A stretch of 64,000 bases of DNA from Gracilinanus agilis (Eukaryota), in NCBI RefSeq assembly GCF_016433145.1, contig NC_058130.1, positions 165,682,703 through 165,746,702 of the forward strand, in the 5' to 3' direction. The position numbers and the translations under genes were made by a program. This document shows, one piece after another, positions 1 to 64,000 of this stretch. Below the pieces are notes generated by a model, which was given only the letters and a program-made list of their open reading frames with translations, had not been told where the DNA came from and made no database searches. The stretch's first letter is position 1. Each line of letters starts with the position of its first letter.

Positions 1-243
1 CCCTGGTTGTGGCCAAGTTGAGCGCAGGCGAGGGCTGGTAGACCTGGCACCGCAGGCGAGGTGACTGAGGGCCCCCGAGGAGGAGGAGGAGGGGCACCCG
101 CGGGGGGGAAGCTGAAGAGCGGGGCTGTCCCGTAGGTCTGGCGCCGGCCTTCTCGTCTATTACTGTCGATGGCTGCCTGGAGCTCCCCGGGAGAGCTGAG
201 CGCCCGCGTCTCACACTCGTAGGGGTAGAGATACTTCATATAC
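1..243 (-). CDS. ARID3C: ARID3C coding exon 5 (end of ARID domain, Pro-rich linker); truncated by window start
   Basis: Acceptor ctctacag|G at 243. Reads (Q)YMKYLYPYECETRALSSPGELQAAIDSNRREGRRQTYGTAPLF..., matching ARID3C; frame stays open to position 1. Confidence 0.95.
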
Positions 244-404
244 CTGTAGAGCAGGGGTGGGTTGCATCCCCAGGGATACCTCAAACCCGAGCTCAGTGCC
301 CCGAGATCCCTTCCCCGAAGTTTTCCAAACCCAGCCCTACTCCAGCCAGACCCCATTTCCTGGCCCTCCGGCAATGCCCCATCACCGCCCCGCCCCTATC
401 TCAC

Positions 405-588
405 TGGGTGCGCAGCGTGAAGGCTGCAGAGGTGATGGACGTGGGCAGGCTCAGGCCCCGAGTCACCTCCCGCCACACCTTCCGGTTGATGACCTCCACT
501 AGCCCCCCTTTCTCCGTCACCAGGCGGTACAGCACATAGAGATCCAGCACTTGCTTTGCCATGATCGGGATGCGGTTCACTGGGGTGC
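405..588 (-). CDS. ARID3C: ARID3C coding exon 4 (ARID DNA-binding domain core)
   Basis: AG acceptor at 589-590, GT donor at 403-404, 184 nt. GTPVNRIPIMAKQVLDLYVLYRLVTEKGGLVEVINRKVWREVTRGLSLPTSITSAAFTLRTQ; phases fit neighbouring exons. Confidence 0.97.
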
Positions 589-2467
589 CTAGGGAGGAGG
601 GCGAGAACACCGAAACAGTAGGGAGCGGAGAATGGGAGGGTCAAGCAAGCAAGACGGGGCCGAGGGGGGCACGGGACTCTGTCGGATGGGGCTCGGAGGA
701 CCCGGAGTTTCCGGGGCGGCAAAAGGGGCATGGACTCCTTGAGGCGTGTAAGACACGAAGATCTCTAAGGAAAGAGAGGGTGGGAAGGATAGTGGGAATA
801 CGTAATGGGTACATAAAAGGGTTGCAGCATGATTTGGGGCAGGTCATAGCTGAGGTTGATGATGGTAGGCCCCAGGGTCCTCACAAGGGCCACGGGCCAG
901 GGACAGGGATATCTGCAGCGGGTCAGGATAGACTGAAGGAAGGTCTACCCGACAGTAAAAGGAAGAGGCAGATTAGGGAGAGATAAGGGAACTGTGGCAT
1001 CTCTTTCCCTAGAGATCTCTGAGGGGCTAGGGCAAGAGCGGGAGAGCTGCCCAGAGGCTGGCGGATTCTTTACAATCTCTTCTCTAGCTTGCAGAGGTTG
1101 GGGGTTTTCGGATCCTGTCCTGCCGCCCCCGCTCCTGCTCCCGCCCCCGCCTGGCCCGTGACAAAGGGTCCTGTCGAAGCTGAGCGATGGGCCCCAGTTA
1201 ATTTGCGCTGATTTTTACCGATCCCATTCCCACCGCCAGACCCTTTGTGCCCGAACAATTAGCCGCAGGCCTGATTAATGGGGGGAAATTATCGGCCCCT
1301 CGGGACTCTTCCCCTCCCCTCTCTTTCCCTCCTCCCAGCTCCCCATTTTCCTTAGCATTTCCCGATTGGGGGTGGGAGGGGTGGGCAGGGCTATCCTCCC
1401 ATTTCCTTCCTTCATCCCTTGTATAGTTAAATAAGGGAGAGAGGGGTTGGGGACATGTGGGGAAGGTAGAAAAGTGAGCTCAAATTCAGAAACCAAGGCC
1501 CAGGGGGTGGGGGTACAGATTAAGAGAAAAGGAGACTGCTTGTGGGGGTCAGAAGTTTTGAGGAGAGGCAAGGGCAGAGGGCTCGATGGGGCGGGGACCC
1601 CGCAGGTCTCTCTGGGAGCACTAGAGCGGCACAAAAGGAGGGGGGCTGAGGCAAGTTAATTAGTGGCCTTATCAGGCTGCGATGGGGAGGGAGTTAATTA
1701 GCTTTGGAGAAAGAGATAATGACTCAGACTCTAGGCCCATGAATCTGGGGAGCTGAGGGGGGAGTGGAGTGATGGACAGGCCACCCAACGTGCTTCACAA
1801 GCTGGGTTCTGCTCTCCAATTCTAGCGCTTTCCCCTTAAGCTTTGAGATCCCCAGGGAAAGGATTCCCTGGCCTCCTTCGTTTTCCTAATTCCTTGGCCT
1901 CATCCTCACCCCTCAGAAAGTACTTCCTGTGGTCTAACTTCAGGAAAGTTCCCAGTATCAACCCATGTCCAGAGTTGCTCTGGGGTGGGAGACAGGAATC
2001 TTTCTTTTTGGCAATGAGGGAATTGAATCCGTAGAGAAATCTCAAGCAAAGGATCCAGTAGTCCTAAACCCCCAGCTCAAGTCTGTGGTCCAGGAAGCTC
2101 CTTCCCAACCCAGTGACCCCTCCCGTGGTGAGCGTCATCGATTGAGGACTCATTAACCTGCCAGCATCTCCGTTGCTAATTAATTCCCATGGGAGAAAGG
2201 GAGGGGCTAATTAATCGAGGTAGGTCAGAGGTTAAAGATGTTACTGAGGTGTCCCCATCCCACCCACCCTACCCCCCAGCCTCGCTCCAGCCCCGATCTA
2301 TCCATAAGGTCCAAACCTCACAACTCTTCCAGCTTTAAGCCACTCTCCCGAGTGAGGTTGGGAGCTAGCCTATGAGGGTTTGGGTCTAGGACACCTTCAG
2401 GGAAGTAGGGGTACTTTGGGCACCAAGACCCCACCCCCCTCTACATCCTTCCCATACCGCCCCTCAC

Positions 2468-2540
2468 CCCTCTTCTGCATGAAGCTGAACAGGTCATCCA
2501 GGAATTCTTTCCTCTTGGGGTCTGCGTCGAGCTCATACAG
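2468..2540 (-). CDS. ARID3C: ARID3C coding exon 3
   Basis: 73 nt, cccccag|CTG...GGG|gtgagg; LYELDADPKRKEFLDDLFSFMQKR. Confidence 0.97.
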
Positions 2541-4222
2541 CTGGGGGCGGGGAAGAAGGTGTATTTACCACCCTAGACCCCATCAGCACCTTCCCTTCCC
2601 TCCCCTCCCTTCCCTTCCCCTTAAGCAGAACACTTTCCTCAGGCCCCATCCACAGAATCGTGTGCTCACAGGGGTATGGGTGATGTTAGGATCAGGGCTG
2701 AGGATAAGGATCTCGTGTATTTGAAATGGATTGGTGAAACCTGCCGCATTCAAGGAGGTCCTAATTAGGCTCAGGGTGGGGCTGAGGCCTCATAGTTCTG
2801 CCCTGGGGAGTTTGGGCTCCCTCACAGGCACGGGTGGCCTGAGAGGTGTCAGGAATGGGCAGAGGTGCAATCAGCCAGAGGGAAGATGTCCTGAAGGAGA
2901 GGGTACTTCCTCCGAAGAGGAGAAATGAGGAGGGGATCAGTGTGGTCCCAGGAGCTCTCTACCTCCCAATCCTTCCAGGACTTTATCTCTAACTCAATCC
3001 TGATCTTTCCTCTTGGTGATTGGTTAAGCCAGACTGCAGTTGACCAGGAGGGTTTAAAACTACCCTCGACACCTCCCACCCCAGACTATGTGGATCTCTG
3101 ATGGATTGAGTTTTTATCCCCATGTCATCGGGTGTCATGGGGGTGATTATAGAGCTTTGCAACACTGCCTTGCTAAAGACGGGCAATAAAGGGGACCAGA
3201 AGTGATCCCTGTGACATCTTAAAGAAAAGCTCCTGAATGATCATCAGAAATAATACCCCACCTAGTAACATGAAAGAATTAGTCCTTAATTTATAGGCAA
3301 CAAATAACTCCTGAATAAAAACTAAAATACACACATCAATAGGAATAAAAATTCTGTAACCCCCCAAGTAGCCCTTCCTGGTAAACCATTATGAGCTCCC
3401 TCCCAAACAGTCATTCACACCATTGATATTCAACTCCCATCTCCAGTAATACAGTTACATATCTAGAATAAACTTCATGTAAATATAAACAAGATGTCAA
3501 GGCCTTAGAGGGGGAGGGAGAAGAGGAAAAGAGATTGGAGGAGTGGAAAGTGTAATAACTGAGCCATGGAAGCATAAACTATCCACCCCACTTCCACAAG
3601 TCAAAGGAATCACCTCACCCCATTCCCAATCCCCCAACCCCCATCCCTCACTGTCAGGTAAGGGGGTAATGGGACGTGACATTCAGAGGGGGTAGTGCTC
3701 AGAGGAGGCTGGGAGGAGAAATGGATAGAAGATGGACAATGAAAGCACCCCCACACACATCTGACATCCTCTACTGACATAATGGACCCACCCCCATCCC
3801 CACAAGAGATTTCTTTTGAGATCTTTGAACCCCCTTTCAGCTATTCCAACCTCTGTATTTCCCTTGTCTGTCTGAACCTGTCAAACTCTTGTCTTCCCTT
3901 CTTTCTATTTCTTCCATAACTCCCTCTGTCTCTATTCCTCCACTGCAGAGCCCTGGGGGTGGGGGGTGGGGTGTAGGATGAAGGGATTGGGGCCCCAGCC
4001 GCTGCTCCTTCCTGGGGCATCGGCTTTCAGGAGAAAGGAGAGGGGATTGTGTATCAGGGAAAGGGTCAGGTGGGGTAGATGGGAGTTGAAGGTCAAGTTC
4101 TCTAACTCATACTCTACCTATCTCTCCCTGTACTAGAAATCTTAGAACACATTGGAGATGGAGGTGGGGAAGTATGAACCCAGACTTCTGGGCTCCATGT
4201 CTTACCTGCAGGGATCTCCTAC

Positions 4223-4627
4223 CTGTTTAAACTGTTCCTCATAAGTCCACTCATGGTGCTGGGGACCAGAAGGCTGGCTGGGGGTAGACACAGGTAGGCC
4301 TGGTCCTGGGCTAGGCTGGGGAGGTTGCCCCTGAGGCCTAGTCTCCTCTTCATCTTCTTCTTCCTCCTCTTCTTCCTCTTCATTTTCACCCTCTTCAGTG
4401 CCCCCCAGAGCCCCCTCCTCAGGAGACTGCTGGGCCCTGGAACCCACTGGATGGGATCGTTGGGGAGGCAGGGATGGGGGGATGGGATGAGGAAGTGGGG
4501 GTGGAACCCCACCTTGAGCTAGCCGGGCTGCCTGCTGCCTCTGTAGGGTCTCCATCACAGCTTCCAGCCGCAGTCCACCCCCAGGGGGTGCTCCAGGCAT
4601 AGGGCGGGGCATTGGGGAGAGGGCTGC
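4223..4627 (-). CDS. ARID3C: ARID3C coding exon 2 (conventional start METLQRQQ at 4555; acidic tract; HEWTYEEQFKQ)
   Basis: Acceptor ctcctgcag|GCA at 4627, donor CAG|gtagga at 4223; translation matches the ARID3C N-terminus. The part 4556-4627 is coding only if the upstream exon is used. Confidence 0.9.
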
Positions 4628-5548
4628 CTGCAGGAGCACAGGGGAGGGAATATTGTAGAATTGGAAAAACCAATGAGTTCTCTCCAAGATACCCACCCCC
4701 ACCCCCCAGGTCAGATCTTGCCCCCACCCTTCCAAAGACCTTTCCAATTTAGCCAACTCTGACAATTTTCCTGATCCTCAACTCTTCTGGAGCACTTCAT
4801 AGCCCCCACCCACCCACCAATAGGGTCTCCCTGTCAGCCCCAGACCCTCTTTCAGGGACCTCTCAGGGAATCACTCAGATTAAACTCCAATATACCATGC
4901 ACACACCCAACCCCTTCCTATGTTGGGCTTCCCTTCCCTAGTCCCCAATTCTCAGGGTCCTCCGGGCACAACGGGGAGAATTACAAGGAAAAAGAAGATG
5001 GAGAGGCAGAAATAAAGAGCTAGGAACCTGGAAAACTGAAAGAACCACGGAGAGACTATGAAACAGAGGGGGAGATAGAGAAAGGGGCAGAGATGGGAGG
5101 GACATCGACAGACAGGGAAAGAAAGAGACTGGGATAGGAACAGAGACAGAGACAGAGATAGGAGATGGGTAAAGGATAGAGACTGAGCCAAGAGAAAAAG
5201 ACCGAGAAAAGGATAGAGACAGAGGCCACAAGGGGGAAAAAATCTAGTCAAAAAGAGAAAGTGAAAAGGGACTGAGGGCAGGAGCTTTGGGGGAAACTAG
5301 GAGGAGGCGGACAGGGGAATTCCCTGGACATTAGTAGCTGGTCATCCAGGAAACTGGACACCTCAAGCATCCCCAACTCGGGTCACTTTGGATACTAATC
5401 TTTTCTCACACTGGTCACCACCTCTGACATTGGTCACACTGCACTCCTCGGACCCAGGTGTCCTCCTAACCCCTTGCTCCGGACTTTGAGCCCCCTCGGA
5501 CTAGTCCTTCTGACCCAGGACTCTGATCCTCTTGAACCCCGGACTCAC

Positions 5549-5587
5549 CAGAGCGCTGCGGGCGGCTGTCCCCAGGTTCTCCACCAT
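5549..5587 (-). CDS. ARID3C: Candidate upstream coding exon 1 of ARID3C (MVENLGTAARSAL)
   Basis: aaagcATGG (A at -3, G at +4), 39 nt, donor CTG|gtgagt; phase 0 joins in frame to the 4627 acceptor. Confidence 0.7.
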
Positions 5588-5923
5588 GCTTTAGCCGCCC
5601 CGCGCCCCACTCTGGCTCTCGATGCTCCCGGCTCCCGGCTGCAGGGTCTGGTTCCAGCTCCCCGTCCCCGCTTCTCTCTGGCTACTTCCTCTACCCCACC
5701 TGCCCTTCTCCCTCTGTCCGGCTCCCTCCCTTCCTCCTTCTAACCTTATCCCCTATCCCTTCTTAGTCTCCTTTCTCTCTTCTCTCTTTGGCCACTCGCG
5801 CCGGGTCGGAAGAACGACAGAGGCAGGGAGGGGCGGGCGAGTGGCGCTGTCCCGGGACCCAGGCGTCCGGGCCTCCCTTGGGGCGGGCGGGGCGGAGCAG
5901 ATGGTGTGCCGGCTGTCGCGCTC

Positions 5924-5928
<5 letters not shown>

Positions 5929-5984
<56 letters not shown>
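5929..5984. repeat. (CT)28 microsatellite
   Basis: Uninterrupted ct dinucleotide run counted from the sequence. Confidence 0.97.
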
Positions 5985-5987
<3 letters not shown>

Positions 5988-7531
5988 TCCCCCTCCCCCC
6001 CTCCCTCCCCCTGCTCTCTCTCTTTCGATATCTGGATCGTTCCTGCCCCAGTTTTTCCTCCTCTTTTCTGGCAACAAGTGTCCGCAGGCATCGCATCCCC
6101 AGGGCGGCCATTCGCCCTGCAGAGACTGGGAGAGAGTGTATGTGGCGCGGATAGGGTGCCTTGGGGTGGTTGGGGTCGAGGTGGGGGGCGGCGTACGGAG
6201 ACATTCTCCTTTAGAGAGGTGACACTATGTATGTAGGGAACATCATGAGAATGGCACCATGTTCCCTTAGACGGTGGGACTATAATGGTGTGGATGCCAT
6301 TGTGTGTCTGTGGCAAACAGCTAGATGAGTGTTTCCCTTAAAGCCCGGAGCGTTTCCCCATGCTTCACTGGAACAAACATTGCACCACACACCACCAACA
6401 CAAGCACACATTCATACAGGGGTGCACACACAGAGACAAACACACGTTCTGTACCCCCTCCTTGGTCATGATCACTGCGGCTGTCCTGCCGCAAAGCTGG
6501 GAATCATTCCCCTTGACACTGGAATGAAGATGGACAGAGACAGAGATATTCCTGGAGCCCAACCCAAATGCAGACATCTTTCCATTTCTGGTCCCCACCA
6601 AACTAAAGCAGTTTTCTCTCAATAGCTGCTCTGGGTCTGAATGACTTACTTAGGTATTGGCTCAGCTATCCACTTTCCTTTAGTTGCATAAACTAAAACA
6701 CTGGGATGCCTTAGGACAAAAATATACAATCTCCCTCTTGCATAATTGTGAAAAAATATATGCAAAAACGTATCCCATCAACTGTGACTCCCAAATCAGC
6801 ACATGCAACCCCAACCCGTCCCTAACCATCCACATAGGTATTTTCAGTGGTCTATTAATCATCTCCACCTGGATGTTGCAAGGTACCAGGTGTCCACAAA
6901 TGACTTCATCATATTCCTCCCAAATAGGCTGAAATATTTCCCTTATTTCTGTTGTCATCGCCCCCTTAAGTGCTAAACCTAGGAATTATCTCTGATTTTC
7001 CCAGACATTGCTATGCCCTTTCTTCTCCCCACTTAACCTCCATGTTGAATAAAATCCCAGAATCTCAGAAACTGTTTAGTCCAATCTAACTCTTTACAGA
7101 TATCCCAATATGTGGTCATCCAGCCTTTTGCCTGAAGCTTTCTAATGAGAGGCAACACACTATCTCCTGAGGCAGATTCTATTTTCAAAATTGTCAGGAA
7201 GATCTCCCTTATATCAAACCTAAATTCACCTCTTTGCACCTTCTACCCATTTACTCTCTCTGAGAGCAACCAGAACAAACCTAACCTGTCTTCCACATGA
7301 GAGACCTTCAAATATATGAAGAAGGCTATTATGCTTCCCCTTAAGCCTTCCTCAGGCTAAACAACTCTAGCTCCTTTGATCTCTTCTCCTATGGGGTATA
7401 TTCAAGGGCTTTTACTTTCCTGGTTACCCTCCTCCAGTTCTCCAGCTAGAGATATGAGATCCTACTAGATATTCTTCTGCAGATCCATGTCCTTCCATGT
7501 GGTACTTAGAACTAAACACAATACTGTATAG

Positions 7532-7775
7532 CAGTGATGGTGAACCTTTTAGAGATGGAGTGCCGGGACCTGCCTCCACCCCAGCCCCCCAGAGAGAATG
7601 CCCTGCTAGCACTCCCCAGACCACATCAGACATGGTGGAGAGGGGAAGGGGACCAGCTCCACCCCACCTCCCTCTGCCTTTCTAGTAACAAGCCTGGGGG
7701 GAAGGGGAGCCGAATGCCTACAGAGAGTGCTCTGTGTGCCATCTTTGGCCCTGTGCCATAGGTTCACCATCACTG
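7532..7775. mobile_element. Non-autonomous hAT DNA transposon (MITE), 244 bp
   Basis: 16-bp perfect TIRs CAGTGATGGTGAACCT...AGGTTCACCATCACTG; perfect 8-bp TSD CTGTATAG at 7524-7531 and 7776-7783. Confidence 0.92.
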
Positions 7776-8289
7776 CTGTATAGAATAGCACAGGGAGATT
7801 ATCACCTTCCTAGTCCTGGATACTAGGTAATCTAAATTTCATTAGTTTTCTTGATTGTCATATCATACCATTGACTCATAGTAAGCTTCTAGCCCAGTAT
7901 AAAACAAAAACAAATCCAGATCTTTTTTTCAGAGGAATTACTATTTAACCAGATTTCCTCCCTGCCTTCTTGAATTTCTGAAACTAAATTTGAACCTAAA
8001 AGTATAAGATTTCACATTGATCTCTATTGCCTTTTATTTTTATTATGTTTAGCCCTATATTCTTGTCTTTTACATTTTTTGGATCATGATTCTATTATCC
8101 AATGTATTAATTATCACTCCTAACTTTGTGTCATATGTAGATTTAATACTTTCACCTAAATCATTGATGAAAATGACAAAATGTACTGGGCCAAACACAA
8201 ATTCTTGGAACACTCCACTAGACACCTCATTTTAGATTAATATGGACTCATGACTGACCATTCTTAGGGTCTAGTCAAGATATATTTTT

Positions 8290-8467
8290 TTTTAACCCTT
8301 GTACTTCGGTGTATTGTCTCATAGGTGGAAGAGTGGTAAGGGTGGGCAATGGGGGTCAAGTGACTTGCCCAGGGTTACACAGCTGGGAAGTGGCTGAGGC
8401 CGGGTTTGAACCTAGGACCTCCTGTCTCTAGGCCTGACTCTCACTCCACTGAGCTACCCAGCTGCCC
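8290..8467 (-). mobile_element. Young opossum-type tRNA-derived CORE-SINE (SINE1_Mdo-like)
   Basis: Head ggggcagctgggtagctcagtgg, B-box ggttcaaac, A tail; approximate TSD caagatat..ttttt. Confidence 0.85.
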
Positions 8468-9147
8468 CAAGATATTTTTAAATAATAAAATTCAAAGTTG
8501 TTTTCATTTTCATTTTTCTTATCAGACTGATGCTAAAAATGATTATTGATTATCGATGTTTCTTGATATGTGGTTATTATAACCAAGCATAACCATGAAA
8601 GGGTTAAGAAAAATCTACTCCTTTCACTGAAGACCTGGGGAAAATATGGAAGTAGAATATTGCATACACTGTCAGACATGGTGGATACATTGGCTAGTTT
8701 TACTGAAATCCTTTAAAAAAAAATCTTTCTAGGGGACAGCTAAGTACCTCAGTAGATTGAGAACCAGGCCTAGAGATGGGAAAGTCCTGGATTCAAATCT
8801 GACCTCAGATACTCCCTAGCTGTGTGACTCTGGGCAAGTCACTTAACCCCCATTGCCTTGCTCTTACTGCTCTTTCTACAAGGATTCCTCACTGTATAGG
8901 GAAGTGAGTGGGGATATATTTGAGGAGAAATGTGATGTCAAAACAAAAGACCAATAAAAGTAAGGAAAATTTGTTTTTTTATTGTATTTTCCCCTTCAAG
9001 AACTGCCTATTAATATTATTTGACCATTTAATGAGAAGTGGTCCTTACTCATATTCATTTCTGTCAGTTTCTAATAGATTCTTAATTTTTATCATATAAT
9101 TATTTTATTCATCATCTCCTTTGCATTGCCCCACTATCAAACTGTGC

Positions 9148-9395
9148 AGAAGCAGCTGTGGTTCAGTGGATAGAGGGCTGAGCCTGGAGTCAGGAAGACC
9201 TGAATTCAAATACAGCATCAGACACTTCCTACCTATGTGATCTTGAACAAGTCACTTGACCTCTGATTGCCTGACGAAAGGATCCATTGGATCCACTGAG
9301 GAAGGAAATGGCAAATAACTACAGTATCCTTGCCAAAGAAAACCCCATGGAGCTGACCATGGGATCACAAAGAGTCATACACAACTAAACAACAA
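9148..9395 (+). mobile_element. MAR1-type marsupial SINE (tRNA head plus RTE-like tail)
   Basis: gcagct..cagtggatagag head; gaaggaaatggcaaa...ccttgccaaagaaaacccc tail. Confidence 0.75.
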
Positions 9396-10417
9396 TCAAC
9401 CTAGCAATCAACCCTCATCATTTCATACTTGGAATATTGAAATAGGGTCTCCCTACTTCCAGTCTCTTCTCTCTCCTATTCTTCTATACCAGATTAGTCT
9501 TCTTAATGAACAGAATTGATCAGTTCATTTTCCTCTTCAAAAATCAACTTTCCATTTCCACTCTTCCTAGACTAATAAATCTTTCATACTCCTGCCATAC
9601 TAATTTTCATTAGACATAGATCAGATTGATCATGTTACTTTTCTACTCAAAATTTTTCAGTGGCTCCCTCCTGCCCACCAATTAAAAGTTCCAAGTCTTT
9701 TGCCTACTATTCAAGGACTTCTATAAACTAGCATAACACTCCCTTTCTAGCTTTATCCTAAACTACAACTCTGTGAAGTCTACACTCTATCAAAATTACA
9801 TTTATTCTTTTTCTTTCTGCTCTCTACTCCATGCTTTCTGACTTTTATTTAATTGTTCCTGACTTCACTGTGCATGAATTATCTTCCTTCTCCCTTTTGA
9901 TTTGCTGAATACTTTAAATTTAAGGCATCCCTTAAATTTAGTTCAACTCAAGTCCTAAGCCTTCCTTCATTTCTCTCTGAAATTTTGTATTTGCCAATTA
10001 TTTCCTTGTGATCTTGAGCAAATTATTCCTCTGGATCCCAATGTTGGGGGAGGTTATTTTGTGGAACCGGTGACCCAGAACTGTAGCTCTGTGCTTATAT
10101 AGGGAGTTCAATTTTGAACATTTCTTTTATTTTTTTAATTAAAGAGAATTTTTTCAATCAACAAAAATTCAACTTCTCTCCAACCCATCTCCCTCTCCTC
10201 ACTGAAAAAGGAAGAAAAGATAAATCCCTGTTATAAATTTAATCAAGCAAAATAAAACCCCAAATTAGTTATGTCCAAAAAAAGTGTCTCAATCTGCATA
10301 TTTATACAGAGACAACAATATTGTATAGATAGACTTTGAATAGGAACTCTGATCAAAGTAATAACCAACCATGATTCCAGCGGACTGGATCACTTCTCTA
10401 TCAAAAATAGATATAGG

Positions 10418-10598
10418 GGGGGCAGCTGGGTAGCTCAGTGGAGTGAGAGTCAGGCCTAGAGACAGGAGGTCCTAGGTTCAAACCTGGCCTCAGCCACTTC
10501 CAGCTGTGTGACCCTGGGCAAGTCACTTGACCCCCATTGCCCACCCTTACCACTCTTCCACCTATGAGAAAATACACCGAAGTACAAGGGTTTTAAAA
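10418..10598 (+). mobile_element. Young SINE1_Mdo-like SINE inserted in an L1 3' fragment
   Basis: Full head to A tail; 15-bp TSD aaaaatagatatagg at 10403-10417 and 10599-10613. Confidence 0.9.
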
Positions 10599-11264
10599 AA
10601 AAATAGATATAGGTACATATCTACTAATTATGCTCCAAGGGTAGCATGTTTCATCATGAGTCCTCTGGAATCATGGTTGGTTATTACTTTGATCAGAGTT
10701 CCTATTCAAAGTCTATCTATACAGTATTGTTGTCTCTGTATAAACTGATCTCCTAGTTCTGCTTACTTCATTTAAGTCTTCCTAGGTTTCTCTGAAACCA
10801 CCTCCTTCCTCATTTCTTTTTTAAAAAATCCTTACTTTATGTCTTAGAATAGATCCTAAGGATCAGTTTCAAGGCATAAGAGTGGTAAGGGCTAGCCAAT
10901 AGGAGTTAAGTGACTTGTCCAGGGTCACACAACTAGGAATTGTCTGAGGCCAGATTTGAAGCCAGGACCTCCCATCTATGAGCCTGGCTCTCAATCTACT
11001 GAGCTTCCTATTTAGCCCCTATCAAGACTTTTTATAATGATCTCTTCTTGATCTGTTGTTTCTCCGGTCATTTATTTTGGCTATGGGATTGCATACATTT
11101 TTATCTATTTTTTCAATCTTTTGACTTCATTTTAATATTTCTTGTCACAAAAAGCAACTAACTTCTGTTGGGTTCATTCTAATTTTCAGGATGTTCGTCG
11201 ATAGGAAGGGTTGTGATTCAATTCTGGATCTATAGCTCAGTTCCCTTTCTATTCAATTATGTGT

Positions 11265-11872
11265 TGTGAGAAAACTTTAATTGTTTGAACATAGTCTTGG
11301 GTGACTGAGAAGCTGGACCACCTCTACCTGTTGCTTAGAGATCCTTGATTAGGAATCTAGGATATGTTGACCAGAAATCCAGTCAGATCCAAAGACTCTT
11401 GCAGGTAGTTTTCTCTAATTATATATCTCAGGCAACCCAAATGTCATCTGAAGAATGGTACTGGTCAGTTATTGTTTTCATGTTCTTTTGATGGAATACA
11501 GAATATAGACACTGGGGGGAGGGAGGGAGATACCTCTTTTTGTGATTTCAGAGAATTGTATTTGCCCATTCTCCCCACACTGATTCTCAAAACTCACTAA
11601 TCTCACTCTTGACTCAGAAATCCCCTAATCCTCTTCCTCTAATTAGGAATCATATTACCTAATTCTGAATCTTGTTTTCTACCCTGTTGTTTTATTTGGT
11701 CTTATTTGATTACTTTTAATAAAAATGTCTCCCTTGTTTTTGGGGTCCATGTCGAGTTAAAGAATGCCGAGTCTCAATTTGTTCTGCAATTGGCATGGTT
11801 TACTTAATAAATCAATATGCTCAGAAGCTCAAACCTTTGTTTCCTCAGTCATTTCAGATTTCACTAGCAACT
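11265..11872 (+). mobile_element. Solo LTR (family shared with 26062-26657 and 34033-34635), interrupting an L1
   Basis: Shared blocks tgaccagaaa and ttaataaatcaatatgctcagaag with the other two copies; AATAAA near the 3' end. Confidence 0.7.
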
Positions 11873-11874
11873 AC

Positions 11875-13010
11875 TTCTTGTGCTAAGCTATTAATTTCTT
11901 TCAAATTCTTTTTCCCATAGCTCTCACTTCTTTCTCAATATTTTTCTAGCACTTATTTCATTTATTAAAAATATTTTAACTTTCAAAAACTCTTGCCTCA
12001 TCTTTCAGGAATTCTAGTTGAACTTGTGCTCAAGTTGTGTTTTTCTTTGAGACTTTGCTTGTAGATATTTTGGGGTTATTCTCTTCTTTTGGGCTAGGGA
12101 CCCTATCACCATAATAGCTTTTTATGGTGGTTTCTTTTGTTTGTTTGCTCATACTTTCAACCCATTTTATGACTTCAGCCTTTATGTTAGGCCCAGGCTT
12201 TGTGCACTTCTGGAGGGAATGTCTGGGATAGTCCTGCTGTTTACTTTGGGTATTGGGTGTGGTGTTATTCCAAGACCTCAAGCAAGGGACCTGCAAGCTT
12301 TCAGTGCTCCCAAAGAAGCCTAATTCAGGGCAAAGTCAAATTTTTGCCTTCCTGATATAAGCCCTGTAAATTCCTGATCTGAGTTTGGGTCTGAGCAATA
12401 TGTCTGTGCTCTTGGCTCCAGTAGGAAATCCTGTAGACTGCCACTAGAGCCAGACAGAAAGCTCTTCTGATTTAGGTACAGAATTGCAGATTTCTCTTTT
12501 GGTCTAGGATTCTTGCCCTGTTATTTCACTGAAGGAAATTAGGATTGAGAACCCACTCTCCTGTGGCTAGAAAAGAGCTGCTTCTTGCTTCTAAATTTTC
12601 TTCCTGCTTGTTTGGCTAAGGTTTGAGATCCTTGCTCACCTTGGAATGCTACCCCTGGGCACAGGTCCTCTCCTCAGTGCTGGAGCTGCTATTTGACATC
12701 TATTCCTGGATCCTGCACAATGTTGGGACCCCTCTTTAAGAGGATGTGAAACTCTTCTTACCTAGGTGTGTAATTCAATGCTGCTGTTCCTGCCTAGATT
12801 TCCATTCCCAGTGACTAGATTTCTCTTGTCAAGTCATGTGGATTTGGGCTATAAAAATGACATGTGGGTTTTCCCCCCTTAGATTTCCTGATCAAGACTT
12901 GTCTTGTGCATTTTCTTGATCTGTTTGGAGATTTTTGTGAGGGGGAGCTCAGCTGTAATCCTCCTACTTTCTTAAGCTTCTCAGTAATGTTTCTTTTTTT
13001 GGTACAGACC
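11875..13010 (-). mobile_element. Degraded L1 5'UTR/ORF1 fragment
   Basis: Minus-strand translation MSKQTKETTIKSYYGDRVPSPKEENNPKISTSKVSKKN resembles a marsupial L1 ORF1p N-terminus; continues at about 11030-11255 beyond the LTR. Confidence 0.65.
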
Positions 13011-13904
13011 CCCACCCAGGAATATCAGAATTTGGTTCACATCTGCACATCTATAGAAACAATAGGAAGGGGTCCTTAGCTCCTAAGCAAACATGAAGGC
13101 TAAAGGATACTGAATATGGCAAGCATATATAAGTGCTCATAGAGTAAAAATTATTCTCTTTCTCATTCAGGTGAGTCCCACCTCCCTCAGGGGTCCAAAT
13201 ACTTGCCTCTGAATTTACCATACCATCAAGGGTGCTGCCCTGACCAATGGGAAATCACTTGGGCTTTTTAAAAAAATCAAGTATCTCCAATAAGTCCCAC
13301 CTCTACCAAGGACCTATGTAATTAAGATTTCTAGTGACATCTCCTGGAAAGCTTAATATTAATTTTATTATATATACTACTATACATTTAGTATTAACTT
13401 CTTCATATACTGAGATATTAAGTGAACTCCAGAATCACTGTAAATAATATCCTCTGATACCCAAGATTAGACCATTTCTCATCTTGACAAAGGTTACATT
13501 AATGAGAAGGCAAGGGGTTAACATCCATATTAATCTTAATAAGGAATTGATATGTCAATTAGACCAAGTATAAATCATACCACCTTCTTTTTACCAGGGA
13601 ATTGGGCTTAAAATTCTGAACAACAAATGTCTGTTTGGACAAAGTCAATGTAGGAATTTATTTTACTGAACTAACCATACTTAATGTGAGCTTTTGAAAA
13701 ATTGTACCATGGCAAGAGAATAGTGATAATTGCAAGAGAGGTAATAAATGCTTGCAAAAAAAAAGTTTATGAATTGAAACAATAAGTTCATCTCCTAAGG
13801 AATCTCACAAACTTTGACAGTAGAGAAATTCTAGAGGCCCTTATCAGGTTTCTCTTTGGATATACCCTACATCTGGAAAGTATGAGGGGAGTTATGATAA
13901 GATC

Positions 13905-14620
13905 TTAACCTGGGGTCCACAGACGTTGAGATCCATGGATAGCTTTCAGGGGGGTCTGTGAAATTACACAGGAAAAAAAGATTATATCTAAATTTTCATT
14001 AACCCTTAACTAAAACTTAGCATGGTCCTTATCTTCTTCTGAGAAAGGGGTCTATGGACTTTAGCAGATTGCCTAAAGGGTCTATGACCCTCTGGCCAAA
14101 AATTCCTGTTCTAGGTTATTTCTAAGGTATCTTCCAATTCTATTTTCCATGATTCTATTGGTGTTTTGGCTTATTTTCCTCCCAAATTACATGCTTCCTA
14201 AAAGTTAATACTATATCTCATCTGAACTATGCATCTTCCTCAGTACCTAATCTAGTAAAATCTATATAAAGTGCTCAATTAAATACTGGTTAAATTGTAA
14301 TGAAAACTTTTAATGCTTTTCCCACTACCTTCTGCACCAACCCCAAACCCATTTTCCTAGATTTCAAAACTTTAAAATAGGAGTATCATAGATCTCAGTA
14401 AAATTTATGGACTCAGTTTCAGAATAATGTTTTTAAATCATTGAAGAAAATGCTAAATTTCAGTTAGCCGGCAGCGAAAACAAGGAGGTAGTTTGGCTCC
14501 CCCCTCCCCCCCCAATCAAAGTTTATAGACATCCTTAAATCTCTCCACAAACCCCTTAGGAGGGAAGGAGGATGTATCTTTGGATCTCAGGTTAAGAATG
14601 TTTATGAATCTGTCTGGCCC
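13905..14620. mobile_element. Two old Charlie-type hAT DNA transposon fossils
   Basis: Ends resembling cttaacctggggtcc and caggttaagaat, plus aaatgctaaatttcagttag; related pieces at about 19055-19225 and 53810-54000. Confidence 0.5.
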
Positions 14621-15546
14621 AGGTTTCAATTGTATTTATTTTTTTTTTAACCCTTTCTGTCTTAGAATTGATACTAAGTGCAAGTAAATGGTGAGGCCTA
14701 AGCAATTAGGGTTAAGTGACTTACCCAGATTGACACAGCTAGGAAATTTCTGAGGCCAGATTTGATACCATAAAACTATCAAGGTAGAGCCTTGCAGGAG
14801 CATCTAGTCCAATCCTCCAATTTTACAGATGAGAAAACAAGCCAGTGAGGAAAAATGATGTTGCTCCAAGATGCACAGCAAATGAGATGGAATATGGACC
14901 TAGACCTCTAGAACTACAAATCCTCTATTCTTTCCATCGCATTAAACTGCACAGAGAGAAAACTTGATTCTGCCCAAAGGAGGGATGAATGGAGTATGAC
15001 GGCTGTGTCCAAGGATTTAAAGGCATCTCATAAAAACCGGATTAGATTTCAGTTCAGCAAGTTAGAGGGATTGTTTCTGCCCATTAAGGACACCCTCTCC
15101 ACCTCTCCAAAGTTGTCTGAAAACGAACTTAGTGACTTTTTGGTTGGTGAGGCAAAAGTATTCATCCGGAAGATGGATGTCACTTGTCAGGAGATCCACA
15201 GAAGCCAGTTAATGGGAAATGACTAAGGTTCCCCGAGTGGGCAGCTGGACAAAAGGCCTAGACCTCAGCCCTCTTAGAGGGGTACACTACCACCTTATGG
15301 CCAGAGGTTGTCACTACAAGCCTCAATGGCAACCTCACAGGAACTTTGCTTATTTTTACTGCAGGCATTTCTGGCGGGATGAAAAAAGGGCTGGAAGGAT
15401 GGAGAGAAATCACAGCCCTTGAAAAGCAGATGAAATCTCCCGTACCTTGGTAGTGGAAACCCTCCGAGCTAAAATGGCTTGGCTAATGTCAGGCCGAGGG
15501 CCGCTGCCTTCCCCAACAGAAAGAGACAAGGAATATTCAAGAAATA

Positions 15547-15552
15547 TTTATT
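15547..15552 (-). terminator. Likely SIGMAR1 polyadenylation signal (AATAAA)
   Basis: First minus-strand AATAAA I found after the stop codon, followed by a U/GU-rich tract (ttccttgtctctttctgttg); implies a 3'UTR of about 1.7 kb. Confidence 0.6.
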
Positions 15553-17257
15553 GAGGCTGAGACAGACCGAAAAACGGAGGGATTCTGGAGAGAAGCTGCT
15601 TTAAGGGCAGTAGGAAGGGTCCGAGGGGGCCTTGGATACCACCCTCCGTCAGATAACAGCTGAAGCCAAGAACCTTTGAATATCCAGGGATCTCGGAGGA
15701 AAGACAACTCTATCACCCTGAGGTGGAGGAACCAGGGGGCAGCCTGGGGAGCCAAGGTCCAAAGGGACAGAAATGCTAGGATCCTGGATTTCCTAATGAT
15801 GGTGGCAGAGGGAAGCCCAACTGTCCTAAGGCTGGGCAGCTGAAGCCAAAAAGGAGCCTCACTGCTAAACGGGAGGATTCAAACACAGCACCAGACTCTG
15901 AATCAAAAGACCTAGTCTGAGATCTCAGTAAAGTGGTGGATGCTTACTACCTGGGTGCCCAAAGAGAAGTCCATTTCAGGTATGAGCCCAACTCATGCAG
16001 AAAATGGAGATAATACAAGGGGTCCCCAAAATCTTCATGCACCTTAACTTAAAAGCCCACCAAGAGTTTTGGGACACCTGGTACTTCTTAATAGACAGGT
16101 CCTACCTGACAGGACCACTAAGGAAAGCCTTTTGCAAGCTTCCAAGCCCTGGATAAAATGTTTGGCGTTAATGGGATTGGGGCTGGATTTGGCCACTCCA
16201 ATCTCTCTCCTAATCACACCTAGCAAGGGACACAGGACATGACACTCTTTGCCAATCTCTTCTTTTCTCTGTGGCAGGATGGCCATCTCCATGAGGAGTC
16301 CCATTCTGATTCCCTAGATCCACAGTGATCTTTCCATCCTCCTTCTATTGCTAAACCTGAACTACATCACTTGGTGTAGAATTATAGTTTAGTATATCTC
16401 TGTATGAAAGCTTGAGCCAAGTCACCAGTTCTCTAGCCTAGGCTGCCCCAGGGACAAAGGAAGGTGGGCTGAGCTAACTTCTCAAAGTTCCCTGGAGTTG
16501 CAGGGTTCTCTGAACTTCTACTCATCCTGCAGTTAGATTAGGACTCAGAGGCCATCTATTCATCAGCCTGCATGGTCTTGGGAGGTTGTGGTTTCTTAAC
16601 CTGCCTGGGAATTCTCTTTGAGTCTCCATGCTGGGCTGCACACAAAGGATATGGGGTGTGCCTGCCCAGAAAGATCTAACCCAAGTGTGATTCAATCAGA
16701 AAAAGCTCAGCCCTTTCTCTGCCATCCCACAGCCTGGGAGACAGCCTGAATTCTTGTTGGTAGCACTTTAGGGCCTCCTCCCCCTCCAGGGCTCTGAAAA
16801 GAAAGGTGAGGGGGTGGTGGGAATCTACGAGGGAGGGGAGAGCCATATGATTGGTAGCACCCACCTGGAAGGCAGGAGGAGAAGGGATACAGGGATGGGA
16901 AGGAAGGGATAGGCCACTGGTCCCCTTTGCATAGCCAGGATAGGGAGCTAGACATATAAGGCGTCTGGTGAGGGGGAAGAGTGGGAGTTATCACAGTTCC
17001 AAACTGGGGTTCGGGGCACACTTCAGGAATGACGCCTCCACTACTCCCCCAAAGTGCTGCCCAGAGAGTAGACTTGGGGTCATTTCAGGAACCCACTACC
17101 AGGTCTGAGTGCATGCCCCAGGACCACCCTGCCGAGTTCTGGCCTGCCTCTGTGTCCGGCCAGGAGCATCTCTGACCATCTCCATCTCACACAGAGGCAG
17201 GCTGCCCTCGCTAGTTCTGGGCAGGGAAAGGGGTGTCCGTTGTGGGGAGGGGGAAGG

Positions 17258-17484
17258 TCAGTGTCCCTGGCTGGAGAGGTAGGTGGAAAGCTCCAGACAC
17301 AGTGCCCTGGTATAGGCCCGGAGAGTGTAGAAGAGCGTGAGGAAGTCCTGGGTGCTGAAGAATGTGTCAGCCAGTGCAAAGCCCAAGGTGGAAGGGATGA
17401 AGCCCCGGCCATATTCCACCATCCACGTGCCAGCCCCCCACTGCACCGCCGTGGCCTCCCCTGGCCCATGAACAATGGTGTCTC
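17258..17484 (-). CDS. SIGMAR1: SIGMAR1 exon 4 (coding part, with stop)
   Basis: ctctag|GA; [74 protein letters not shown]; ligand-binding Glu (human E172) present. Confidence 0.97.
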
Positions 17485-17648
17485 CTAGAGGTGAAGAGGA
17501 CAGAAGAGTAAAGAGGGAGTGAGGGGGGCCAGGATAGTGCTCCCCTGAAATCTAACCATTCGCCTTAACCACCAACATTCTCATCTGAGCCTCCGAAGCC
17601 TTTTCAGCTTAACTGGCTGCCAGTGGGGAGTCCCCAACCCTCACACAC

Positions 17649-17741
17649 CTGGGTAGTAAACTTCACTCTTGGTCGTCCCCTCCCTCCACTGGCGGAAGGT
17701 TCCAGAGATGATTGTGTCCGAGATTTCAGCCCAGTACCGTC
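17649..17741 (-). CDS. SIGMAR1: SIGMAR1 exon 3
   Basis: 93 nt, phase 1-1; [31 protein letters not shown]. Confidence 0.97.
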
Positions 17742-18030
17742 CTGGGGAGAGAGAGAGGAAGATCAGCAGGATGAAATCTAGCACCGTCCATTCTTGGAAC
17801 AGACACGTGGTCCTGGGAAGGGGGGAGATGGATGAAGGAAGGAGGGACTAACAGCTCCCCCTGAAACAACGGGTCTGGGCAAAAAAGGGGCAGGGTCCAC
17901 CTTTCCTCACTGCCCCCTCCCGGGTCCATCTCCACCCCAGGTCATCATTGCAGCTACTACTGGGTATCTGTGGCGTCCCTCCCCTGTCCCCTCTCTAGCC
18001 CACTCCTCCCTAACCAAGGTCCAAACTGAC

Positions 18031-18231
18031 CAGAGTGGCCCCCAGTGTCGATGGCTGTGCCGAAGAGCAGCACGTACTCGGAGAGTGAAGCATGCAAGAG
18101 GCACATGGAGCCCATCCACCCGCCGGCGTTCACAAACACCCACTGCAGCTCCTCATCTGCCAAGATGTGGCCTGGGTGCAGCCGCCGGAGCTCCACGATG
18201 AGGCGAGAAAAGGCCAGCTCATGATCGAGGC
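18031..18231 (-). CDS. SIGMAR1: SIGMAR1 exon 2
   Basis: 201 nt; [67 protein letters not shown]. Confidence 0.97.
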
Positions 18232-20390
18232 CTGGGGTGAATGGACATGTGGTGGAGGGAGAAGCAAGGTGGGTCAGAGGATTGGTCAGACCCTCAGGGC
18301 TAGATATTCCCCTCTACCCCCCAGAAAACACACTTGCCCCATGGGGTGGGAGGGCAGGAATAGATCCTAACCACTCCCTACACACACACACACACAGACT
18401 CTTTAGCTCCAAGTATCCCTTCTCTGCCAGGACACACACAATCCCTACAAGGCCAGGACTTCCTCTCAAATCCAAGGCGGAGCCCAGGATTTGGAGCCAC
18501 AGATATGGTCAACTCAGTTCCCTTGTTTTACCAATGCCAAAGGCCAGGTTTATCTTCTTCCGACCCTCAGCTATTTTTGGGAGAAGAATCTGTGCCCCTC
18601 AGAGCATAGTATGTGTGCTCTTTGTGTGTATATGTGTGGGAGGGAATCAGGGGTCAAGAGTCATATGGATCAAAGTATTTTGTGTTGAAAGGAACCTAGA
18701 GATCATTTAGTCCAAACCCTTCATTTTTTTTTAACTCCTCCTTTCCCTTTTAGAATCAATACTGTGTATTGGTTCCAAGGCAAAAGAGTGGTATGGACTA
18801 GGAAATGAGTTAAGTGATTTGTTCAGGTCACATAGCTAGGAAGAATCTGAGGTTGCATTTGAACCTAAAATCTCCCATGAATAAGTCTGACTCTACTGAG
18901 CTACCTGGTCATCCCCCAAACCTTTCATTTTACAAATGTGGAAACTGAAGTTCAGGGAGCTGACAGGACTTCTCAATACTCATACAGGTAATTACAGAGC
19001 TGGCAGGGAATTCTAAGACTGTCTACTAGGAGTAATAGACTGCCTACTGGGAGTAATAGACTCCCTTTGACAATCTGGTGAAACCTAAAGACTCCTCAAT
19101 ATTTTTAAAAGCACAAAATAAAACAAGGAGAATTACAAAGAAAACCAAATATACTGAAATCCAGTTATCAAAAAATAAAAAAAATCAACAATAAGTTTAT
19201 GATCCTCAGGTTAAGAATCCCTTCCTACTGGACCTGTATATACAATCCCAAAAGTAGCTCTATAGTGAAGTGGATAGAGCTGGACCAAAAAAGATGAGTT
19301 CAAATCCTGCCCCAGATAACAGTAAGACACTGGGCAAGTTATTTAACCTGCCCGCTTCAGTTTCCCCATTTGTAAAAATGGGGATAATACCACTTACCTC
19401 CTCATAGCTAGTTAGCTATAAGGATAAAATGAGATAAAATTTATAAATAGTTTAGCACAGTGCTGGGCACATGGGAGGCCTTCTACCTTTCCAAGACCTG
19501 ACCACCTTTTGGGGTAAGGTGCCATCATAGATCCAGGTTGTTTCTTTCCATACATAGGGCCTTGGGTGACATCACTTACTAGTTTGTTTAGCCCTGGCAC
19601 ATAGTAGGTGCTAAGTAAATGTTTATTGATTGAGTAGTACAATAAAGGACAACACAGAATTAGGAGTCATTGACATCATAGGATCACAAATTAGAGCTGG
19701 GAGGTACCTAAGAGACCAGAAATTCCAACCTACTCATTTTAGGAAGAGTTTAAGTGACTTGCCCTGGGTCACACAGCAGAATTCAAACTCGGGTCTTCCT
19801 TCCTCCAAATTCAGCATTTGTCACCCAGATGCCCAGTCAGTTGTCCAGGTTTCAGGTAACAAGACGGCTTCTGCCTACCCGGGTGACCTTGGGCAAATCA
19901 CTGAATCTCTTTCGGTCCTGGTTTCCTCTATTTGTAAAATGAGGAGTATGGGCTGAATGGTCCTTTAGGTTCCCTCCAAACTCTAAGTCTTCTGACCTCA
20001 GCATTCTCAATCCTCCCCCACAAACACATACACAAGGAAGCCAAAGGGGCACAGACTCCTCCCCCAAAGATACGCACCCCGGTGGGGGAGGGGAGGGATG
20101 GAAGAGGGACTCCAGACCCTCTTGGGGAACGCGGCTCCTTTCCCTAATCCAAACCTCCCACGATTCTACATGCTCCCCTGGTGCAGCTTGGGGCTGCTGC
20201 CCCTCTCCCTGATTCCCCCTTTAACACTATCTTGGGTGAGGGGGCGGGGTCTCAGCGCGTACAGAGGAGTGCCCCAGCAGCCGGGTCGCTTTTCAGGAAT
20301 CCTTCTGCTCTTTTCAACCCTGCAAACCCCGACAAAGGTGCAGGGTGCCCTCCCAGGTGCACCTTGCCTCGTGCCCCCGCCCGCGCTTAC

Positions 20391-20541
20391 CGGCGTACTG
20401 GCGTGCCAGCTGCGCGATCTCCTCGCGCTGGAAGACGAAGCGCTTGGAGTTCAGCCAGATGCGGATACCCTGCAGTAGCACCGCCACGGCGGCCAGCACT
20501 ACAGCCACTCGCAGGGCACGCGAGCTCTTCGTCCACTTCAT
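20391..20541 (-). CDS. SIGMAR1: SIGMAR1 exon 1 (start, TM helix)
   Basis: ATG at 20541, donor G|gtaagc; MKWTKSSRALRVAVVLAAVAVLLQGIRIWLNSKRFVFQREEIAQLARQYAG. Four exons sum to 672 nt = 223 aa plus stop. Confidence 0.96.
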
Positions 20542-21300
20542 CCCGGCGCTCCCGGGACGAGGGAGCAGAGAGAGCTCCCGGGAGGACGAAACGGCTTTGG
20601 GCTGCGCGAGTCTGGGCCGGGATAGGTTAGGATAAGCACGGCACCGCGCACGCGCGCGGCCTTGGGGCCTTGGGGTGGGGATAGTGGTAAGAGTGGGAGT
20701 GGGAAAGGATTGGAAAAGCGGCAACGAGGAACCGCAGAAAGCGCCTCCACCTGCCCGGGAGCCCAGCCAACGTCACTCAGCCCTTCCCACTGCCGTTGTC
20801 ACGCTATGGTACGTCCAGTCTCCGCCAATCAGGAGAGGGCGTATCTCTAGGCTCTGCCTCCTCGGATTGACCCATTCTCGAGGTACGGGGGAGGGTAAGG
20901 GAGCTAAATGGCTTGGGACTGAGGGGCGTGTTTGGAAGGCGGGGACGCGTTTACAGAAAATTTAGGCGTCTGTTTGCTTCATCTAATCCGTATTTGAGCC
21001 AGAGTACCCTCTGTAATGTAACAGATTTGGGGTGATTCCGGCTGTGAAATCCTGCACCTTTTGGTCACCGCCATTTGCAACCTGCAGTCTGGGAGTCCCG
21101 CCACCATCCGCCTTGTCTGATCCTACTCCTAAATAGGCAGCTAGATGGCGCAGGGGAGAGATGGCGGGGCTGGAGTTCAAATTCGATTGTGGACGCTTAC
21201 TAGCAGGGTGACGGTGGGCAAGTCACTTAACCCTGTTTGCCTCGGTTTTTTCATCTGTAAAATGATCCGGAGAAGGAAAAGGCTTGAGAGTGACAATTAG
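20540..21300 (-). promoter_or_regulatory. SIGMAR1 CpG-island promoter
   Basis: CpG-rich; CCAAT at 20825-20829; GC-box-like ggggcgtg; YY1-type CCGCCATTT at 21068-21076. Confidence 0.75.
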
Positions 21301-21636
21301 GAGAAAGCCACATCATCTGTGGACTGGCAGAGTTCTATTAGCAAAACTCACTTTCTTCTTTGCATGACTTTCTTCTTTAAATGTGCACTTTGCAAAACTC
21401 ATATTCATCTTTGAATAACTCTTCATCCCACTACCTTTAATAGCTGTTTCCAGTCTTCCATGAAGGGCATGAGATCTGGACATTGCAACTGAACCTCTTC
21501 CACTGTTGCTAAGTACCTCTGTGAGGATTATAAAAGCTTCAGTGTAGTTTTCTTGGCAATGGTGTTAGCTAGCCTTCAGGGGAATGATGGGATCTAAATA
21601 TCAAGGGAACCAGGAGAGATGAATGCAATTGGGAAA

Positions 21637-22095
21637 ATGACCTTATCAATAGATGCAGGAAAAGTCTTTGACAAAATACAACACCCATTTCTTTTAAAAT
21701 AAAATAAAATAAAACACTAGAAAGCATAGGTATAAATAGATTTTTTTTCTTAAAATGGTACTGTCTACCTAAAACCATCAGCAGTTGGTAATGATGAGGA
21801 GCTAGGAGCTTTCTCAATAAGATCAGGAGTGAAATAAGGATGCCTCTCATCACCAATATTATTTAACATTAGCAATGCTAGCAATAGTAATAAAAGAAAA
21901 AATTGAAGGAATCAGAATGGGCAAAGGTGATAAAACTATCTCTGCAGCCTACATGATGGTATTTGTGGAAAATCCTAGAAATTCAATTTAAAAGTTAGTT
22001 GAAACTATCAAAGTATCAGGATATAAAATAAGCCCACAATCATCAGCATTTTTATTTATTACTAACAAAGTCCAGCAAGAAAAAATAAGAGTATC
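21637..22095 (+). mobile_element. Degraded L1 ORF2 reverse-transcriptase fragment
   Basis: Translates MTLSIDAGKVFDKIQHPF and GVK*GCLSSPILFNI, equivalent to L1 SIDAEKAFDKIQHPF and GTRQGCPLSPLLFNI. Confidence 0.88.
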
Positions 22096-22586
22096 ATGGT
22101 GCTTGGACAGCAGGACCGAGTAACAGGACCCAGGGCACAAGAGGACTAAGAGAGAATCCCTTTCTCTCCAAACCTCTGGGATGGGCATGAAAGGGATCTC
22201 AGGGGACAGAACACTGACTGGAAGATAAAGGCCTGTAGCCCTAATACCTGGAGTTCAATACCCCCCATCTTGAGGATGGGAGAGGGGGAAGGTAGGGCTC
22301 TAACATGCATTCTCCATGAGGAGGAATGAGGCCTGTGGACACACAGCCAGGCTAGGTCAAGAACATTGGGTGATGAAATCCTAGCAGGGGCTCACCAGAT
22401 CTGGGAGGCTGTCCACAAAGGGAGAATTGGGGGAAGGAACAGGTGCTGGGGTGGGAGCCTGAGGGAGGAAGGACTAGGCCAGAATGTAGGTGGGCAGGAG
22501 TGTTGGGAGCAGAGAAGTTGGAGGGGCAGGACCTGGCACAGGGGAGTCACACAGAACACTGGAACAGAAGCCAGTGAGTTCTCAAA

Positions 22587-22588
<2 letters not shown>

Positions 22589-22634
<46 letters not shown>
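22589..22634. repeat. (CA)23 microsatellite
   Basis: Counted directly from the sequence. Confidence 0.95.
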
Positions 22635-22636
<2 letters not shown>

Positions 22637-23183
22637 ATCATCGACAGGATACTTCCAAAGACACTGATGATGCTGGCTAGGACCCCTAGAAGTGGGACCC
22701 AGGAACAGAGGGGCCCTTCCCTATTGTTTTCAGCTAGCCAGGCTCTGCTGCCCTGACTTCCCCTTTCATGCTGGGCGGCCGGCCTGCTCTGTCCCTTTGG
22801 CCTCAAGTCACCCCTTCTGTCCCCTTCTGGAAAGCCAAGCTGACTTGAAACAGAGATGATGTTCCTGGGGTGGGCTGGAGGTATGGGGTTGAACTAACCC
22901 ATGGGTACCCCTCACCAACTCTATGTCCTGTATCTAGATGCTATATATTCTCTTGTAAGGAAACTCATTTAGATTTGGTGGTCTCTAGGAGATAACTTCC
23001 TTCAATAGTCCAGTCTATTTTCTACCCCTTCTCCCTCCCAGGGACAGTTTGCAAAAGGCAAATCACCAGTATTTATAGACTGTCCCACAATGCTTTTGCA
23101 ATTTCACCATGACCTGGAGCACAATGAGTAGCTGAATTATCTTTTATATGCTATCTCTCAATAACCTGTCATAGGAAGTGAGG

Positions 23184-23259
23184 TACTGCCAGGATGGTTG
23201 GCAGAACAACTGGTAGAGAAGCCAAAACTACCAGTTGTTTTCCCAACCATCCTGCAGTA
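23184..23259. other. 76-nt near-perfect inverted repeat (pre-miRNA-like hairpin)
   Basis: Arms 23184-23216 and 23228-23259: 30 WC pairs, 1 G-U, 1 mismatch, 1 bulge, 11-nt loop. Confidence 0.85.
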
Positions 23260-24399
23260 GTCTGACTGATATATCCCCTTGATTATTCCCATTTCCTTGA
23301 ACCACCTAGTTTTATGAGACCCACAAACACTGCAGGATCATGGGACAAGATAGAATCAATAGATTTGTCCCAGACCTGAACAATAAACCATCAAGCAACC
23401 ATTGAGCACCCCGGATTGGAGTGGTTGATGTGGTCAGACTTAAGTACTCTTTTTGTCTTCTTAATTTCTCTCATTGTTTCTAAACCACTCCCAGATACTC
23501 TCCTCTTTCCCCAGCCTCCAAGTAAGCAAACAGTTGTCCTTCCTTTCCTATACTTTAGTTCAACAGAAATAAACATTCTTGGTGTTTTTCCCAGAGACAG
23601 TGTTCTAGAAATCTTGGAGCTGAGTGACACTCTGTATGGTGTGTGTTTTGGTTCTGTGTGTTGGCTGGCCATAAAAACATTGTCTCCCTTGTCCTGATTA
23701 AAGATGTGTTCTTTTATGATTGTTTTGGTAGTTAGTTCTGTGGTGTCTTTTTTTTTCAGGTTCATGCTTTGTGGAAAATAAATATTGAATTGGGACTTTT
23801 TTAAACCCTTACCTTCTCTCTTAGAATCAATATTGTGTATTGGTTTAAGGCAGAAGAGTGGTAAGGGCTAGGCAATGGGGGTTAAGTGGCTTGCCTGGTC
23901 ATATAATTAAAATTAAATTGAGGCCTTCTTTTTTATTACATCGAAGTAGTGATAGTAAAGAGAGGGAAATGTAGGAAAGAGGTAGAGAGTTGCCTAGTTA
24001 AATATCCTAATTACTGTTCTGACAGATTGAAGCTCACCACTGACAAAAGCTCTTTCAGGTCCAATCTCCAGTCAGAAGAGTTAGTTAGCCACTGGGTCTC
24101 AGTTTATAAATTCCACCCACTAGCTCTCCCAACATCACATCTCAGGAAACAATCACAGTTCCTTAATTTGCCTGGCACCGCCCGAGGGGCAGTGCCTGTG
24201 GAATCAGTTTCCCCAGCCAACTTCCTTTCTCTGAGGGCCTGTCTATCCCTGTACATCTCTGATTGATTACATCAAAACCAAGGGAGGGGAATTCCCTTCT
24301 CACAGTCACCCTGCCAGGAAGTATCTGAACCAGATTTGAACCTAGGACTCCGGTCTCTAGGCCTGGTTCTCAATCAGATGAGCCATCTAGCTCCCCTTT

Positions 24400-25029
24400 C
24401 ATTGGGATATTTTTTTGAGAAATGGTTCTCCTCTTAGCCCCCAAGAACAGTTTGGTTTTGAAGTCTTTCCCCCTAGGATATGAAACTGGGTTAGGTCTAA
24501 GGGGTTAAAAGCATATCTCTGGCAGGGATTTTGTTTCAGGCTGGGTAGAGACCTGCTCTTTGTTTATTTGTAAACAAGAACATGATTAGGTGATGAAATC
24601 AGTGTGCTAGATAGCCATCATTTTTGGACTTCAGTAGCCAACACACTTTTGGGAAGAAGAGGCCTCTTGGCCTTCTTCCTGTGATTGAAGTTCATTTTTG
24701 GTGTGGCTGTTCTCCAATCCGAGATGTCCTGGGGATGGTCTGAGTGATGACATCAGAAGGGACATGTATTGGCTTATGTGACATGAAATCAGCCTCTTTT
24801 GGCTTGCCTGGCTCTCCTGCCTAGTTTCCTACTGCTCTTTTTCACCTAGCCTAGCTACCTGGCTTCTCGTGCTCATCTCTATCTTTTTGGACCCTGATAA
24901 AGAGTTTTTGGTGTCTGTTTGGATTGTGGAGGGAGCCTGATGACTAGTTAAAAATCTTGAGTAGTCTTTAATAAATTAACATTTTAAAATTAAACAGGCA
25001 ACCTCCAGAGAATGTCATTGGTTGCATCT
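24400..25029 (+). mobile_element. Probable old LTR
   Basis: AATAAA near the 3' end followed by ...ttgca; shares caagaacat..ggtgatgaaatc with about 22350-22385; lies just upstream of the env relic. Confidence 0.45.
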
Positions 25030-25309
25030 TTTTGAGAGGTACCTTGGCAACTTCCTAGACCTTAGTTGAAGCAGACAGATCTCTCATGGTCCTGCAGTTC
25101 TTTTCTTTACAGACTCTTTGATGGCAGGCATGGCCTGTGCTGACCCTGGCAACTCAGTTCTGATCTTCATATTACCTCTCTTCTTTCTCAGTTTTTTGAC
25201 AACCTAGTATGCCAGAAGAACAATACTAGAAACCCTTATTAAGCTATGTAGGTCATTTTCACTCAGGACAATTATATACGATCTGTCTTTATTGCCACTT
25301 TCACTGTCC

Positions 25310-25751
25310 TTAGCTCCAACCAGATACTTCTGGTCATATAGGAAAGATCTTTACCTAGCCCTGTTTTACTCATGGTCAGGGACTTAAGGCTTAGTTTCTG
25401 CCATGCCCAATGTTTCTTACCATCACATCATTCCTTCAGCTTCTATTCTTGACTTAGGAGGCCTCTCTAATTACACTTTGATAAATGCCACACAGAATTG
25501 CCGTTCTCAGGGTCATGCATGGGTACCCAATCCCTTACAGGATAAGATTGAGGCTGGTTACCACATCATCCTGTTGTTCCCTCCCCTGCCTTTGGCTATC
25601 TGAACCTAGCAAGCCCTCCATAGAGGTGGTTCTTCAGAACTGATAGACCCTGGATACCCTCATTGCCATTCAGCATGAGATTTGTGCATTCCTGAAAGAA
25701 TGCTGCTTTTATGTTAATGACTCTGGCAAGATTCAAAACATGGAAGAACTC
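25310..25751 (+). pseudogene. Endogenous retrovirus env relic (SU C-terminus plus TM immunosuppressive domain)
   Basis: LAPTRYFWSYRKDLYLALFYSWSGT*GL resembles the SU motif LYLCLP.NWSGTC. After a frameshift, EVVLQN**TLDTLIAIQHEICAFLKECCFYVNDSGKIQ matches LQNRRxLD...C(x)CCFYVNxSG. Confidence 0.85.
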
Positions 25752-26061
25752 CTTAGGGCCCTATCTACTCCGAGGCTGAGGCTTGGGTGTATTTCTAATT
25801 ACTTTACCTTGGTGTCATACTTGTGAATTTATATAGTCTTTCCTTTGTAAACCCTTTTCCTCCAAATGTATTCTTGTGGCCTAGAATGGGGTGGAGGGAC
25901 ATGGCAGAGGAAAGAAAGGAAAATCAATGTAATTCAACACTAATTAAATGCCTACTAGGTAAAAGGCACTAACTTGGGAAATACAAAAGCAAAAAATATT
26001 GCTGAAAACGAGGGATCATTTCAATCAATCAGCATTTACTAAACACCTACTATAGTATGTG

Positions 26062-26657
26062 TGTGACAAGCAAAAGATGAAATGGCTGAGGAAATGAAGG
26101 TTGGATCTTCTGAATTATTGATTTGTTAAGCAATGAATGGCAATTGCCTAACAAATGGGGACAGGCCCCTTCCTTAGCTTAGGGTTGGACCCCAATACAT
26201 GGGGAGACAGCCTTTTATAGATTAAAAACAATCAAGGCCAATTAACTAAAAGGAAGGAATACAATGTTAGATAATCTGATTTTTAATTAGATAAAAGATT
26301 AGGGACTTTTCAAATCGGGAGTAGGAGAGTGAATAGGTGAAATCCCCTGAATTCTGGAAAAGAGGTGTCCCCCTCCTTCTCAAGTATGTTTAACCCATCA
26401 AAGGAACATAGAACCAATAAATGAATGATCAGTATGGGGCTAGTTTTCAGATAAGGCATATAGATTGCTTGAGATTATGAAAATTACAATTATTAGAAAT
26501 TCTTTACATCAACATTAGGATTTGGCTGCATTTTCTGGTCAGAATAACATAGAACCCTGGTTAAGGGTCTCTAAATAGCAAGTAACAGAGGTCGAGTTTC
26601 ACAGCCACAAAGAGCTAGATTCAAATATCATAATAAGGTTTGTTCCTAATTCCCACA
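26062..26657 (-). mobile_element. Solo LTR, minus-strand copy
   Basis: Reverse complement starts tgtgggaa and ends gtcaca; aligns by eye with 34033-34635. Confidence 0.75.
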
Positions 26658-27189
26658 ATTGAATAAACTTTTCTCACAAGGCAGAAGGTGGATGAGGCCC
26701 ATAAATGAATAGAAACTAAGCTACCTCTAGAATTGAGTGGTAAGATAGAGTCACAGTATGGTTCTCCCAATTTCTACAATCAATCACTTGCTAATCCCTT
26801 CAATTTAGAGCTGGAAGGGACCTTACCCCTCATCAAGTCTTCATCCCCACCCCATTTTACTGAGAGAAAATTGAGGCCTAGAGAAGTAAAGTTTATTGCC
26901 TTCAGGTGCAGCATATAATCTGAGGTTGATTTCTTCTTAGTCCTTTGTCCCCGGGGTCCCCAGGGGTAGGGGTAGGGAGGAGTTGGGGTAGATAGGAAGG
27001 GTGAATTTGAGCTCAAATGCCAGAGATAAGCAACTATGAACAGGCCCCTTAGGAAGGAGAATTTTCTAGACCCAGATTCAAGGGATTAAACTGGTAGGAA
27101 ACCAGAGAGGAATTCATACAGAGAACTGTCTGGAACCAAGTCCGAGGGTCACAATTTCAAAGCTGGGAAGGAAGGACTTCATGGAACTA

Positions 27190-27910
27190 GCGTAGGAAGG
27201 CTCTAGAAATCTCTGTGGCTCAGAGCTTTGCTCCCGCTGCCGGGTCCCCAGTTACCCGGCCCAGCACTACAGCCTGCAAAAGCTGCTGGGGGTTCATAAT
27301 TCAGATAAGCAGCCCTCCCCGGGCTCTGACCCGCTGTAGTCCCAGGTGGGGACCTGGAGGAACGAAGGCACGGAACTGACGGAGCCCGGTGGAGATTGGC
27401 GAACAGCGCTCCGTCCTCCTTTCTTCCCAAGCTTCCTCGAGGCGGAAGCCCCTATTTCAAGATCTCGACGTCCGAACCTTCCTAGGCAGAGCCTCTCCGA
27501 TTCCCCTCCCGGTGGATGCTTCCAGCCGCTCTTAGAGCCCAACAGCAACCTAAAAGCAAATATCAAACCAGTTTTCTTTTCTTTTCTTTTTTTTTTTTTA
27601 ACTTCTTCCAAAATATTTTTCCATGTTTACAGGATTCATTTTCTTTCCCTCCCCCCTCCCAGAGCCGACCAGCAGTTCCCCCTGAGTCAAACCAGTTTTC
27701 AATGTTCCCTGGATGGCATGTCCCCACGTTATCGGTCAAGGGATGCAATTCCTGAGTCGCCCACCAGGTGATGCTATGTACAAGCCCCCGGCCAAGTGGT
27801 CTTGCTTGCAGCTCCCCGGCGAGCTTAAGCAAGTCAAAAATTGGGCGCCCTAATCCGCTGGGCGAGTTAAAACGCCCCCTTGGCTGGCTTCTGATTTAGA
27901 CGAAGGGATA
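27190..27910. promoter_or_regulatory. Orphan CpG-rich promoter/enhancer-like region
   Basis: Roughly 30 CpGs in a CpG-poor neighbourhood; ETS-like GGCGGAAG, reverse CCAAT (GATTGG), two ACTACA motifs, AGATAAG. Confidence 0.55.
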
Positions 27911-28796
27911 AAGTAATATATTTGTTGAGATTCTTTTAAAAAGAATAGAAAATGTCTTTGTGCCAGTCTCTGTGTGTCTGTCTGTGTCTGTGCCGTCTCA
28001 GACTATATGTAGTTCAGTAGGCTAGCAGCAGCTGTTCCTATCAGCCCCTTAAGTCTCGCTTTCCAGGGATTGCAAGAATCACTGCCTTAGAGCGAGCCTC
28101 CCAGCATCTTCGTTAATGACAGATAGTCTTAGCCACCCCTCACCTTGTCCCCCTATGGACATGGCCCCAAACCCCCACATCTAAACTGCTCAACTACATC
28201 ACGAGCAGGAAGAAGTCTTGAGGGCAAAAGAGGAGGGAAAGAAGCTACGAATTCAGGACTCCTCTCTGTAAATCTTGCTCCTTCTCAGTCTTCTTTTTGC
28301 CTATGGAGAGCCTCTGTACAAATCCCTGAGGCTCAGTAAGGGGAAAGAGCATCAGAAATGCCTCCCTAGTTCTCCGTTCTTACCTGATCAACTCTGTCTC
28401 TTGGTGACCTCATCAGCTTCCTCTGAACTACATGCTGCTGCCAAAATCATCTTCCTCACCTGCAGATCTGGTATGTGACTTAGTCAACTCCAGGGGTTTC
28501 CCTTTTGTTTTTTAGACCCTTATCTTCCATTTTAGAATCAATACTGTGTCCGGGTTCCAGAATGGAAGAATAGAATGGGCTAGGTCATGGGTTAAGTGAC
28601 TTGCTGGGTCACCCAGTTAGGAAGTGTTTAGGAGGTCCCATGAAGTCCATCCTCCCCCCAGCTTTGAAATGTAACTCTCAGGCCTAGAGAAGGAAGGTCC
28701 TGGGTTCAAATGTGACCTCAGACACTTAAGTTTATCTTTCCCCCCAAATGTACCCATCTTCCCAAACTCCCTAATTCTGTTGAATTTTGAATTTCT

Positions 28797-28995
28797 TTTT
28801 TTTTTTTTTTTAATTTTATTTTAAACCCTTAACTTCTGTGTATTGACTTATAGGTGGAAGAGTGGTAAGGGTAGGCAATGGGGGCCAAGTGACTTGCCCA
28901 GGGTCACACAGCTGGGAAGTGTCTGAGGCCGGGTTTGAACCTAGGACCCGTCTCTAGGCCTGGCTCTCAATCCACTGAGCTACCCAGCTGCCCCC
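28797..28995 (-). mobile_element. Young SINE1_Mdo-like SINE
   Basis: 16-bp TSD tgaattttgaatttct at 28781-28796 and 28996-29011. Confidence 0.9.
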
Positions 28996-31939
28996 TGAAT
29001 TTTGAATTTCTGTTGAATCACTATTCCAAGCTCCGGGGCTTACAATATTATCATGATCCTGAATTCCTTATCCGCCTTCACCACATGTATCAGTTGTCAA
29101 ATCTTCTACTTCTGCCACATCTCTTGCATCAAATAATTCCCAGACTCTATTCACCACCTCTCCTCTACATTATTATAATAGATACCTAACTGGTCTCCCC
29201 ACTCCAGGCCATCTTCAATTCTGCTGCCAAAGTAATCTTCCTTATCTGCAGGTCTGGCACGTGAATTATTCATTCAGTCAGTTCCAGTGATTTCTTACTG
29301 CTATTAAGATAAAATTAAATCTCCTCTGTTTAGCTTCCCTCCCTCTTCCCCCTCCTTTAAATCTTCACCTCCCATCTTAGAATCAAGATTGTGTATTGGT
29401 TCTAAGGTAGAGGAGCTGTAAGGGCTAGGCAGTGGGGGGTTAAGTGACTTGCCCAGGCTCACACCGCCAGGAAGTGTCTGAGGTCAGATTTGAACCCAGG
29501 ACCATCTCTGGGCTTGGCTTTCTATCCACAGAATCACCCAGCTGCCCCACCTCTTTAGCTTTTAAAACATTTCACAACTTGGTCTTAACCCATCTAACTT
29601 TACTGATGTTACTTTTCTTTCCACTCTTCCATCCAACCAACTGGCCTTCTCTCTCTGTCTCTCTGTGTATCTCTGCCTGTCTTTCCGTCTCTGTCTCTCT
29701 GCCTATCTCTCTCTCTTGAATCCTTAAAACTTTTAATTAATCTCCCATCTCTTTTCCTTTGCACGGTCTGCCTCACATACCTATAATGAATTGACTCCTT
29801 ACCTTGCCCTCAGAAACTCCCTTTCTTCCTTTGAGACACATTTCAAGCACCATTTTCTTTCCTTTTTTTTCTTTTTAAACCCTTACCTTCTGTCTTAGAA
29901 TCAGTACTATGTATTGGTTCCAAGGCAGAAGAGTGGTAAGGGCTAGGCAATGGGTGTTAAGTGATTTGCTCAGGGTCACACAGCTAGGAAGTATTTGAAC
30001 CTAGAATGCTGGCCTGGCTCTCAATCCACTGAGCCACCCAGCTGCCCCTCAAGCACCATTTTCTGCATGAAGATTGTCGTGATTCTTCCAACTGATTATC
30101 CTCCTCAAACTTATAAATATCTTGTATTTAACCACTTTGTCTATGTGTGTATGTATTCACTTCATATTTATTTTCTATGTATTTATTTATATATGGTTTT
30201 TATAATGTTGTACTTACACATGTACTCGTCTCCCCCATGAGCCTGTAAATTCCTTGAGTGTAAAAATGGTTTCATTCTTTGTACTTGTGTCTCCAGCACC
30301 TCTGACAGTGCCTAGGACATAGTAGGAGCTTAATAAATACTTGTGCATTGATAGATTGACTGATTGATTTGATTTTACCCAGCCTCCAGGTAACTAATCA
30401 TTTAAAAGAGATAAAGGCCCAATTTAGGGACAGGTTCACTGGGAAGAATGTGGGTAGTTTTTTCTAACCCTGAGGCCCCATTTGGGTCATTTTCAGCTCC
30501 TGCCCTCACTTAGGTCTGACTTACCAGAATCTGTGCAGAGGTCCTGGGGAAGGGGGGGCCCATTACTCAGATCTCCCTTTGAGCAGGGCGTTGTACTCTT
30601 TGGATCGTTGGGCCCTTGCTGAAGACTCCACACCAGAAACCTAGCCTGGCTGATTTCAGTGTGTTTCTCCTTAGAGAAGGAAGGTCTCTGTTCTTCATTA
30701 GTGGCTCTACTGAGCCCTCCAGTGTCTGCTTCCCATTCTCTCTCCTTCCCAGCTCTGAGCTGGCTTCCCTTACAAGGATAGAGATGGCCTGGGGCTCAAG
30801 ATCTAAGGAGCCTGCTCTTACCAGCCAGCTTCTAGCTAAGGGCTCATGGCTTGGGTTTTAGATCCATGGACGCCTCAATTCCTCTGTGCCCCATGCTTAG
30901 CCCTCCATCTGATATTCTGCTCTTCCATTGAGCTGGGCCAGCAAATTCATCCTGCTGACTGGGTTATATGGAGCAAAAGTACCCTGTCAAATGACCTCCC
31001 AAATGATTGCCTTTCTTGATCATCTCCACAAAGACCATTTCCTCTTAGCCCCAAAATGCTTCTTCGATGCCAAAACTCACACATATACTAGAGTGAGGGT
31101 TTCTTTCTGGGCCCAACATTGAAACTACTGCTGTGGTTTCAATGTGCTCTATGTGGGCAACCAGACATTGGATGTGGGTAACCAAACATTAAATGGGACT
31201 CTACCTCAGAACACTGGTGGTTCCCTGCCAACAGGGTGTAGGGAAGACAGGCTTGAATGCTGAATCAAGAAAACCCAGGTTCAGATTCTGCTAGCTGTGT
31301 GACCTGGGGAAAACCCCTGAACCTCTCTGATTCTATTTCCTCATCCTGTAAAATAGGAAATAATAAAAGAATCTGACTCATAGAGTTGTGAGGATCAAAT
31401 CAGACAATTCATACAATGAATTTTCCAAACCTTAGAGCGCTATATAAATGTACACTATTTCCTAGAGCATCATACTTTGGAACCTTGAAGGTCTTCTAGT
31501 TCAACTCTCCCACTTTATAGATGGTGAAAACTGAGACCCAGAGAGGGGAAAGTGAGTTGTCCAATGTCACACAGGTAGCAAATGGCATAGCCAGGATTTA
31601 GAGCCAGGTCTCTTCTGATGCTGGATGTGGAGGTCTTTTCCCGGTTTCCTGCCATCACTTCCAAGCTCTCATTATTTGTTCATGAAGATATGGGCTATCA
31701 AGTGCATTTCCTCCTAGTTCCTTAATGATAAAAGCTATTCAAGTCGAATTCTTTAAAAATATGATGTTGTATCCAAAAGCTGATCTGGTCCTACACCCAG
31801 AAAGGGTTAAATTGTTTCCCACAGCCCCCAGAAAATGAACAGGAATGTGATCACTGGCTCCTCTACAGCAGAGCCGGTTCTGGGGAGGTTGTTAGTATTT
31901 TCTGATAAGATTTTCAGTCAGTTAGCTAGTATTTTTTAA

Positions 31940-32400
31940 TTTTTATTTTTTGAAATCCTAAGTATTTTTTTTTTCTTTGTTAAAATTTCCCCATGATTAC
32001 ATGATTCTTGTTGTCTCCCTCTCCTCTTCCCTCCCCCATCTTGGAATTGACATACAATTCTACTGGGTAATACATGTATTATCATGCAAAACACATTTCC
32101 ATACTATCCACTTTTTAAAACATGTGATAAATCACATGTTTTCTTCTGGATTTCTATCCCCCTGCCCAGTTCTTTCTCCAGATGTGGATAGCATTCTTTC
32201 TCATAAGTCCCTCAGGATTGTCCTAGATCATTGCATTAGTAGCAAATTCTATTATATTTGATTGTCCCACAATGTGTCTGTTATTGTGTACAATGTTCTC
32301 CTGGTTCTGCTCATTTCATTCCACATCAGTTCATGGAGGTCTTTCCAATTCTTAAAGAAATTCATCAATTCCTTATAGTAAAATATTATTCCATCACTAT
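31940..32400 (-). mobile_element. L1 3' end fragment
   Basis: Poly-T followed by ccatgattacatgattc...ccctccccc, typical of marsupial L1 3' ends; similar pieces at about 10125-10810, 27565-27700 and 51890-52370. Confidence 0.6.
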
Positions 32401-33644
32401 CTTGGTTAGCATTTCTTAATGCCTTATTATGTTCCAGACAGTGTCCTAAGGGCTACATAGAAAGACAAAAAATAGGCCCTTTTCTCAAGGAGTTCATACT
32501 CTATTGGGGGAGACAATATGCAGATATCCACGAACATCTCCTTCTCCTAAAAAGAAAACAAGGCTACTCAAGGCAAACTGGCATTTTTGTATCTCTAGTT
32601 CTCTTCCACTCCTTCCCCAAAATGATTTGACCTTGTCGTGCACACAAAAACTCCTTGCACCATGGACCACCCAACTTACATGTTGACACCTTTTAATACT
32701 CTTTGCTTTTTTTTTTTTTTGCCACATCCCTTCCAACATTCATTACTCTCCCCTGCTGTCATTTTAGTCAATCTGCTGGGTGTGAGGTGATACCTCAGAG
32801 TTATTTTGATTTGCATTTCTCCAAAAAAATTTTTTAAAAAAGAAAAGGCATCCGTTACTTGTGGCCAGCAGCTCCCTTCCTTGCTTTTCCTCAGTTAGTT
32901 GGCCCCACCTTCATGCTGGGCAGCATATCTACTCATTTTGGAGGATTCTGAGGAAAGACCCCCAACTTCCTCATTCTATTCCAATTTATGCTCTTCCTGA
33001 CCTGCCTTTCCCAAGCCTCTTTGTTTGGAGGACTCTGACTTCCAACCGGACAGGATGTGGGTCTTCCAGATGCCAAAAGTCTCATGAATGACTGCACATA
33101 TCCAAGAGTCTACTTTTATCTTCTTCACTATCCAAGAGGCTTATTTACAAATAAACAAAGAGCTTGTTTCCACCCTCTTTCAGCAAGGAAGGGAAGAAGC
33201 ACATTGTAGCTTCAATCTTAAGATTAAATTTTTTTCTCTTTAAAATCCAAAGGTTGTCTTAGAGTGATAAAGAGAGATACAGATTAATATTGAATTTCCA
33301 CAATAGGTTCTTTTGGTTTTATCATTGTGGCTGTTGCTTTATATATCCATAGGAAATAGTGATAATCTATCTTTATGTCTGTTCCTTTATTTACCTCACA
33401 TTTTTTAGTGTTAATAATTTATCTAATTAGATTGGGTTAGCAATGTCTTACTTGTGTACCCTATCTTCTCTTCATTTTTAGTCTATTTTCGAGTTTGGTG
33501 TTGACTTTGATCTTTACTATAACAAAGTGATAATATGAATTTTTGCAGTCAGCTGATTCAAAAATGAATTCCACATTAGTAACCAGTTAATTTGTGTCTG
33601 TAAGGGTATAGTCAATTTAATTTTGGTGGATATTATTCCATATC

Positions 33645-33790
33645 NNNNNNNNNNNNNNNNNNNNNNNNNNNNNNNNNNNNNNNNNNNNNNNNNNNNNNNN
33701 NNNNNNNNNNNNNNNNNNNNNNNNNNNNNNNNNNNNNNNNNNNNNNNNNNNNNNNNNNNNNNNNNNNNNNNNNNNNNNNNNNNNNNNNNN
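33645..33790. other. Assembly gap (146 N)
   Basis: Run of n characters, apparently inside an LTR-like element starting near 33599 (tgtaaggg). Confidence 0.99.
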
Positions 33791-34032
33791 GTATCCATAC
33801 TGTGAGTATAACCTGTGACTCCAAAGGACCAAGTTCACAAAAAAAAAAGATTCAATCCTTGGGGCTGACCCCATAGAGTTGAGGGAACTGAGGGGAAAAG
33901 GATAGCAAGGGGGAATTGAGTGAACTACATTGATTCCATCTTGTGACTCAATTCTGAAGCTATCTCAGTTTCCCTTTTTACTCAATTATGGGCCTAGTCC
34001 AAATTCTATCTTATGAGAAAACTTCACTCAAT

Positions 34033-34635
34033 TGTGGGAACCGGGAGAAAACCTTACTGTATTAGGTGAATCTAGCCCTTCCTGGCTAGGAAACTGGCAC
34101 ACTTCTCCCCGATGCTCAGAGAACTTTAATTAAGCTCCTAGGTTATGCTGACCAGAAACACAATCAGACCCTAAAGTCTGATGCAAGAAGTTTTCTCACA
34201 ATTAAATATCTCAAACAACTAAAATGTCATATCTGAAAACAGACCCCATACTGACTAAGTCATTATTGTTTCCATTTCCTTTGGTTGTTTACAGACATGA
34301 TACATAATGGAAGGTATGCCTTTTGTTCTAATTTCAGGGCATTGCACCTGTTAATAATTCCCTTCCCAACTTGGAAAGTCTCTAAGGTCTCTAATCTTTC
34401 CCCCAACTAGGAATTAGATTAACTAATGTTATATTATTTCCTTTTAATTTACTGACCTTATTTGATTGTTTTTAATGTATAAAAGTCTATCTTCACCTTC
34501 ATTCAAGGTCCTGGCCCAAAGTGAAAAGGTCTTGTCCTGGTTTGTTGGGCAGTTGTCATGTATTACTTAATAAATCTATATGCTCAGAAGACTGAGCCTT
34601 TATTTTCTCAGTTATTTTATCTTTCATTAGCCACA
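34033..34635 (+). mobile_element. Solo LTR
   Basis: TG...CA termini (tgtgggaa...gccaca), tataaaa-like box, AATAAA; related to the 11.3 kb and 26.1 kb copies. Confidence 0.75.
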
Positions 34636-35693
34636 AGATTGATTTCTTTCTTTGCCCCCTTGCCTCCAATTTGGAATTTTGCTTTGGAAAAATCTCTAAA
34701 ATAACATTTAGGTTTGCTTGTGTCTGAATTTATCCCAAATGTGAGTAACAGTGTCTTCAATTCCTATAAAGCACTCAATTTATAATGTGGGTAATGAGTT
34801 TAGTATTAAGATAGCATAGCTTTCATTTCATCCTTCAGGAAAAGCGTAAGACACTAAGCACTCAGAGTTGCCCATGAACAGACACAGAAAACCCTCAAAG
34901 AACCCATCAGGTACCCCTGGGAGGGAACTGGACCTGGAGTTTTGCCCAGACCAAATCTGTCATTTCCTTGTTTCTCTCCCTAGAGTTCTACACAAGCCCC
35001 CAAGTTTTGTAATACCTCCCTGTTGTATAGACTCTCCCCAGAAGGCAAATGTATTTGGGGACTACTGAGCAAATGAACCTCTTCTTATAGAACCTGCACT
35101 CTTCAAGTAAATTATTGTTTTTGCTCTCCAAAGGATGTGCTATGTAGGAAATATGTGAGCCCTCCTTTTCCTAAGGAAACTACTCCCAATTTGACCATTA
35201 TCTCCCCATAAGAGATAATCTAGGACCTTGAAACCAAGAACCTTGAGAATAACCATGTCCCATAGATCACCAAAACCACTTGGAGCACACACCCTACAGC
35301 TATCGTTAAGGGAAGAAATCACAATGGAGAAAGGACCTTGTTTCTTTGTTACCACTAACAACTGCTGACCAACTACTACCAATAATCATAAATTCAGGCG
35401 TTCTTTTAGTGATAGTACTGCCACTCTCCCTCCTCCCAGGCATCAGGCCTGCTTCTAGCCCAGGTTTCATAGCCACCATCTGGGAAATCAGCTCTTGTGG
35501 AGAAGGGACCAGCCATACCCATCAACTTCCTGCCACTGAAAGGGGAAACAAGCTAGCTTAGCTGAAGGGAGAGACAAGAGGCAGCATGTATCTGACAAGT
35601 TAAGCCAACACCACCTTGTCCCCCTGATGGTGACAACCCAGGGCCCTAAATCCCAAAGGCCTGGGAAGAGTGACATTAAATAATGCTATTTTA

Positions 35694-35899
35694 TTTTTTA
35701 TTTTTTAAACCCTTACCTTCCGTCTTGGAGTCAATACTGTGTACTGGTTCCAAGGCAGAAGAGTGGTAAGGGCTGGCAAAGGGGGTTAAGTGACTTGCCC
35801 AGGGTCACATAGCTAGGAAGTGTTTGAGGCCAGATTTGAACCTAGGACCTCTCGTCTCTAGGCCTGGCTCTCAATCCACTGAGCTACCCAACTGCCCCC
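35694..35899 (-). mobile_element. SINE1_Mdo-like SINE
   Basis: Full-length; TSD aaataatg(c/a)tatttta. Confidence 0.88.
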
Positions 35900-37730
35900 A
35901 AATAATGATATTTTAGAAGAGGCCATTATCATCTGTTTTGCCTCTGATTCCTAAAGACCATGGGACTTTTCCATCTGACTTGCAGCTGAAACCTCCCATA
36001 TATGTGGTCTTTCCCATTAGAGTATGGGCTCCTAGGGATTTTCCTCCTTGGGGGTAGGTGGCTCATGCTTCCTCTTCTTAAGCGCTGGGGGTCCTTTCAG
36101 GGCTTGTATGAGTGGGGTATAAGGGTGGTCTTCCCTCTTCCCAATTTACCACTTCTACTCGGGGTCTATTTTTTTATTTTTTAAACCTTTACCTTCTGTC
36201 TTGCTCTGGTCTGGTATTTGGGGACAAGGGAGAACTTGGAATGGCTTTGGGGGACCCATCCACACCCAGAACCAATCCCATTCATTGTCTCAGCAGAGAG
36301 GCCACAGGTTTTTGCTTCTGAGGTGGAAGTCCCAAGAAAGAGATAGCATCTGGAGATTTCTGCTTACCTGGAGAGCATATGAAATTACTCCAGCGAGTAT
36401 GCTGCAAAAGCTGCCACCCCATAACCTGACTGAAGCTCTCTTGCAGAACTCTCCTATTAGCAAGCTTCTGCTAAGTCTCTCTCAATAACACGGATGAGAG
36501 TGGTTTAAGCACCACCTCTGCAGAAGAGCAAGCTGAGGCATGGAAGGATGTCTGGCTGCAAAAGGCAGCGTAAAGCTGGGGGGCAGAGATTCTGCAGAGA
36601 CTTATACAGGAAATATTCCTACATGAAGACACATACAGAGGACAAGAAGTTTGATGTATCCCTTGAATGGAGATTACTCATGATTGAACTGACTTGATTT
36701 TTGGATCTGAGCCAAGAGAAAGAGATGCCCCCTTTGCTGGGCCTGGAGAACTCAGCCTGGCTGGAGCTGATGCCCCCTTCAGAGGATTTTGTGAGACTGA
36801 TGGAGCATCTTCAGCCAAGCATAGAGGAACAACTCCAGAAGTGTTTCTCTCTGTTCTGTTACCATATCCCAGACTTGCTCTAATCCCAGTTCGGATTCAA
36901 TGATAGTAAAACACTGAAGACAACAAAGGTACGGCTGCTGGCAGACGTGCTGTGCTGACAAGTGAGAAGTAGGAGGGCCAGAACACCAAGAAACAGCAGA
37001 AGGAACAGGCAGTGCTACTTGAAAAGCAGCATTCCACCTCTTTTCTGGTGCTCCTCTACTGTCTTGCACTGCTACAGGGGCCTCTTCCAGAACACAGGGT
37101 AAAAGCACAATCAGAGCTGGTCAGATTATTGCCCAGTACTTGTAGATCAAACACAGTGCTATGTTTTTGAAATTACCAATGGAGGAACCACAGATTTCTA
37201 CAAGACTACAATACTGAGTATTGGCTCCAAGGCAGAAGTGTAGTAAGGGTTAGGCAGTTAGGGTTAAGTCACTTGTCCAGGATCACACAGCTAGGAAGTA
37301 TCTGAGGTTAGATTTGAACCCAGGACCTGCCATCTCTGGACCTGGTTCTCAATCCACTGAGCCACACAGCTGCCCTTGAACTAGAGATTTTCACAAATAC
37401 TTTCACAGCTGGTAAGGTGCATTGCCTTTATAAGGGACAGTCTGGAAGGAGCCATTCTCCTTAACTTTGTTTTATGAAACCTCAAATTTACCTTTGTTTT
37501 ATGGGAACTTGCCTTCAAGGAACTCTCAGACTGAATGATAACCCATAAAGCACTCATTAAGCACCCTGAATAAGAGTGATAGATACTCAAATCTTAAATA
37601 CACTTTTTGGTTTCTTGGTTTCTCTTATTGTATTTGGGCCTCTCCCAGGTATCCTAGCCACAGGGTACAACCTCTTCCCAAACCCCTATGTAATGAGTCA
37701 GTTGTTCTTCCTTTCCTATACCCCCTTCAG

Positions 37731-38064
37731 CAGTGATGGTGAACCTTTCAGAGATTGTGTGCCATGCCCTGCTCTTGCCCCCCAGACACTGGGTGCTGTG
37801 CCCTGCCCTCCCAGAGCAAGTGCTGCATATGCCCCCCACCCCCTTATCCCACAGGGGAGGGAGAAAGAGCTCTCATTGGGTTGCTGGGCAGAGGGGTGGA
37901 TGATGTGAAAAAATGTCAGGAAGGATGGAGAGGGGGAAAGGAGCAGCTCTGCCTGAGTCCCTCCGCCTTTCTAGTAACAAACTCCGGTAGGCCAGGGTAT
38001 GCATGACCACAGAGATTCCTCTGTGTGCCATCTTTGGCATTGTGCCATAGGTTCACCATCACAG
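37731..38064. mobile_element. Second hAT MITE of the same family, 334 bp
   Basis: TIRs CAGTGATGGTGAACCT...AGGTTCACCATCACAG; degenerate TSD cccttcag/ccctaaag (6/8). Confidence 0.85.
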
Positions 38065-39209
38065 CCCTAAAGTATATTTAAGACCCCAAGTTCTTCAGTT
38101 TGACAAAGATTCCCATTTGGAGTGTGTTTTTTTGGAGACATTGTTCCCAGAGTTAGCTTGGTGTGGCATTGGCGTTGTGTGTGCATACTCTGTGGTGACC
38201 ATAAAAGCATTGTTTCTCTTGTCCCGATTAACAGTTCTTTCCAACTACTTTAGTGATTCTGTGTTTTTTCCAGGTTGACAGCTTATAGGAGCAAGACTTA
38301 AAAGAAATCATGCCAGGTCTTGAGCACTTATGAGGTAGTAGGTGAATTTGATAATCTAGGAAAGGAGGATACCCATTTGAAGCAGGCAACTAAGAAAAAT
38401 ACTGGGCTCTTTGGGGGTTTAATAAGTCTTACCATTTTGAGGGTTTTTGTTTAAACCCTTACCTTCCATCCTAGAATCAATACTGTGCATTAGTTCCAGG
38501 GCAGATCGGTAAGGGTTTGGCAATGGGGGTTAAGTGACTTGCCCAGGGTCATATAGCTAGGAAGTATCTGAGGCCAGATTTGAACCCAGGACCTCCCATC
38601 TTTAGGCCTGGCTCTCAATCCACTGAGCCACCCAGTTGCCCCCGCTATTTTAAATTTCTCAACAGAAAGTCACCAATTACTATACAATTTTGAGTTTTGT
38701 AGAAACCAAAGACCAGCATCCTTCTGCCTCAGCAGCACACATTCTTTCTGTCCTGTCACTCCTAGACAGGTATTGCCTTCAAAGGAAGGAATGAGGAGAT
38801 AAGAACTCTAGTGGATTAGGAATTCTCCTAGCTTCATTTCTGGTCTTAACAATAATCTGGCCATCCTAACACAATCAATCCTGCCTTTGGTCCAATAGTT
38901 TCTTAAATAAAATTATATAGTTTAAAAAAATAAAAAAATGTGACTTTAAGAGCAGAGACTATCTTACTTCTTATGAGACATGAAGTACAGAAAGATGGTG
39001 GACTTCTCTTAATGAATCAGTAAGATGGAGAAAGGGAGTCTTTCTATCAAAACAAGTCAAGTTTTGTGTTCCCAACCATAGGACATGGTTACCTCCCCAT
39101 AATCTTACTCCTTCTAAGCTCATGACGAACTCATGTATCTTGTTTTTTTTCTGATTGGGGTAGACTTCGTGTCTCCATTATAAGTCCTGGCCCCCAGACA
39201 ATAGGAGTT

Positions 39210-39773
39210 TGTAAGAGGGGAATTTAGATATTTAATTAAGGTATGGTGGTCGCCAGGAATCAGATTAGATTCCATATTTAAAATAGTCCCAAGTCAGTAT
39301 GGCTTATTTATAGAAGTTTATTTACAATTAGGAAGGTAGAAGGTAGAGAAATAGAGAGAAACTGGTCTGGACCAGCAGAGGTCTGGACGGGGCGAGAGCC
39401 TCCAGAAACACCAGAAAGGAAGTCAGCCTAACTTACCCACGTGACAATTCAGAGGGAAGCCTCCTGAGATCTCAGCAGAGATCCTTCAGCACCCAAGTTC
39501 AAAGGGCCAACGGCCTTCACAGGAAGTTACCAGCATATTTGAAGGATAGCATCTTTCGTCACTTCCCATATCCACCTCTAATTCAAGTGGACAAATGGCA
39601 GCCTCAACACTGTTTTGGACTGCCCAAAGGGCAGTTCCTTGTTCTTGATTTGTTACTTATTGTCATGTGTGGGTAACTCATCTCCTCCCCACTAAGCTGG
39701 GAGGGATGACATTATTTCTGATGGCTAGAGTCTAACTATGAATGAAGATGAGCTGAGCTAATTCCATTTACAC
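39210..39773 (-). mobile_element. LTR element nested inside an older plus-strand LTR
   Basis: tgtaag...ttacaca termini flanked by agtt on both sides. The host LTR resumes at 39774 with a TATA-like cctatataat, AATAAA and a cccaca end near 39963. Confidence 0.6.
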
Positions 39774-42700
39774 AAGTTGGACAGAAGAGGGAGAGGGTCT
39801 TGCTTCCGGAACCTATATAATATTTGTTTCTGAACCCATGAATTGCATTTGCCACATTAGGGCACTAGCCCTTTCTCATGAGAAAGAATAAAGGCTGTTT
39901 CTTCTACTCTCACTTTCTGACTCCAGGTTTTTAATTTTTGTGAGTGGTAGTTTTTGTCCCACAGTCCCAGTTGGAGCACAAATCTACCATTGCTATGTGC
40001 TTCTGCTGCAATTTGCTACTTATTGCCCCTGAGGATGAAGAGAAAACTGCACATGGGTACAAGCTCCTTTCTTCTCCCACCACAGGACTAAGGTGCTTAG
40101 CCCTGGGCTCTCTTTTAAAAATGAAAAGGAAACCCAAGAATTAGAGAGGAACCACAGAATGAGAAAGCTGATTATCACATAGTCATCAAGAAGCAGTTAA
40201 GGTCTCCAGAATTCAGTGTGGCACCCACCAGCAAGCAAATACTTACCTATAGCAAGCATGTTTATATCCTATTAGGAGTAATGATGCCATTTTCAGATAA
40301 TCCCCCTAGGGACTTTCTCAGTGTTAAAACAAAGAACTCAAAAGACATAATGACTCTGAGTAGACTGAATAGGTCTTGCCCAGTTCCCAGAAACTGCTGG
40401 ATTAAAGTTGAAAGAGGACAATCAAATCTGAAGAAGGAGAAACCCACTTCCAGCCATCCTATCCTCTGGGTGTTATATCTTTCCCAGGCTATTATAAATT
40501 CAAAAGACCTGGCTATTGTCCCCTCGCTTCCAAAAAAAACAAAACAAAACTATTTAATCCCTCCCTTTCTGTAGCTCAGTAGAACTGTTTTCCAGTGAGC
40601 CAGTGTTATAGTTTTGAAGGGCTTCCCAAATTATAATCTATTGGCTCTGATGAAAGACCCTTTATTATAACTCCTGTGGTAGTTTCATGTTTTTCAGGTC
40701 AACCAAAGGTGCCCGGTAGGTAATTGCTTCTGAACCAGAGGACATGGCTTATAATAGTGATGGCAAATCTTTTAGAGACCAAGTGCCCAAACTACAACCC
40801 TCACACAGTATGTGAGCCCCCCACCTTACCCCTGACAGGGGAAGGAGGAAGTGCTCTCTTTGGGCTGCCAGGCAGAGGGGGCAGGTGAAGTGAGAAATGT
40901 CCTCAGGCACATATGGAGAGGGGGAGTGGAGCAGTCCCCTCTGGCACAAGTGCTATAAATTGGCCAACACACGCCTTTAATATCATCACATTGATTGGTA
41001 TGCTCAAATTGTTCCTTGATTCCCAAGAATTGATTACCCCCTTCAGCAGGCTATGTCTTTGTAGTCTCTATGCCTTTATCCTTTCCAGGTTTCTTGATTC
41101 TAAATCATATTTTTTACCTTCCAACCCTATTTCCACTTTTACATTGAAGTCATTGAGTATTAAAGTATGTTGATTCATATTTCCTTTGGAACTCTTTATC
41201 TAGTTTGTCACAGAATTTCCCCTACCTCCTCATCCTGTGAACCAGTTATTGACTCATAAAAAGCACTTCTCTTCAATGACAATTTTTTTGCTTACATTCA
41301 TCAGGTGGCAAGACAGACTAAGTATCCCATGAAATTATGTTTCTTGTTGTTTATGGACATACAACAAAACCAACTTGTCACTTCCTTTATTTGCCTTTCT
41401 ATTGAGAATCTATGAGTCATCTTGACCTGTAGTGATAAGTTTCTTATATTTTCTTATTTCAAATGTGGTTAAAATATCAATATTTATATGATTCAGTTCC
41501 ACCAGGGGTATAAACTTGTTGGTCATGGGACAAGGAACTTGGAGTACTAAAATTAAATTGTTCATTTAAATTAATATTTATTAAGAAAGTCTAAAAACTG
41601 TAATTTTAAATTTAATTTGTTATTTTCCTTTTATGCCATCCTTTCACCATTTCCACTGAAATAGGACTGAGGTCATTTTGCATTTCCTTTCCTTATTGTG
41701 AGGCTATGTCTGAAGAATTCATATCCTAGTGCCAGTCTTCTAGTGAGGATCTTTTCCATACTTGGCTAGGTTGGGTCCTGGACAATATACACAATCTGTC
41801 ACCAAGACCATAACCAGCCCTACACTGAACCATATTAAAAATATATTATGTTAAGGATATAATAATGTGATAGGGATCTTACCCAACCCTGAATCCCTTG
41901 CTGGAGTATTTACTATACTCAGCAAAATTGACTGGTCCCCAGAAATAACCAAGTTCTTTTAATTAAATCAATAGAATTGACCCCCAAGTTCAGCATAGGA
42001 GTGTTGTATCCAGCTCTATGTAGCCTAAACCCCTAAGCCCATTGGCATGGGACTTTACTCATTGGTGGAAATCAATGCCCTGAACCTGAGGGATTTTGTG
42101 AATCCAAAAATCCTGGCTGTTACTTCTTCCTTTCCAAAAAACTATTTATTTAAGCCCTCCTTTTTGTAGATCAGTGGAGCTGCGTTCTAGTGAACTAGCG
42201 TTATGGTTTTGTACAGCTTCCCAAATCATAATCTTATCTGCTCCAATTTAAGACCCTTTATTGAGAGGGTGTCTCTGGGTCCATCTCAAATCCATGGGAC
42301 GATCTAAGGAGGGTAATCCACAGGGATGTTAGGGAGCAAAGGAATTTCCCTGTTTACAGTTTATCTGAGTTTTGGGTACAATGTCCATGCCATCTTCAGG
42401 ATTCTGGAAAGAAGCCAACATGAGAGGGGCCAGCAGTCTCTATCATCCCCATTCCTAGCTTACTACATTAGAGACTTCCTTTTGGTGGTGTGATCTGGGA
42501 CTTTTTCTCTTGGTTGAGCTGAGGTACCTTACCTCCAACAGGAGGCTGTTATCATTCTATATTGTCTCATATATATATTCTCAGATATATACTCTTTCCG
42601 ATTTCTGTTTTGCTATCAACTTGGAAAATGAGTTTCCTTGCTGTTTACTATTTGTGTGTTTCTTATAGAACTAGTATTTGGTGGGAAGGCTTAGATACAG

Positions 42701-43956
42701 AGCTAGAGGATCCCCTTCTCCATTAAGAATAGTGAACAGGGACAGCGAGGTAACAGTGGATAGAGTGTCAGTCCTGGAGATAGGAGGACCTGCTTTTAAA
42801 TCTGGCCTCAGACACTTCCTAGCTGTATGACCCTGGGCAAATCACTTAACCCTGGTTACCAGATTGCCTGGCCCTTGCCACTCTTCTGTCTTAGCACTGT
42901 TACAAAGATAGGAGGTAAGAATTTTTTAAAAATGAAAAGACTAGTGAGGAAGAGTTTAGTTTGAACCAAAAAATCACTTCCCCTAGGCATACCATTTAAA
43001 GGAGCAGATAGATAAAATTCTAGCCTGGGAAGCCCTCTCTCTGAGAGCAGAATGGAATCTGGCCCCAGGCCCCTGCTTCTCCCCCTGGCAGAAATGAAAG
43101 TCTTCCTAGAAAAAGGGAGCTGGAGAGAGAAAACATCAGAGATGTCTCACCTTGCTTCTCTTCAAGCCACACATGACATGGGGGATGCAGGAGAAACAAC
43201 CTTCCTACATGTAATGATGCAAAAGTGACATGAGTTGCCATCCAGTTCATTTTTTAACTAAGTTAATTAACAAACCAAGTAGGAACCCTTAATAAAATAA
43301 TAAAACATTTACATGAGGAAAGAATAGTAAAGTAACTCCGAGAGAAAATCAGTGGAATAATTCTCAGCCCCTTCTCCCCATATACAAAAGGGTACCATTT
43401 CCCACAATTTTCCATGTCAGTAGTGAGTACTACAAGGTGAGGAACAGTATTGGGAGTGCCTCAAAAGGCTCTGTCTTCCTGTAATCAGCTGGGCCTCGCC
43501 TTTTCTTGGTTTTCACCTAGCATAATAATCTAGATGTGCCCTTAGCTACTGATGTTATCACCCATTGTTGAGACCATCCTCAACCACCTTCTTGGTTTTA
43601 TTAGTCAGGCTACACTCCATATGGCTGATCCACCAGAGAGTTATTCAGGCAAATCTCTAGACCTTGCTTACTTATCTTCCCCTCACAGAAAGGCCCTCAG
43701 TTTCTTTTATGTTTATATAAATGGGCTGCTAGGTAGCTCAGTGGATAAAGTCCTGGGCCTGCAGTCAGGAAGATGAGTTCAAATCCTCAGACATGTACAA
43801 GCTGGGTGACTCTAGACAAATCACTTAACCCCATTTGTTTCAGTTTCCTTTTATGAGAAGTCAATGGCAAACCACTCTGGTATCTTTGCCAAGAAAACCC
43901 CAAATAGGTCATGAAGAGTCAAACATGGTTGAAAAATGACAGAACAACAAACATTT

Positions 43957-44143
43957 GTTTTTGTTTTTAAACCCTTAAGTTCTGTGTATTGGTTCCTTGG
44001 TGGAAGAGTGGTAAGGGTGGGCAATGGGGGTCAAGTGACTTGCCCAGGGTCACACAGCTGGGAAGTGTCTGAGGCCGGATTTGAACCTAGGACCTCCTGT
44101 CTCTAGGCCTGACTCTCAATCCACTGAGCTACCCAGCTGCCCA
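43957..44143 (-). mobile_element. Young SINE1_Mdo-like SINE at the tail of a MAR1
   Basis: TSD aacaaacattt at 43946-43956 and 44146-44156. Confidence 0.85.
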
Positions 44144-46441
44144 AGAACAAACATTTATATAGTGCTTTAAGATTTGCAAAGTGCTTCACATCTATTATTT
44201 CATTTGGTCTTCATAACAACCCTATGAGGCAAGTGCTATTATTATCTCTTATTTCAGTTGCCTCAATATCCTCATCTATAAAATGGGGATAAATTATAAT
44301 AGTCCCTATCTTCTAGGATTGTTGGGAGGATCAAATGAGATCATATTTGCAAAGTGCTTTTCAAATCTTTAAATCTCATAAAAATGCTATTTTTATTATT
44401 TCACATGGAAGAAATTGAGGTAAATAGGAGGTAAGTGACTTGCCCAGGATTACATAGCTGTTAAGTGTCTGAAGTGAGATTCAATCTCAGACCTTCCTGA
44501 CTCCAATGCCGTTTACTCTAACCACTGCACCATCTAGCAGTATTAGGGTAACTGAATTTCTTCTTACCTTTTTCTCTTCCAGGATAGTTTCATTGAATCA
44601 GAACCGGACATGGAACAGATATAGAACTGGAAAGATATTTAGAGGTTAGCAAATCTAGCCCCCTCATTTTAGAGGTGAGAAAACTGAGTTTTGAATTGCC
44701 CCAGGAACACACAAATGGTAATTGTCTGAGGTAGGATTTGAACCCCAGCACTCATTCCATACCACAAAGAGTTTCTAGTATAATCTTTAGTATAGCTGTG
44801 GCCAGAATACCTCTTCCCCATTTAGCAATACACTAAAAACAGTTGGCAGTCTTCTCTGAAATCCTCTAGCAACCTTAATGTGGGCCCCAGGGCCCCTCAG
44901 AGCTTGTGGACAAAGATCAAGTAAATATATGCTCAGTTATAACCTTGTATCTTTGATTGTAGGGGCTGAGGGGGTGGGGTTGGAGGGAGGATGGGGAGAA
45001 GAACAAATAAATTTTATCTACTTTTCTTTCCCAGTGACCCCCAAGGGTCCTCACTCTATTTTTTTTCTTTGTAAAAATGTATAAGAAGAGATCCTGATTT
45101 GAATTTTAAATCTGGCTCTGGTATGAGCTTGACCTTGGGACAAGTTAGTTACTTTCTTATGGGCCTCAACTTTCTCTTCTATAAGATGAAGAGGCTGGAC
45201 TAGATTATTTTCAAGTTTTTTTCTGGCTCTAAAAGTCTATGAGTATGTTTCTGCCTTTCTTAATTTTAAACTGGGGCTCATATTTTGCTTTTTGGGATGG
45301 TGTAGCCCCAGTTGACCAATTGAGACTTTCCTATTAATGGAACAGCTTTAAAGTTCCAGCTCTACTCTGCATACCACTTCCTTTGGAAGACCAGCTCTGA
45401 GAACCTTGGAATTTTCCCCTAAGAATCTTCCTCAGTTTGGGAGTAAACTGTATGCAATCTATTCATGGCCATTAAGGATCTTAAATCTGTTCTCATTCTC
45501 CTGGATCTCTCTCCAACAGTTAATACTATTCTAGAGCCACTTCTTCAAACTATCCAAGTAATTTCCCTAACTTCCTGTTTGGACCATGTTGCTCCTTTGC
45601 TCAAAAAAACTTTCCAGCATCTCCCTATTTCTAACTGAATAAAGTATATATGCTGGATTCTGGCATGCAAAATCCTCTATAATTTAGTTCCAACATACCT
45701 TTCCAGTTGTTCACTTATTCTGCAGTCCAGCCAAATCGGTTTACTTGATAACCTAAACTTTAGACTCCTAAAGTTTCTCATTTTACAACCCATTTTTGTT
45801 TACAACACCCCCTATACTTGAGATGGATTCTTTCCCTGTCTTTTTTTTTTTTTAACCCTTACTTTCTGTCTTAGTAACAATTCTAAGACAGAAGGGCAAG
45901 GGCCAAGCAAATTAAGTTACTTGCCCAAGGTCACACAGCTAGGAAGTGTCTGAAGCCAAATTTGAACTCAGGTCTGCCCAACTCGGGCCTGACACTTTAT
46001 TCACAGTGCCACCTTGCTGCCCGCTTCCCTATCTTTTTTGAAGCCCTTCCCTTTCTTCAAGGTCTTGATCTGGCACAAGCCTTTTCTGACATCCTCTGTC
46101 CAGACTCATCTTTTTAAAATAGCACTTTTTCTAAATCCCTCCTCAGTGCACAACATGTTATCTATCTTTTGGGTCATCTTCACTTGTGCATATGTCTTTT
46201 TCTTATTAGATTATGAGACTTTGAAGTCAAACAGTCGACTTTGTGCTAAGTCCTTTCTTTACAAAGAAAAACTTAAAACAGTCACTGCTTTCAAGCAGTT
46301 TATACTGTAATATAGGAAATAACATATGCATAAATAGATATGTATGAGATGTATACAGAGTTCATATAAGATAACCTTAGAAGGGAAGGCACTAGAAGCT
46401 GGGAGAAATAAAAAAGGCAAAATATGTTATATCTATCCATG

Positions 46442-46442
<1 letters not shown>

Positions 46443-46506
<64 letters not shown>
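46443..46506. repeat. (TCTA)16 tetranucleotide microsatellite
   Basis: Counted directly; followed by AT-rich low-complexity sequence to about 46800. Confidence 0.95.
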
Positions 46507-46511
<5 letters not shown>

Positions 46512-47169
46512 AGAACAGATTTGGTCCTTTTCACTTCTCTCTAATTAAGTTCTTCCCTAGTGAACTCATATATGTATGTGTATATAATATGCATTATATA
46601 TACACACAAAAATAATGGATAGATATGATACATATATCATGGATACATTCATGATAGGTTTTATATATCATAGACAGACATGATATATGTCATAGATAAA
46701 TGATATATACATCATGGATAGATATATCATAAATATATATCAAGATATAGGTATATCTGTGTATATAATATATATAAATTTAATAACCCATAAATAAAAT
46801 AAGGATTGAAATAATTTATGACTGAAAATGTATATAGCATAGCAGGAGATAAGAGGGCTGGCCTTCCAGGAAAACCTAGACTGAAGTCTTGCTATAAACC
46901 CTGGTCTAATAAAGAAAAGGAAACAGGGTAGATGCCCATCAAATGAGGAATGGGGAGAAAAATTACCAGTTGTTACGAGGAGTGATGTTATAATTATTTT
47001 TGTCAATATGAGACTTCGTCCTCTGCCTCTGGCCTCCATATGATCTACGAGGCTTAAGGCTAGTAGTGTATTACTTATTTCTACACCAGCCTGCCTCTGA
47101 GCAAATTCTAGTCTTTAATTTCGTAATCTGCGAAAGGTAATTGAATCGAACTGAACTGGTCTGAGCCAG

Positions 47170-47349
47170 CCTCTAGGCAGAATCCAATCGGATTCGTCCA
47201 GGGGTCCTGTCATATGTCACGTGTTGGCGCGGGGCCAATGGGCAGAGAGAGGGGCGGGGTCCGGTGGGCTTCCGAGGCAGGTACGAGTCGGCCGTGCAGG
47301 TTCCTCGGTCTACGTGCGGCAGTGCTTCTCGGCTGGTTGGTGTGGCGGC
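47170..47349 (+). promoter_or_regulatory. GALT promoter: E-box, CCAAT, GC box
   Basis: GTCACGTG 47216-47223, CCAAT 47235-47239, GGGGCGGGG 47251-47259, in a CpG island. Confidence 0.8.
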
Positions 47350-47425
47350 ATGGCAGCGAGCGCGGGCCCTGGTGGGGACTCCGAGGAGAGGCGGCCGCTG
47401 GAGGAGGTGGCCTTCCAGGCTAGCG
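47350..47425 (+). CDS. GALT: GALT exon 1
   Basis: gcggcATGG; MAASAGPGGDSEERRPLEEVAFQAS; donor G|gtaggg; phase 1 matches exon 2. Confidence 0.88.
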
Positions 47426-47628
47426 GTAGGGGCGGAGCTGCGGCCTGGGGCCGGTGCCGAGGCGGAAGCAGGGGGAGGCTGGGGTCTCGCGGTCCTAGGG
47501 GCCCCTCTCTCGCCCTCGAAGTTCCTAGTCCTTGGGACCAGGAGGCGTACAAGTGAACCCTGCCCTAGGGGTGGGGACGAGGACAACCCCTTGGCTAGGC
47601 CGGCATACTAGGGAGAGATCTGCGGTGA

Positions 47629-47970
<342 letters not shown>

Positions 47971-48295
47971 TAATAGCTAAATGGCTTAGACTTTCCCTGG
48001 GCTCTTCTTAGATGTCTCTATCTCTCCTCCCACTTTCATCTCAGCTCTCTCCAGAGATCCCTTTTTGGTCCTCTTTCATAAATCCCTAAATTGGCTTGGG
48101 GGTAGGGGAGAGCAAGAGCCTTGGGTCAGCCTCACCCACCGGATAGAATAGCTGGGTCAGCAGTCAAGACCAGAGTTTAAATGTGACCTCAGACACTAGC
48201 TTAGCTCTGACTCGGTTTCTTAATTTGTAAAATGGAGAATAAAAATAGCACCTACCAACCAGAATTGTGAGAATCAAATGCTATCATATTTATAA

Positions 48296-48448
<153 letters not shown>

Positions 48449-48535
48449 TAGAGACCCTGCCCCCTGGGGAAAAATGTGGTTTGGGGGGTGATTAATTTTT
48501 CCTTTTTAGACTTTTCTCTCTCATATCCTCCCTAG

Positions 48536-48584
48536 GACCCAGTGATCACCCCCTGTTCCAAGCAGAAGCTGCTCGAGGAGTTTG
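48536..48584 (+). CDS. GALT: GALT exon 4
   Basis: 49 nt; GPSDHPLFQAEAARGV. Confidence 0.96.
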
Positions 48585-48591
48585 GTAATGA

Positions 48592-49149
<558 letters not shown>

Positions 49150-49368
49150 TAGGTCTTAGAAGTCAGAACTAGTAGCAGTGGGTGGAGGTTCTAGAAAAGC
49201 ACATTAAGGCTTGATGTAGGTAAGAACTTTCTGTGCTTTGGGAGGTAGTGGAGTCCTCCTCATTGAAGGTCTTCCAATAGTAGCCAGAATACCACTTTTT
49301 GGACTAGGTGGTCTCTGAGGTCCCTTCCAGTAATGCATATGTTATCTCTGTGATTCTCCAGCCCCTAA

Positions 49369-49482
<114 letters not shown>

Positions 49483-49729
49483 TAAGCTCCTTGAGGCCAA
49501 GATGGTTTTGTTGGGGTCAGGGTGGGGTTGTGTCCGCCACCTGATACAGTGCTTGGCACATTGCAGGTACTTATTAAATGCTTGATGAATGTTTGTCCTT
49601 TATTCCTCTCCTCTATCTTATTCCAACCTATTTTATTTTCCCTCTAAATTAAGGGTCTGGGGGAGAGAGGTGCAGAGATTTTGGGATATAACCTGTAGAG
49701 GAAGGACAGAGAGAGAAGGGCTATAATAG

Positions 49730-49915
<186 letters not shown>

Positions 49916-50136
49916 TGAGGTGCACCTCTTATCTATCCCAAGCTTTAGGAGGGGCTCATTTAGGACATACCTTCATTCCCCACATCAGAAACTGAGCCTT
50001 CCACTTAGGAGTCAGTGGTTTCCTCTTTTTTCCCCCTTTGCCCCCAACTCTGTTGATAGATTATGAATGCCAGGAAAACTAAGCAAAGGCAGGACCAGCT
50101 CTGGGCCCTCAAAAGGCCCTTTCCCCCTTCCCCTGA

Positions 50137-50388
<252 letters not shown>

Positions 50389-50487
50389 TGACATCCTCAG
50401 ATGAGCCCTACCTATTCCCTCTAGTCTATTCCTCTGGAACTTTCCTCTGTCCCTTTGGTTATTTGGAGGGGCCTAGGGAGGTGTTTA

Positions 50488-51000
50488 GGGGCAGCTGGAT
50501 GGCTCAGTGGATACAGTGCTGGGCCTAGAGACAGGAAGACCTTGAGTTCAAATCTAGCCTCAGACACTTCTAGCTGTATGACCCCAGACAAGTTTGGACT
50601 TAATTTCGTTTTGCCTTGATCCACTGGAGGAGGAAATGACAATTCCTGTATCTTTGCCAAGAAAACCCCATGGACAGTATGGTTCTCTGGGTCACAGAGT
50701 TGGGCATGATTGAAAAACACCCATAGGGAAGTGGTAGTAGCATTGTAGTAGAAAAGCTAAATGGTATAATGGATATAGAATACCAAGCTTGGGCTAGAAA
50801 GACTTATCTTCCTGAGTTCAAATATGGTCTCAGGTACTAGCTGTATGATCCTGGACAAGTTACTCAACCATCTTTGCCTCAGTTTCCTCATCTGTAAATG
50901 TGCTGGAGTAGGAATGGACAAACCACTCCATTATCTTTGCCATGAAAACCCCCAATGGGGGTCACAAAGAGTCTGACAACTGAAAAAACTAAACAATAAA
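50488..51000 (+). mobile_element. Two tandem MAR1-type SINEs in GALT intron 8
   Basis: tRNA-derived heads and RTE-like ctttgcc(a/at)agaaaacccc tails at about 50488-50718 and 50750-51000. Confidence 0.7.
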
Positions 51001-51138
51001 AGTATGATTGTAGGCCTTTTTGGCTTTGGGGAATGGGGTCCTGTTTTCTAGGCAAGGAGCAGAGCAGTTAGAGCTTGGATTCTGAGTTTTAAATGTCTTG
51101 GATTCTGAATTTACAATTCTAGGCTCTGTGGGTCCTAG

Positions 51139-51297
<159 letters not shown>

Positions 51298-51668
51298 TAA
51301 ACCCCAGAGAGAACCGAGACCTGGGTGTCAGCTCTAGCTGCCTTTTGAGTCCTGTTGAATTTTGCCCGGCAAAGACCACATCTCCCATCAAACCTTGCAA
51401 AGCTATTCTGTTAATACTGTAAGGCATACTGGGAGTTGTGGTTTCTGCTGGACCCAATACTTCAGCTAGGTATTGCAGAGCAGGACATGCATGCTGGGAG
51501 TTGTGGTCTTTGGATGCCATTATCTCACTACATTTCCCATCATCCTGTCCTGCATTCTGTTTGCTGAGGCAAAACATGTTGGGAGTTTGTTCTGAGATGA
51601 GGCTTAGTTCCTTAAAACATGCTCAGAAAAGCAGTCCTAAGCTTTCCATGGAGCAGTGCATGTTTAAA

Positions 51669-51705
<37 letters not shown>

Positions 51706-52406
51706 GACAGCTAGATGGCTCAGTAAATAGAGCTAGATAGGAAGTCTTGATTTGATTGTAGCCTCAGCTACTTCATAGCTATGTGACCCTGGGCAAATTC
51801 ACTTAACCCCAGTTACCTAGCCCTTACTGCTCTTCTGCATTGGAATCAATATTGGAATCAATTCTAAAACAGAAGGTAAGGGTTTTTAAAAAATAATATT
51901 TTAAAAACATGGTAGTCACTTATTTTTACATCATCCTTTTTTCAGAATATATCCTCCTTTTTCTTAGGTCATTTTGTTTATAAAGAATTCTTACTATTAT
52001 TAATTATTAATTTTTGTTTTATTTTAATTAGTATTAATATTTTATATATCTATATAATATGTTATATAATTTATAAAGAATTATTAATAAAGAATTTTGA
52101 AAGAAAAAGTCCATTTAGTAAAAAGCCAACCAACCAATGTAAAAACTGAATTGGACAGAGTGTTTATCTAATTAACATGCTCTATTGATAGTTCTTCCCC
52201 TTGCAAAGAAGAGGAGGATATACAGTTTTTCAGCTTCTCTAGGACCAAGCTTCATCATTGTAATTGTGTCCCATTCATTGTGGGTTTTTGTGCTTTCCAT
52301 TTTTACTATTGCATTAAGTGTGTTGTTTTCCTGAATCTGCTTTCTTCATTCCCCAATAATTCATCTAAGTCCTGGAGCAAACTGTTTATGTGCTGCAGAG
52401 GAGTAA

Positions 52407-52610
<204 letters not shown>

Positions 52611-52766
52611 TGATATTTAGTAACAACCTCTTCCATCACTCCAAGGGTCAGTCTGTGAAACTACTGGGAGGGGGCAGTAATAGAGAAAGGAAGAAGAGGA
52701 TCCCGGGAGATTGGGAAGGCTCTTCAGTGCTTGTGCTCCCCTCCTCCACTCTTTCCCTCTTCTTAG

Positions 52767-52832
52767 GCTGCACAGCGATTGAGGGCGCTACCAGAAGATC
52801 ATTATAGGCTTCGACCGAAGGATGCTGCCTGA
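52767..52832 (+). CDS. GALT: GALT exon 11 (coding part, with stop)
   Basis: AAQRLRALPEDHYRLRPKDAA*; eleven exons total 1119 nt = 372 aa plus stop. Confidence 0.95.
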   Translation, partial: AAQRLRALPEDHYRLRPKDAA

Positions 52833-52924
52833 CTGTGGCCCCCAGAAGGAGTCCAAAATTAGAAATGCTTCGAAGCTGTCAGCTCCCTTATCTTACAGGA
52901 TGGAGGAGGGGTCTTGAGCTGGCA

Positions 52925-52930
52925 AATAAA
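52925..52930 (+). terminator. GALT polyadenylation signal AATAAA
   Basis: About 90 nt after the stop, followed by cctttgtccctgtct. Confidence 0.75.
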
Positions 52931-54529
52931 TCCTTTGTCCCTGTCTCCCAAGGCTGCTCTGAAGGGTTGGGGGGTGGGCTATTTGCTCTTGCCTCTGGTC
53001 TGAGGATTGGCTGGAGTTGAGGGGAACCCTGTATCTTGGGGGCCAGCCTCACCTCAGCTTTGGTGGACGGTAATCAAATCCTAGCCATGCTGGAGCCAGG
53101 TTCTGTTAAATCTTGGCCCTGTATCAGCCCTTCAGGGAGGGGGCCCAGACAAGCCGGCGGCGGTGCAGCTCTGCTGGCAGACACTTCACATGGGTGTTCA
53201 CATGGCTCAGAGCTTCTCCAGCCCTCCCACGTGCTGCAGGCATACTGATACACAGATCAGTTATGAGCCTGAAGGGGGCCACATACCCTGCTGTGTGTCT
53301 CTGGCAGCCTGCCCTGAAGGGGAGTATGGGGGGTCGGGGTGGGGGAGGATTCCAGACTTTTACAAAGCACTTTCACGATAACTTCACTGAATCCTTAGGA
53401 CAGCTCGGTGAGGAAGGGAGAACAGGAAATATGAGTGTGCATTTACACAAATGGCCAGTCCAGGGCTCAAACTTCTGATTTGTGGGCAGGGTGGTGTGTG
53501 TGTGGGGAAAAATCCTTGGATTAGGTGTTGTTAGTCTGAATCCCAACCCTGCCACTTAGTAGTAGTAATTCTAGACATGCAGAAAGGAGGGGTAGGGGTT
53601 GGTTTTCCTCATCAGTAAAATGGGGAGGGGTTTTGAGGAAGTGATTATCTTTTAAGAAAATCATACCATTTGTTCCCGCTATGCTATGAGCCCTTTCCAA
53701 GTCTCAAGTTCTGGCTCTGCTTCAGGAGCCAACTCAACTTGGATTTTGGGAAAGGAATTTTACCTCCTTAGTTCTTGGTTTTCTCATGTAAAATGAGTTT
53801 CTTGTGCTAAATTGGGGGTTCTTAACAAGGATCTGGATAGATTTCAGGGGGCCTGAACTTGGAAGAAAAGATACATTTATTTTCATCAACCTCAGCTGAA
53901 ATGTAGGATTTCCCTTAATTATGAATGTGGACAGGTCGGGGTCCGCAGCCATAACCAGATTGCCAGAGGGGTTCAGAATATAAAATAAGTCCCCCATGAC
54001 TTAGGAACGGTATCTAGGCTCCTTTTCAGCTTTGACATCCAAGGATGGATTTTAGGACCATTTCTCTCCTGCACCATATTTGCCTCATTTCTCTGCGGGG
54101 CACTCTTTGTTAATCATACCATAAAGTAGAGGGAGTAGGAAATGGGATTTCTTTGAGGTTTGAACTCTGGGGAGGAAGATTATTGAAACCCCTTCAAATC
54201 CCCCTGCCTCACTACACTTGGCCACTTCATTATCTCGAGCAGCTGCCCCATCTCAACCAAGTTCCCTCATCAACTTGCAGGAATGTTTCAGCCTTCCCAC
54301 CCCCTCATCTTGTCAGCAGTCATAGGTTGGTATAACACCCCACTGGGGCTGCTCGGTATGAAAGGGAAAACGGGATGGGTAGTCCCTTCATCCTTCCCGT
54401 AATCTCTAATCAGGGGACATACCTTCTGGCTAAGGTCCTCCCGAACCTCCAGAATTCCAACTCTCCCTGTATCTGAATCTGGAATCAACTCAGGTGCCTC
54501 GGACCATTCCCTCCCTGGGCAGCCCCCTT

Positions 54530-54802
54530 TCCTCTATCGCCAATTACCGGACTCCCGCCCTCCCAGCACTCCGCTGCCTCTCCCGCTCCAGGGACAGGAA
54601 GTGTCCGGGCAGGGGTGGGGGCCTGGGTGGAGGCCGGTGATTGGCAGTACGGGACTCCAATGGGCCTCAGAGCCCACCCCTTCACCCCCATTCCCCAATT
54701 CCGCCGGGACCGGAGGGCTCGATCCGGCCCCGCTCTGCCCTGGGGGGCGGGGGGCCGGAGGCTGTGTAGCGGAGGAGGGAGCGGGCGGCGAGGCCGCGTA
54801 AG
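54530..54802 (+). promoter_or_regulatory. IL11RA: IL11RA CpG-island promoter and non-coding exon 1a
   Basis: CCAAT/ATTGG at 54640-54644 and 54657-54661, CAGGAAGTG ETS motif, GC boxes; donor aag|gtgagg after 54802. Confidence 0.7.
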
Positions 54803-56494
54803 GTGAGGAGCGGTCTGGTGGTGCGGGGGGCACGGTGTAAACGGGGCCGCCCCTCGGGCCCAGTTGCGCTGCTGTTCTCTCGGCTGTGTGGAGAGTGCGA
54901 GCGTGTCTGCGTGTCTCCAGTCCAGTCTGGAGAGTGTGTTTGGGGTGTTAGAGAGCGGGTCTATCTTCCCACCCAGCCCAAAGTCCCAGGGCTCAGACTG
55001 CCTCTACGTGCCGGCTTGTCTCTTCTCGGTGTCTTCGCGTCTATTCTGTCACTTCCTTTTCCCTGTGTCTGATTCCCTAGGATCTGAGTTTCCCAATTGA
55101 CATTTGAAGGATACTGGGGAAAGGAAAGAGGATCTTGTTTATGATGGGGGAAATGGGAAGTCTGGGACCCAACTGGCGAGGGGGCTGCGATCGGAGAGTG
55201 CGAGCCAAACTATGTTATGCGTAAATGTGTCCACTTGAGAGTGTGCCAATGGGGATGAGTGGGTGAGCCTGGGTCTGCGTTAGTATATGCGTGTGGGTCC
55301 AGATTGGCACGCCAATGACCAGAGACAGAGACACAGAGAGAGAGACAGAGAGAGAAAACGAGAGCGCGACAGCCGGCACAGCAGAGAGAGAGAAGAGTAA
55401 ACTGGGGAGCCCAGGAGAGGAGGGAGAAGGGCTTGAGCTAGAACTGAGGGGCCTGAAGAGGGGTTTGGAGGGAGGGCGGGCCTGCGACTAGCCAGAGTTT
55501 CCTGAGGGAGGAGTTTAGGGGATGGATTATCAGCCAAACTAGAGCTCTCGGTCCACTTTTCTCAGCCTCAGGCCTTCCCCCTTCCTTCTCACCCTCTGGG
55601 GAGCAGCCCTGCCCAGCTGTGGAGAAACATCTGGAGTTGGAGGACTGAGGAGAGGGAAAGGGGAGGTTTTGGGGGGAGTCTGTGTCTCTTTGTCTCTCTC
55701 TGTGATCTGATCATTATCTGCATAGAAACAGTGCATGCCAGCATTTGTTTATGCTGGGCTATCCATGTGGAAGGAGGGGTATGGCTGCCTGGAATTGCTT
55801 ATTTGTTTCTCTGTTGTCTGTTCATCCCCGGGTTCTTTTGAGTGCCAGGGTATCTGTGAATGTGTGTCTGTGCACATGCTTGTTTGTTTCTATGTAACCA
55901 AGTGCTTATGTATATTGGTGCTTGTCTGTACACATCTTTGTGTCTGCATTTGTGTGCCTGCGTGTCATATGGTTTCATTTGTGCAGATCTGTTTGTGCAC
56001 TGCCCTCTCTGAAATCCACTGTGACAAGCCAACATCCCATCTGTTTGGGGTTGGGTGGGTGATAGAACATGTGAACTGTTTTACACTCCCCCTTCTGCCC
56101 TTCAGTACACACATACATACGATGGGCACATGCATGAACCCATCCATGTGGGCACACAGAAACCCTTACTAGATTCTTCACAGACTCATTCCCAACATTC
56201 TTGTTCCAAGAGTTGGGGCACAGAGGGAAAGGGTAGACCTGAGGCTTCCTTTCCAGCCCGTAGGATTGGGTTGGGGGTAGGGAGTGTCCTGGCTGTGGAA
56301 TTGGTCCATTCCTTAGCTCTGGCCTTACCCCGAGGGCTAGGGGTAGGAGGAAGGAGGAGGGAAGGGGGCCTGGCTGAGGGGCAGTCACTTTCTGCCAGGG
56401 AATGGTGGGGGGGAAGGGGGTGGGAATTGGAGGAGCCAGGCTAAGGGAAGTAGGGAGAGGGGGGCTGCCTTAAACTCCCAGAGCTCAGAGCTGA

Positions 56495-56574
56495 GAACAG
56501 AAGCAGAGCAGGAGCTGGCTGAGGGTTGGAGGAAGGAGGCAGGATTATGGACACAGGGAGCTCCAGGACCTAAG
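56495..56574 (+). other. IL11RA: Candidate alternative non-coding first exon (1b) of IL11RA with short uORF
   Basis: G-rich upstream sequence, cttaaa TATA-like box near 56470, donor aag|gtaggg after 56574; uORF 56547-56573. The 5' boundary is a guess. Confidence 0.55.
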
Positions 56575-57918
56575 GTAGGGGGGGAATAAAAAACAGGGGT
56601 GAGGGGGTGCAATGTGATAGAAGTCCTATATCCCACTCCATGGGGAAGGGATCTGCATACACACACACTCAAACACAAATACACAGATGTGTATGCACAT
56701 GTAGAGAGACACATGCATTTACATATATCCAGTGCCCTATATCTGAAACTGGTCTTTCCTCTGGACTTCTCTTTTCTCTACCCCCCTTCCCCACTCATCT
56801 TTACTACCCTCAATTCACCTTTCTGCTGTAGCTCCCAAATCTTGCTTCCCTGTCTCCATTCTGTATTCCTCTTTCCTTAGGGTACCCCCTCCCTTCCCCC
56901 AATCACCCTTTTGTCTCTGGGCCTCTGGCAGCAGCTGTTGCATCTGGATCTAGTTAGTCCTTTACCTCCCCTGCTTCCCCTCCCTCTCCCTAAGTCTCTA
57001 ATGCTCCTTCCTTCAGTGGATCCTGAAGAAAACTAAGAAAAGAGGGTGACAGGGTTGCCCAGGGTCGGTTTAGAACCAGATTGGCCCAGAATGGGAGAAG
57101 ATGAAGTGCCCATGATGGTTGGCTTGAGCAGGGTTGTGGTCAGAATGTGGCTGCACCCCGATGCTCTCCGTCCAATCTGTGGACACTCCTTATCCCTATC
57201 TGACAGACCATGGGTTGGGGATGGGGGTAGAGATGCCTGGGTGTCCAGATTATTTCCCAAAGACATCAGTTTCCTAGGTTGAAGGGTTCAAACATCCATT
57301 CTTTCTTAAGTGGGTCTGGCTATTTTTGGGGTGCAGGCATCAAGAAGAAAAGGGTTAACAGTGGAGAGAGGCCAAGTGAGAGTAGAGGGGGGCCACTGCC
57401 ATAGCAGTGCCAAATTCTGAGCTAGCCCCAGTGCCAAGGGTTGTCAGGAGGAGGTAAGGGTCTGGCACGGACCCCAACGCCTCCGGCTTTTGTTCTCGGC
57501 CCCAAGCCCAGAACTGGGGCTCCTAGGGGCTGGGTTGGGGGGTAGGGGTGGTGGTGAAGAGGGGGTAGGACTACTATGAGTATATGAGTCTGCCTCAGTG
57601 TACAAGCATATATCAAATATGTACATGTGTATTTTTGTGAATTTGTGTTTCTGCCTTTATATATGTGAGTGTGGCAGTACTCTTGTGTGTGTCATTGCAT
57701 GTATGCCAGTTCCTTTGTATGCTCTGTCCCTTTGCCCCAGAAAATGAAAGTTCCTCTCAGTTTTCTACTTTCGACCTTAGTTTCCCTCCTGGGAACTGAT
57801 CAGATCCTGGACAGATCGGAGGAAGGAATGATACCTAGGAGAAAATGGCACTCCTGGTGGCTGGGGTCCCAGAGAGTCCCTTCTCTGGAGATGACCCTAT
57901 ACCTCATTCTCTTTCCAG

Positions 57919-58018
57919 ATGAGCAGCAGTTGCTCTGGGCTGGGCAGGGTCCTGGTGACTGTGGCTGCAGCCCTAGTGTCTGTCTCTTCCATTGACCCTG
58001 AGACCTGGGGTCCCCCAG
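57919..58018 (+). CDS. IL11RA: IL11RA first coding exon (signal peptide)
   Basis: ctttccag|ATG; 100 nt; [33 protein letters not shown]. Confidence 0.96.
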
Positions 58019-58271
58019 GTGAGAAAGCATGGCTCAGATCAGGGTCCCCAACTACTGACCTAATGGAGTTATCTGACCTTTGAGTCAGGATGAAACTGGG
58101 GCCCCCAACCTGTGTTCCCTAGGAATGTGACCCTAGAACCTGAGAGCTGATGCCCAATGCCTAGAATCCCCAGCAACCACCATTCTCTGATACGGGAGGG
58201 AATTGGGGGAGGGCTCAAGAGTCAGCATGGGGAGGCTTTCTCCTCAGAATTCATACCATCCCCACTGGCAG

Positions 58272-58332
58272 GGGTCCAGTACGGGCAACTTGGAGAGACC
58301 ATTGTGCTTTTGTGTCCAGGAGTGACTCCTGG
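58272..58332 (+). CDS. IL11RA: IL11RA coding exon 2
   Basis: 61 nt; GVQYGQLGETIVLLCPGVTPG. Confidence 0.95.
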
Positions 58333-58647
58333 GTAAGTGTCTCAACTCACTTATCTCTTGTTAATCCTGATTGTCCTCCAGCTTCCATCATAACTTTCTC
58401 TTATCTTCATGGAATGAAGGGGTGGGATATGGAGGCAGGAGCTGAGGGAACGGGGTGGGCTCGGGTAGAGGATGCATTGACTTCTGCACTTGACCTTTTA
58501 TTCCTTGTCCAGCACCTAGCATGGTGCCTGGCACATAGTAGGTGCTTAAAGTTTATACCTTGATTCTCCTAACTTCACCCATGCTCCTTCTCCAACTCCA
58601 TCCTGCTCTGTCTTCAACCCTTCCCCACCCATACCTTATATCTTCAG

Positions 58648-58826
58648 GACACTGGTTTCCTGGCACCGAGCAGATGGCCATGCACTCCAGGGGACATCGA
58701 GGTCAGAGTTAGGGTTGGGACGACAGGAACTGGTCCTGGAGCAGGTAGATAGCCAAGACGAGGGCACCTATATCTGTCAATCCCAGGATGGGGATACCAG
58801 AGGCTCTGTGACGCTTCAACTAGGCT
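58648..58826 (+). CDS. IL11RA: IL11RA coding exon 3 (Ig-like domain)
   Basis: 179 nt; [10 protein letters not shown]...[33 protein letters not shown]. Confidence 0.95.
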
Positions 58827-59008
58827 GTGAGTGGTGGTAATTGTAATAACCTAAAGGATGGCATGAGTGACCCTGATGGGGAGGTGGGGATGGAGTTGAG
58901 TGGGACTTCAAAGGACTGGAAAGAGGTGGGACCATAGCAAGGAGGAATTTCGGAGTGGAGTGATTGATGCCTCCCTGGCATCCCCCAGCTCCTGTCCCAT
59001 CCCCACAG

Positions 59009-59123
59009 ACCCCCCATCTCGTCCCATGGTTTCCTGTCGGGCATCAGACTATGAGAATTTCTCCTGTTCCTGGAGCCCCAGCCGGGTCAGTGGCCTCCCC
59101 ACACGATACATTACTTCCTACAG
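59009..59123 (+). CDS. IL11RA: IL11RA coding exon 4 (cytokine-binding D2)
   Basis: 115 nt; [39 protein letters not shown]. Confidence 0.97.
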
Positions 59124-59330
59124 GTGCGTGAGCATGGATGGAATGGCCCCGGGGGGTACGGGGAAAAGGGAAAATAGGGGGTAGACAGACTACCTCTGGG
59201 ACCTCATTATGAAGGGTCTTCAGGTAGGGAAATGCCAATGAGGAAGTTGTAGTGACTGGGGAGATTTCCCTTCCTCTGGCAGCCCAGAGGTATAACCAAG
59301 GTATCCCTTCTCTCCTTCCTTCTTGCACAG

Positions 59331-59363
59331 GAAGAAAATCATTCTTGGAACAGAAAGAGGAAG
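59331..59363 (+). CDS. IL11RA: IL11RA coding exon 5 (33-nt micro-exon)
   Basis: tgcacag|G...AG|gtaag; KKIILGTERGR. Confidence 0.9.
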
Positions 59364-59518
59364 GTAAGAAGCCCCAATCCTCTCTTATTCCCTGGTGGAC
59401 TCTGTGGAGAAGGGTGATATGGGCAGAGAGTTTCACAGGCTGAGCTGAGCCTTTATGTGGAGTCCCTAGTGTGACTGGTATTCCTGATGCTCACTGTGCC
59501 CTTCCCCCTAATATTTAG

Positions 59519-59685
59519 GCCAGCGCTATCTGCAGAGCCCCAACCGTGCTTAGCAGAACTTCCTGGGGCTACCCGGTGTGTGGTCCATGGTTCTGAGTTC
59601 TGGAGCCAATATCGGATTAATGTGACCGAGGTGAACCCCCTGGGGGCCAGTGCCCGCCTACTGGATGTGAGCATGCAAAGTATCT
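59519..59685 (+). CDS. IL11RA: IL11RA coding exon 6; gene continues beyond the window
   Basis: 167 nt; [55 protein letters not shown]. Confidence 0.96.
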
Positions 59686-60284
59686 GTGAGTAAGCCCCTT
59701 GGATGCCACCTAAAATATTGTCTTCTCTCACAAAACATCTGTGAATGACACCCCACAAATGCTGACCCTGGTTAATACACAGAACATCCATGAATAAGCA
59801 AGCCTATTACTCCGACCCTGATCACCAACAACACATTTAAGAGTGACCTCAGTGACTAATATAGCATGGAGTGACCTCATGTGATTCCCTCAAAAACTGA
59901 CACTCCCAGATTTATAGATGTAAAGCTAGTAGGGGCCTTAGAAGCCATCAGAGTCCAACCCCCTCATTTTAAAGATGAGGAAACTGAGGCTTAGAGAGGA
60001 TAAATGTTTTTTTTCTAGGGTTCCCCAGCTAGGAAGTGTTTGAGACAGGATTTGAAATCATGTCTTCCTAATTCTAAATCCAGAATTCTGCTGATACCTA
60101 ATTGTCTTAACTCTGTCATCACACACAGTCTCCTGTCCATTATCCCCTAGCATTGACTTTTTTAACCCTTACCTTCTGTCTTAGAATTGATACCAAGTAT
60201 TGGTTCCAAGGCAGATGAGCCAATAAGGGCTAGGTAATTGGGGTTAAGTGACTTGCCTGGGGTCACACAGCTAGGAAGTGTCTT

Positions 60285-60468
60285 TTTTTTTTTTAACCCT
60301 TAACTTCTGTGTATTGGCTCTTAGGTGGAAGAGTGGTAAGGGTGGGCAATGGGGGTCAAGTGACTTGCCCAGGGACACACAGCTGGGAAGTGTCTGAGGC
60401 CGGATTTGAACCTAGGACCTCTGGTCTCTAGGCCTGACTCTCAATCCACTGAGCTACCCAGCTGCCCC
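60285..60468 (-). mobile_element. Young SINE nested within an older SINE (about 60160-60540)
   Basis: 14-bp TSD ctaggaagtgtctt at 60271-60284 and 60469-60482. Confidence 0.9.
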
Positions 60469-61527
60469 CTAGGAAGTGTCTTGATGCCAGATTTAAACTC
60501 GGGTTCCTCTGACTCTGGGCCTGGCATGCTATCCATTGTGCATTGATTTCTATTAGGAACCATCTAAACATTGCCCCGTCCCAGTGCATCTATGAATGAT
60601 CCTTTCATACTATTCCCATAAAAAGACAGATACTGCAGGCATACTAACCAATTATTCTTCAGAAAATGTCAGCAATCTTCCTACGATTCTTACATGATGA
60701 TTAGATTACCAATACCCACCCACAAGGGACCCCTAGGACTCCTCCTTGCAAAAACTGACCTTATCAGGATAGTATGTTTTTGGATAATTCTCCTCTGACC
60801 TCCATATTAGCCTTTATGATTCTCCTCAGACACTGATCCTTCCACTGACTCCATTGGTACACAACATATTCTTTTACCTTCTGTTTTGGAATCAGTATTG
60901 TGTATTGGTTCCAGGGCAGAAGAATGGTAAAGGCTAGGCAATGGGGGTTAAATGACTTGCCCAGGGTCACATAGCTAGGAAGTATCCGAGGCCAGCTTTG
61001 AATCCAGAAACTCCCATCTCTGGATCTGGCTTAGTCCACTGAGCCACCTAGCTGCTCCTACATTATATCTTCTTAACTGACCCCAACTTGTCAAAATATT
61101 GACCTCTTAGTGAACCCTAAACTACATCTCACCTTCACTGGATGCTCCTGGAGCAATACTCACTGCTGCCAAGCCCTAGGCAGGAGCTGGCTGACTTTGG
61201 CATCCCCCCCACCTCTTTTCTCTCTGCTTAAGGGTTCTTATCACTGCAACCACACCAGGCCACTCACTAGGTCACTTTGTAAGGCCCTAAGTTCTGTAGT
61301 GATTTAGATTCTTCCTTTTATAGACCCCTTACAAGATGGAGGTTTCATAGGGAAGGGTTACTAATAAATGAAAGTGAATAAAATCAAACCACAAGCATAC
61401 CCCAAATAGACTGAGTTATGGAGGACAGGGATTTGATCCTCTGTTTATTCCTGTTGTGAGTCCTACCTTGGTTCCTGGATAAAGACAAAAAAAACTAAAT
61501 ATTTAAGTGCCTACTATTTAAGGGCAA

Positions 61528-61770
61528 AGGAAGCTAGGTGGCACAGTGGATAGAGTGCTAAGCCTGGAATCAGCAATCTTCCCAAGTTCAAATCTGACCT
61601 CAGACACTAGCCAGGCAACCTTGGACAAGTCATTTATCCCTGTTTGCCTAAGTTTCCTCATCTGTACAGTGATCTGGAGAAGGAAATGGCAAACCATTCC
61701 AGTAACTTTGCCAAGAAACCCCAAATGGGGTCATGAAGAGTTGGACAGGACTGACATGACCAAACAACAA
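61528..61770 (+). mobile_element. MAR1-type SINE
   Basis: agctaggtggcacagtggatagag head and RTE-like tail. Confidence 0.8.
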
Positions 61771-63171
61771 ATTTAACTGCCAGGCACTGCGATCCTCTAT
61801 TATTTTATAACTCTCATTTTTATGGGGCTTTAAGTTTAAGTGCTTTCCTCGGTCCCGTGAGATAGGTAGTACAGAGGTCATTATTGCCATTTTTCAGAGG
61901 AGAACACTGAGGTTCTCAGTATGTATCAGAACTAGGATTCCAACTTCAATCTCCTATTAATTCTGAGTCCAGTGTTCTCCCCAAGTATATCACTCTGCCT
62001 CTAGTTTCCTCCAGTAGATACAGCTGCTTTGCCCAAGGTGAGCCCAAGTCCCTTTAAAGGGCACTGTCTAGTTCCACCTCCTTGTGAGCCTTTTCCCCTG
62101 CCTTTAGCTCCAAGCTAGGCTTCATCTCTGCTCGGAAGCCTCCCTGACTACTGTGGGTCTTACCTTAGTTCCTGTTCAGAAAAGAAAAGAAACCATATTT
62201 AAGTGCCTGTCAAGTGCCAGACACTGTGCTATACTTTAGAAATATTTCATTTGATCCTTACACAACCTTGGGAGGTAAGTTCTATTATGCCTATTTTACA
62301 GTTGAGGAAACAGAACAAGATTAAGTGATTTGCCTAAAATCACATGGTATCTGATGTCCAATTTGAATTCAGGTCTTCCTGTCTCCAATCCCAGTGCTGT
62401 ATTCTCTGGATCTTCTAGTTTTCTCTTCTAGATTCTTCTTTGGCCCTAAAGATTACTCCTCTGGGCTTCATGCCCTTCTTTGATTGACCTTGCTTTTACT
62501 TTTGTAACTGCAGCACTTTGTATTATTTCTTATGGGTCTCTGCCTCTGAACCATAGCATACTGCCCTTATTCCTGACCAATTACTCTTAACTCTATTAAT
62601 AAAGTTTGGGTTGTTTTTTTTTAAGCCCTTTCATCAGCTCATCATGCCCACTGAGTTTTCTACCTTTTGTCCTGAGTGTTCTGAGTCCTTTACTTAATCT
62701 CAATAGCAATTTTTGACCTAAATACCACTTTTGTATTTTGCCGTCTCTTTTCAAGAACCAGAAGCATCCTTCCTCCCTGCCTTTTCCTCTTTCCAAGCCC
62801 ACACTGGCACAGGGACAACACACTAAGTTGTTTTAGTCTATAGTTGGCCATTTATCTGTAGGACACTGAAGGTGAATAACAGATCATAGAACCAAAAGAG
62901 ACTTGAGGCCTTTTCCAACCCTCTCATTTTCCATGAAACAGACCTAGAGAAGCTGCATAATTTGTTCACACAGATAGTAAGAAACAGAGCCAGAATTTGA
63001 ACCTAATTCTTCTGACTCAAAACTCAGCATGCTTTCCATTATACCAACTCATATCTAGAGATGGTTTTGGTTATTGGTTCTACCTATTCCCTAAGGTTTT
63101 CTTTCTTTCCCCTAGACACAGGACCAGTGGAGGGAGTTGAAATTCTTCCCCAGATCCCTTAATTACATTCT

Positions 63172-63361
63172 TTTTTTTTTTTTTTAAACCCTTAACTTCT
63201 GTGTATTGGCTCAGGTGGAAGAGTGGTAAGGATGGGCAGTGGGGGTCAAGTTGACTTGCCCAGGGTCACACAGCTGGGAAGTGTCTGAGGCCAGATTTGA
63301 ACCTAGGACCTCTGGTCTCTAGGCCTGATTCTCAAACCACTGAGCTACCCAGCTGTCCCCA
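63172..63361 (-). mobile_element. Young SINE1_Mdo-like SINE
   Basis: 15-bp TSD ccttaattacattct at 63157-63171 and 63362-63376. Confidence 0.9.
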
Positions 63362-64000
63362 CCTTAATTACATTCTGATACTACATGATTTTCTCTGTTA
63401 AAGTCCTCCTCTGATGCCTTTCATTGTCATGGAGGAGACCCCATATTCCTAGAGGCTATGTCAGTTGAGTACAAGCTTTGACAGCTCTTAATAAGAAAAG
63501 GTTTCACACACAGGCTCAGAGATACCCCATGTATTTGTAGTTGGAGATCCAGCCTTTATAAATTCCACAAAGTTAATTACTCGATGCTTAACCACCTCCT
63601 GACTTTTTTGGTCACAATTTATGAGGAGAGAGTGGAGCCTCTCAGTCTCCTAAGACATTTTGGAATCTTTGTTGATAGGTAGAGTGCTTATACTAATGGA
63701 ATAATGAATCTATTATAAAGTTTGAAATACATTTTAGCCAGTCAGTCAACATGGATTCATTAAGTACCTGTGTGCCAGACTCTGTGCTAAGTAATGGGCA
63801 CATAAAGGCAAAAACTAGTCCTTGTCCTCAAGAGCTCGGTGTAATGGGGGAAACATGCAAATAAAAAGGCACAAATAAGATCTATGCAGGTTAAATTGGG
63901 GAGTCTCTGAGGGAAGGCACCAAGATTGAAAGGAAAGGTGTTTTTTTTTTTTAAACCTTACCTTCTGTCCTAGAATCAATACCAAGTATCAGTTCCTAGG

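What the first reader, a model, noticed from the sequence alone, without database searches (positions are those of the whole stretch)
5905..5984. Exact 24-nt element next to a GA repeat, shared in inverted orientation between the ARID3C promoter and IL11RA intron 1
Seen: the reverse complement of 5905-5928 is AACGAGAGCGCGACAGCCGGCACA, identical to 55357-55380, about 49 kb away. In both places it is immediately preceded by a (GA)-rich run and sits in promoter-like context: GC boxes here, a double-CCAAT palindrome there. It retains four CpGs and resembles none of the SINE/LINE/LTR copies in the window. A naive uniform-base estimate for any 24-nt match in 64 kb is about 1e-5 to 1e-4. Inference: options are a long shared TF site co-regulating the two outer genes of the cluster, a microsatellite-associated micro-element or template-switch product, or inverted anchors bracketing SIGMAR1-GALT. 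An assembly artefact at GA repeats is also possible.
Basis: partly seen in the sequence, partly recalled or inferred. Interest (0 to 1): 0.75.

Follow-up and report, generated by a model that had tools for sequence, protein, structure and literature searches.

The report
Short DNA copy between two GA-repeats
Two gene-start regions 49 kb apart in a small American opossum share an exact 24-letter stretch beside a GA repeat; it is most likely the scar of one DNA-repair or replication slip that copied a repeat's flank into another repeat, and nothing shows it is a shared control element.

Summary
The reverse complement of 5905-5928 equals 55357-55380 exactly. It is the only such pair in the window (0 expected), and the only exact match of 24 nt or more that is not a SINE. 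Similarity runs on into the GA run (60 nt, 92%) and stops dead at the other end.

Best reading (about 0.5): a one-off templated copy. A broken or stalled 3' end in the GA-rich tract upstream of IL11RA paired with the perfect (GA)29/(TC)29 tract upstream of ARID3C. It copied about 24 nt of that tract's flank and rejoined.

Evidence for site 1 as donor and site 2 as acceptor:
- At site 2 the 24-mer has the same purine tract on both sides, and its four CpGs are isolated.
- At site 1 it continues a dense CpG/GC-box promoter run.

A read-derived contig of the same species carries the site-2 copy joined to its unique right flank, so that copy is not a polishing artefact.

The inversion-anchor idea is rejected because gene order is the usual one. 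A regulatory role is untested. This is an ordinary kind of mutation scar, of low to moderate interest.

The parts
5905..5928 (-). Copy 1 of the 24-mer, proposed native sequence and template. It lies between the (GA)29 tract and the GC boxes upstream of ARID3C.
   Evidence: Its CpGs (5910, 5917, 5919, 5925) continue a dense CpG run at 5797-5893.
5928..5985 (.). Perfect (TC)29 on the + strand, i.e. (GA)29 on the ARID3C strand. Proposed pairing site for the invading GA-rich 3' end.
   Evidence: TRF: 29 copies, 100% matches; the only pure GA/TC run of 12 nt or more in the window.
5826..5896 (.). GC-box cluster (GGGGCGGG-type) next to copy 1, inside the CpG island at about 5500-6250.
   Evidence: Read directly. 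CpG observed/expected is 0.64-0.65.
5548..5587 (-). ARID3C upstream coding exon (MVENLGTAARSAL). It places copy 1 about 320 nt upstream.
   Evidence: six-frame match. (alignment with the annotated Monodelphis and Antechinus ARID3C N-termini).
55320..55356 (+). Imperfect GA-rich tract (CAGAGAGAGAGA-type units) to the left of copy 2. Its last 9 nt plus the 24-mer match site 1, with one mismatch at 55356.
55357..55380 (+). Copy 2 of the 24-mer, proposed templated insertion.
   Evidence: Its four CpGs are isolated; the nearest others are at 55310 and 55477. Positions 55367-55380 plus the right flank are present without differences in a read-derived contig of the same species (X1 record 2).
55381..55398 (+). 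The purine tract resumes (GCAGAGAGAGAGAAGAG) right after copy 2. This is the proposed other side of the interrupted tract.
55243..55316 (.). CCAAT boxes (one single, one inverted pair) just upstream of the site-2 tract, at the 3' edge of the CpG island at about 54300-55400.
   Evidence: Read directly.

Best explanation
This is a one-off templated duplication, a mutation scar rather than an element.

Proposed steps:
1. A double-strand break or stalled nascent strand arose inside the GA-rich tract between GALT and IL11RA (site 2).
2. It left a 3' end reading ...GAGAGAGA.
3. That end paired with the complementary strand of the long perfect (GA)29/(TC)29 tract upstream of ARID3C, 49 kb away on the same chromosome.
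4. The end was extended out of the repeat into its unique flank for about 24 nt.
5. It dissociated and was rejoined to the other side of the site-2 tract.

The process would be synthesis-dependent strand annealing at an ectopic microsatellite, or polymerase template switching of the MMBIR or Pol-theta type. The inverted orientation follows from which strand carries the pyrimidine run at site 1.

Shown: the exact copy, the entry through the GA run, the abrupt exit, the lack of any other homology, and the reality of the site-2 copy in reads.

Inferred: the mechanism, the direction (site 1 to site 2), and the young age.
For: -: the pair is exact, unique in the window and far beyond chance.
- homology consists of the GA run plus the 24-mer (60 nt, 91.7%) and ends sharply after GGCACA. 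Nothing else within +/-800 nt is similar.
- at site 2 the 24-mer is flanked on both sides by the same purine tract. Its 4 CpGs are an isolated cluster, 47 and 103 nt from the nearest others. At site 1 it continues an 11-CpG-per-100-nt promoter run.
- site 1 has the only long perfect GA/TC tract in the window (58 nt), enough homology for strand invasion.
- a contig built from reads of the same species (depth about 24) runs from about 55329 through 55367-56100 with zero differences. The site-2 copy is therefore joined to its own right flank in real reads.
- local divergence from the sister opossum is 7.5%. Zero differences in 24 nt fits a copy about as old as that split or younger (P = 0.16 at that age, 0.02 at twice it).
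- Literature: templated inserts copied from sites more than 1 kb away or from other chromosomes are a known minority (2-3%) of Pol-theta repair products (PMC5068794). MMBIR gives inverted templated insertions flanked by microhomology (PMC8421209).
Against: - No ancestral, insert-free state of site 2 was seen. In the sister species the interval is 244 nt instead of 105 nt, and its letters were not shown, so direction and age are inferred only.
- Genome-wide copy number is unknown.
- A 49-kb template distance is unusual for short templated inserts, which mostly come from within about 100 bp.
- The exit junction shows at most 2-4 nt of possible microhomology (CA/ACA) and cannot be pinned down.
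- One mismatch (55356) sits just inside the presumed priming region.
- Site 1 was not checked in reads.
Confidence: 0.5

Rival explanations
1. Both copies belong to an unrecognised dispersed micro-repeat tied to GA/CT microsatellites. One candidate is the extreme 3' end of a retroposon with a (CT)n tail, as in the microsatellite 'families' with shared flanks described in Lepidoptera.
For: - The unit reads 24-mer followed by (CT)n on one strand, like a retroposon 3' end plus its tail.
- Microsatellite families with similar flanks created by transposons, including RTE elements, are documented (PMC7043130).
- This genome has young RTE elements according to another note of the scan (unchecked).
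Against: - There are only two copies in 64 kb and no diverged copies at up to 3 mismatches in 19 or 24 nt.
- Both copies end at exactly the same base, which independent 5' truncations would not give.
- A 62% GC sequence with four intact CpGs is untypical for a retroposon tail.
- No hit in Rfam or in viral or metagenome contigs, although those collections are not the right ones for this question.
- No repeat library was on hand.
Confidence: 0.2
2. The 24-mer, whatever its origin, is a long protein-binding site kept by selection in two CpG-island promoters. It would give ARID3C and IL11RA a shared regulator or pair the two sites in a chromatin loop.
For: - Both copies lie in or at the edge of CpG islands next to GC or CCAAT boxes.
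- Both have the same orientation (GA run, then 24-mer) relative to the downstream gene.
- All four CpGs are intact in both copies.
Against: - Same orientation is a 1-in-2 chance.
- Exactness is equally explained by youth.
- No conservation data could be obtained.
- By eye the sequence does not fit the CTCF core. This rests on my own recollection of the motif, not on a tool.
- At site 2 the copy sits inside a fast-changing microsatellite interval that differs in length (105 vs 244 nt) from the sister species.
Confidence: 0.1
3. One copy is an assembly or polishing artefact created where reads with GA repeats were misplaced.
For: - GA repeats attract mis-mapped reads during polishing.
- Site 1 borders a 58-nt perfect repeat and was not checked against reads.
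- The best-holding run (X1) may be the very sample the assembly came from.
Against: - A de novo contig from reads (X1 record 2, mean word depth 23.6) contains 55367-55380 joined to 720 nt of site-2-specific right flank with no differences. It also extends 38 letters further left.
- At site 1 the 24-mer is compositionally continuous with its promoter flank.
Confidence: 0.05
4. The inverted copies are duplications left at the two breakpoints of a 49-kb inversion made by staggered breaks.
For: The copies are inverted and bracket SIGMAR1 and GALT.
Against: The order and strands are ARID3C(-), SIGMAR1(-), GALT(+), IL11RA(+). This equals the arrangement I know from the human locus, so no inversion separates this genome from eutherians unless it happened twice.
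Confidence: 0.03

Closest known systems
Templated insertions from polymerase theta-mediated end joining (TMEJ 'delins')
   Same: A short insert (tens of nt) identical to sequence elsewhere. It is primed by microhomology and has an abrupt end where synthesis stopped. A single mismatch near the priming end fits an error-prone polymerase. Per PMC5068794, 2-3% of such inserts come from more than 1 kb away or from other chromosomes.
   Different: Most TMEJ templates lie within about 20 bp of the break, and average inserts are about 10 nt. Here the template is 49 kb away, and priming homology may be a whole microsatellite rather than 1-2 nt.
MMBIR/FoSTeS templated insertions
   Same: An inverted copy of a template on the same chromosome with microhomology at the junction. 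The template switch happens at difficult-to-replicate DNA (PMC8421209).
   Different: The events catalogued there were searched only within 100 bp of the insertion. Disease-linked FoSTeS segments are usually much longer. No accompanying rearrangement is seen here.
Ectopic synthesis-dependent strand annealing / short-tract non-allelic gene conversion
   Same: A broken end invades a non-allelic homologous tract (here GA/TC repeats), copies beyond it and returns. The donor is left unchanged.
   Different: Homology exists on one side only, so the return must have been by end joining rather than annealing. This is my inference; no paper on microsatellite-primed ectopic copying was retrieved.
Microsatellite families with shared flanking regions (Lepidoptera; transposon-borne)
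   Same: Different microsatellite loci share an almost identical flank on one side.
   Different: Those are large families spread by transposons. Here only two copies are known, the shared flank is 24 nt with identical ends, and no transposon features are visible.

Membership tests
Templated insertion (TMEJ / MMBIR / ectopic SDSA footprint) | Inserted letters identical or nearly identical to a template elsewhere in the genome | tested here: met
   24/24 identical, and 33/34 when the adjoining GA letters are counted.
Templated insertion (TMEJ / MMBIR / ectopic SDSA footprint) | Microhomology between the primer end and the template at the entry junction | tested here: met
   The GA run adjoins the 24-mer at both sites. 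Nine further matching letters follow after one mismatch.
Templated insertion (TMEJ / MMBIR / ectopic SDSA footprint) | Microhomology at the exit (rejoining) junction | tested here: inconclusive
   The copy ends in ...CACA and the tract contains ACAG/CACAG units. Without the ancestral sequence the junction cannot be placed.
Templated insertion (TMEJ / MMBIR / ectopic SDSA footprint) | An insert-free ancestral or allelic state of the acceptor site | not testable with these tools
Dispersed repeat / transposon fragment | Many copies across the genome with independent flanks | not testable with these tools
   Only the 64-kb window is searchable. It holds two copies and no diverged ones.
Dispersed repeat / transposon fragment | Similarity to a known repeat or RNA family | tested here: not met
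   No Rfam match at either site. No similarity to the SINE copies of the window. No Repbase/Dfam-type library was available, so the test is partial.
Inversion-breakpoint duplications | The segment between the copies is inverted relative to related genomes | tested here: not met
   Gene order and strands equal the human arrangement as I know it. No marsupial outgroup was compared.
Shared transcription-factor or insulator site | Conservation above the flanks in related species, and a match to a known binding motif | not tested
   No motif library or orthologous sequence was available. The only motif comparison was by eye and from memory.

The most novel reading that the evidence does not exclude
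The GA-run-plus-24-mer is a portable promoter module. It was copied from the ARID3C promoter into the IL11RA promoter or first intron. It has since been kept because it binds a long-footprint factor, such as a multi-zinc-finger protein, that couples or loops together the two outer genes of this conserved cluster.
Probability: 0.06. Interest if true: 0.6.

Novelty: new member of a known kind. Interest (0 to 1): 0.25.

Why it matters
If the reading is right, this is a clean germline, fixed example of a microsatellite acting as the landing pad for a long-range (49 kb) templated copy between two CpG-island promoters. Such events are well described in mutagenised worms, yeast and tumours but are rarely pointed out in normal vertebrate genomes. 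They are one way in which short promoter fragments, with their CpGs and binding sites, can be seeded into another gene's control region. As a single instance without functional or comparative data it is a curiosity, not a discovery.

Tried and rejected
- **Orthologous loci.** I searched ARID3C coding exon 1 by reference (window:4223-4555:-), then a full-length elephant ARID3C. Only single exons were searched, by reference.
- **Read laying.** The tool masks 55313-55366, so the first 10 nt of copy 2 and the left tract were not scored. The sister-species contig bridges the site, but its 244-nt interval was not printed.
- **Exact scans of the 24-mer.** JGI metagenome contigs and viral contigs gave 0 hits. 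These collections are not expected to hold opossum DNA.
- **Rfam.** Nothing at gathering level for the whole window. Only sub-threshold noise at the two sites.
- **Bacterial promoter/terminator scan.** Irrelevant for a mammal, and disregarded.
- **Inversion-breakpoint idea.** Rejected on gene order.
- **CTCF-like and ZBED1/hDREF-like resemblance.** Considered only from memory; the fit is poor or partial and was not tested.
- **Human contigs.** None were fetched or compared.

Full report
**The observation**

On the + strand, 5905-5928 reads TGTGCCGGCTGTCGCGCTCTCGTT. Its reverse complement is identical to 55357-55380. Allowing three mismatches, these are the only two hits in the 64-kb window, and 100 dinucleotide-preserving shuffles gave none. 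The 19-nt non-repetitive core behaves the same way.

An all-against-all search for exact repeats of 18 nt or more shows this is the only pair of 24 nt or more that is not between SINE copies. Sixty second-order Markov simulations of the window gave longest chance repeats of 15-21 nt. The analytic expectation for a 24-nt pair is about 2e-5. So the match is real and reflects common descent.

**Anatomy**

Sensitive alignment of +/-800 nt around both sites finds one meaningful segment: 60 nt at 91.7%. It consists of the 24-mer plus the adjoining GA run, and it stops sharply after ...GGCACA.

- Site 1: the GA run is a perfect (TC)29 at 5928-5985, the only long pure GA/TC run in the window. The 24-mer leads straight into GC boxes.
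- Site 2: the 24-mer sits inside an imperfect purine tract that is present on both sides, at 55320-55356 and 55381-55398.
- CpG pattern: the four CpGs of the 24-mer continue a dense CpG run at site 1 (11 per 100 nt). At site 2 they form an isolated cluster, with the nearest CpGs 47 nt upstream and 103 nt downstream.

**Gene context**

- ARID3C lies on the minus strand. Its ARID exon is at 401-610, its main coding exon has an ATG at 4555, and an upstream coding exon (MVENLGTAARSAL) has its ATG at 5587. That exon matches the N-terminus of the annotated Monodelphis and Antechinus proteins.
- Site 1 is therefore about 320 nt upstream of the first coding exon, inside a CpG island. 'ARID3C promoter' is fair.
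- SIGMAR1 is on the minus strand at 17.3-20.5 kb.
- GALT is on the plus strand and ends near an AATAAA at 52925.
- The IL11RA signal-peptide exon starts at 57919.
- Site 2 lies at the 3' edge of the CpG island between GALT and IL11RA, just after the CCAAT boxes. Whether that is promoter, exon 1 or intron 1 is open.
- The order and strands of the four genes equal the human arrangement as I know it. The two inverted copies are therefore not the footprint of an inversion.

**Species and reads**

ARID3C exon 1 is 96% identical to Monodelphis domestica, 88% to Antechinus and 85% to wombat. The window thus comes from an American opossum other than M. domestica. Other notes of the scan call it a small opossum.

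One public run (X1, organism A) holds 97% of the sampled words of 50001-60000. Runs of other organisms hold 7-9%.

I laid contigs of four runs on 54600-56100. The tool masks 55313-55366.

- In X1, one contig (record 2, mean word depth 23.6) covers 55367-56100 without a single difference. It has 38 more letters on its left, so it starts near 55329.
- Another X1 contig (record 1) ends near 55349.
- Hence the last 14 nt of copy 2 are joined to 720 nt of site-2-specific flank in a de novo assembly of reads. This rules out a mis-mapping or polishing artefact for that copy. X1 may be the same animal as the assembly, so this is not an independent individual.
- In organism B a single contig bridges the site. 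Its interval corresponding to 55308-55412 is 244 nt instead of 105 nt.
- Organism C shares nearly all of B's differences. Directly left of the conserved GAAGAGT..ACTGGGG it shows GGAGGAGGAGG where the window has GCAGAGAGAGA.
- The letters further left were not shown, so presence or absence of the 24-mer in the sister species remains unknown.
- Local substitution divergence between A and B is 90/1206 = 7.5%. At that divergence two neutral 24-mers would be identical with P = 0.16, and at twice that divergence with P = 0.02. The copy is probably about as old as that split or younger, unless it is under constraint.

**Most likely mechanism (inferred)**

A break or stalled 3' end inside the site-2 purine tract, reading ...GAGAGAGA, paired with the pyrimidine strand of the 58-nt perfect tract at site 1. 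It was extended from 5927 down to 5905, then released and rejoined to the rest of the site-2 tract. The geometry works only in the observed inverted orientation.

The single mismatch at 55356 lies just inside the priming region. It may be a polymerase error or a later change.

Precedents:
- Pol-theta repair products include templated inserts. Per PMC5068794, 2-3% come from more than 1 kb away or from other chromosomes, and about one in three templated inserts carries an error.
- MMBIR yields inverted templated insertions with microhomology (PMC8421209).
- That long GA/TC mirror repeats stall forks and break is established knowledge. I did not retrieve a paper for it here.

The direction, site 1 to site 2, rests on three indirect arguments:
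- The tract is present on both sides of the 24-mer at site 2.
- The 24-mer is continuous with the CpG run at site 1 and isolated from other CpGs at site 2.
- Site 1 has the long perfect tract.

**Rivals**

- A microsatellite-borne micro-repeat or retroposon tail (0.2) cannot be excluded without a genome-wide count. The identical ends of the two copies, their CpG richness and the absence of diverged copies speak against it.
- A selected regulatory site (0.1) is compatible with the positions and shared orientation, but nothing tests it.
- Artefact (0.05) remains only for site 1.
- Inversion footprint (0.03) is disfavoured by gene order.

- No whole-genome or repeat-library search exists among the tools.
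- Spliced gene models were not joined; only single exons were searched, by reference.

**Verdict**

This is a real, non-chance, probably young duplicate of 24-33 nt between two GA-repeat-bearing CpG islands. It is best read as a templated-insertion scar. It is a new instance of a known kind of event, with an untested and a priori unlikely regulatory meaning.

Noticed in passing
window 10301-10386 and 10659-10744: An 86-nt inverted repeat, 98% complementary, with arms 272 nt apart that enclose a SINE copy. It may be a fold-back duplication or a MITE-like structure.
   Followed up: partly
window 55308-55412 versus run X2 record 17: The purine-tract interval at the IL11RA CpG-island edge is 105 nt here but 244 nt in the sister opossum. 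There it includes a (GGA)n run, so this is a fast-evolving microsatellite in a promoter-proximal position.
   Followed up: partly
window 5548-5587 (-) and 4223-4555 (-): ARID3C has a short upstream coding exon (MVENLGTAARSAL) spliced onto ...AALSPMPRP. An in-frame METLQRQQ start further down corresponds to the eutherian start (MEALQRQQ). The marsupial models thus carry an N-terminal extension.
   Followed up: partly
window 33645-33790: A run of 146 N.
   Followed up: no
window 22588-22635 and 46430-46509: A perfect (AC)24 and a (TATC)20 microsatellite. Neither shares flanks with any other locus in the window.
   Followed up: no
window 8294-8470, 10418-10571, 28819-28990, 43999-44145, 60295-60470, 63182-63300: A young SINE family with exact shared stretches of up to 66 nt between copies. 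It accounts for every other long exact repeat in the window.
   Followed up: no
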